This document shows, piece after piece, positions 1-64,000 of a stretch of 64,000 bases of DNA (position 1 is the stretch's first letter; each line of letters starts with the position of its first letter). The notes below the pieces were generated by a model that saw nothing but the letters and a program-made list of their open reading frames with translations, was not told the origin of the DNA and did no database searches. This stretch comes from Auanema rhodensis (taxonomy: Eukaryota > Animalia > Nematoda). The DNA lies in NCBI GenBank assembly GCA_964057225.1, contig OZ059899.1, positions 6,076,001 through 6,140,000 on the forward strand. The letters are read 5' to 3'. Made by a program: the position numbers and the translations under genes.

Positions 1-1055
1 AATACTTCTAAACTATTATAATTTGGATTTATGAACTTTAATTTATTAATATATCTATTTTGAAGTTTAAATCCTTGATTAAGATGTTGTTCCATTCCGA
101 TATGAAATTAAATAATTAAAATTATTTTAATTTTATGAATTTATACATACTGTTGTTAATTCACCATGTGGCCATTTACTCCAGAACTCTTTATTTGGAT
201 CAGTATCATAGATTTTAAGAGGAGTACGATCACCATGTCGAAATATCTAATAATGAAATAACAAATTTTTAAATTTTATAAAAAATATTTTCAAATACCA
301 AATGAACTTGAACTAATTCATCAGATGTAGCATAGCTGGCCAAGCACAAATAACAGAAAATATTTATAAAATTGAAAGAATTCATTCTTTTCATTTACAA
401 ATATTTCAAAAGAATTTTCTTATCAATTTTGGTTCGTATCAAATTAAAACATAATGTTTGATTATGATTTTCAAAGTGGCATTTGAACTTTTCAAGCTAA
501 TAAAGACTCTTTTGAATCTCAAAGATCAAGTTGATTTTGAAAAAGTTGAAACATGCTTTAATATTAATATTTGTTATATTCTAACTATATATTTAATTCT
601 ATTTATTTATAATTTAATATTTAAATATAATATATTTCAAAATAGGCAATGACGGTTTTTTAACCAAAAACATACATATGTTCAATAACCAGTTTCAGGT
701 TCCAAATTAAGTTTATCAATATCGTATATATACTTAATAGATAATTTAGTTCATTTCATAAAGTTATATTGATATGATAAACATTATTAAAAGATTAATT
801 TTTTCTTTTATAAAAATTAAAAATTATCAATTGAAATTAGTTTTAAAACTTTTTTTTTCTTTACAAAGATTGGCTTATCATCTCAGATTGAATAATTGCT
901 TGCTTCACCTCTGTATCTTCTATTTTCTAAAAAAAAAAAGTAAAATCTGAGATTTTGGTTTCTTAATTTCATATAATTTCATCGAATATTTGATTTTAAT
1001 TGAAAAGAATAAATAAATTGGTGGATTTTCACTTTATTCCCCGAATAGATATCTA

Positions 1056-5116
<4,061 letters not shown>

Positions 5117-5369
5117 ATTTTCCTGTTGGCTAACGGCTTCTAGCGCTGCTGCTAATACTGCTGGTCCAAAGGGTCCGCACTGGTCCGGCCACGCTTCAGG
5201 CTGGCCTCAGAACCGGGGCTCCTCCTCCTTGCTGTCGTTCCTTCTTTTCAGCCTCTGCTCTCCGGCCTTTTTCGCTATCTTCTTGGTATGTCTATCCCTT
5301 TTTTGGATATTGTCTCGAACTAAGCTCAATGTCTGCTTCTCATTTCATCCAATGTTGCCCGCGAGCAGC

Positions 5370-5383
5370 ATGCATATCAGATG
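5370..5383 (-). promoter_or_regulatory. Candidate UNC-86/MEC-3 (POU/LIM) site upstream of mec-7
   Basis: Minus strand reads CATCTGATATGCAT, one mismatch from the touch-neuron consensus CATN(3-4)AAATGCAT. It lies about 255 nt upstream of the ATG in a GC-enriched block. Confidence 0.45.
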
Positions 5384-6779
5384 CCTCTAGGCCATTATGT
5401 TGAATGGTTCAGTGGCTACTTCATGAAGCTTTCTCATGCTTTGCCATTGGTTTGACCTTTGTCCATTTAAGATTTGAGATCAGTTTGGATGGTTTATCCA
5501 GTTGATTATTGATAAAAAGGGTCGAGTTAAAAAGTTCCGCTTTTTATATATGAAATACGTATAATTACCATCTATATATGAAATTTGAGGCGAATATTAT
5601 ACATCTACTTCCGATCAATCAAGGATAGCATTCAAGATTATAAAGTTAATTAGTTGTACATATTGAGTTTCACGTAATATATTGAGAAAACAATCAACAA
5701 ATTGAGTTCGTTCATTCATTCCATATAAGAGTATATAGCTTGCAAATGTTTTCCAATGAAATTGTTTCATAGATTTCAAGTTCTTTCTTTATATTTCAAC
5801 AAAGCGTTTGATTCAATTCCCATGAAATTCGAGACAATATCTCATTTATAAAACGTCGTTACTCGTTCGTTTCTCTTTTCAAATAATAAAAAAGGTTCTT
5901 ATTTGTAGAATACCTCTTATATTTCATTTTTATGAATTAAAAATTTTTCATATTTATATGGTCAGAATAGATAACATATAATAGAATTTTGAACTTCTAC
6001 CAGTTTTCATATAATTGAGCGGAAATGATTGTACAAGTTCATGAAAAAAGTTCGAGGATCTTCTGGTTTTATTTTCCACCGTTAAAACTAAAGAGCGATG
6101 TCGCTTGAAAATTCCGACAAATCGTCTTAGAAGAATTTGCTGGTCGGTAGCAAAGGCTCATCAGGATTGTGATATGCTCATAAATATCCAAATAGAAGTG
6201 AATACAGCGCATTCTATGTGAGCATGTCCTTCTCTTCCTACAGTTTCTGACATCTGTTCATACATAAAGAATATCATGCTTCGAATACGTTTCGTTGCTT
6301 GAAACACGATTTTCTCCAAACACAGATGGTCTCCTTCTTAAATGCTCGCTCGAATTACTCTCTCAAAATCCGTTGATCTCTTCATCTCTTCTTTGAGTCA
6401 TTAATATCTGAGTGCTTTAAACAAAAAGGAGGAAAGACATGGACCCAAAGAGGTCACAAAAATGTCTGATCAAAATGGTTGACAGACAGAATAAAAAGAA
6501 AAGCTATTGGAAAAGCAAAAATAAACAAGAAATTTCTCAAATTTTTATGTACAAATAGAATAAAAATGTTATAAAATTATCACAACATGGAATGATGATG
6601 TTATGAATGGATGGTCTGGTAAGAACAATTTAAATCAATTTATACCCAGAAAATTATGATTTTATAATTAATAAGAGATTTTTAAAATCCAGATTATCTA
6701 ATATGTACAATGCTCTAAACTTACGAATACATAACAGAATGAGATTTCAAATATAAAATTATTTATATTTTATCAAATA

Positions 6780-9700
6780 CTAATAGTGACCAGCCCGTTG
6801 TGCCTTTTTCTCCATCAAACGTTTGCCATGTTGCTCTTGACGAACACGATGTTTTTCCAATCGATGCTAAACAATAGAATCAATTATAATGTCTTCTTGT
6901 CAAAAGTTGAGAAGAAATAGTTTGAAAAGCTAGACTTCTTAAAAATATATAAGGATATAAGGACAAGATCATTCAAGTTTTCTTAGACCTTCGGCAATAT
7001 TGAATGAATCATAATCTCCGTCGGGAAAGGGTTTAACCGATAATTGTATCCAAATAAGCATTTATCTTATTTAAACAGATTGAGAGACTTGCGAAAGGCA
7101 TTTAAAAATTCGTTATAGCTAATAAGAATTGAAAACACTACCTCTTGAAGAGTGGATGAAATATCATCATCCCAAGCAGCTTGCGAGTCGTCTTCTAATT
7201 CTCCCAATTCGGCTGATGCCTAAACAAAGTTAAATTAATTAGAGACTAGAGTAATTTAAGGTTGAAAATCTGTCGAAATGTTGTTTAATCATGGAAAAGC
7301 CCTTAGCCAAAAGTATCTCAATATCCGTTTTTTTATTTCCAGCAGGCGACAGGTTTCATGAACGTACGCTATTTAGAAAAACCAACAAATCCTGATCAAG
7401 TGATGAAAATTCTATTTCACACTTAAATCTCCCATTATTTTTCAAGACTGTAGGGAATAAGAAAACGAAGAAAATGACCTTAAGTTCCAGAGAATTAACG
7501 AGCGTTTCAAAAGCTAATGTCACCGATGCGTAAACTGAAACACTTTTCCCTTTTCTTGTATTCATTCGTGAAATAAAAGCTTCAATTTCATATTCTTACT
7601 AGTTTTTCTTAAGCCACAAAGTGCCTTTAAGGAAATTTTAAAATCAACGACAGCATAATCTTAAAGATCAGGCGGTATTCGGGAAGAAAGAACCTATTGA
7701 AAATACGATTCATATCTTGCTAATATTATCATAAACGGTTTCAAGATGAACAGAACAAGTCAATACCATCATCGGTTACACATGTCCATCTATCGTACTC
7801 TCGTCCGTCTTTTCGCAAGATCTTGTTTCTTATCCAATTTTGTAATCTGACAACTCAAACGTTTATAACTCCTTGCCTATTCATCGTGATACCTTGTATT
7901 TATTTCCACTAAAAAGAGACAAAGAAGAGATAACATGGTTCTAAGACACATCTTTATCCCCTCTATCCAAACACAATCCATCTAACTACCTTTTAGGTGA
8001 AGGCACATACAGAACAGGTTTTAAAAACATAGAGCCCACCCCTTTTCATGCTATTGCCCTACCTATTCTCGTGCTTTATCCTCCTCCTATGCGGTTTTTA
8101 GAAATCCAGATATATTAGCCTTTTTTTTACCATGATAACTGATTCCGAATACGGATCTGTATCATCTTCCTATCCAACGTTTTTTTAAACTTTCGGGCGT
8201 TAAGGCCTGTTCATTCAACATCATCGTTCGCCAAGGGTCTAGTTGAATTAGATTACCCACTTATTTTCTTTTCAACATTATCCAAGTATCATGATGATAT
8301 AATAAAATATTCATCCACTTTTAATTGATATTTATGCTATCACCATGTCTTAAAACAACAATTTTGAAAATATTGTTTATGTCGATTCTATTTTAGAATG
8401 AGAGTTTTAATCTTGTGCTTGCTACCAACTATAGCATATGCTACCGTCCAGTGTTATGTGGGACAGAAGCTTTTCAGTTATGAATCAAATAATGTGAGTT
8501 CACTTCAATTTTTCCAACATCTGATATGGTATTCAGGCTGTGTGTGCTAAATTCATTCCGTACAGTTGTACAGCACAATGCGAGTGGAGAAAGAATTGTA
8601 ATCAACACAGTTCTTTCGCGGCTTTCAAGGGTAGAAGGACATTTGTATCAGGTCTCTTAATTAACTCGAAATCGCTCATGGTACTCTGTTGCGCTTCATT
8701 AGCTACACGAGTTGAAACAGGTATAACACATTTAAAAAAAGATTCTTGGGATGTAGGATATTTAGATTCGCAAGGAAGAGAAAAGTGTATATGGAGGGAC
8801 ACTGAGTCGATTTCTGTTCTTGGTCCCTCAATTCGAACCAATCCTGTTCTTGCTCCAAATCATTACATTCGGTAATATTCATTGTTTATACAACAATAAA
8901 ACCACAATATATTGTAGTGATATTCGTCTCGATAGAGATGGTTCTGCCAGAGTTGATGTTCAGCTCGAGGTTTGTCAGTATCAAGAAGAATTGGCTCATT
9001 GTAATGTTGAGGTAAGATAAACTTGAATATATAAAATAGAGAAATGTGTTATAGAACATGAACGATTCCGAGAAGAGAAGATTCAATTTTGTAAAACAAC
9101 GTCTTGAAAATAGCCAACCTTCAACAAAAGAGTCTGTTGTTCAAAAAACGGGTGACGATCAGAAAAATCCAGAGGTTTTGAATAGCAATAAGAGTATGGC
9201 TTGCTCTCCAAAGACCACAAGTAAGTAGGATAGTGATAACAAAATTATCAGTTACCTTTACTTCCAGGTCAATGTGGAAGAGATATTCAATCCCAAATCA
9301 GCGTTTGTTGCAAAGATAAAGCTACATGTGATCGAGTATGCTTGAAATCTGTCGAACAATCTCTGGTTAGGAAAAAAAATAATTATGATTTCTCATACAT
9401 TCGTATTTCAGCAAACTGAGGCTACTGAACATATTAAGGGATGTACGATTCAAGAAGTACAAGAAACCCTCGACTGTCTAGGACGATTGGTTAACACACA
9501 GGTTTAAAACCTCGTTGTCATAGATACAGTTGAATTTTATTTTATGTACAAAAGAATAAATATTATTATACAAACTAACCGGTGGAACCGCTATATCTCC
9601 TTCATAATTAAAAAGATTTTTCTTCTCTTCTACAGTTTTGGGACCAGTATTTGACTTAAGAATCACCTGAAAATTTTTGTTCTGGCATTGGGGAATAATA

Positions 9701-10138
9701 TTTCTACATACCTTCTTAGCACGTTTTATTTCGGGTTGCATATCATTGAAAAAATCAGGTTCTTGCTGCTCTGATTCAGGGGGTGGCGCCATCTAAAATT
9801 TTCTAAAGAGTACTTTTAAAAAAACAAGATATACCTTAGTGCTCCTCCATTGTTCAATTTTGTTTTCTACTGCTTGTTTGGTGTCCCATTGTGAATCCCA
9901 TCCTGCTGAATCGGTTGAAACCCGTTCAGGAAAAGAACCATCGCTAGCACTGTTTTTAGCAACTGCTACTGCATAAGGTACTGATATCATTAATTATTTC
10001 AAATTAAATACCTGTAAAAGGTAACTCCCCAATATTATCACGTCGTCTATTAAATATACAGAGTACTCTTGAACACAAAGCTGCTATAGACTTAAAAAAG
10101 TGTCCTATCCTCACGAGCACAAGACGAGAAAAGGACAT
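6780..10138 (-). CDS. EBAG9: EBAG9/RCAS1-like protein; 6 exons, with a 2.4-kb intron about 7220-9579
   Basis: Exons read MSFSRLVLVRIGHFFKSIAALCSRVLCIFNRRR..LPFT / ..AGWDSQWD.. / EPDFFNDMQPEIKRAKK / VILKS.. / ASAELGELEDDSQAAWDDD.. / HRLEKHRVRQEQHGKRLMEKKAQR..*. This follows the EBAG9 motif order: EPDYFKDMTPTIRK, ELGDLD..W, then a C-terminal coiled coil. Confidence 0.8.
8398..9507 (+). CDS. Secreted cysteine-rich protein of unknown family, nested antisense in the EBAG9-like intron
   Basis: Signal peptide MRVLILCLLPTIAYA directly after an acceptor (ttttag). About 8 phase-compatible exons with short GT-AG introns and many Cys. TAA at 9505-9507 and AATAAA near 9555. Confidence 0.8.
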
Positions 10139-10364
10139 CTGAACAGAAATAAAGAAAAAATAAATAGAAACATCAAAATCAGATATAAAAAGGCTTAAAA
10201 CCTTAAAGCAAAAAATGAGAGAAATAAAATCATAATTTAAAACACATGACTAGTTTGCATTGAGAAAATCATTGGTTGAAAGGAAAGAACTCCATTCGAA
10301 AACACATAGTTTTGGCAAAGCGAATTCCAATAAAGAATTTTCGAAATAAAATTTAATATAAATT

Positions 10365-11916
10365 TTATACAGCAGTTCCGGCTGGTCGCTGAATTAAATG
10401 GTTTTCGAGTAAAAACCTAAAAGTATCCTTATATCCTGCTTCATAATAACTTTTCAGAACACTTCGTTTGGGAGGAAACAAAGCTTGAGCTCCTCGTACG
10501 ATATTTTGTAAATTCACCTACAAAAAACTATTTGAAAAAACAGAAAACAACAAACTGACCTTCATAGTTTGAGTGCCTAGCGTCATTTGCCAATCAAAAA
10601 GAATACTTGAATCCGATGGAGAAATTTCAGCGTTGCCACTAAACGGAGATACCGTAATGGTTCGCACATCTTTAAAATCAGGTAGATTGTTAGTATATCC
10701 ACCATCAATATAAGCCTTGAAAAAAAAAATATCAGCATCTTCGAATAAAGCCTTACCACGTCATCAATGATAGGAGGCGCGGCAGCATATCCCATTGAGT
10801 ACATCGGAATATAACAACTTGCTAACAAACATCTAATTAAATAATTTCTATTTGGGAAACTTTTCATCAAAACATTTGATTTCGTCTGAAACAATAATTT
10901 ACATGGTTCATCCGAATACAATTACGAATACCTCTTGAGCAGTTAAAGAAATAAACAATTTATTCTCAGATGCAGTAATATCTTCGGGTAGAAAATCGTC
11001 AGCAACCTAAAGAACAAATAAATGTACTGGCATTTATTAAGGGCTGACCTTGATAAGACGTTCATTCAAATAATAATCAGGAGTCAAGGCTCCAAATTTT
11101 AAATTATTTAACTCATCGGCCATGTTATATAGCACTTCAAGGGCTTGGTCCATTCTGTAGAAGCAAATATTAGAAATAAAATAATACATTGAAAAGGAAA
11201 CTTACTTTTCTGGACATAATACCAGCAGAGCGGCTACTAAGGAACCAGCAGAAGCACCACTTACTCGTTTCAACTTAGAAATAACAGGCTACACAAAAAA
11301 TGCAAAAGTAAATCTATTTTCGACTAAATAAAACCTTTCCATTCTTCAAAAAACAGTTCACTACTCCAAAATGATAAGAACCCAAAAAACCACAACCACT
11401 TAAAGATAAGCAAAATTCTTTAACTTCTGAAAAAGCAAAATAATGGAATAATGGAAAAAAGAAATGCCTGCTAAAGGAAGCCTACATATTGGCGGCCTAA
11501 TAACCATTTTCTCCTCTTTCTTTTGCTCTTCTGATTTTTCAGGAGGCAAAAGGTTATTTTTGAAAAATGTAGAAACCTAAAATGAGTTTAATTATTTATT
11601 TAACAGAAAACAGACTTTATACTGATTCTAAGGAGATTGTCGGAGTTAATAAACGCTCCTTTGCCTTTGACAAAGACTGAGAATTGGAGTTGGCTGATTG
11701 TCCTTTGATTGGGCTAAAAACTGATGAAACAATTGTAACAATACTTATATTACTTACTGTTGGTCGCACAAATCGTCCAGCTTCGTTTCTGTTTCTGTTA
11801 AGTTACTAAAGTCAGGAGTGCTGACTGATACTTTAGGCAAACCCCCATTCGGTTTATTATCAGAATTGCTCTAAGTAACAAAATAGTAAAACAAAACTAG
11901 AAATCATACAAACCAT
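10365..11916 (-). CDS. Patatin-like phospholipase/triacylglycerol lipase (PNPLA family); 5' exons uncertain
   Basis: Contains the LSLSGCGFLGSYHFGV oxyanion motif, GASAG nucleophile elbow, LLASCYIP, the catalytic IDGGYTNNLP motif and TITVSPFSG. Stop at 10365. Confidence 0.88.
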
Positions 11917-13353
11917 CTAAATTTTGTTGTTATATTAAACATATATACATTAAGTAGTATAAAACTATATCTACAATCTCTTCTAAACCATATAATAAGT
12001 CACAACTTGCAGAAAGTAGTTTTAGTAATTGTATTTCTGATAATTGTAAGCTGTACGTAATGCCTCGTGAGGTGATGTTCCTGCAAAAGTAGCAGTGGTC
12101 AAACGGTAGCATTGGACTCTACTTGATATGAAAGTGAAAATTTTAAGTGAAATATAATAATGAGAAATAAAAATTATAATGGATATAATAAAACAATAGA
12201 CTTCGTTTTTTTTTAGAAATGACTTTGGCGAATTAGTATCAAACTTTGACTCACGCAATCAGTCGCAAACCTTCATAATGAGTTAATCATATTTCACGTA
12301 ATATGCTAATTTTTCATGTAAGATGGAATAAAGAAGGCATAATCAATTCCACGTGAGAAATGTCTCTATTACTATCATTTGAAGTTTGTAGTGTTGGATA
12401 TTTTTTGAGATGAATTGGTTATCATTTGATATATCGTTTGTAGTATACTTTATATTACTGAGGTGGTGGTAATGACGATGTATTATAGTAATGCTAAGCA
12501 TAAATGTTAAAGTTTGATATAAATATTGCCAACAGAGTATATGTTAAATTGTTTGTATAATTAACAAGGATTTTCGAAATATACATGAAAGGTAGTGAAA
12601 CAATATACTATTAAATGAAACAATATTTAATCAGGTGATACCAGCTGAGTTAATATGCGAGAGAATCATTCCATTCTCAGGCTATTTCCTATTCTAGGAT
12701 TTGTAAGTTCATTAAACTTTTTTTACGAAATTAATTAAGCTTCTATTTATAAATATTAATTTGTACTTAAAAATTAATTAATTATTCCTGAAATATAGAA
12801 AAATTGAATATCGTTGCACCTTCTTAAATGAAGATTACCTCACGAAGGCAAGGTGGAGTTTACAAATGCAATATTTTCTAGTTTTTGTTAAAGAAATGTT
12901 TTGAAATTAGTATTGTTTTCTTCTTTATGCTTTAATATACTATTAAAATATATTTCCATCGTACTTTCCAAATGTGTGAAAATGCTGTGTGTTATAAATT
13001 ATATAATATCATAATTGAAAACGTAGAGTGAATCTCATAAATCCCTTAGTTTGTTAACAAGAGAAAATTATTACTATTCTCCTATTCTATTGAAATATAT
13101 AATTTTCTGAAAATCCTATAATTATAGTTAAGGAAATACATAGTTATTGTTGATCATAGAGTTCGACATTTTCAATTGTAATGTTATTATGAATGATTAC
13201 TGATTAAACTTATGGAGCAAACTTAATCTATCGAAGCTAAACATTAGTTTATCTAAATAACTATGTGATTGAAATTATGTTTAGTTAATACTAATTTTTC
13301 CATACTCTCAGTTTTATTTTAAATATTTGCTTATAGAATCTGTTCTCACATAA

Positions 13354-14892
13354 ATGTTTCGTAGACGCTTACTTTTCAATTTGGTTATAGCCGCTGTATC
13401 TGTGGTTTGATTCATTTCTAATGACCATTGTTAATTTTTGATAATTTTAGTATATAGCATATGACTACAATGCAGTTATCTCTTCTACACCAATTAAATC
13501 TTTAACAACTTTTTGTGCTGAAAAACTTGCTTTCTTTTCAAAAAATAATTTTCAATCATCTGTGACAAATAGAAGATCAGAAGAGAAAATAGCAAAGAAA
13601 AAAAAAGAAATTGAAGCTTCTTTAATGTCCAAAGTATTACTAATCTAAATATCACCAATTTAAATTTTACATTTAGTCTCCAATGATAATAGGCGAAATG
13701 TGTAGTCCAAATTCTGACATATGTTACTTAATTGTTGATTCTGCTATGAAAATGAAAGAAGAGTAAACTTTGGATTTATATTTAATACCAACAATTGTTT
13801 TGAAGATTTGTGGTTAAACGTAGCATGGTATTGAAGAAAAACCTTAACTATGCTCTAACTATTGTTGACTTAGACGTACCAACAGGTATTTTCTCAATTT
13901 CCTTAATTAACATTGAGCATAATCTATTTTCAGAATTAACATGGACCAATTCAAATACTAAAAACTGGAATATAAATAAATTAGTTATCACTACACGTTA
14001 TATAAAAGTATTTATTGCAGCAGGTTTCTTCATGGAGGTAAACAATGAAATGCATAATTAATCTTATTCAAAAGAGAAATTAAAGGCTTTGTCGTTTGAA
14101 CCAGTTGAACAGCAAAAAGTTCTTATGATTGGGTTAGGAGGTGGTGTGGCTAGTAACTTTCTTTCAATGCTAGATTGGCTGATGGTTAATAGAAACTAAA
14201 TTCACTATAATAATTTGGATACTATATATAGATTCATACAACTGTAGTTGAGATAGATGCTTTTGTGCATAAAGTTGCCCGACAATACTTTGAGCATACG
14301 GATGAGTTAAGAACTAGTGTTATCATTGAGGATGGTGTTAGCTTTATCAAAAATGCTGTAGAAAATGGTTTAATCATTTTAAGTTTAATTAATAAAAAAT
14401 TATTTTGTAGAAGAGAAATACAATTTATTATTGTTAGATGCTTGTCATACAGATGATGAAGATATTCTGTGTCCTGCCGAAGATTTTTATACTCAAAATG
14501 TTGTCATAAAAAACATAGCTGATATTTTAGAAAAGAACGGTGATATTTGTTTTACAAGTAATTAATATTTAAAAAAAATATATTTTAGGTGTATTTGTCA
14601 TTAATATATTATGTCAAAAAAATGTTGAAGCAAATGAAGAAAAAATGTTGAAATTGTATGAGCCGTTTTTCCCATCTTGTTATCTTTTAAGATATCTAAG
14701 TCATCGTAGAGTAAGTTCTACAATAAATTGATCACAACCTAAAGAGAACTATCTTTTTTTCAGTTGTTAATATGTAGTAAGAAGCCGAAATGGACATGGA
14801 CTGAAAAGCGTACTCAAATTTTGCAAAATTTGAAAAAAGTTGATGATATCTTTGAATTCAAGTTGTATGATATATTGAAAAACATCGAATAA
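13354..14892 (+). CDS. Class I SAM-dependent methyltransferase (spermidine synthase/METTL13 C-terminal-like fold) with N-terminal signal anchor
   Basis: N-terminus MFRRRLLFNLVIAAVSVYIAY, then motif I VLMIGLGGG, VVEID..V..VARQYF, IEDGVSFI, LLLLDAC and GVFVINI. About 10 phase-compatible exons. Confidence 0.85.
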
Positions 14893-14948
14893 TTATAAAA
14901 TATAAATAAATAAACTTTATTTTTTTGCTCTTGAAATTGGTTACAGGT

Positions 14949-17145
14949 CTAAGAACAATAGTGTCCGGAACTACAAGGAGCCAATTCGCAGACAACATGT
15001 GGGGTATTCACTTGAGGATTAGCGCTCATCCATAAATAATTAGTTGCCATATACACATTTTGATTACTGTTTGGAGCAGTATTATACCATGGGTGATATT
15101 GTCCCAACTAAAAATTAAATATTATAAAATTTAATAAAGAAATAATTAGTTATAAATAACTTACTCGACTACCATCTGGCCAGGTCAACACACCGAAGTT
15201 ATTTGATAAACCAATCCAAATTAATTGTCCGGGAAGTACTAAAGTTAAATATTGAATGAAAATTTTGTTAAAAAAATAAAATTACAATCCAAAACGAAGG
15301 AGCTTTTTGCTGGAGTTTTAATTGAGACAATATTTGCATTATGTTTCTGTTTACAAAGCATATTGGCTGTTCTGAATGTATACGAAAGGTTGATAGGAAC
15401 ATAACAACCTGAAAAAATTAAACTATGAAAGAAATTTAAAAATTATTAAAATACCAGAAGTTGGAAGCTTTCTAACGGTGCCTAATAAATCAAATGGAAC
15501 TGCTCCTTGAGGACAGAAACAATTAGCTAGAAGATTTATATAATATAACATATTAAAAAAATTAATTTATATTAATTACCATCAAGAATAGCTGAAGATT
15601 CATCGTCAACAGTTGTATATTGATCTAAATAATATCCTGGTGATGCAATTTCTTCTAAACCAAAAGGTACAGCACCGTTGTTAGGCTTAATAGCTGAAAC
15701 AAAAACTTCACTTCATTATACATCATTGATGATTTATACCCTTAGTGATAACAATATTACCAGCTTTCTTGAAATGATTAGCTGCTGTTTTTGGATCAGA
15801 AAAACCGTGATTACTATAAATCAGAATATATCAGAAGACAAGTTCGAACAAGCCTTACTTGTAATCATCAGCAAGCACATAAATAATTTTAGGAGAATTT
15901 CTTCTAGCATTTGGTCCATTTAATTGCCCAATGGCTTTCTCCAAAGCACTTGAAAATGAAAATTCACAAAATAATTAAATAAATAGAAAGTTACTCTTCT
16001 AAGTTCACTTCAGTTGAATTACTTTCATTAAATGGAATTGGAAGAGAAGCCATGTCGGTAACAGTTCCAAGTTCAGCAACAACTTTAGATTTCTCGGAAT
16101 ATACAACAATTCCAACTTGCATATAATTCTATTTTATAAAATATAATATTACTATTAATATATAATATACTTACATTGAATGGAAATCCATGTCTTTGAA
16201 TATTGAATTTTGAGGTCATAGCTACTAAGTTTAACCACATCTATAATAAAAATAAAATGAAACAACTATAATATACATTTGTATTACATTTTGGAATGTA
16301 TCCTTGTCTGATCCTGCTGATTCAACCACAAACATAACGTCACTCCATGCTTTTCGGGGATCATTTCTGTTCATGTATACATATAAGATACAAGTATTAA
16401 TTACAATAAACTTACATGCAACCAGGTCCATTAATGGTATCTGAATCTGGTGTTGGTGTTGGTTCTTCATAAGAAGTTGTAGTTCTGTCATTGTAATATG
16501 TAGTGCCTGTATTCCATGGGTTTCTAGTTGAAGGTTCTCCCCAAGGATATCTAGTTGACTCTTGGTTCCATGGGTTACCGGTAGTACCTTCGTTCCAAGG
16601 ATATCTAGTTGACTCTTGGTTCCATGGGTTACCGGTAGTACCTTGATCCCAAGGGTATCTAGTTGACTCTTGGTTCCATGGGTTACCGGTAGTACCTTGA
16701 TCCCAAGGATATCTAGTTGACTCTTGGTTCCATGGGTTACCGGTAGTACCTTGATCCCAAGGATATCTAGTTGACTCTTGGTTCCATGGGTTACCGGTAG
16801 TACCTTGATCCCAAGGATAACTAGTTGACTCTTGGTTCCATGGGTTACCGGTAGTACCTTGATCCCAAGGGCTTTCTGTGGTACTTGGTAAACGTGGATT
16901 TTTGCTAGACATAGCGGGTAGAGTTGTACCAAACTCAAACTCTTTATCTTTGTTTGAGGATTTTTCCAAAATTTGATTCAAAACTTCAAGAGTGGAGTTT
17001 TTGGTTTCTTTAATATCTTTGTTTGCATTTGGCCGTGCTGGAACGGCAGTTGAGCATGCCAAGAAAGCTGAAACTTATAACAATTATAAAATAAATTATA
17101 AAAAAAGAAAAATTAACCTGCGAGATAGATTATGGTGACTTTCAT
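14949..17145 (-). CDS. Secreted VWA + C-type lectin domain protein (clec-like) with a tandem-repeat stalk
   Basis: Signal peptide MKVTIIYLAVSAFLA. VWA-like part has WSDVMFVVES, VGIVVYS and LEEIASPGY. CTLD part has IWIGL, WPDGS, NWDNITHG, CVY and a terminal VVCELAPCSSGHYCS*. Confidence 0.85.
16493..16870 (-). repeat. 54-bp coding tandem repeat: 6 near-perfect copies plus 1 degenerate (PWDQGTTGNPWNQESTRY)
   Basis: The motif ccaagg recurs every 54 nt (e.g. 16541, 16595 ... 16865), and the repeat is visible in the ORF track. Confidence 0.97.
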
Positions 17146-17418
17146 TGCTGTGCTCAAACAAAAAGTTGGGTGTTAACTTCCCTATTACTATATTTATATA
17201 TTTTTTTAATCATTTAAATCTCTGATTATAAGTTTAAAAAGTTCGTAAGTATATAGCATAGTATTTGAATTAAAGATTCATATAAGAAGATTACATCACT
17301 TAATATGACGAATTCAAGATGTTCGCTTTAGATCATAGAAGAAAAAATTTGATTAGTAGACACGTTTCATTTAATTCTTATTTCACATTATCATGAATCA
17401 CATAAAGTATCAAATAAT

Positions 17419-18652
17419 TCACCCGGTACTAGCTTTTCCACTACCAACTATAAACGATCTTAAGTCATGATGCCGACTAACAAATATTAAAAAATTAAAT
17501 CCGGTCTAAAATAAATAAATATATATACATATATATAAATTATTATAATTATTAATATTGTTATTTTATTTGGTATTTTTGGTATTTTTGGTATTTTTAA
17601 TGTAATACTATTTAATTTTTAGCAAACCTTGATAAGAATAAGAAGATAAAGTGCAGATTTAAAGTCGGCACTCCCTATATTCATGTCGATTATAATTTCA
17701 GGAATTAATAAGAATATTACGGTATTAAGCATGATTAATGCTTAAAAATGTAAAGATTGTGTTCTTTCTCAAAAGAAGAAATAATAAAGATTGACTTACC
17801 CATGGTTGTATTACTTTTCAAAAGTTTTTTTGAATTTTGTTGACTAATTATGGTGATGTGATTACCTTTTTTTAATCTCTGAATAAAATTATAAATATTA
17901 TTAAATGTTATTTATATAAACTTTATGTATTGAAATTCCAATGGCAATGTAGAGTAAAGCAGATATTACAATACAAGCATATTGAAAATATAAGAAAAAA
18001 CGACGTGCAATTGGATGAGAAAATTCATAAATTCCACAATATATATTCACTTTTTCATATGCAGCTTTGGATAAAAGAACCATAGCTATGTCTGATGTTA
18101 GAAAAAATGTTGCTCCAATGAATGAAACTATATTATTTAAATATATATATATATTAATATTTACTTACTTGATAATAAAGCTAAAGTATAGTTAGTTTTT
18201 CTATGATAATACCATATCGGAAGAAATGTTGCTAGAAAACGGTCAATGGAATTCATTAAGCTCATATTGCCAACAAGGGTATTTCCCCAAAATAGTAAAA
18301 TTGGAGCTGAGGTTAGAACGCATTCATTACGTAGAATAAGGACATCAACTACAATTGTTTTTTATAATCAAAAATCAAAATATTGCTACCTTCTATGGTT
18401 ATCGAAAAATATTCTAGACGACGACAATTTGAAAGAAAAAATCCAATACTGTATATAATATCCCCTAAAGCCATTCCAGCAATAAATAAAAATTCCTGCC
18501 TTTCCCTATTACGTCTTCTAGAGAGAATTACAGCTACAAGTCCAATATTGAGTAAAGCGAATAGAAAACCTTAATTATGTGAAAAATATGTAAAAAATAG
18601 TATAGTATTTACTAAGAACTGTATTACAGAGTAAATTAATTATCGTTGACAT
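17419..18652 (-). CDS. Nematode 7TM chemoreceptor (Srsx-like), paralog A
   Basis: Seven exons splice in frame. Motifs [31 protein letters not shown] and [13 protein letters not shown], with multiple hydrophobic segments. Confidence 0.82.
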
Positions 18653-19586
18653 TATATCTGCTCAATTGGTTCAAATACCTAAAAATATTTAAAAATTATT
18701 TGTTTTAAATGTAAAGTATGGAGAAAAATATTTGATATTGTTAACAAAACATTAATAACTTAATTTAAATAATATCATTAAAATTTATAAATATAAGAAA
18801 AATATTTGAATATTATAAATATAAAAAGATATACATACTCATTTAATATAACATAATATATGCCCTTAAAAAAAGGAAAAAAAAGAATATAAAATAGTAT
18901 GATTGAGAGAAATAATTCATTATATACATATAAATTAAAAAAAAAAATTTTTTTAATTTATATTATTTCATTTCAACGTATGATCTTGATGCATGTTTAA
19001 TGATGAAAGTTCACATCAATTTAAAATAGTTGCATATGATTAAATAGAATTAATAGATATACACATAACATTAACTTTATACAAAAGTTTTTATATGAAT
19101 ATTAGATTGAAAATATTTTGAAATTTACTTATATATGTATATCTACATGTACATTGACATTGTCGTAGATTTGAACTAATAGGTTATGATGAATTGTATT
19201 AATAACATACATATATAATATTATAAAGATGTGAATATAAAATATATAAAAAAAGAAATAAATAAAATACAATTTTTAAATACATTTTGATATGTATTTT
19301 ATAAAGTTAATTATTACAATATTTGATATTAATTTAACTAACTATATGCAATAATTATAATTTGAACCACAAATCAAATGATAATCTAAATGAAAAAATA
19401 TTTAATTTACAATAAGCTAAATTAAAGAATTAAACTGTGAAATATAAAATAATTGAGATATACATATGATATCTACAACCGATCATGATCATTTGAATAT
19501 TAAAAATAGCTTACGTGCTTGATGTATATATACGTGTAAATTATTTCTTATATTCAAATTTATTAAAAGCAAATAATTTTTAATTT

Positions 19587-20792
19587 TTACTTGAAGCTGA
19601 ATCCAAAAATATCATATTATGATATGAGGAATAGTTATGAAAAACCACCATAAAATTAATTGTTCCCTATAATTATGAAAGCATAAGTTTAAAAAGATGA
19701 AAAAGGGAAAAATATAATTAATTTTGAATTATATATGATTTTTTCCTGTTTTTTCTTTATATTTTAATGACTTGCAACTTATTCACCCTCATAATCATGA
19801 TTATTGTTACAATATTCTCTGCTCCTGTTCCAAGAAAGTAACGATTAAAATCCGAAAATAGATATATTAAAGAATTCATCATAACCAAATAACCTTAAAT
19901 AATTAAAAATTTAAATTTTCTATAATAATATAGTAAATGTAACCAGCTAAAAAAACTCCTTTATGAATATGTATTAGATTATCATTAGATAAGAACCGTC
20001 GACTATTAGTTTTATAAGCCTAAATTGAATATAATATGATCATTTGGTTCATCTCTTAATTGATCTTAATACCTTTCTAATGTATAACATACATCCTATG
20101 ATAACAACGTTACTAACAACTAGAATTGACCAACGGAATATTTTAACTTGTGTATATAATGGTTCGCCAAGTATTGTTTTTCTTGGACACATAACATCTA
20201 CTAAGCTGTTCGGATCTCGTACACCTAATGATAGCCATGTTTCGACAGTGGTTGCGACTATTGGGAGTAGAACAAGAGCTTAAAATGAGCAAAATGTATA
20301 ATTCAAGTATATGAAGTATAATTTTGTTGTAATCTCGTTGTTTAATTTGTACCTATCAACGGCCAAAACACATTTTTCGGTGATTTATGCTTGATGTATA
20401 AATGTGGAGAAGATATAACAAGCACAGCACATAATGTAGATACAAAAAAAGACCATATTACTGACCAAACTCCCATAATTTGAATAAAAACAATTCCATC
20501 AAATACGCATGCAGAATGAGTAATTTCAATTTTTTCTTTAAAGATATCATTTATATAATAATTAATTATATATATTTCATACCAAATATAGTTAATTGAT
20601 AATAATTCATTCGACGGAAGTAATATACTAATCCTGTTAGACAGTATATAAAATCCGAAAAACAAAATGGTAACATCAATAATAAATCAACTTTTGCATC
20701 ATGTACTCGACGAAATATCATACGCAAAGCCAAACACACAACTATACTAATTATAAAAGAATCTAAATATTTAAAAATAAATAAATGAACAA

Positions 20793-20838
<46 letters not shown>

Positions 20839-20879
20839 CCTAAACAGATGAACACGAGAAGATATGTCACATAAGACAT
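19587..20879 (-). CDS. Nematode 7TM chemoreceptor, paralog B
   Basis: Seven in-frame exons. Motifs LPFCFSDFIYCLTGLVYYFRR, IQIMGVWSVIWS and MCPRKTILGEPLY. Same exon layout as its neighbours. Confidence 0.78.
20799..20833. repeat. (TA)n microsatellite in a receptor intron
   Basis: Read directly from the sequence. Confidence 0.95.
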
Positions 20880-21771
20880 AAGATTAATACTGATACAAGT
20901 CTAAAAAAAAAGGAAAAATGTAATAAATAACAGAAAAGGATTAGAATATCAACTTTAAATTTTTTTGAAACGATTGAATAAAAGAAAAATTAAAATAAAA
21001 TAAAAAGTAATAATTCTAATAGAATTATTCTATGATAGTAACAGTATCACTATCAATGTATACATACATAATTTAAATAGATTTTATATTAAATATGTGT
21101 GTAATTGTCATTTGTATTATTCGATTAGATTCAAACTAAATATCATAAGACAATTTAATTTTTTTTTCATGATATACGCTTCAAATTATCAGACATATAA
21201 CATGTATAATTTGGATCAAAATGATGTAATATTTTAAAGTTGATCAAATATTATAAAATAATTTTTATAAAACAACCTATTTATATAAAATATCTTTGAT
21301 AATAAAACAAATAGAAATATGAACATAATAGGAATTCATTTATTTTTTTAAAAATAATTATAATGTATTGATATATTTGTATGTGAATATTTTCAAAAAA
21401 AGAGCAAATAAAAAGCTTAGTATCTTATACAATATTCATTCATCATTTTTTATTTTAAAAACAAAATGATTTTCATCCAAGATTTAAAAAAAAATAGACG
21501 ATAGCGATAATTATCCAAACACCTTTTGTTGTCAACGATGGTGCATACATAGTATTATACTATATGACGTAGGATTATCGAGCTACGTGTACTCACTCAT
21601 ATTGTTGTAAATATTTAAATAAATTTAAATATTATTATTAAAAAAAATGTTTGTTAGTATATTAGTAACTTTAACATATAAGTAATTATTATTTTATTAC
21701 ATTAATAATAAGACATTTGTATATTTAAATATTATTAAACATTTTATACTTAAATACATCCATATATATAC

Positions 21772-21802
<31 letters not shown>

Positions 21803-21851
21803 TAAATTTATATTATTTATATATGTACTTGTATGAATATAATATATGTAA

Positions 21852-23029
21852 TTAGTTAAATTTTCGTCCAATAATAAAGGAACGTAATTCTTCATGCCTA
21901 CACACAAAAATTAGAAAATTCAAAGCTGTCTGTAAAAATTGAAAAAAAAATTGGAAATAAAAAGTAAAATACCTTTATTAAAACTAGAAAATAAAAAATA
22001 ATTTTTTCTTGTGCTGATCCTATTCTTAAATCTATTAGCATTTGTGGAAAAAATAGAAAGATAAATGTATTCATCATAATTAAAGCTGAAACACATTTTA
22101 TTTATATTTAAATGAAACAGGAAAACATGTAAATACCCATTGTTGTATTACTTTTCGATAATCGTTTTGCATTTCGTTGCTTTGATGCTAGAGTAATCTG
22201 TCTAGATACTTTGTATCTCTGAATTAATATATATATATATATATATTATATTATAATATATAAGTTAAATACCTTACGTAAAGCAAAGAAAATTGCTATA
22301 TAAACTATTGCTGATAAAAAAACAAAAAAGAATTGAGAATAATTGATATATATTCCAACTATAGGATGTAAGTATTCTAATACACCACAATCTATACTAA
22401 CTAATGTTTCTAAGATATCATTAGATGATATTAGAAACAACAGATTTGTTAATGTACAAACTGCTGCAATTAAGAATGATACTGCAAAAAAGATTAATTT
22501 AAATTAATAATTTTAAAAAATTTTAATATTACTAAGAATAAGCCGTATTGTATATCTATTAGTCTGTTGATAATACCATATCGGAAGAAATGTTGCTAGA
22601 AAACGGTCAATAGCATTAATCAAGTTCATATTGCCAACAAGGTTATTTCCCAAAAATAATAATGTTGGTGCAGGTGTCTCCAGGCACTCAGAACGTTTTA
22701 CCATGGGATATCCTAAAAATATTCAGAGTAATTAATTAAAAATATTTTAAAAACCATCTAAAGTATCAGGATAGTATTCTAATCTTCGACAAGCAAAAAG
22801 AAAAAATCCAATACTGTATATAATATCCCCTAAAGCCATTCCAGCAATAAATAAAAATTCCTGTTTCTCCCTATTTTTCTTTTGACAAATAATCAAAAAT
22901 ACCAAAAATGTATGCATAACAGCAAAAAGAAAACCTTAAACTTATTTATATAGTATATAAACAGTATAATAAGTTTTTACTTAATAATATACATACAAGT
23001 AGTGCTGATACTAACGATATAATCATCAT
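21852..23029 (-). CDS. Nematode 7TM chemoreceptor (Srsx-like), paralog A'
   Basis: Paralog of 17419-18652 with the same exon structure. Motifs [14 protein letters not shown] and NFLIFVCRHEELR. Confidence 0.82.
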
Positions 23030-23716
23030 AATTTTGAGAAAAATTCGAATAAATATTTCTGAAATGTTAATTAATATTTTAGAAAGAAAAAAGCTTATGA
23101 AAAAAGAATAATTAACAATATTATTTAAATTTTATTAATATTTTAAATTTACATTAAATAAAAAATATATTATTACATTTTGATTTAACCATATTATAAG
23201 ATTAGGTATACAAAAAGAAATAAAAACAATTCATAACTTTACATACAATATATAATATTATAATTTAATATAAAATAGTTAGAAAAAAAGATAAAATATA
23301 GAATATTGTGAAGAAATCGGAAAAAAACTTTGATGATCAAAAGTTAATCTCAACATATATAGTTAGATTCAAAATCTAAAGTTGTAATTATAAGCAAAGT
23401 TATAATTATATGGATAAGGATATTATATTTATACAATAATCATATACGAATAATAAAGATAAAAAGAATTATTGTAAAATATTTATTTTATTAAATAGTT
23501 TATAGTATGATTATTCTAATTGATGTAGCTATATTATTTAATAACTATATTTAAGCTTCTTTTTTTTTTGAGATAACCTAGAAATATTCTATAAATTAAA
23601 TATTTAAATATATAAACAATTTTGAATCTAAAAAATTATTATAATTATAAATTAATATGCATAAATAAATATTTTATTTTCATATAATAATGCTATGTGA
23701 GCGGTTGCATTCTATT

Positions 23717-24806
23717 CTATTTTGACCATTCAACAAGTAAATTATAATGTATAATCATACAATTAAGTAATCCCTTAATATTTTAATATTATTATTGAAT
23801 ATATTTTAACTTCTTACTCTTAAAATTTGTATAATTGTTGTATAATATTCTATAATATGGGATCCAATAAAAAATTTATTAAGATCACTTAATAAATAAA
23901 TTGCTGGATTTATAATAGAAAGCCATGCTATAATAAATATTTAATTAATTATATTTAATTAATTAAAATATACCTATTAATGTTAATGCATTTTCAATAT
24001 TTTTTATTTTTTTTTTGTTCAACTGTAAATAATATTTATGTAAATAAATATTTTGATATATTAATACTTACATGTACTATTATAAGACATATAGTTGATA
24101 ATAATATGGTTATACTCAATAATATCCAACGAAATATCCGAATTCTTACATGCAATGTTTTACCAAGCACAAGCTTTCTTGAGCAGATGAGATCAACTAC
24201 ATCTGGTCCACTACGAGCATACAATGATAATAGAATTTCACCAGTAGATGATAATAATATCCAAGTTAATAATACTTAATTTTACATTTCTTTTGCGTTT
24301 TTATAATATTATAATACTTATAACCAGAATACTTGCTCTTATATGTAGATGCTTTTCGAAAAGTTGAGGAGAAAATAAAAGAAGAACAGCACATATAACT
24401 GATAAAAGTGGACTCCATATTATGGACCAAACACCAGTAATTTGAAAAATGATTATAACATCCTTAATACAATCCATTTGAGTTATCACAAGATTATCTT
24501 AAACTTTATTATACTATGATGATGATTGACCTTTACTATACCTTCAAGACGATAAATGTTTGTTGTTCGAAAATATAAAAGTGTTGATGTTATACTAAAT
24601 AGAATATCAGCAATCCAAAATGGTAAAGTTAAACAGAATATAGTTTTTGAAATATAGTTCCATGTATTTATTAATCGAAAAATAAGAATAGCTATACATC
24701 CTAATACTATAACATCTAAAATAATATTTTATTTTAAACTATAATAATATCAGTATTACTAACTCATACATATCACTAAAACAAAATATGCTACATCCGA
24801 CATCAT
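23717..24806 (-). CDS. Nematode 7TM chemoreceptor, paralog B'
   Basis: Paralog of 19587-20879 with in-frame exons. Motifs LPFWIADILFS, FQITGVWSIIWS and ICSRKLVLGK..IFRW. Confidence 0.78.
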
Positions 24807-25247
24807 TTTTGATTTTAAAACTGAAAAAAAAAAATTTTTTTTTGTTTCATAAACATAGTAAAGTATTTAAATAATTTTATTTAAAACAAAAAGAACAGTG
24901 ATTTAAATGAATATTTATATATAAAATATGATAAAGTAAAAAAATTATAAATAATATGTATATCAGTCAGTAGAATATTCTATAAAAGCTCTTTTTTTTC
25001 TTTAAAAAATAACTATTATGATCAAACATAAATAAATGTATGTACAATCTATATCCCGAATACAACATAAAAAATTAATTAAAATACATTTCTGTGATTT
25101 TTTTTTTGAAAACAACGAAATGAATTTAGAAATAAGAGATCAAAATTTCCAATCATAATATAAGAAAGAGAATTTATTGAAAGATCTGCATCATACATAC
25201 ATATATATATATATAATATATATTGTATATTATATATAAATTGAAGT

Positions 25248-26547
25248 TCATGCTGTTGTCACAAGTCTTGTTGTATGAATATCTGAATAACACCAAATAC
25301 CAAAATCAGAAAACTGTAAAGATATACACATAATAGTAAAGAAAACCTAAAATATAAATAATTATTTTAATAAAATAAAATAATTTTAAAAGAAAAAAAA
25401 AACTTAATCGAAAAACATCAGCTTGTATAGTATAAATTATAAAATACCAATCATTACTTAATGATCGTATAAATTCAATTAAAAATATAAATAAAGAAGA
25501 TATAAACATAGTTAGTCCTATAATATATAAAATAGATTTCAATCAAGGATATTCCTTATTTAATTCTTAAAAAAAAAGGAAAAAAAGATGGAAATGAATT
25601 TACCAAATTTCACAATTGTTCCAACTACTCGTTTTGAATGTAATGGAAATCTCATATTATTAACAACGGATGGATGAACAGGCTAAAGTTAATTATAATT
25701 ATTATATTAACTATGCTTTTCTTTTCTTTTTCTTATTTTTAGGGATTATTATAAAGTTAAAAAATATCAATGTATAGTATTACTTGAATAAACTTACGTG
25801 TTTTGCTAATATATAAGCAAACACGATGGCTATAAAGCCTGAACTAAAGATAGAAATTCGTATGACTTGAGTTAAGCGATAAAATGGTTCTCCGAGAACA
25901 TCAATTCGAAAACATAATCCGGAAATTCGTGTATTCTCAAAATGTTTTCTTTCCATAATCCATAATTCAGTTATAACAGCAATTGTAGTACATGCTACAC
26001 TACCTATAATATTAGTATAATTTATTAATTATATATAATAATATAACCTCCAAGTGGATATAAAGCTATATGCCAATCAAAAACATCAAAAAATGTAACT
26101 GGATGTTTAGCAATATATATTAAACAATATGATGTAAAAGCATTAGTAAATGATATTGACCATGATCCAATATTTTGTATTATAACTACAGGTTCATATA
26201 AGCAATCATACCGTAAAGCATAAAAATCATCTAAAATAAGAATAATAATAATCAAATATAAAGAAATAATTAATATAATTACGATTTCTGGAATTTAACT
26301 GTTTTTCCATACGTTGCCAAGCTAAAAATAAATGTCCCAATGGATAAACTCCATTTAAGACAAGATAAGCAACTATTAATATTAGTTCATTTCGTTCACG
26401 GTGATGTCGAAAAGCACATAAACGAAGAAAAAGTAAAAGAATCCATAATAACGCCAAAAAATCTTAAAATTTTTATTTTTAAAAATAAATAAAATTAAAA
26501 TTAAATATACCTGAACATATGACAACAATAAGAAGAGCTACATACAT
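25248..26547 (-). CDS. Nematode 7TM chemoreceptor, divergent paralog C; phase of the last exon uncertain
   Basis: Reads MYVALLIVVICS/DFLALLWILLLFLRL..., IIQNIGSWS, LCFRIDVLGEPFY. Same exon layout as B and B'. Confidence 0.72.
25302..25758. repeat. Left arm of a 457-bp inverted repeat (3' part of chemoreceptor C)
   Basis: Reverse complement of 28501-28957. The same 78-aa ORF appears on opposite strands, the end coordinates sum equally (54259), and the homopolymer runs I checked match. Confidence 0.95.
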
Positions 26548-27479
26548 TAATATGAAAAATATATAAATATAAATTTGTTGAAAGAAAATTCTTAAACAAG
26601 ATATATTTTAATTTTTGATGTTCAAATTGATTTAAAATAATGTTTTATAATACGTGGGCATCTCATGATTCAATTATATGTTATAACTCATATAATTATT
26701 TAGCTCTGAATATTACTTTCCTTTTTGCATATATTATATTCATATTTTTTTATTAAAAATATTATAAAATTTTAAATTATTTGAATTATTAAAAAAAGAC
26801 CAGAACAAGATCTGCGTATTGCTAATTTGAAACATTTCTTATTAATAATAATATATTTGTATAATTTTACATTTATTTATTATGAAAAAAAATCTTCATA
26901 GACATAAGCATAAAATTTTCCCTTTAAAGCTTTTTCCATTAGTCATCAAGACTACACGAATTCAAAAAGTTGATTGACTTCAAATACCTAAAATCATCAT
27001 TTCAGATAATATTTTAAGAATTTTCCTTCTTTACTTTCGTGTAAACTGTTTTTTAATTCAAAATCATGAAATGAGTAATATGATCGCTTCTGGCAGATCA
27101 TACATATCCAAACATACCGTATCCCTCTTTGTTATTCATCATGTGTAGTTACTGTAATTGTTAATTGATTGACTCTTTTAAACCGTAAAAGTTTGCAAAA
27201 TATCATTTTTTGTAATTGGAAATATAAAAATTAAAAATTAAAAGTCAAAATATAAAAATAATATGAATATTGAAAAATACAAACTATGTAATTCAAAGAC
27301 TTTGTATAAGTATCAATACAATTATTAAGCATAATTTATAAAATGCAGACACGCATAGCTAACAGAAGTAAAAACACAAATGAAATCATAATTGTATTTT
27401 CTTAAAGACAATTTGTTTTTAAAATTATTTCTTTGATCAAAGATATTTCAGTTCCTGTTATCAATGAAATAAAAGGGTA

Positions 27480-27760
27480 AAGGATAAGGGAAGGACTACT
27501 ATTAGAAGATCAACCTTTGAGGAAAGTAGTACTTCTTGGCTTCGAGATATTGTCATTAGTTGATTTTGGTGCGATAATGACTCCCATTAGTTATGAATTA
27601 CCAAAGGAAGCTAGTGAACGAAGCCAAGCGATGTTACCCGTAGAATAGATCGAATTACTAAAGATTCAGAAGACGGAAGTAGTATGGTAGCAACAGTTAT
27701 TATACTAGAAGGACAAGGAAGTAAGATGTTGGTAGAAAAAGACTCATTCCAGATATAAAT
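27480..27760 (+). mobile_element. Degenerate LTR-retrotransposon aspartyl protease relic
   Basis: One frame reads KVVLLGFEILSLVDFGAIMTPISYEL (LVDFGA at 27556-27573), resembling the retropepsin pattern hhD[ST]GA..S.IS. It has in-frame stops, no introns, and a purine-rich, higher-GC composition. Confidence 0.5.
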
Positions 27761-28500
27761 CAACAGGAAGTCATCGATGCTTGTAAACATATTCATACCA
27801 AAGCGCAACGAAGACAATTCATACTGGAATCACCTCACATGCTAAGAAGACAGGAACGTCTTCGAGATTACAATTCTTACCATGTGTGCACCTTGGTTGA
27901 TTGCCTTCTGATTTTCAACTTGTTTATAATTTAACTTCCTCTTTTCAAAATCATATAGAAGAGATGTTGCCACACATAATCATCGTATTTCTTATGATTT
28001 TCAAGCAAATTTCTTTTATATAAAAAAGAATTTCTGATTAGGGTTTTATATACTATACATACATATGTACATATGTGTCAGTTAAGAGGGTTCTTTAATA
28101 TGTAGTAGTAAATAAAATATTTTTTAAAACAAAACCTTAAGTTTCAGAATATATTTCTCATAAATAGTAATAGTTTGAATAAATTAATATTAAATAATTA
28201 AGAAAGAAAGAAAAAATGTTATGAATGTTGTTGTTAACTATCAACTAAAATTATCTAATGATGTGTATCTTTATTTTTTTATCAGAAAAGAAATTGTTGC
28301 TCTTATCAGAAACTATTTCAATTATTTGATTATTAATATGTTGGCTAGAGCACATGAAAAATTTCATGTTTTAGTGTCTAAATGATAAAACTAAAACTGC
28401 GTTCCAAACAGTTTTTCTTGAATAACTTATGTAGAAATAAACAAATCAAAATTTAAGAAAATAGGTTTCTGTACTGTATGATCATGAAGTTATAGATATA

Positions 28501-28957
28501 AACTTTATAATAATCCCTAAAAATAAGAAAAAGAAAAGAAAAGCATAGTTAATATAATAATTATAATTAACTTTAGCCTGTTCATCCATCCGTTGTTAAT
28601 AATATGAGATTTCCATTACATTCAAAACGAGTAGTTGGAACAATTGTGAAATTTGGTAAATTCATTTCCATCTTTTTTTCCTTTTTTTTTAAGAATTAAA
28701 TAAGGAATATCCTTGATTGAAATCTATTTTATATATTATAGGACTAACTATGTTTATATCTTCTTTATTTATATTTTTAATTGAATTTATACGATCATTA
28801 AGTAATGATTGGTATTTTATAATTTATACTATACAAGCTGATGTTTTTCGATTAAGTTTTTTTTTTCTTTTAAAATTATTTTATTTTATTAAAATAATTA
28901 TTTATATTTTAGGTTTTCTTTACTATTATGTGTATATCTTTACAGTTTTCTGATTTT
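28501..28957 (+). repeat. Right arm of the inverted repeat: promoterless duplicate of the 3' exons of chemoreceptor C
   Basis: Matches the left arm. It holds only the last exons and introns, with no 5' exons upstream on the + strand. Confidence 0.95.
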
Positions 28958-29110
28958 TATTTTATATTTATAAGTTAGTTAGAGTTAAATATCAAATAAA
29001 ATGAACGGTAAAGTACTTTCATTCTATTAAAAGTTTATGTTAATTAACTATGCGGAAATAAATAAAAATGAATTTCTTAAAACAGAAATAGAATAATGTT
29101 ATAAAGAGTT

Positions 29111-29112
<2 letters not shown>

Positions 29113-29155
<43 letters not shown>
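29113..29155. repeat. (AG)n microsatellite, about 21 units
   Basis: Read directly from the sequence. Confidence 0.97.
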
Positions 29156-29158
<3 letters not shown>

Positions 29159-32100
29159 AAAGATGTTCAGAGAACAAGTTTTGTACATCGTTATCGGGAA
29201 TTAGAAGATGGCTTGATTGTCTTTGAACAAAACCTCATATTAGGAACTCTAATAGTTTTATTCTTTTATCATATATTGTTTTTGTTTTTCTATGTTTATA
29301 TGTATATAACATTCTCTAACTTAAAAATAGTTTTCTTAATATGTTTGTCAGAAGATGAATCATTCAATCTAAGCAAATCATATCTAACTTCTTCATATTT
29401 ATGAATGTACAATCATATATACAATGTATATACAAACTATATGTACATATACTATATGTATAAGGTATTAACATATATTTTTGACTTTCTTTAAGATTCT
29501 TTAAGACTCATTATATTTTCTTATTTAATGTCTTTCAATCTTTTCTTTTTTTATTTAAAAACCGTTTGGTTATAAACGAAATCGAAAGAAGTCTTGACCT
29601 CGAGTAACTCTTTATCAACTCTACATCTAGCCTTCAAATCCCACTGTGCATCATGCTCGTCAGTTTTTCTTTCTAGCTTTTTCAGAATAACGTCTCCTCA
29701 AACGAGTTCTTTATAGCCTCAGGGAGAATATTTGGCTTAACGTGACGCCGTTGCCTACTTGGTCGTCGTCGAATGTTTAGCGTGTTGCTTTGATTGCTGG
29801 GGAGATTCGGAAAGTGTATATGTGGTGGAAGAAAGAAAGATATTGCTATGAAGGAGTGTGAAAAGATTCTAATAGGGGGTGGTTGTAGCTTGTATTTCGT
29901 AATAGTCTAGATATCTCTATCTATCTTCAGTCATATATAATATGTGGAGATGCATAGCTAGTTTCTATGTCTTCTTATGGTTCTCGTAGACCCTGCCTCA
30001 AGGGCAGCAGTGTTACGTAATTTATCCGAAAAATAGATTAAGCTTAGCCCTGAAAATCTATCTTCATCTTCTGAGATCTACTGTTGCTATTCCTTGCTTT
30101 TTTTATAAAATTTGTTTTTTTCTTATTTTGTATGTATATTTCTCATAATGATAAAATGGATTAAAGTTAGATGGGAAACTTAAGCTTACAGCATGTGAAC
30201 CATATGCTATTTCCAGATGATATTCCTTTTTGTTTTATTATCGTGTATAAGTTAAAGAATAAGCCGATAATAATCTTTTTATCTACAAACTTTCTTTTTG
30301 CTTCATTCATTGAGAAGATATCCAAGCTACTGTAGAATATAAGCTTGTCATTTAGCTAGGCTTATGAAGTTGGAATCAGGTTGAAACCATTCGACAATTT
30401 ATTGCTTACCATACACGTCGTATCCTCAATAGTTTGGAGGGTATAATTCAAGTTTTTGCGGATTGAAACGAAAAAATAAATTTTTCAATTCACCTCTCAC
30501 AACAATAGAAAAAAGGAGAAACAGGTTTACATCCTAGTATGTTAAACTGTTAACTTGTGAAACAAAAAAAACATGATTTTCCAAAAGTTTACGCATAAAT
30601 AAGAAATATTTGTAGCAGTTTGGCAATTTTATTTGAATACACTTTTGACATCAAGATGTTATTTGAGAAAAAAACACGTTGATATAGTAGATTGTAACAA
30701 GTTTAATTCCTGTTTAACACGTTTCAATACGTTTTCTGAGGAAAGGTGATGCAGCATAGTAGTAAACGAGAACAACTTCTTCTATATGCTCAAACTAGCC
30801 ACTATAGTTCACTCTTTCCACCCCTCCTTTTTGTGTCTTGATTAAACTTATTTTATGAAATATCTTGCAAGAAAGTGACAGGAAAGAGGAATAAAAGAAT
30901 CGAAAAATAGCTACAGATGTATGCACTTTAACCATTAGTTCGTCAAGAAATATTACAATCTAAATGCTTTACACTGTGAGCTTAACGCACAGTTGCACCT
31001 TAACTAGAGGCTAAGTAAGACAATATAATAACAGAAGGAGTAATGTAGTTATTTTAATCGATGATATATGTAAAGAACCTCGAAAAACTATATTTATAAG
31101 TAGAGATATAAATATCTTTTAGAGGATATAGAAGTAAAAATGAATGGATTGAATGAAGATAATAGTGGGAAAACAAAAGTGATCCATTTTGGATTTGCTT
31201 ACTGAGAGCCATATGCTATTCTATCATAAATAACATTTTCGTTCAAACATTAGTTCTGCTCCGACACAACATTAGTAGCTTCAATCACATTTTCTTGTCA
31301 TCTTTCTCAAAACTTCGTTGTTTAAAACTGTTGTCCCATACTTATTTCCTTCCTTTTACTTCTTCAAAACATGACATTTTTCGAAGGAAATAGGCATAGT
31401 GAGGAAGGATGGGTGTGGGACGACAATTCTTTGGACCAGAACAAGATCTGCGTATTGCAATTGCTAAAGCCGACCAGAACGAACTCTTTGACTAGAATGT
31501 AGCAATTATAGTTTCGCTCTGTTGTTTTCTTTTCGTAAACTTTCTGGTTTAACTATATTATGAATTTATATTATATCTTCATTTCAATGAATTTTATTAT
31601 TTTCTAAAAATAAAAAATGGTTTTGTAATTCTATATCTTAATATGGTCATAGTCTGAGTATTATTGTTTCAGAAAATGCAAAATATTACCATATTTCTAT
31701 ATAAATTTATGAATAATTTACATAATTAAAATATAATTAACATTTTTATTTGATTTCTTAATCTCTTCTGACTATATTTCTGAAATATCCTAAGAAAACT
31801 AAAAAAATTCCTACAAGAACATTGCAAACATTCCATTTTATTTTTCCTTTTAAAGCCACGATAATCGGTTGAATGCTCAGTTCTTAGAGAGAAAAAAATG
31901 TCATTATGATTTCATTTTCTTTTATTATTTTTCAATTAATTATTTTTATTTTTATTATTTTGTTTATTATTATTAATATTATTCAAAATGAACAATTTCA
32001 TTTATTTGAAAAGATTAATATGAAATTCAGTATGTCACCTTATGTATATTTCATTTAATATTTATTGGTTTTGTATGGTTTCATAAAGCAATAGTTGTTG

Positions 32101-35100
32101 AATAGAGGTGATTTTCATACGACAGATGTATGTATGTATTTCATTTTCTCAACTATATGCATAAATCATTCTGAAAATAGTAGAGATGCAAATTTCTTGT
32201 AAGCAAAATCCAATTTAGCAGTTAAATTTCCAATGCATTTGCCCCCATTTGAACATATTTTCTTCATCATTTTCAGTTTTTCAACTGTCTGACTTTGCAG
32301 TTTGCGTGTCATATCATCTGAAATCTGTATTTATGTTTCTCCAACATTTTATTTAAAATAATATTTTCTCTTTCATATTTTTTTTATTGTTTAATGTCTC
32401 AAGTATGAAAAGCTCAATAATTCTCAAAATTTTATAAACTGAATATGTTATGGTGGTTTGTGATCATCTAGTAGCATCCCATTTTGCCATACTTCCCTCC
32501 ACTAACATGCAGATGTTTGTCGTCAGAAAGTTTAGAAAAGGATTAATCTTCAAACATTTTCTTGTTAGAACTCCCTCTTGTCAAAACCAAATTTATTTTC
32601 TCATTTGAGAAAAAGTGTTTCTTTGATAGTTGATGAAGAAGCAAATTCATTTTTAAAACGTTTACGTTTCAATATTTCTCTTGCAAAGGGTAAATACGTG
32701 TAATCATCGTTTAAGACTTATTTTCTGTCTCTTACGTATATTCGTTGATAATCAGTTAAAATATTGAACGTTTACCATAGGTCATATGACAATTATAATC
32801 AAAAAATATTTATCTTTCATCAAAATCTTAATTATTTTTTTAGAAATGTGATTAAATTTGTGTGTTTGCAGAATTTTTTAGCTTGTAGGTTTTATTGTAA
32901 AATCTTGATAGTACACGAGATCAAATTCAAGTTATTTTATTTTAAAAACGTTTTTGAAAACCAATCGACACGTTGCCGGATTCTGTGCCTGTTTCATCTT
33001 CTCCTAGTCACCTATTTTCACCGAAGCTTTATCTATTGAAAATCGGGAACCTTTTGTGCACACACGATGCAATTCTAAGTGATTCTTATCAGATTTGATC
33101 ATTTTTCAAATATATTCACATCTCTTCTGTTTTTGAAGAGAATTTATAATGATAAAACTAAACCTTATGAAGATAGAAACAGAATGAACATAGCCACATA
33201 CATACTGTGCATGACCATTTACACAGGAAACCGTCAAAGACAGATAAGTCTTAAAAGGGAGTGACAATGAAAATACATTCGATCATTAAGGTCATCCACA
33301 GCCGGGCTTCTTATCGTTTTGTCGGTCACAATGAAATTTTATTTCATTTACCCTTTTTTTAGCAGACATTTGTTTAATAGATCATCAATTTCTTATTTCT
33401 AATTAATGTTTCAAAGCTAATAAAAAAAAACTTTTTACAGTATGACTTCATCATTTTGTTTCTTTTTTTTTCTCTTTTATTTTTCTTATTATCATTCAAT
33501 ATATTCCAATATTTCTTTTCTTATATCTTTTCACAATATATTCTCGTTTGTCCATTTGACTGACTGACTCTGCCTTGGTCAGATTATTTTGTCTCTATCC
33601 GTTAGAACCAGTTTTCACTATCATTAACCGTATATTGAAGAGAATTTTCTTTAAAATTTTTCCCTTTTTCTTGTTCCATCGTTTTTACCATTCCATTTGA
33701 AAATTATTTGTATGGTTAGCTGAGCTAGTATTGATAATGTATATAATTGATTTTAATTCCAATACTTATATGAAATTGATTGACTATATGTATATGACTA
33801 ATCATGAGAGTATTAGTAATTATAACATCCACCCCCATATATAGATATGTATATGTATATCAGTTACATATTATCAGATAAGTATTAAATAGAATTGAAG
33901 TAATTGAAGTGCAACTTTCTTATCGTCATCTTTGATTATTTAAAATGAGCTCATTCTATTTAATAATCTGTTATAAAACATTCTTCTTCTCACTTCTTCC
34001 CTATAATGATTCTCAACTTTTATTTGAAATTCTAATCTATTTCTAAGAGAAAAACCGTTTTTTTCTTATTTATTTTGACGACTTTGCCAATCAAAAATCG
34101 TTGTTCTGTGATCATCATTCTATGTATTTTATTTATTGTTCCTGCTTTGGTAAATAGATCTTATTGTTTCATTATATTCTCCTCTCCCCCCCCCCCTCAT
34201 TTTGTTACATTTTTACTCAATTTTATCCAGTTTACAGTTTTCAATAGATGAAGTTAATCAATTTATATATATTTTTGAAAGAATAGAATAACAGTTGAAA
34301 CTGTTTTATTCCTAACCCCACAAATTGTTTTGAAATGTGAAAATGTGTATTAAACTAATTTGGCCAATGAATCATCCAAAAATGAAAATGAACGCAAAAC
34401 AAATATGATACAACTTGTCAAATCTTTTGTAAATTTATATATCAAATCATACATCTATTTTCTTTTATTTTTAAATTTAAAAAAATGAAAAATTTGATAT
34501 AATATTATTGATTTCATATAATTATTGTTTAAAAAATTTCGTCTATTTTTTATAAATTTTTTTTCTCAATAAAAATATCTTATCATTACTTTATAATTTA
34601 TTATTTAATTTTTTTAATCAAAACATATAAACTAATATTAATATGATTTGATCCTGTTTCCTATGTGTATGACGTATAATCATGCCATCTGACATCATCT
34701 TCTCAGTATTTACTATGCAAAATATTATCTTTTATATTATTTTTTCAAACACTTATCATATTTCAATTTGCAATATGTTCTCCAGATAGCTGTCATATTC
34801 TATGTTTTACATATTTTTTGCAATTTTCACGCATATTAACCTAGAATATTTACAATATGAAGAACACATACATAATGTATTTCAATTCGTGTACCTCGTG
34901 TTCACTAACCTACCGCTTATACCTTTTCCACTGCTTCCGGTCGCTTTCTGATTCTCTAACAACTCATCTTCGTCGAGTATTCCTGGACATCTGATGTCAT
35001 GTCAACTAGTTTTCTATTTTTATTTTCTCATTTTTCTTCTTTTCGTTTTTTTTTAAATTTTGTTTTACTCGGATTGCAGAGTTACCTACCTTTCCTATAT

Positions 35101-37660
35101 AACATATGAGTTCGGAGCATTGCCTCCCAGTCATCCACGTTCTCACATTTTTTGAAAATTCGTCAACTTGTTCTCAAAGAATTCAAGGAACTCCCCACTT
35201 AGGAAGTTTTTTTCAAATGAAATATTATTACGCTTTTATTCTCTTTCTATTTTTTTCTTTTCATTTTATTTCAGTTATCCATAAAAACAAATGCTTTTAA
35301 CAATATTATATTTTCATATTTAATCAATTAATTCAAAAAGAAACTAGCTTCATGACCTGAAGAACTTTTTTTGGTGAAATAGCTATGTAACCAACAGCAA
35401 CTTCTTAAATGAAAACTACAGCTGTTTTTCTTTCTTATTTTTTAAAGAAAAATATATTATTCAGAGAAAAGAAAAAACATTTTTTTTGTGTTTTAGTTAT
35501 TCTCTGAGTACTATTCAAACAACTTATTACCTAAACTCTTCATTATTCTATTATTATGATTTGGTACATGTCATGTATGTATGTATGTACATATTACTTT
35601 TCATACATATTTTCCCTTCAACCTCATCTTTTTTTTGCCAATTTTCTCTTTTTTTTCTTTTCTTCTATTTTTCTTCCAAACATTCTTCAAATTGTGATAA
35701 CTGATACATGTATGTATGTATGTAAGTATGTGTATGTATTTCAACCAATAGTTCTCTGCATTCAAACGGTTTCAAATGATTCTAGCTGAAAACAGCCGGT
35801 TAATCAAATATGAAAATCATAAATAAAATGCTTATCAGTAGTATATTGATTTTTGTCGTCTTCTTTATGATTTTCTCCAGGCCTTTATTGAGAAGAAAAT
35901 AAATTTGTTTATTTTTTCTTTCAGACTACTATAGTTTGATGATTGTAAACTGTGATGCAATACATTAGCTCATATTTCCTATCAGCTAATAAGCGCTCAA
36001 TGTTTGGGTTCTCACCCTTTTTGTTAACTTTTCCTCACTTGTTCCATATCATTATATTCCAAACAAACTTATTTTGGAATTTATTGATCAAGTTTCTTCA
36101 TTATCAAAACAAGTTGCAACTTCAATTCTGCAATATGGTTGTAGTATTTTGAAAATGGAATATGAAATCAAAAACGAAAAAACGAAAAAACGTTTTTAGA
36201 CAAGACCATTAAAAATTCTCATTGAAAAAAAATGAATAACTACCCAATCTTCACATTTCATCTTGCCAATTTGTCATCAAGTTTTTAACGTTTTTCAAGC
36301 GGGACCAAGCGGACGGGTTGTACTTGTTGCTTAAGGTATTTCACTAGACGGAACACCAACTAATCATCAACACCATCTTGTTCAAACTCTTGATCACCAT
36401 CTGATCAAGATGCCTTATGTCGCATTCACGCTTGTCTTCATCATTTTCGCTGTGTGCGAAGTATTTTGCGAGTTCTTATTCCGCCTTGACGCTGTGTATA
36501 GCCGAGGTTTAAAGTGTATAGAGGTTGAAGAATGAACATGCTGGATCGGAGGAGAGCCTGATGACCTCGTAACCTTCCTAGTTCCCCCTTCATCTCTTCT
36601 TTTGCATTGTTAGCCACATAATAGACCTGCCAAATATGTCCAGTTTCTAGGTTTTTACATTTGCGACACCTTCAATCGATTTCCTCCTACTCACATTACT
36701 TGTCGTATTTAACAAGATTGCTTTATAGTATCTCATTCACTTATTTCTTTTCATTTTTCTATCTTCTTATTAAGAAAACATATGTCCTTTTGTATTCATA
36801 TCTTATGCCATTTCAAAATCAACAACGTACTTCGGTGCGGTCTAAGTCTCTTTGGTTCTTTTCAATTGCTTGCAGATAGCAATTTGTTGATGAAGTAATT
36901 GGTCTCAAATTCTAGTTCATTACCATTAATGCTACACTGTTGTTAATGAAGAAAAGATTTTTTTTTCATCAGCTTGAACAATTAGAGAATCGTAGATAAT
37001 CATACAGCGTCTATCATCAGTATGGTCGCTCAACACTCCACTCTTTAACATTTAACATCTAGATTGGGGAAGGGGGAAGAATCTGAGAGAAACAACTTCT
37101 TCCATATTAGGCCAATAACAATGAAACAAAGGACAACCTTGTCAATATTACTACCAAATACCATGTGACCATTGAAAAAGTGTTCAAGAACCGATTTTCA
37201 TAGTTCTATATGTTTCATACATTTTCAAATCATTATTATAGATATATGTATATTTATTTTTATTTATTGAAGAATATCTTAAGTAAACTAAATCAGTATT
37301 TCAATTAAAAACTTTAATAAGAACATTTTCTCTTTTTATCATATTTTTACTTTAATTCATGATTCATCGAATTCCAAAACACAAACCGTTTTTTCCTCTC
37401 TTTTTCATCTTATTTTACAAAAAAATGAATGCGTAATCAGGTCTTGTCATATTTAATATATCGAAAATGGTGCCTACAACGAGACGAATTCAATTCTCAG
37501 TAAGCTTTTAATATTTTTTTGTATTTCTGCTTTTCTTACAATCACTCAATTACCATGAGGTATAAATAACATTTTCGTTTTACACTTTCGTGTTTTATCT
37601 GTCGGCTATAACTGGATTTCTCACACAAAGTGTACGCTTTGAGCCATAACCTCTCTTTCA

Positions 37661-38044
37661 ATGTTCCAACAATCAGTATTACCCCGTTATCCAGTTCGCA
37701 CTCCTGCTGAGTCAGTGAAGCATCAAATTCATGAAATTGTGCTTTCTTCTCATGAAGACTTCCGTGCTTTTGCTGAGAAAATCCAAAAAGCGGCTCAGAC
37801 AAAATGGGGTTTACTATATGAATCACGTCATTCCCGGAAGGATGTTCAGTTATTCAAACCAGATCTCTTCTCAATATGGCAGTCAGCGCCGCAAAGCAAT
37901 CAGAGGCCCCGAGGGCATAAACCCAGCCAATATATTCAGAATCTTTTTTCTTTCATTTCCTATATATGTATGGTTTTTTTCTTTTCATTCTCTTATTCAT
38001 TCATTCATTCCCCTTCTCATTGTCCAATAGCATTGTTTGACTGA
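37661..38044 (+). CDS. Candidate small single-exon protein (127 aa) in a gene-poor region
   Basis: ATG-initiated ORF whose first ~90 codons have coding-like composition (amphipathic SHEDFRAFAEKIQKAAQTKW). No family recognised. Confidence 0.4.
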   Translation: MFQQSVLPRYPVRTPAESVKHQIHEIVLSSHEDFRAFAEKIQKAAQTKWGLLYESRHSRKDVQLFKPDLFSIWQSAPQSNQRPRGHKPSQYIQNLFSFISYICMVFFFSFSYSFIHSPSHCPIALFD

Positions 38045-40409
38045 AAAAAAATTTGGCTTAACATTTGCATAAGCCCAATTTCATCTTCCATGAGTTCTAG
38101 TTTTCAAGTCATATTGCTAACCTACATCATTTTCGGTAGATAGTGACAGATTGTGATTTAAATTCCATTTTTAATCATTCTTTTATATTTTCTTTTCAAT
38201 ATTTTTTAACTTTTCGTTGATCTCCGCCTACTTACGTATGACTCGGTGATTCCATAATCATCGTGACGTCTCAAGAGGCAAAATATGAGGCCGAACATGA
38301 TATATAATTCGGAAAAGAGAGTCACAAGTGAGTTAAAGAAAAACGAGAAATGATGAGTCACCTTATGCGTTCCGTTCTTGTGCTCCACCTTTCATCTCTT
38401 TCAATTTCTCTGTTCTTCTTGCCGTGTCTTGCTTTCAAGTTTCTGTTTGCATGCAAGAGCAGATGAAGACTATACGAGATTGAGAAAGTTAAAGACAGGG
38501 ATAGAAAGAGCAAAAGACATCATAAAACAAAGAGAAAGGAACGAGTTGAAAATTTGAGAAATTCGGAGAGAATAAGCAAATCCAAGTAATTTGTTAAGGA
38601 GACATTAGAGAGAGAAGTACGAATAGTGAGAGAATCAGAAAATTGTCGAGATGTGTGAAAATTTGAAGAACGATAACTCACCACAACAGTAGAAGTCCCA
38701 ATTTTTGCTACATTGCTGCAAGCAATCTAAATGTGAAGTCCTTCTGTTCTTTTTCAAAATCCTCTTTTTATCCTTTTCCTTCTCAGACTCAATTACAATT
38801 GAAAGTTTTGCTTAAATGAAATTATGCTCTTCCTAACGTTACATTCCACAAATTTCAAATTCCTTTTCACTACAAATTATCCAATTTTCACGTGTATCGA
38901 CATCGTCATCATGCAAAGCTTGCGTGGGCACAACAGCTGTTGCCAGGAGCTGAGACGCGTCCACGTCGATAGACATACATATGCAATATCAGAGGCGATC
39001 AGCTTTTCGTTAATCGATAAATCTTCTTAGCTTTCAAATGTTTTCTCATCCCTTCTTTTACTATTGCAATATATATGTCTTTTCCTCGTTCTTCTCCTTA
39101 ACTTCGCCCTTTTATTGGCCTGACCGCGATTTTCTTCCAGATGAGACCGCGACACAATGTTTCCGCTACGTGAACCTCTCTTCTGGTTTCTATCGTTCCG
39201 GGCCTCGTGAACATCTGCATCCATTCATGTATTATGCATTTCTTTCGTCATTTTCTACTGTTCGAAGCTTCACTTCTTGACTTCAATTTCTTGTGAATAA
39301 ACGCTCCCTTGTCTGTATGACTGTCAAGCCGGATCAGGACTAGTTACCGCTCGTTCTTTCCCCTCTGTTCTCCCACTTGTAGAGGTTACGAGAAATGCTC
39401 AATACCGGAAGAGAGAAGGAAAAGCTTGACTAGATGAAACGGAAATTCATAAACAGTTTCTGCTTCCGTATAGGACGAACTCTTGCGATCTCCCTGAATT
39501 TCCATCATCATCATTTCACTCTTCTATCACGTAGACCATGGAACTTATCATGTTCATTGAGCTGGAACAAATAGAAATGTCGATTTCGACGGCGTCGTCA
39601 GCGGGTGCCGGAACTGTGACGACGACACTGGTGACAACGTCGTAGACTTATTTCCTTGACTCGGAGCATTATCAGCATCGCATAACTACAACACAAAAGC
39701 GATAAGCTAGACTAAAGCGAAAAAAAATGAATTCGTCCTCAAAAATTCAATATTTTCTCGATTTTCCAATCATCATAGTCTCTCAAAACAGCTATCTGCT
39801 TTTCTATTACCAAAATGTTTACTTCGTTTTTTCCTTTCTCACTCCTCACCGTCAATTGAGTCGATCTATGAAGCGTATTCCTGTTCCCTCATTCTTTGTT
39901 ACATGTTATCAACAGTTATTTACCGATCTATTCTTTGACTTCATTTTGATTCTTTCGTCATATTTTTCATATGCGATCCACCCTTAGTATGTTCTGTCCT
40001 CCTAATTTACTTTTAAAAGGTCAATCTAAGTAATTCCTCAGTTCTATATGAAATTTGGTCTGTGTAAAGTACACATGTACTCCTACTTTTCATCTTACCC
40101 TCCTGTTTTCCACCCTTCTTATTCTCTATTGTCGCCTTCAATTGTGAGCTCAAAGTCTATAATAGCGAATATTATCACTTTTATCTTTTCCTAATTTTCT
40201 TATTTTATTTCTTCTCCAAATTTCGTATGTAGCTGCTTTCAGAGAAATCGCTCAAGAATTCTCAAAATCTACAAAATTCTTACATCACAAAAATCACTCC
40301 TTTCTGATCAAATTCACAATAACAAGCATTTCATGTGATCAAAAATGAGCCTTCTAAACAAAGTTGAAACCTCAAAAACCAACTATTTTTCTCTTGTTTG
40401 CTGCTTTGG

Positions 40410-40590
40410 ACTGAGGATCTTGGGGCGTTCCGCCGTCGTCTCGTCGCAACTATCGAGTAATCTTGTCGCCGCGTAGCCGCGCGCGTCCTCGTGCACGCGG
40501 CGGCGGCCGTTTGTCGCGGCGTTGAATCCAGTCTGATGGTGGTTGGCGCGAGGTCGTTGTCCCAGCGCTCAAGCACGTGAGGCTCTGCCA
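40410..40590. promoter_or_regulatory. GC/CpG-rich block about 300 nt upstream of the SH3BP5-like ATG; probable promoter
   Basis: Abrupt GC-rich segment (gccgcgtagccgcgcgcgtcc...) in an AT-rich background, containing a CACGTG E-box near 40574. Confidence 0.5.
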
Positions 40591-40897
40591 ATTGGAATTT
40601 ATCTACATTTTATATTCCTTATTAAGCACTATGATAATACACAACATTAACTACGTATTTCTTGCTTTTTACTATATGAATTTTCGGCTATACTATATAT
40701 ATTTTTTTTTTCTGAATTTATGTTGATTTATTATTATATTCCTGCTGCTATTCATATTGTTTTTTTATGAACAATTTTCTTTCTAATTTTATTATTTATA
40801 TGAATTCTTGCTTTATTATTTGAATTCTTTGCAGTATTGTACAGGATATAATCCTTGAATGATTCGCTGATATAGACTAATTTGTCTTGCCTACTAA

Positions 40898-43800
40898 ATG
40901 ACTGAAATTATTACTGATGGAGAAGGGCTACGCCACAGGAGCGATAGCATGAAAGCTCTCTCAGTGAATTCAGGTAATTTTTTTAAACATTTCTTTTTTT
41001 TTATTCGCTCCGTATCAACATTGTTCGAGAGTTAAGTAGGGATTACACTCAGGTTCACGGTTAACTCCAACACTGAAATGGTCGTCAGCCTATCCCACAT
41101 TAACATTACTGAGCGATTAATATCTGTTTTCACTACGAATTAGCTATCAGTTTTGGCTGATTTAATTTCGTTTTTTCACTTTCGATTGATTTTGATTTAT
41201 GTTCAATTGATTGATTAAATCGATGGAATCATGTAAGATAAATTGGAGTGGGGGGATATAGAAAATATTTAGTTTTGTTATTAATCATTGGCAACACATT
41301 TTTTTCGGCTTGTGTTACAAAGATTGATTTAGAATTGAAGTTGTTTATTTTTCATTTTTTAATGCTTCGTTTTTCAGACTCATGTAATGATAGCTGTTTG
41401 GGATATTCGGAGGTAGAAGAAGATGAACCTCATTTAGATCAAAAACATCTGAATTTGGTTCATGAAGAATTAGAAAAACTGAATATTGCTACGGATGTGA
41501 TAAACAAACTAGAAGTTCAGTTAGATGGTGCTCGAGCTCTATTCCGGTAAGCTTCTTCTCTTCCGACTCATCTTGTACTAGTATTTTGTTCTTGTTTATA
41601 AAAAAAACCAGCTGAGTGCATTCGAAATTACATAGAAATCATACATGTGAAGTTAGTAAGCGTTAATGTTTGCTCGTAACAATGCTGGTCATCTTGTACC
41701 ATCGTTTTCCTATCTTAGGAACCTGTTTTGCTTTATTTAAACAAGGATCTGTTATAATATCATATGCATATTTCTACTGAATCGTTTTGTAGCATGTTTT
41801 CTCTGCAGTATTATTCAAATTTTTATTCGTTTTCTTTTTAGGGAGATTCAAGGAACGTGGGCAGAAAAGTTGAAAGATCTCTCAAAGAAGTATAGCTCAG
41901 CTATAGCCAAAGCTCGGCCTTATTACGAAGCTAAAATCCAGGTAATTTGACTTTTGAAACCTCAGTTTGTTGAACTTCAGGTTCAGAACTTGATATTTGA
42001 CTTTATTTGCCCGAGCTCAGGTTTTTCTAAATTCCCCGTGTGCTCCGTCAACAGATTGCGCTTGAAAAGCAAATGTCGTGGGGGGTCTTCTTGCGGTCGC
42101 GAGGCATGTGTTTGCTTCTACACCGACACGATCAGTACAGAAGTCTCGCGATTCTCAGCGTTAGCGCGTCATTTCCCTAACGTATAGTTCCTTCCGTCTC
42201 TTGCAAAGCATTTTCTCTCATATTCATGTACAGTGAAGCTTCTTTTCTTTGCAAATTCTTTGCATCTCTTGTGTGCCACTCCCTTATGATGAGCTGCTGG
42301 GGTCTCTGACGCTTAAGCCACTAGATCAAATGAATGAATAAGTCGTTGCAAATCCAAATCACGTTCTGTTTGATGAGTATTTCCTGCAAACTTGGTGTTC
42401 TTATCGAAATTCTATTTTTGAACCCTCGGGGCGAATTGCAATACAATATTTGCTCTAGTTTTGAATGGTTTAGTACCCGTAATAGCAACTGTTTGCACTT
42501 CCTATTTCGGTCCAAAAGCTTCACCTACTATAGGCGGTTGGGGCAAATTAAATATATGGGGTGATAAACGATTCTTCGTATATTTATCTTTTTTTTAATA
42601 AATCTTTTTTCAGGAGCGAAAAGTACGAGAAGATTCTCAACGTTCAGCAATTCGTTTCGAGAGGGCAACATCTTTGCTAGGTGTGGCTAAACAACAAGTC
42701 AGCTTAACTCAAGAAAGTTTAAATAGACAGAAAATAATACAGCCAGAATGTCTTGAGGTTTGTTCATTTTTTTCTCATTTTATATACTATTTTTATTAGT
42801 TTTAAGTCCTTGTGTACATTCAGTCATTATATTTATAGTTCATAGTGCTATGTTTTTTTTAGAATTGAAAATTTGTTTTTTTTTTCATTGTTAAAACCGT
42901 TCCCAGCAAAACATTTTGAGTTCTTTCGAAATACATGGGTTTTTTAGCTCAGCTGTATATATTTTCACAAAAATCTGTAATTGTTAGTTGACTAACAAAA
43001 CCCATGTTGACATATTTTGTTATAGTTACGAATCCATTTCGCCCACTCATAAGTATGACATCATTCTTCTGTATCGACATTCCTTCGTTATCATTCATTT
43101 TCGTTCAAGTTAATTATTTAGTTTTTAGGTTCTCAATCATCATATTCAACGAGTGAGTGAGGCTGAGAATGAACGCATTGCTGCTGAAGAAGAGCACAAA
43201 AATAACTCAGCAAGAATGCTTGAAATGGCGGAACAGATTAGAAAAATGGAAAAGGAACATCGGTAAGAATATTTGATTTTTTACCATTTTGTAAATTATA
43301 TTTTGCAGTTCTTCTATAAAGAAATCAAGAACATACTTCGATCAAAGGCTTGAATTTACTAGAGTATTAGAACGTCAAAAAGAGCTTATTCTGCGATTAG
43401 AAGCTGAGGTTTGTTCTACTTTTTTCCAAATTTTTATAAATAAGCCAAAGTTACATGTGTGTATCTTGATCACTGTATTTGGGCTTATAATACCAGCAGG
43501 TGTCCAAACAAAATGCCAAACGAAATTCAAAATGTCGTGGAGGTTTGCGTGACCTGATCATTTTGAGTGGGCAGATTTTTTATATGAGCCACGAATTTAA
43601 TGGACTTTATTGGGGAAAATTTTCGAAAACTATACAGTTAATATTTTGTTATGATGAATATTTGAAGGTCCGACAAAAAAAGTGCGACTACACTACATCT
43701 TTACGTAATTTGGAAAGGATATCAGACTCAATTCATGAACAACGAAGTATAGGTGGAGGATCTAATATAATCAAGTATGTTGTTTTTCTTATTTTCGTTT

Positions 43801-44464
43801 ATAACTTTTCTTCTTATAGAGCTGAGCTCCCTGCCAATCCTCCTCCTTATTTACCTACCGCTCCTCCTCCTTATGAAGATGATGGGCGGTATAACATCGA
43901 ACAAGAAAAGGTAATTTGGTTGTAGTGTGAAAATAATAAATATTTTTATTCCAGGATGATATGATTGATCCTGTATTATGCCTCATGAGTGAGGATCAAT
44001 GTGGAGAATGGACTACCGCACGCCCACGTAGCTTGGGATCCGGTGTAATTCTACTAGCCCAACAGTTAATGGGAGGTGGAGACAAAGTAGAACAGCCTTT
44101 AGTGTAAGTTTAATATAATCTAGTTTTGTTTACTATTACTTTTTATCTTTTTCAGTCTTGTTTCATCTCAAGCTGATGTGAGTTATCGAACTAGGCCGGA
44201 AGGCATTGGCTCATCACCCGACTCTTCTGATGTTTCATCGTTAGCTAGCTTACGAACATCTGAACCTGACGATGAAATGCTAAGTGGGATGATACGTAGT
44301 CATTCTACCCTTATTCAGGTTCGATCATTTTATTTATATTCCTAGTTTATAGTTTTTGTTTGCAGGAAATAGAATCATCCGTAGATAGATTAGGCCATAT
44401 GTTACGTCGAAGTGTCAGTGATGTTGATCAGGAGAGTGGAGTTGAAAGCTCTTCTGGTCTCTAA
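40898..44464 (+). CDS. SH3BP5: SH3BP5 family Rab11 GEF (REI-1/REI-2/Parcas-like); about 11 exons
   Basis: Canonical SH3BP5 motifs across phase-compatible exons: VHEELEKLNIATDVINKLEVQLDGARALFR, AIAKARPYYE, RFERATS, VLNHHIQRVSEAE, SIKKSRTYF, YTTSLRNLERISDSIHEQR. Confidence 0.92.
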
Positions 44465-45471
44465 TTTGGTATATATATATATATATGGTGCTATCACCTG
44501 AATCACAGATGTTGTTAATTAACCAAGTTCTTCTCTGAGTTATAATGACCTAAGTAGTTTTGGTGATTCTGAATCTCCTCTTCGTTGTATATATATATAT
44601 GTTTGATTATTGTTGTTTTGATTATATTTTGTAGGCTGTTTGGTCCCTGCGGGTCATTTACGATTATATAGTCGTTATTTAATTTCTATTCATCGACGTA
44701 TTCTTTTCAATTTGACAAAATTGACATCAATTTTCTTGCCGTTAAAATTATTCTAACAGCCGAGATTCTCTAACTCCTAGGTTGCTCATCCAATCTTGCT
44801 CTGTTCGTTTTTCAACGACTTTATTTAGTCCTATACAACATCGCCAATGTTGCCTCATATTATAGTTCTATTACTTTGAATATAAAATTTCTCAAATTAT
44901 CTAAGTTTTTTTTTATGAAAATAGTTTTATACACTTATATACTCAATCAATATAATTACAAACACAATACAAGAATGGCAAAACAGATTTCAGATATGTG
45001 TTTTCACATTTATAGACTATTCAACAGTTTTAAACCGATGAACGATGAATATTTTTTAAGATATACAAATGTTTCAAAATATTAGTACAAATGCCATAAG
45101 TTTCATATAAGAACAATCATATTATTTACATGTTAGCAACGATAGTTATTATAATTAACGTCAATGAAAACTGCAGCATCGTTGCTTAGGTTGCAAATCA
45201 GACTCTTACTTTACATTCCAACAAGAAGCTTCTTCACAATTTTTCAGAAAAGTTTGTTAATTCATGAGAATCTTTTGACAGACACTAGACATGCGCTAGC
45301 ACCGCGCTAACGCAAGCAATTTCATAGCTAATATATGCTCTTCTTGTAATGTTAACTTTATTATATTATTTTTTTATATTTAACTTTAAAATATTAATTA
45401 TATAACGTATACGGGATATATACATTTTCTCTTACTATTACTCAAGCTGTTATTGATGTTGTTTTTTGCAG

Positions 45472-46154
45472 ATGCTGAATACTGCCTTTAAGCAGGGGTT
45501 ATCAACTTTTCGGCCAACAGCATTAAATGTTTCTGTTCGTGGAATAGCTAATATTCCTCACTATGAACGACACATTAGGTTTGATCCGAAAGAAGGACGA
45601 AAACGTCCAGCTCAAGATGTTTTGGATAGGTGGGATAACTCTGTAAATTCATAAATATTAGTGTATATAGATTCAAGCGCTTGAACAACGGTATGTGGAT
45701 TCGTTCTCATCCTGGAAAGAATAAATTACGTTACATGAAAGATGAAACTTGGCAAACTACTAGTTTGTATACTGAAACATGCACTAAAGTCAGTTTTTTT
45801 AAATGTTTGATTAACTCTAATCTTCTTCGTACAAGTAAAATCCTAATTATTTATGTATTCTTTTAAAGGAACAATGCGAAATGTTGGATAAGATGATGAC
45901 TCCCTTCTGGCTAAGACCTAAACATTATGCTAATGATCCATATAAGGTGAATTCAGAAATAATATCACTCTTCTAAAACTATTTTACAGGCATACCACGT
46001 TCGTCATGGAATCAGTTCTCCTCGCGTAGATGATAAAGGAAATTTAGTTAGAGAAAGGAAGAAGGTTGGCTATACTAGAATAGAAGTTTTAATTTTTTTT
46101 TTATAGATTTTATTAGATGATACTACATCAGATAAGTATTTCCGTGACAGGTGA
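45472..46154 (+). CDS. mrpl-35: Mitochondrial ribosomal protein L35 (bL35m); 5 exons
   Basis: Transit-peptide-like N-terminus, then [16 protein letters not shown]...[34 protein letters not shown], which matches the MRPL35 pattern. Confidence 0.9.
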
Positions 46155-46257
46155 TTCATTGTTTTCTTTGTTATTGTTTTTTGTTGTCTAGTTCATGTAG
46201 CAATAGTTTTATTTCAATTCTTATAATACATAAATACATTTGAAAAAGATCTGTGCT

Positions 46258-48905
46258 TCAGTTTTTTTCATTTCTTATAGCATATTGTGTTCGGTTAACC
46301 TTTTCTCTTTCTTTCTTAGTCATAAAAAGTTTTTCCACTTCATCAATAGAATATCCTTTAGTTTCAGGTAAAAAGAAAAACACAAATATTAGAGCTATCA
46401 ATGAAAAGCCTCCGTACAAGAAGAAAGTGCCTAAAATTGAATTTATGATAATTTTTATCTAGCTTAAGTCTAACCATATTTGGTAATTGATTTACTCAGA
46501 GTAAGGAATGTCAGTGAAACTATTAGATTGAATGTCCAATTGGATGCTGTAGAGATTGACACGCAAATACTGCGAGCCCACAATGGATAGAATTCAGCAT
46601 TTACAACCCAAGGGAGCGGTGCATATCCTGGTAAAATTCAATATTGAATATTGTGGGTTTAAAATCTTTAAAGAAACCTATTGCAAAAGATAGCAGATAA
46701 AGAACCATAATAACAATCGGTAGAGCTGTGTACTTTGTAGGACAAAAATTATCTTCCCATTCATATGTGCCTGGAATTCAACAGTTCAATCTATATCATC
46801 AAGCATTCTTACTAGAAAATGATTTTGGATCACTGCATTGGCCAGTTGCTGATTGAATATCTGTGTTATCTTTGCCAAATGGTAAGCAATATCCTATATA
46901 AAATATGAAATAAAGTTAAGTTTTCAAAGAATTTACCAATTTTTTGCCCTTTAACCTGACAGAATCCACAATTATCATTGGTGACGCACGAATCACAATT
47001 TCTATATATGAATATCTATTAAATTCAGAATATTTGTGTTCTTTACCCATAATTTCTACAAGCATCTGCATACGGTACATTTTCAACAGTATAATTTGAA
47101 GATGGGAATGCGACAGGAGAATCCTTAAATTAAAAGTTTTAATATTTTTCTTGGGGTAATTTGAATTCTACTTTACTGATCAGAAGGAAAGCTACTCCCA
47201 TAGCACAAACAGTGATAATTACACAAGTTATAGATACTAGGAAAAGTATTCTTCTACCAACTTTTTCAATAAAAGCCATTGGAATAAATGTTCCAATGAA
47301 ATTTACAGCTTAAAGTACTTCAAGTTATTGACGTGATTTTTAATTTCAGTACCAGATGTTCCTACCGATATCCAAATAGTTGTATGATTGTTCTTAACTC
47401 CTGCAGAACGAATTATATTTGCTGTATAATACCTATAAAATTGATTAAATGACAGCTTCTAAGTTTTCATTGACGTACATAACCGTATTGATACCACAAA
47501 GTTGTTGGAAAATTTGTATAACACTTCCAATTATCAATGCTTTGCGTACATGGGGTGTTTTTATAATTCTGAGAAGCACAGAACCACTTTCAGTACTCTC
47601 AGATTTTTGTTGTTGTTCATAACTTTCACGAATTTCAGCCATCTCATACTCAACCCATTCCTGATTTCCGCCATAAATTTTTTTCAGAGTCTGTAATGAG
47701 ATAATGGATCATGTTTGATTGATATCTTATCATTTGCTACGAACTTCAATAGTCATACACGTGCCATATACGCTTAACACGCTATACCCATAAGTTTCAA
47801 AATATCTTTTCTTAATTTTTAAAAAGCAAAAAATAAACCTCTTCAGCTTCATCTTGTCGGTTATGTTCAAACAGCCAACGTGGACTCTCCGGAAGGAACA
47901 TAAAGCAAACGAATTGAATTAATGCTGGTATGCCAGCAAAAGCAAACATAAGCCTAATATTATGTAAGAAATGTTTAACAATTTCATAAAATTTGGATAA
48001 TACCTCCAACCAATATTATCAACATAACTGAAAGCTGCACCAATAATATTAGAAACAACCAAGCCAATCGTCACCATCAATTGAAAACTTGTGACCAATC
48101 GACCTCGAATATTGGATGGAGATGCTTCACCAACATATACAGGTACAATCATTGAAGCAAATCCTTTGATAAAGCCATAACATTCAAACTATGTGTTGGT
48201 CATACCAAGAGCTATTCCAAGTAATATCCGCCCAATAAGCAAGACTACTTTAGTCCATGCAGCAGCACATACAATAGCTCCAGCAGTAAATATGATACTA
48301 GCTGCTATAATAATTTTCTTTCTACCAAAGTAATCTGAACTTATTCCACTAAGTAAAGATCCTATCACAGCAAAACCTGAAATATGATTTTATATTTATT
48401 ATCATTTAATATTAAAGATTTTAAAATGAATTGTTATCCAAGAATATTAGGGGGGCGGAGGATTTCTTTCAATTTAATCTCACATATAATAGCGGATATA
48501 TGATTTTATTTAGAATAATAAAAAAATAATGATAAATATAGTTTTATATACCTGGTGTTATACTAACTATTAGTTCTTGCCATTCAGAACTCATAGGTTT
48601 CATGCCTTTATCTTCTGGAACATATAACATAGCTGCAGATACAATACCAGTATCATATCCGAATAGAAATCCTCCTTAATATGTTTCAAGTTTTTCAACT
48701 AATGAAATTTAATTTTTGAACCTATAACTGCAGCAAATGATAATAAATAGACAAACCATCCGATAGATGGAGTACTAGTTGGTTTTTCAATACCACTAGA
48801 ACTAGCAGATACCTAGAGAAATAATTGTATAAATAAATAAACGTTAATTATTTGAAATATATAATTAGAATTTTAAGAAATACCTACAATATTAACTTGA
48901 ACCAT
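46258..48905 (-). CDS. hmit-1: Proton/myo-inositol cotransporter (SLC2A13/HMIT, MFS sugar porter)
   Basis: Motifs [55 protein letters not shown], a Cys-rich HMIT-type loop ([13 protein letters not shown]), [10 protein letters not shown] and LPETKG. Confidence 0.93.
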
Positions 48906-50103
48906 ATTTCATGTAGTAATAGGTTAACACTGAAAATACCAAAAATAAGTTTGAAAATATAAACTTTTTAAAAAAGATTAATGTGAAAACATCGTTCTTA
49001 TTATATTTATTTATAATATTTGAATGAGAATGTGGTATAAAATCGTCATGAGTCTACAAAAGTGCAACTAAGCAACTACTCACTGTACAAACCGTTCAAA
49101 CGAAATATTTGTAACAAAATATTTTAAGAATTTACAAGAGGGAAAAAATATTCATAATTAACGAAAAGAGCTAGAATATGTTTTCGAAAACTAAACATCA
49201 GATCAAATGTTGGGACATTTTGATTTTGAACCTGTACATATTGTCGCCACATTGCTTGGAAGATAAGGACAATGTTTCCGACTATATGGACTTGAAATTC
49301 AGCAATTTGAATAGATCACAAAGTAAATGAAAAATATAATAATTCGTACAGTTTGTAGAAGAAGTTCATTCTATTGAATTGGAAAACAATCTAAATTTTA
49401 GAAAACTAAATGTTATATCAAACAAACAAAACAATAAAATTTGAAAAAAAATGTTCAATCTGTTTGAAGTTGATTTGGGTCAGGTAGATTATATAAAACT
49501 ATATGAGGTACATAGGGATATTAACCACATATTTTCCAAATAACACCTCAATGATTTCACACAGTAGCTCTAGTTGATTAAGCTTATAATAATTGAACGA
49601 CCATAGTGATTCTTATTATCTTATCATTTATTTAGTATTAAATAGTTTGTTCTAATCTCACTTTACTATATATATAGTATATAGTATATAAATTAATATT
49701 ATATATATATAAACAAATAATATAATTATATATTTATAAAATATTAATATTAATTTATATTTTTATTCTTATATTTTTTAAATTTACAATCATTTTTTAA
49801 AGCATTAAATTTTAAAAAGAAATAATTCATTTTCCTTAAAAAATTTAACGAAGTAATAAAGAAAAAATTAAATTGCATAAAAAAGAATATAATTTGTTAT
49901 CTGGTGATATTAGCATTTCAAACTAGACAATATAATAAAAATATTATTATAATGATATTAAAGACTTATATCTTTTTCATGTTCAGAGATCAAATTCTTT
50001 TTTTTTCTGGCTTAAACTGAGTGGTTAGATAGCTTTGTAAGAATTATGAACCTAAAGAAATTGCCTGAGTGAGAGCCTGAAATGAATTTGATCACTTTCA
50101 GTT

Positions 50104-50106
<3 letters not shown>

Positions 50107-50156
<50 letters not shown>
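50107..50156. repeat. (CT)n microsatellite, about 25 units
   Basis: Read directly from the sequence. Confidence 0.97.
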
Positions 50157-50160
<4 letters not shown>

Positions 50161-50594
50161 TTCTCTCCTTTTTTTCAGTTTCCCTGATGCTCGACAAGTA
50201 GATTCAAGTACAACTTAAGATCGACACATTACCCATCTTGAATATTTAATAAACTAGAAAGGATCGTATATATTTCTTCATATTTATAAATAAATTGTAA
50301 ATATATATTATTTATGTAAAATATATTTATAATTATATGTGTATATATTAAATAATATTATTAAAGTTTTTTATGTGAATTAACTAGATAAATAAAGTGA
50401 ATGATCTTTGTAGTATAAATGAAATCAATACAATCAATGTATACAAAAACACAAAAATATAATAGAAATATAAATTTCAAATGAAAATTATTCGTTTTTT
50501 TGACAACAAGTAACACTTTTTTTGGAGTTTCTTTCGTATAACAAGCTTCTGAATATGGAGAAATCAGGAGCAGATAAATTATCTCCAGCAGTTT

Positions 50595-50881
50595 ATGGAA
50601 ACAGTAAGACATTCACCGATGTACTTTTTCAATCAAATATTTTTTTTGTAATTCAATGATTATTTAGAAAATTAAAATTCCTTTAAGATCGAATTTTTTT
50701 AACAAAGAAGGAACATTCTTATCCAATGATCTTGAGGTAAAACTTTTCTTAAATTTTGCATAATTTTTGACTCAAATTGATTGTTTCAGGTAAGCAGATT
50801 CAATGGAATATTTTGGAAAAAACCAACTACTCGCACTTGTGTACTATTAAGAAGTGGTAAATTTTATATATATAGGTTAGT

Positions 50882-50912
<31 letters not shown>

Positions 50913-52129
50913 TTATAATTAATAATAATCATAGTGATATTGACCGTGGCCTGTCTATTAACTTGGCGGAACTTCGTGAGGTCAGGCAACAATATTCAGA
51001 AAAAGAAACAAAAGAAGGAGCAGTAAGTTTTTTATAACTTTATTTATTAAATTAATAAAACAATATATATATAAGATTAAAGCATCGTGTGAATTTCTGC
51101 TATTAAAGAACAACAATCGTTTAAAAGTTTATGTAAAAGGTTAGTTGTGTCTGACTTTTTGAAAAAATTATTAATAATTGTCTAAGGTGACAAATCGTTC
51201 GTAACTTCTTGGCGGTGTGGTCTAGTTACAGCCCATAATGGTCTGGAGCTTCCATATGCGGAAGAGACAGACGAATTCACATGGTGTTCGTTTAGATTCC
51301 ATCCTTGATTTTCTTATAATTTTATTTTTTCATTTTCAAATTTAAATTATTATTTTCAGCTCAAAAAATTGTTGATCCTTTAACAACCTCATACGATACA
51401 TTTGTAAATTCAATGGCTGACAGAGCACTCAAGTCAAATACATCAATGCCTTCATTAGCTTTAGCATATCAAACTCTTCCTAATACGAAATACAGTGAAA
51501 TGTAAGTTACTTTATATTAATTTATTTTAATATTTAATTATTATTTAGAACAACATTAATGAGAAAAACAAATAGTTTATGCTTTGATCGTAGTGATAGA
51601 TCAGTTCCATCATTTTTAGTAAAAAATGAAACACCTAGGTATATCTTATTATATAATTATATTTTATATTTTATAAATTTTGTTTTAGTTCTTTTGAATC
51701 TGATGATGGTGGAGTAAGTATGGAAAGAGAACCTGTAGAACATCATGAATGGAAAAGCGTCATAGAAGAAAATGATTTAGATTCTGGAGTTGATTCACAT
51801 TATGGAAAGGTAAAATATAATTTATTATAAAAATTTTTATTTTTTTATAAACTTTCAACTTTCAACCTTTAATATTTTTTTTTCAGTTTAGTGACACATG
51901 TGATGAAACTAGCTCAGATTTTTCTGAAAGTATTTCTAGTGTATCTAGTGAGGTATGTTCATTTGATTTTTAATTTAATTTTTTAAACTTAAAGCTTTTT
52001 CAGAATTGGAAAGATCGTAGTCGATTTACCGGTTTACCCATGTTATGTGCTCATAAATTGAATATTGAAAGAGCCGTAAGGATACCAGAATATAAATATG
52101 AATATCAGTGCTTATTACATGACTTTTAA
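50595..52129 (+). CDS. Uncharacterised protein: probable N-terminal PH-like domain and acidic/Ser-rich tail; about 11 exons
   Basis: Phase-compatible exons: MET/KIKIPLRSNFF.., FWKKPTTRTCVLLRSGKFYIYSDIDRGLSINLAEL, FVTSWRCGL (PH-type terminal helix Trp). TAA at 52127-52129, followed by AATAAA. Confidence 0.7.
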
Positions 52130-52573
52130 AATATTTTCATTAGCTTGTTAGTTTCAAAGAGAATTTTGTATTAAAATACTTTTTTATTATATATAATAAA
52201 GGTATAAGATACAATAAATGGTTTTAAGCACTATTTTTCATAAGATAATAACCTGTAATGTGTGACTTCAAGAATATCTGCTCTGGGTTGTTTTTAGATT
52301 TTATGAGCAGAAAAAAAAGAAAACAATAACTATACAATAAACATAAAAATCATATTTCTTTGAAAAAAAAATAGCAAAAACATTTCGAATAGGTTTAAAT
52401 GGTTTAAGTGTTTCTGTTTGGAGATTCTGATGTATTTTATTTAGGCAAATATACTATTATTATAGAGGGAGGAGGAGGAGAAGGAGGGGAGGTCTAGACT
52501 ATATATATATTACCCGAAGCACTGGAACAGGGTCTGATAAAACTCATTTTCTTCAAATTTGCAGCAGCAGACT

Positions 52574-53418
52574 TTAGACATCTGCTCGGACACAAGATTT
52601 CATTTGCTTCTTTTTTGTTGTCGGACTCAACGAAACTATGGATGATGCTGATGAATTTCCTTTTCCAGAATCTCGGCAATCTTGGGACAAGTCTAATCCA
52701 GGTTCCGGGCTCTTAGTTCGTACTGATACTATACAGTCATCCAAATGTGATTGTAGTAGATCACATACTCGTAGCGAATCACACAACATGGAATCATAAA
52801 CCTTTAAAATAAATATTTTATATTTTAAATATAATATTAGTTTAAACCTCTTTTTCGAATAAACAATTATTCATACTTTTGTCTTCTTTTTTAAGAATTT
52901 TGGCATGTTTTGGAATACTTCTTAAAATTAGAAAAGATTAGTTAAGTCTTGAAAGTTAAGTCCTATACCGAGCAACCATTGGCTTATCAGCTGCGATTGT
53001 TTCTAATGCTTCAACTAACGCAGTAGGATCGCAAGATTCTAAGTCATCTAGTGATTGAGACTGAAAATGGAGTATTTATTTGATTTTAACAATCGAATTG
53101 CTCTTATATCAATCATACCTTAGTACCCCAGAATGACTTTTCTCTTCCTTTCTTCTTCCGATGAATATTAGCTGGTAATGTTTTGGAATCTGGTATCTTT
53201 TTCGGCTTCGATTTGATTGCAGTTGTTGGCTTCGTCTTCAAAAAAACTTTGATGAGTTGGAGTTGAAGATAATTTATGAGAAGATTAATCTAACGAACCT
53301 GTGCTGTTGATGGTTCTAGGAGAGATTTGATGTCATCAGATGTTTTTGTGCCATTTATTCGTTTTTTTCGATGAAAAAGAGAAAGAAATGGAGAGCTTTT
53401 GCCCTCAGTTGAAGTCAT
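52574..53418 (-). CDS. Uncharacterised protein; 5 exons, may have further upstream exons
   Basis: In-frame exons with canonical splice sites: MTSTEGKSSPFLSLFHRKKR / TKPTTAIK.. / SQSLDDLESCDPTALVEAL.. / ..CLFEKE / VYDSMLCDSLRVCDLLQSHLDDCI..RADV*. Confidence 0.75.
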
Positions 53419-56400
53419 GATCAACCTGAACATTGAAATTAAATTATTATAAATATAAAATCATATAGTATAAAATTATTTAAGAAATTTAAGAAAATAA
53501 AAATAAAAATCAAGAAAAATGGATAATTGAAATGAAAAAAAGAAAAGAAATATAGTGATTGTAGTAAAGTCAATATACAAACATATCTTATATTAAATAT
53601 ACATCTATGTATGTGTATGTATAATAAGAAGAGAGAGGTCATCAGAAGATGTATAACAAAAGAAAAAAAAGCCAACTAAAGTCAATATAAATATTTTTAA
53701 AGAATTAAAAAAATAAAAATTAAGATGTAGTCTATTTTCAAAATGAAAATCTTCTTTCGTAACTAGATTTAATTTAATTAAATATTAAATAAATAAGATT
53801 GAAAATAGACATTTCTATTGAACAAAGTTTAAAGAGGAAGAATGAAGCAGAAGCCAGCATGTACTCTACTTGCTTTTTGCTTTTAAGGGTAAAAGATAGA
53901 ATAAGATTACTTTTTTTTCTGTAAACTACATGCTTAGATTGAAAGACAAGATGAAAAGAAACGTAAACGTCTATTTAATAAAAACTTTGAGTAAAGATTT
54001 TTTGAAAATGGATGGAGAATAAAGGGGATTAAAGAAGAAGAGAAGGAAAAAACTAACAAAGAATATACAATTAAGTATGGTAAATGAACAAAATATGAAA
54101 GTTAAGATATAGAGTTGAGAAGTTAGAGCCACATGTATAGGTACAAACAATGAGAAAGTGTTGAGTCAACATGGTATTATGGATAGATTAGAAGTCGAGG
54201 GCAGGAGATCAACACAGTTCCAATGATAAATAGACCGGAAGAAGAAAGAAGCTTTCATGTAAGCCGAAAAAACTATTGAAAAACTCTTGTTTCCAGACAT
54301 GTTAACATAACAATGTAAGACAAGGAGGAAAGACAATGCAACAGCTAAAAAAAAATTTATCTTAACAACTGTAAAAAAATTGAAATTTTGAGATAGGAAG
54401 AATGTATGAGAATACACAATGTTAGAACTTAAGAATAGCATAGGCATCTGATAGACTCGTAAGATGAAACCATCGTAGAGGTGAGAGTTAGCAACGGAAG
54501 GCTTAGAAATGGATGTCACATCGCCATCTGAAAGAGCTTTTCAGCTGCTCATGCTTCTTTTTGTTCACGGAGTCGTCGCTGTTCGTTGACTCTGTTTGAG
54601 TTTCTCATTGTATTTGTACAGTCTAAGTATGAGAGAAACGAATGAAAGACATGAGGATGAAGTAACTTTTCTAGATCTTGTGGCTTGAACACAACTCATT
54701 TCACAACATTTTTCGATTTACAAAGAGAATTATATCCCAAAAAAAGCATAAAACATGTCACACATCTTGATGATTTAGCTTGATTAGCATAAGAAAACAG
54801 AATTGTAGTTAGCAATAATAGGTTTGTCCATTTTCAGGGACGACGGAATAGGGCTATAAGTTGCGAACTTGGTTTACGCAATGGCATCGTTTGCTTTTCG
54901 TCAATAAAATTATATGAGCCATTTCGGGACAAGACAACGTGCTGAGTTGACGAAAAAATCGGAAAAACCATCCGCAAAGTTAAATTCGCAAAGCTGTGTG
55001 TCATCTCCCGAGGGCATCATTCTATATGTGAACTCAATTCTTATTCTACCAAAAACATTGGAATAATAACAAAGTTTTGCAGAACTATACGATATTTTTG
55101 TTATAGTTAAGACATTATGAATGAATAGTTAGTAGTATTGAATTGCAAAAAGTTGTAGAATATAACATGTAAACGATTTTTCAACGTATAGAGAAGGTAA
55201 ATAACATATTTGGATTTAGCTGAAAGATTTTTATGTTTATGAATCATCAACAACAACTGAACACATTCATTCTAAGCATATCTAGATAGGTAGGCAGCTA
55301 GATCGTTGGCCTATTGTATGACTTCCTTTCTGGGATCAGAGAGGGCGAAATTTCAAAAAAACTTTACGCATGATCGCCTTCGGTGAGAAGCGATTACAGG
55401 GCAAGCGAACGATGAAGAAGAATCTAGAAGTAAGATGACGACAATCATTACTATGGTCATCACGATGTAACCTCAACTGAAAATGGTGTAACAACGAATA
55501 ACAGTTCAAAAAAATGAGATTTCTGTTTGGTCATTATTTCACTGAATAGGTTAAAACGAAAATAATCAAAAGATCAGACTATCATTTATTGATAGCTAAA
55601 CAAACATTAATGGCCCTAGAAGGCATTTTGATGTATTTTTGATAGTTTAATGTAAATTCATCATAACCATAACAATGAGAAAATGAAATTTGTTTTAAAG
55701 TAATATTCGCTTTAAGGCAATAAGACGACAAGACAAAGTTGATCGAAGTGTTAGAAATATCATTTTAACGTTTCAAAGTCCATGTAAGGGTTATACTTAG
55801 ATATTCATGTGTGACTTTCAAGCTTCCATCATACTGAGGAAATGCATTGTCATGTGGACCAGAAGAACTAGCCGACAAAGCAATCGCGTGTGGATGAAGA
55901 GTATCTGTCGCTACTAATTTAGTTTGGTTTTCAAAAAGATGGAGCAAAACGATCATCAGTTAGTTAAATATGTATACAATAAATGGTTAAAATAGTAAAT
56001 ATTTTGAAGAAGAAAAAAATATATGTCTATAATGATTGTACTATAGTATTTTTGAAGTATTTTCAATAATTTCGAAATAAAATTTGAAAGTTTAGTTACA
56101 TAGAATAAAAAGATTTGCTCCATAGATATAGAAGAAAACATTTAGAAATAGAAATTCGTAGAAGATTTTCTTTTTCTTTCTTTTTTTTTGAAAAAAAAAC
56201 ATAAACTCATACATGTATATACATGTATTCATAGATTGAATAGACATAAAACTAAGATACAAACGATTTGATTGTAAGGTTATAAGATATTTTACAAAAA
56301 AATAAAATAAAAATATTATATGAATCATTGTATTTAATCTGTTTTTATATTATTTTAAATAATATTTATGTAAGAACAGAAAACTATGTTATGGTGTTTT

Positions 56401-59400
56401 TGAAGCTTAAAAAAAAGATTTGGAAAACTAAAGAGGGAGATGTATAAACGAGAAAAGCTTAAAAATGGAAGAAAACAAGGTTTAAAATCATCAAAAATCT
56501 ATAAAAAGGGAATATAGTTATATCAGAAATTGGCATAATTTTATTGATTTCTGAACCTTAATATGGAATAAATTGCTTTGGATGATCGAAAGAGAAAATG
56601 AGAATAAAGAAATAATTCATTTTTTAGTATAAAAATTAATAAAACTACATAATATAATAATATAATATATATATATCACTATATATATAATCTTATAAGA
56701 GAAAATTATATTTCCTTTTTGATAGAAGATAAGAATGTCAACAGTAGGTGTTGCATTTCTATTGAAAATTAGAAAATAAAGAAGACAAAAGCAATAAAAT
56801 TATAGAAAAATGGTATTTTTCTTTCAGAAATTTAAATATAAATAATAAATAAAATAAAATGGAACCTTATATAATGAAAATTTCAAGTAATTTATTCAAA
56901 AGGAAAAAAGGTGATTGGAAATCAAATCTACTTAATGATTAAAAGGTTTCATCATTTGTTTACTGAAGAATGAAAACAAAGAGGAAAATGTTTAAAAAAA
57001 TTTTTGAAGGAAAATATTCAAGACAAGTAAATAAAAAGAATTTAACAAGAAAAGCTTCTAAGATTGTTAAGATTATATGTAAATATTAAATGAATGTTGT
57101 TATAATAAATCAAATTAATTTTTGTACACAAAAGTTCAAAAGTATATTCTATTTCAAAGAATATTTTGAAGTTTTAAAAAAAAAAGTTTTTTTTTCCGAT
57201 GTATTTAGATGTATGTTGATGTAAACATTCAATAGTATGGGTTTAAAAGTCCATAAATAATGTGTCTGAAGTCTATGATATGTATGTCAATTTAGAGCAC
57301 ATATGACATAGATTGCTTAAATTCTGAAACAAGTAAGCCAAATAGCTTTAAATGTCTAAATTTAATAGATTCACCATTATTTTACAAAGCATTTTGAGTA
57401 AAAGTGTGAAGTATAAAGTGGAAATGAAATAATTGAATTAAAGGAAATAGAAAGTTTTAATGAAAGAAATTATTGTTTTAACTGTATTTTAGTATAGTTA
57501 ACATGTAATAGTTAAAATGAAAACAAGAATTTAAATTTAAAATGAGAAATAACATGAAATATATTAGCAAATAGAATAGTAAACAATTCAATAAACAAGC
57601 TTATAATCCACATAAAAATATTCACAGAAGTCAATAAATATCATGATCATATAATGACCTATTATATGAATTATAATTGATTATTCAAGCAAAAAAGTGA
57701 GAAAATAAAAGAGAAATTTCTTTTTTTTTTGACAGAATTTATATGTAGTTGAGAGACGTTGTCGTCTGGACGAAGACGTTTTGGGTGGCAGGTGCACGGC
57801 AGCTGATCACAATACTCCTTATAGCTCTTTTTGCCTCGAAAAACGATCCATAAGACTGTAAGACTCATATGTATTCAAGAGAGCAGATTTATATTGTTTG
57901 ATCAGTACTTTACAACTTTTTGTAAAATATTTGGGAAATAGCCATTTCAAATAGAGCAAGATGAGTAGGAGCAGGAGGTTACAAGTAACTAACGATATGC
58001 CGATAGCGTGGGGAAAAGGTGTTCAACAGCTCTAAAATAGTGAACAGTTTCAGAAAAAAGATTATTTGCCTATGATCCCTAAATCTTTAAGGAAGTACAG
58101 CTGAAAAAAACAGTAAAACCAACAAGCCTCAAGAGAGGTTTTTGATAAAAAGGAAATAATCTTTTTAATCGTTAAAATGATTGAAATGATGATGAATCTT
58201 AGTCATATCTAATAAGTTTTTCAAGCTTAATAGACATAAGCTGGCAATGCTTATAGTGATCAGATGAACTACAAAGATAAGAGAAGCCATTGTTGAAAGG
58301 TGAATAAGCTTCATGCCTGTTGGGCATGGGAAAAGGCAAAGAGCCGGCTATTCTTATGTTATGTTCACATAAGAAACGCATTTTTCGTATAAAAGAGATC
58401 TGGTGAGAAAACTAGCTTATTTGCCAACAAGATGAATAAGAAGCGAAATCAGAAGTATGACGGAAATTGCGAAGTTTTAGCATCAGTGTCTATTGGTTGC
58501 GCATCAATTCTCCTGAGACATTATGACCACTTTTCCAGAAAATGATAGACCCAGATGTCATAACGATGAAGCCTAGTAGGACTTTCCTTATATAGAAACA
58601 TCAGATGACAACTTGCAGCATGTTTTGCTTCAGCTGACAACTTCATCAAATGAGCAGCTCGTGGCACACAATAACAGAACTGACAATGTAAAAACGATAA
58701 ATATAAGCTAAGCATGTTTTATAAAGTTAATTCGTTGAAAAAAGATGATTGTTAAGATATCATTGAAGTTTAAAGTTTGGCAGATAAATGAAAATAGATT
58801 ATCTAATTTTAAATAAATTATATAAAATAAAAACTGTAGAAAAGTAAAATAACTGTGAATAAATAATTTGATATGTGGATGAGACTCATGCCAAGATATC
58901 TAATGTTATTTCAGATGGAGATACACAACCCATAACACAGAACGTGTACTCCGGCTGCTATAAGAACCATATTTTATCGCGCCCGGGTCGGCAACTATCA
59001 AAGGGTCAAATCGGATCATAAATGATTGCGAATTGTGAAGGATACTGGTGTCCAGCTACTTCTAAACTACTGAAACAACAAGAGAAACAAAGAGAAAGGG
59101 TGTAAAAGATATATGAGGGTGGGGGGGAAGGACTGAGGATAAGGAAATGGGTAGATTGTAGAAGAGATTTTAGAGAAATAATGAGAGAAGGAGAAGGGTA
59201 AAGAAGAGGTTTTGAACGAAAAGATTACGAGGGAAGAATATATGTATGCTGAGAAAAAGTTAAAATATGGTGACAGAAGGAGAAAATAGCATGGTTTATG
59301 AATGCGACCGTTTCTGTAAGATTCGAGACGAAGAAATGATTTTTACATTTGCACGAGAACATTTAATTTCACGTAGAAAACGTGAAGTTGAAAGATATTC

Positions 59401-62400
59401 TAATCGAATATACATCAGATTTTAAGAATTTTCGCTATTTTCATGAGACATCTCATAGAGTAACCTGCCGAACCTTAACCACAAGATGACAGCTGGATAA
59501 CGAATTTGTCAACGACTAGAGATAAAAGGAAAATAGAACATATGAATGATCACAGCAGGAGGGTTGTTCCTGGTTTCTACTGCCTATCTACCATATGGAT
59601 CTGTTTTCACTGTGAAATTCAAGTACTTTTCCATTGCTTGCTTGAATGAGTTTTCATGTAAATTTATGGAAAACATTCCAAGCTCATGCTTGTAAGGCTT
59701 TCATTCACGAGCCACGAGGTTTTCATAGTTGGTCATTATTATCTGAGCCCTAAATCACTATGCGCCTTCTTCGTTTCATGTTTTATGACCAGTACATGGC
59801 AAATATGGCTGATAGTTATCGATTTAGCGCACAAATCTGTAAAAATAAATTTTGCATATCAAGGCTAAGGACGATGAGAAGATGAATCAACTTTAATAGT
59901 TTGACGGTAACTTATATGACAAGATTGAGAAAGATTATATATGACAGTAAGAACTTTAACTTATACATAATAAACGTAATATTTACAAAAAAAAATGAAA
60001 ATTTAAAATATTAAGACAATAAATATAATTTTTTTGTTTTTCGTTTAGTTAGTTATAGTTAACTAGATGTTTTAAACCGGTATAAATTATATTATAAACA
60101 CGTTATAGGAAAAATGAAACAAATTGTGTATCATAGAGGCACAAGAACAATTCTTTTTGCCTTTTGTTTAAAGGGGAGTAGGGGGTTTGTCAATCTTGTG
60201 TTAAAACTTGCCGGAAACGGTGGCAGCTTCTCACCAATGGAAAGTCATGCAATGCTGATGATACACGCAATTTATGCATAGTTTGTATGGTAAATAAGAG
60301 AAAAAAGATTAAAGATAATGGTTGTATAGATAGTTTTGAGTAAAAATAAATAAAATTGTATGTAAAGTATAAAACAACGAAAAATGTTGTTGAAATTAAT
60401 GAATTTATAAAAGGAATAATACATATTTCTTTCTTTTAATCTACATACGACGTATATATATATGGTTTATTGGCAAAATATTTTAAAATATTAAATAGTT
60501 TTGTATAAAATGTAAACTAAGAAACTGTTTCTATTATAATATGCCAATAATGAACTTCAATATCATCTTCATCATTGAATTATGTTGTGAAAATGAAGAA
60601 TTGATTATGATCTATCGACATATGCTATTGCGGAAAGAAATACATACAGATGAGTCGAGAAGTAGAAGATTCGAAAACGGATATTCATGAACTATATATG
60701 ACAAATCTGCATATCTCCATGTTTTAATAAGGAATGGAATGAACCAGCTGGAACAATGGAAATGAACATTGTAGGTAGAGAAATGACAGGTTTATGAATA
60801 TCTTTGTTGATAACATATGATTATTGTGAATGTGAAGACGACAAAACTTATGAAGGATGAACATAGATAGCTTGAAGCAAGATAAACCATTGCCATCATT
60901 ACATGTGCTAGTAAACATCATGAGCATATGCTACATATCGGTTAGATCATCAGATTAAATTGAAAAATATCTTTAATACAGCTGGGAAAATTGAAATCTC
61001 GCATTGGACAATTTGCTTTTTTTGTTTTTTACATTGACAATTATTGAATGTACAATGGGAATTTGTTGAAAATAAAATTAAGAAAACGAATATACATACG
61101 TACGATCAGATCAGAAAGACATCAACAGTTACAGTTGTCTTTTATTTTACATTTTCAAGAATATTTAGTGAATAATCAAAATTTTTAAAGAATTCTTGTG
61201 AATTTACGAATAAATGCTTCTAAATGAATATAGAAATTATGAATAATACTATGTAGTGGACATTTAGTACAAAGTTTGGTTTGTGATGTAATTGAAAAAG
61301 GTGAGAATCTGGAGAACAGAAGCATGAACAGCAGACTCTCACACCTTGAAAAATGAGAAAAGTATATCCGATTTCGACCACCTGTAGATAGGATAGCAGA
61401 GTGATGTTTTAAGGAAAGTAGTACTGCCGTTTAGACAAAGTATCTATTAGGTCAATCTTCTAATACATAGCTTAGATCTCCTATTTCTTAATATCTATCC
61501 TCACCAAATATGGCGGAAAGCTCAACTGACAGACCCTTAACACACACGGCGTCCTTTGCTATTCTTGGATAAACACAACCTCCTGGGGTGATGGAAAGAA
61601 CCCAGGTGTGAGTTATTCTTACCATAACCTCTCTCTCTCTGGGACTCTCTCACTCTATGTAGAACTCTTCATTTCTTCAACGTTTGCTTCCTTTTAAAGA
61701 GAATGATCCGCTGATACCAGAAGGCCTAAAGACAAATAAAGGCATCTGTCGCATGAAGAACTAGCATACAGCTATTCACCTAATGGTATAAGCAAAGAAT
61801 GAGGTAAAATAAAATAAAAAATCATTTCTATCTTTAATTAGATATATGTATAATCTATGTATGCTACTGAATATGAGGCCAAGTACTTAACACATTCTAT
61901 TGATATGTGGTCATTGTATCAATGCAATATGAAAGCAATTAATGAGATGATAGTTGACATGCCTGTATTCAATATGGGTCATAAGCAGATGCATTACTGG
62001 ATATTCAAATCAGCATCATATACTGAACGGGATAAAGGCTAGAAAGAAGACATGTAAGAGATGAGCAGAAGTTAAAGTGACAAGTAATATGGAACAAGAA
62101 CTAAGCAATATGTAGCTGAAAGCAATTGACATTTCGGTATTATGCATTGAGTCATTAATTGACTAAATGAGTAATGAAATCAACAAATTCACGTTCCATT
62201 ACGTAAAATGATATCAGAGGAACGCAAATTACAAATTATGCTAATTATACTTTCAAATCATCATTTTACGTGAATTTAACGTGAAGTCAATATCATTTCT
62301 TTAGAATAAATTGATTAAATAGGTTGCATTAATTATATTTTTGTTCTTAATATAAGATAATAAAATAATATTTCACAAGACACAAGAAAATCATGAAGCT

Positions 62401-64000
62401 TGTCTGAATGAACATTGTAACCTCAATTTAAGGTTCAGCACAATACAATATGGATATACAACATGAAATACATTGATTTATAACCTAGGACTCAGGACAG
62501 GTCGATTATTTTGATGTCGTCAGGCACCTGGCCATTTGAAATAGGCATTTGATAGAAAGACCAAAAAAATATGCCTCAAGGTAAGTAGGACCTTAGAGTT
62601 GGTATGATCAACTGTTTAACATTTGTTTTTATTAATATTATAATTTAGAATATGGTATTGATGTTAGATAACTCAACCATCATATATGTCTTCTGTAAGG
62701 ATGTATGGATGTAACAAACATGTTCAACTGAGAAAAAAATCTATGCTGGCATGAAGAAGAGATTTTTTTTTGAAATAAAAAAATGTGTGTGATACATTGA
62801 AAAGAGATGAGAAATTTTCTGTGAAAAGAGAATTGAGGGCATTCAACGAGAAAAATATGAAGTGACAAGGCATGTTGTGACAGAAACAATCGTTGAAATG
62901 CTTTTTGAAGAGGATACGATGTGATATTTTCTCATCGAACGTAGTGAAACTCATAACTACTACTTACTAGAATGGTTCATAAACTATAAACACAATATGA
63001 GTTATAACATATCTTCAATGTTGCAATATGTATGACTTTTTTTTTGTTTTAATGCTGAACATTCGACTGACAAGCTTTTGGAGAATAGTTGGAATTCCAA
63101 TAATGGTCTCTTAAGTTGGCTGTGCCAGATTGGCAAGCAAGATAGCTGAACAAACTGCTGAACTGCACCGGCTTCGACAATAAGTGTTGTCTCCGGAGAT
63201 TATATGATTCTGACGTAGAAAAATAAGCCAAAGAATAGTGTGAATCAGGGAGAAAATGTAAAAGGGTGGTGGATGATGAATCATACGAATAATTTCCGGG
63301 AAAAATACTGTCCAGAAGCCATTGGAAAATCAATTGGTTCAGGGTCGGAACTTCACGCAGGTCGTTCAGCAACAATCTATTGATGTGTACTGCTGTGCAA
63401 GAAGTTCGAACGGATGAGACAAGTCATGTTGTTGCTCATCATACTCATCATCTTCAAATCTGTCTCCAAAACTGCCATTGCCGTCAGGATCACTTGGCGA
63501 CGTTTTAGAGTTAGTACGTAAGAGAAAGATTGAAGATCAGCTAAGGATTTTAATAGGTTTTGAAGTAACAGCTGACTACCAAGATATAATATGAAGAATC
63601 GAGAAGCAGCAGACGGTGGAAAAGATAAAATTGCTGTTCACCGTCTTCAATGCTTAGCTTGGCACATATCTCTTAGCTCTCTCACTTTTCACAATTTTAA
63701 TTCTTGTTCTTTCAGTTCCTTCTGCTCAAACAGATTCACTTCACATAGATTTATGTTATGGACGTTGTGGTAGTAGATTTTGAAAAGAAGGATGACAACT
63801 AAAATTGATGATAGGCATATCTTCTGAATGCTATTCGTAGTTGATCAAGTATGTAGTGGAAATCGTTGTCGTTTGTCTTGCATTCAAGTATTCAAGTATT
63901 CAAAATTTTAATAAATTTTACGAAAAAAAAACTCAACAGCAGGCTCTTATAAACTTTTTTTCTCAAGTTTGTAAAAATTAGAAAGAAAACAAAAAAATCT

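Follow-up and report, generated by a model that had tools for sequence, protein, structure and literature searches.

A serpentine-receptor-like gene of Auanema rhodense with a probable very young, partial and inverted duplicate upstream of it

In the nematode Auanema rhodense, a serpentine-receptor-like gene carries a piece of its 3′ half a second time, inverted and identical base for base, upstream of its own first exon (Table 1). The arrangement probably arose when part of the gene was very recently duplicated in inverted orientation, leaving a dead 3′ fragment upstream of the parent. A 457-bp piece, beginning midway through intron 4 and ending 45 nt into the last exon, would have been copied very recently and inserted in the reverse direction 2.7 kb upstream of the gene from which it came. 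The left arm of the resulting repeat would be part of the working gene, and the right arm would be a promoterless 3′ fragment, a partial duplicate that most likely has no function. As a by-product, homologous recombination between the arms could invert the spacer. We infer the young age of the copy, which of the two arms is the copy and the right arm's lack of function; it is context that points to the left arm as the original. All positions refer to the window, the stretch of 64,000 nucleotides that was analyzed.

Table 1. Features of the receptor gene, the inverted repeat and the neighboring paralogs, in window positions (P0001 is protein CAI4229933.1 of Auanema sp. JU1783).
Feature	Position	Strand	Description
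Paralogs of the array	~17.7–18.6, 20.0–20.8, 21.7–22.9 and 24.0–24.7 kb	-	25–30% identical to the receptor gene, exon by exon, in order
AATAAA, left	25173..25178	-	70 nt past the left-hand stop
Exon 7	25248..25346	-	Includes the stop; first 15 codons (helix 7, ending in S-D-F) within the arm, last 17 codons and TGA outside it
Left arm	25302..25758	-	Final 76 nt of intron 4; exons 5 and 6, each with the intron after it; opening 45 nt of exon 7
Exon 6	25417..25517	-	101 nt; membrane helix 6; in left arm; mirror copy at 28742–28842 (+)
Exon 5	25604..25682	-	79 nt; third cytoplasmic loop; in left arm; mirror copy at 28577–28655 (+)
Spacer	25759..28500	.	Opening 39 nt of intron 4; exons 1–4 (-); ~1.95 kb of upstream sequence
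Exon 4	25798..26003	-	206 nt; GTAAGT donor at 25797; 68% identity to P0001 residues 136–203
Exon 3	26048..26230	-	183 nt; 65% identity to P0001 residues 75–145
Exon 2	26283..26462	-	180 nt; two strongly hydrophobic segments; 65% identity to P0001 residues 16–77
Exon 1	26511..26547	-	37 nt; ATG at 26547–26545; aligns with the P0001 N-terminus
Right arm	28501..28957	+	Identical inverted copy of the receptor-gene piece, with no exons 1–4 in front
Exon 7 start copy	28913..28978	+	In right arm, then 6 codons of unrelated sequence to TAG
AATAAA, right	28995..29000	+	17 nt past the right-hand stop; weak evidence (2.7 per kb on the + strand)

The left arm is the exact reverse complement of the right arm at 457 of 457 positions, both by direct string comparison and by pairwise alignment, and the gap between the arms measures 2742 bp, just as the sequence-only reading that drew attention to the locus had described. 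An exact match of 457 bases is impossible by chance. The complete structure spans 3.66 kb. A repeat finder calls slightly wider arms (25302–25767 and 28492–28957); the first base beyond each edge of the 457-bp arms is already mismatched, identity falls sharply to background, and pairwise alignment detects no similarity outside the arms at either edge. Microhomology, target-site duplications and transposon ends were looked for at the breakpoints, and none was found. In a search of the whole assembly (180,911,798 bases in 112 contigs), the arm sequence is present in two copies only, and the spacer and the outer flank on each side occur once in the genome, except for a simple AT-rich stretch. The presence of only two copies with single-copy flanks indicates that a transposon was not involved. 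Across 264 kb of contiguous sequence (the 64-kb window and the 200 kb to its right), the present pair is the only inverted repeat of at least 150 bp (n = 1), and such repeats are not dense locally.

The receptor gene is encoded on the minus strand by seven exons, which are separated by GT–AG introns of 44–115 nt and total 885 nt in frame (294 codons and a TGA). Exons 1–4 were placed in the spacer by the sequence-only reading, and the exon map bears this out, with exons 5–7 beginning in the left arm. When the exons were scanned one by one for hydrophobicity, five strongly hydrophobic segments were found in the gene. A full-library search with exon 4 recovered one true relative, the 235-aa protein P0001 (CAI4229933.1) of Auanema sp. 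JU1783; a second match to exon 4, P0002, was rejected as a spurious repeat protein. P0001 is 50–68% identical to receptor exons 1–5 in alignments that cross the chosen exon junctions, and its own gene model ends shortly after exon 5. The lowest of these values belongs to exon 5, which is 50% identical to P0001 residues 206–231, equally so in both arms. The seven GT–AG exons, the 885 nt in frame and the match of exons 1–5 to a protein of Auanema sp. JU1783 together support the gene as real.

The family to which the gene belongs can be approached through P0001 and through the neighboring genes. In the protein atlas, P0001 adjoins nematode clusters bearing Srsx, Srbc and 7tm_1 domains (score 0.96), and its stored structural model, which covers helices 1–5 only, superposes on class A G protein-coupled receptors (GPCRs) with TM-scores of 0.66–0.74. 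P0001 looks like a rhodopsin-type nematode serpentine receptor. In a word-index protein search, exon 4 had no match and P0001 matched only itself. Neither the receptor exons, each scanned singly, nor P0001 reached the curated Pfam cut-off for a 7TM_GPCR family. The gene stands at the end of a minus-strand series of very divergent paralogs, whose exons, also scanned singly, gave nothing above the Pfam threshold and sub-threshold matches to Srz, Srbc and Srsx (E-values 0.003–0.04). "Serpentine-receptor-like" is a reasonable name for the gene, which falls below the Pfam cut-off for family membership. The insect gustatory-receptor family PF08395, a first guess prompted by a Q-F motif, was rejected (the genome is that of a nematode, and there was one marginal match elsewhere).

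The consequences of the repeat for the encoded protein turn on the last intron. The donor of intron 6 at 25416 is weak (GTTTTT), and two alternative readings (a donor at 25404, or no intron removed) run to the TGA at 25308–25306, inside the arm, so that either would yield identical products from both copies. Distinct proteins from the two copies depend on intron 6 splicing. In the preferred frame, exon 7 encodes a degenerate helix-7 motif resembling the NPxxY type and then S-D-F. This motif aligns with N-S-L-I-Y..S-D-F in the last exon of the paralog at 19760–19894 and with N-P-A-I-Y..S-D-L in the last exon of the paralog at 23809–23940, and its occurrence in neighboring paralogs appears, by sequence comparison, to back the splicing of the last intron that had been preferred earlier. 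The outer edge of the left arm (25302) falls 45 nt into exon 7, directly after the last membrane helix, and its inner edge (25758) falls in intron 4. Past the arm, the left copy continues for 17 codons to the TGA at 25250–25248, and the right copy continues for 6 codons to the TAG at 28976–28978. Both tails, this TAG, the AATAAA at 28995–29000 and every coordinate had been given correctly. Open runs between stop codons average ~14 codons in the AT-rich window, so tails of 17 and 6 codons are no evidence of coding. Similarly, AATAAA occurs 2.0–2.7 times per kb per strand in the window, so often that it adds little to the claim that the right arm has its own poly(A) signal.

Since the two arms are the same base for base, recombination between them would connect exon 4, with the 39 nt of intron 4 that follow it in the spacer, to the right arm and so restore the same intron and the same exons 5–7. 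The earlier proposal that inverting the spacer would rebuild an intact seven-exon gene on the + strand, changed only past the codon at the arm edge, thus holds. The prediction of an intact post-flip gene is sound: the receptor would stay unchanged up to the end of membrane helix 7, a 6-codon tail would replace the 17-codon tail, and the 3′ UTR would differ. The flip of the spacer is a passive structural possibility and not a regulated switch.

As to how the repeat arose, the sharp edges of the arms, the lack of any exon 1–4 remnant on the + strand of the spacer and the single-copy flanks argue for a recent one-step copy of the 457-bp piece. The + strand of 26600–28500 has no match to receptor exons 1–4 or to P0001, which indicates that the locus was never a whole-gene inverted pair. 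The features that mark a young partial inverted duplicate are all present: divergence is near zero, only part of the parent gene is copied, and the two copies are linked and in opposite orientation, with no transposon carrying them. A very recent inverted duplication, which the sequence-only reading had listed as an alternative to its switch, is the explanation that fits best.

The absence of differences between the arms fits a very young copy and identity maintained by gene conversion alike. The repeat could be older and kept identical by conversion, with its spacer flipping over evolutionary time in a recurrent inversion polymorphism that is neutral or almost so, much as in the flip/flop region of yeast chromosome XIV. 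Perfect identity of close inverted arms is the expected outcome of homogenization (PMC9731477; PMC3194840), and an intact receptor is predicted from both isomers. However, an old repeat homogenized by conversion should leave decayed homology past the converted tract, and none is seen beyond the 457 bp, which favors a young copy; in addition, the arms are short, and the assembly contains neither a second orientation nor an alternative contig of the locus. We regard the older, homogenized repeat as unlikely. A functional flip cassette, in which inversion, whether regulated or under selection, switches the receptor between two cytoplasmic tails and two 3′ UTRs, was the reading originally put forward, and it is scarcely credible. 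Its geometry is compatible, as helix 7 ends just before the arm edge and each tail closes with a stop codon that has an AATAAA downstream of it. Against it, no recombinase domain and no other gene was found in the open reading frames of the spacer, and the tails (17 and 6 codons, to be set against a chance run of ~14) and the frequent AATAAA do not sustain the idea of a switch. Neither the open frames of the spacer nor those of the right flank match any Pfam family, recombinases included, the ~1.95 kb of spacer upstream of exon 1 holds no recognizable gene, and a search of the spacer for RNA genes gave no Rfam match. We know of no animal nuclear gene that is switched by such an inversion.

Two further explanations concern the reality of the second arm and its possible use as RNA. 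An assembly artefact, with a single arm on the real chromosome, would account for the exactness of the identity between the arms; this too had been raised by the sequence-only reading. Fold-back read artefacts, however, do not carry a unique 2.7-kb spacer. The structure, at 3.66 kb, is far shorter than the reads and sits well away from the ends of a 21.5-Mb contig, and HiFi reads several times longer than the structure, together with this position, make a collapse or fold-back artefact unlikely. For the 180.9-Mb assembly of the inbred line APS4, hifiasm was run on PacBio HiFi reads, Hi-C data served for scaffolding and the result was curated by hand; HiFi read coverage of gene-rich regions is ~236-fold (preprint 10.64898/2026.08.27.747507). 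Against this depth and curation, a one-armed chromosome is extremely unlikely. Alternatively, the locus could serve as a source of hairpin RNA, where a transcript across both arms would fold into a 457-bp perfect duplex, feed small-RNA or RNA-editing pathways and dampen the receptor gene. In favor of this, the complementarity of the arms is perfect and both lie within 3.66 kb. Inverted gene duplicates are, moreover, known sources of hairpin-type RNAs in flies and plants. Conversely, the minus strand upstream of exon 1 has its nearest open frames past 29685, at a distance of ~3 kb, and a role of this kind is highly improbable. It is very unlikely that both isomers exist in worms, with the arms recombining measurably in the germline or soma and the receptor made with either tail and either 3′ UTR.

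The young partial inverted duplication that we prefer has close counterparts in C. elegans. In that species, recent close duplicates are mostly inverted (>80% in the closest quartile at dS <0.03), and homogenization between inverted copies has been proposed as the cause of the excess of young inverted pairs (PMC3194840). Among young pairs of C. elegans, 21–38% are partial duplicates, and the share is 63% among the duplications that arose spontaneously in its mutation-accumulation lines (PMC3449122). The Auanema locus resembles the young partial inverted duplicates of C. elegans in its near-zero divergence and in the few kb between the copies (Katju and Lynch, 2003, via PMC3449122 and PMC3194840), and likewise in being inverted, in a span that ignores gene boundaries and takes in part of a gene, and in the absence of a transposon (PMC3449122; PMC3194840). 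Unlike the C. elegans duplicates, the Auanema copy lies upstream of its own parent, and the two copies bracket the 5′ exons and promoter of the gene. The kind of locus is nonetheless ordinary for nematodes, in which young partial inverted duplicates are common.

Invertible segments that swap the C-terminus of a protein are found in the R64 shufflon (with Rci) and in the tail-fibre switches of Mu (Gin) and P1 (Cin). As in these bacterial and phage switches, inversion at the Auanema locus would attach different 3′ ends to a 5′ part of the gene that stays the same. The bacterial and phage systems, in contrast, have short specific sites, an adjacent recombinase gene and long functional alternative ends, and the Auanema locus has none of these. 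The nearest mechanistic analogs are the functional or polymorphic flip/flop regions of yeasts, which are bounded by inverted repeats and include the mating-type switching region of Ogataea polymorpha (PMC5720833) and an inversion polymorphism on Saccharomyces chromosome XIV (PMC9731477). Here as there, a unique segment lies within identical inverted repeats and could be inverted by homologous recombination without a dedicated site-specific recombinase. The yeast repeats are 2–4 kb long and both orientations are documented, whereas the Auanema arms are 457 bp and one orientation is known. In addition, the Ogataea flip is induced and alters gene expression, whereas the effect predicted for the Auanema gene goes no further than a short protein tail and the 3′ UTR.

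The locus is a clean, datable example of how partial inverted duplicates form in nematodes, and it shows how a copy can set a gene's own 5′ half between recombining arms. If both orientations are real, it would offer a simple case in nature in which recombination between inverted repeats can be measured in an animal. It would then also be a rare case in which the tail of a receptor is changed by DNA inversion, with the 3′ end of an animal chemoreceptor toggled.

The receptor gene whose first four exons lie in the spacer between the two inverted arms is one of five serpentine-receptor-like genes that are arranged in tandem and have diverged strongly from one another. Within this array, two members form a direct duplication of 4.36 kb, with a DNA identity of 78-83% between the copies, and none of the five genes reached the Pfam threshold when searched exon by exon. 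The deposited model of the orthologue in Auanema sp. JU1783 (CAI4229933.1) ends four residues past its match to exon 5, as if it read through into the intron. That model probably lacks the last two exons, which are expected to carry membrane helices 6 and 7.

Features of the window by position
Feature	Position	Strand	Details
Open frame around repeat	16234-16977	minus	248 codons
Open frame around repeat, other frame	16415-17074	minus	220 codons
Tandem repeat	16458-16889		54-bp unit, at least six copies
Receptor gene array	17700-26550	minus	five genes
Duplicated segment, copy compared	18204-18510		
Duplicated segment, copy compared	22568-22875		
G+C-richer patch	27460-27900		
(GA)n microsatellite	29112-29155		about 44 bp
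SH3BP5-matching open frame	43491-43922	plus	E = 1e-7

Within the otherwise AT-rich spacer, the G+C-richer patch is single copy in the genome, contains short open frames on both strands and gave no match in Pfam or Rfam. This patch could be a regulatory block or an exon that has decayed. The microsatellite lies 150 bp beyond the outer side of the right arm. The 54-bp repeat lies within long open frames whose sole Pfam signal is a sub-threshold match to LEM, and the region may be a coding exon containing repeats. Farther along the window, the open frame matching the SH3BP5 domain is an ordinary conserved gene.
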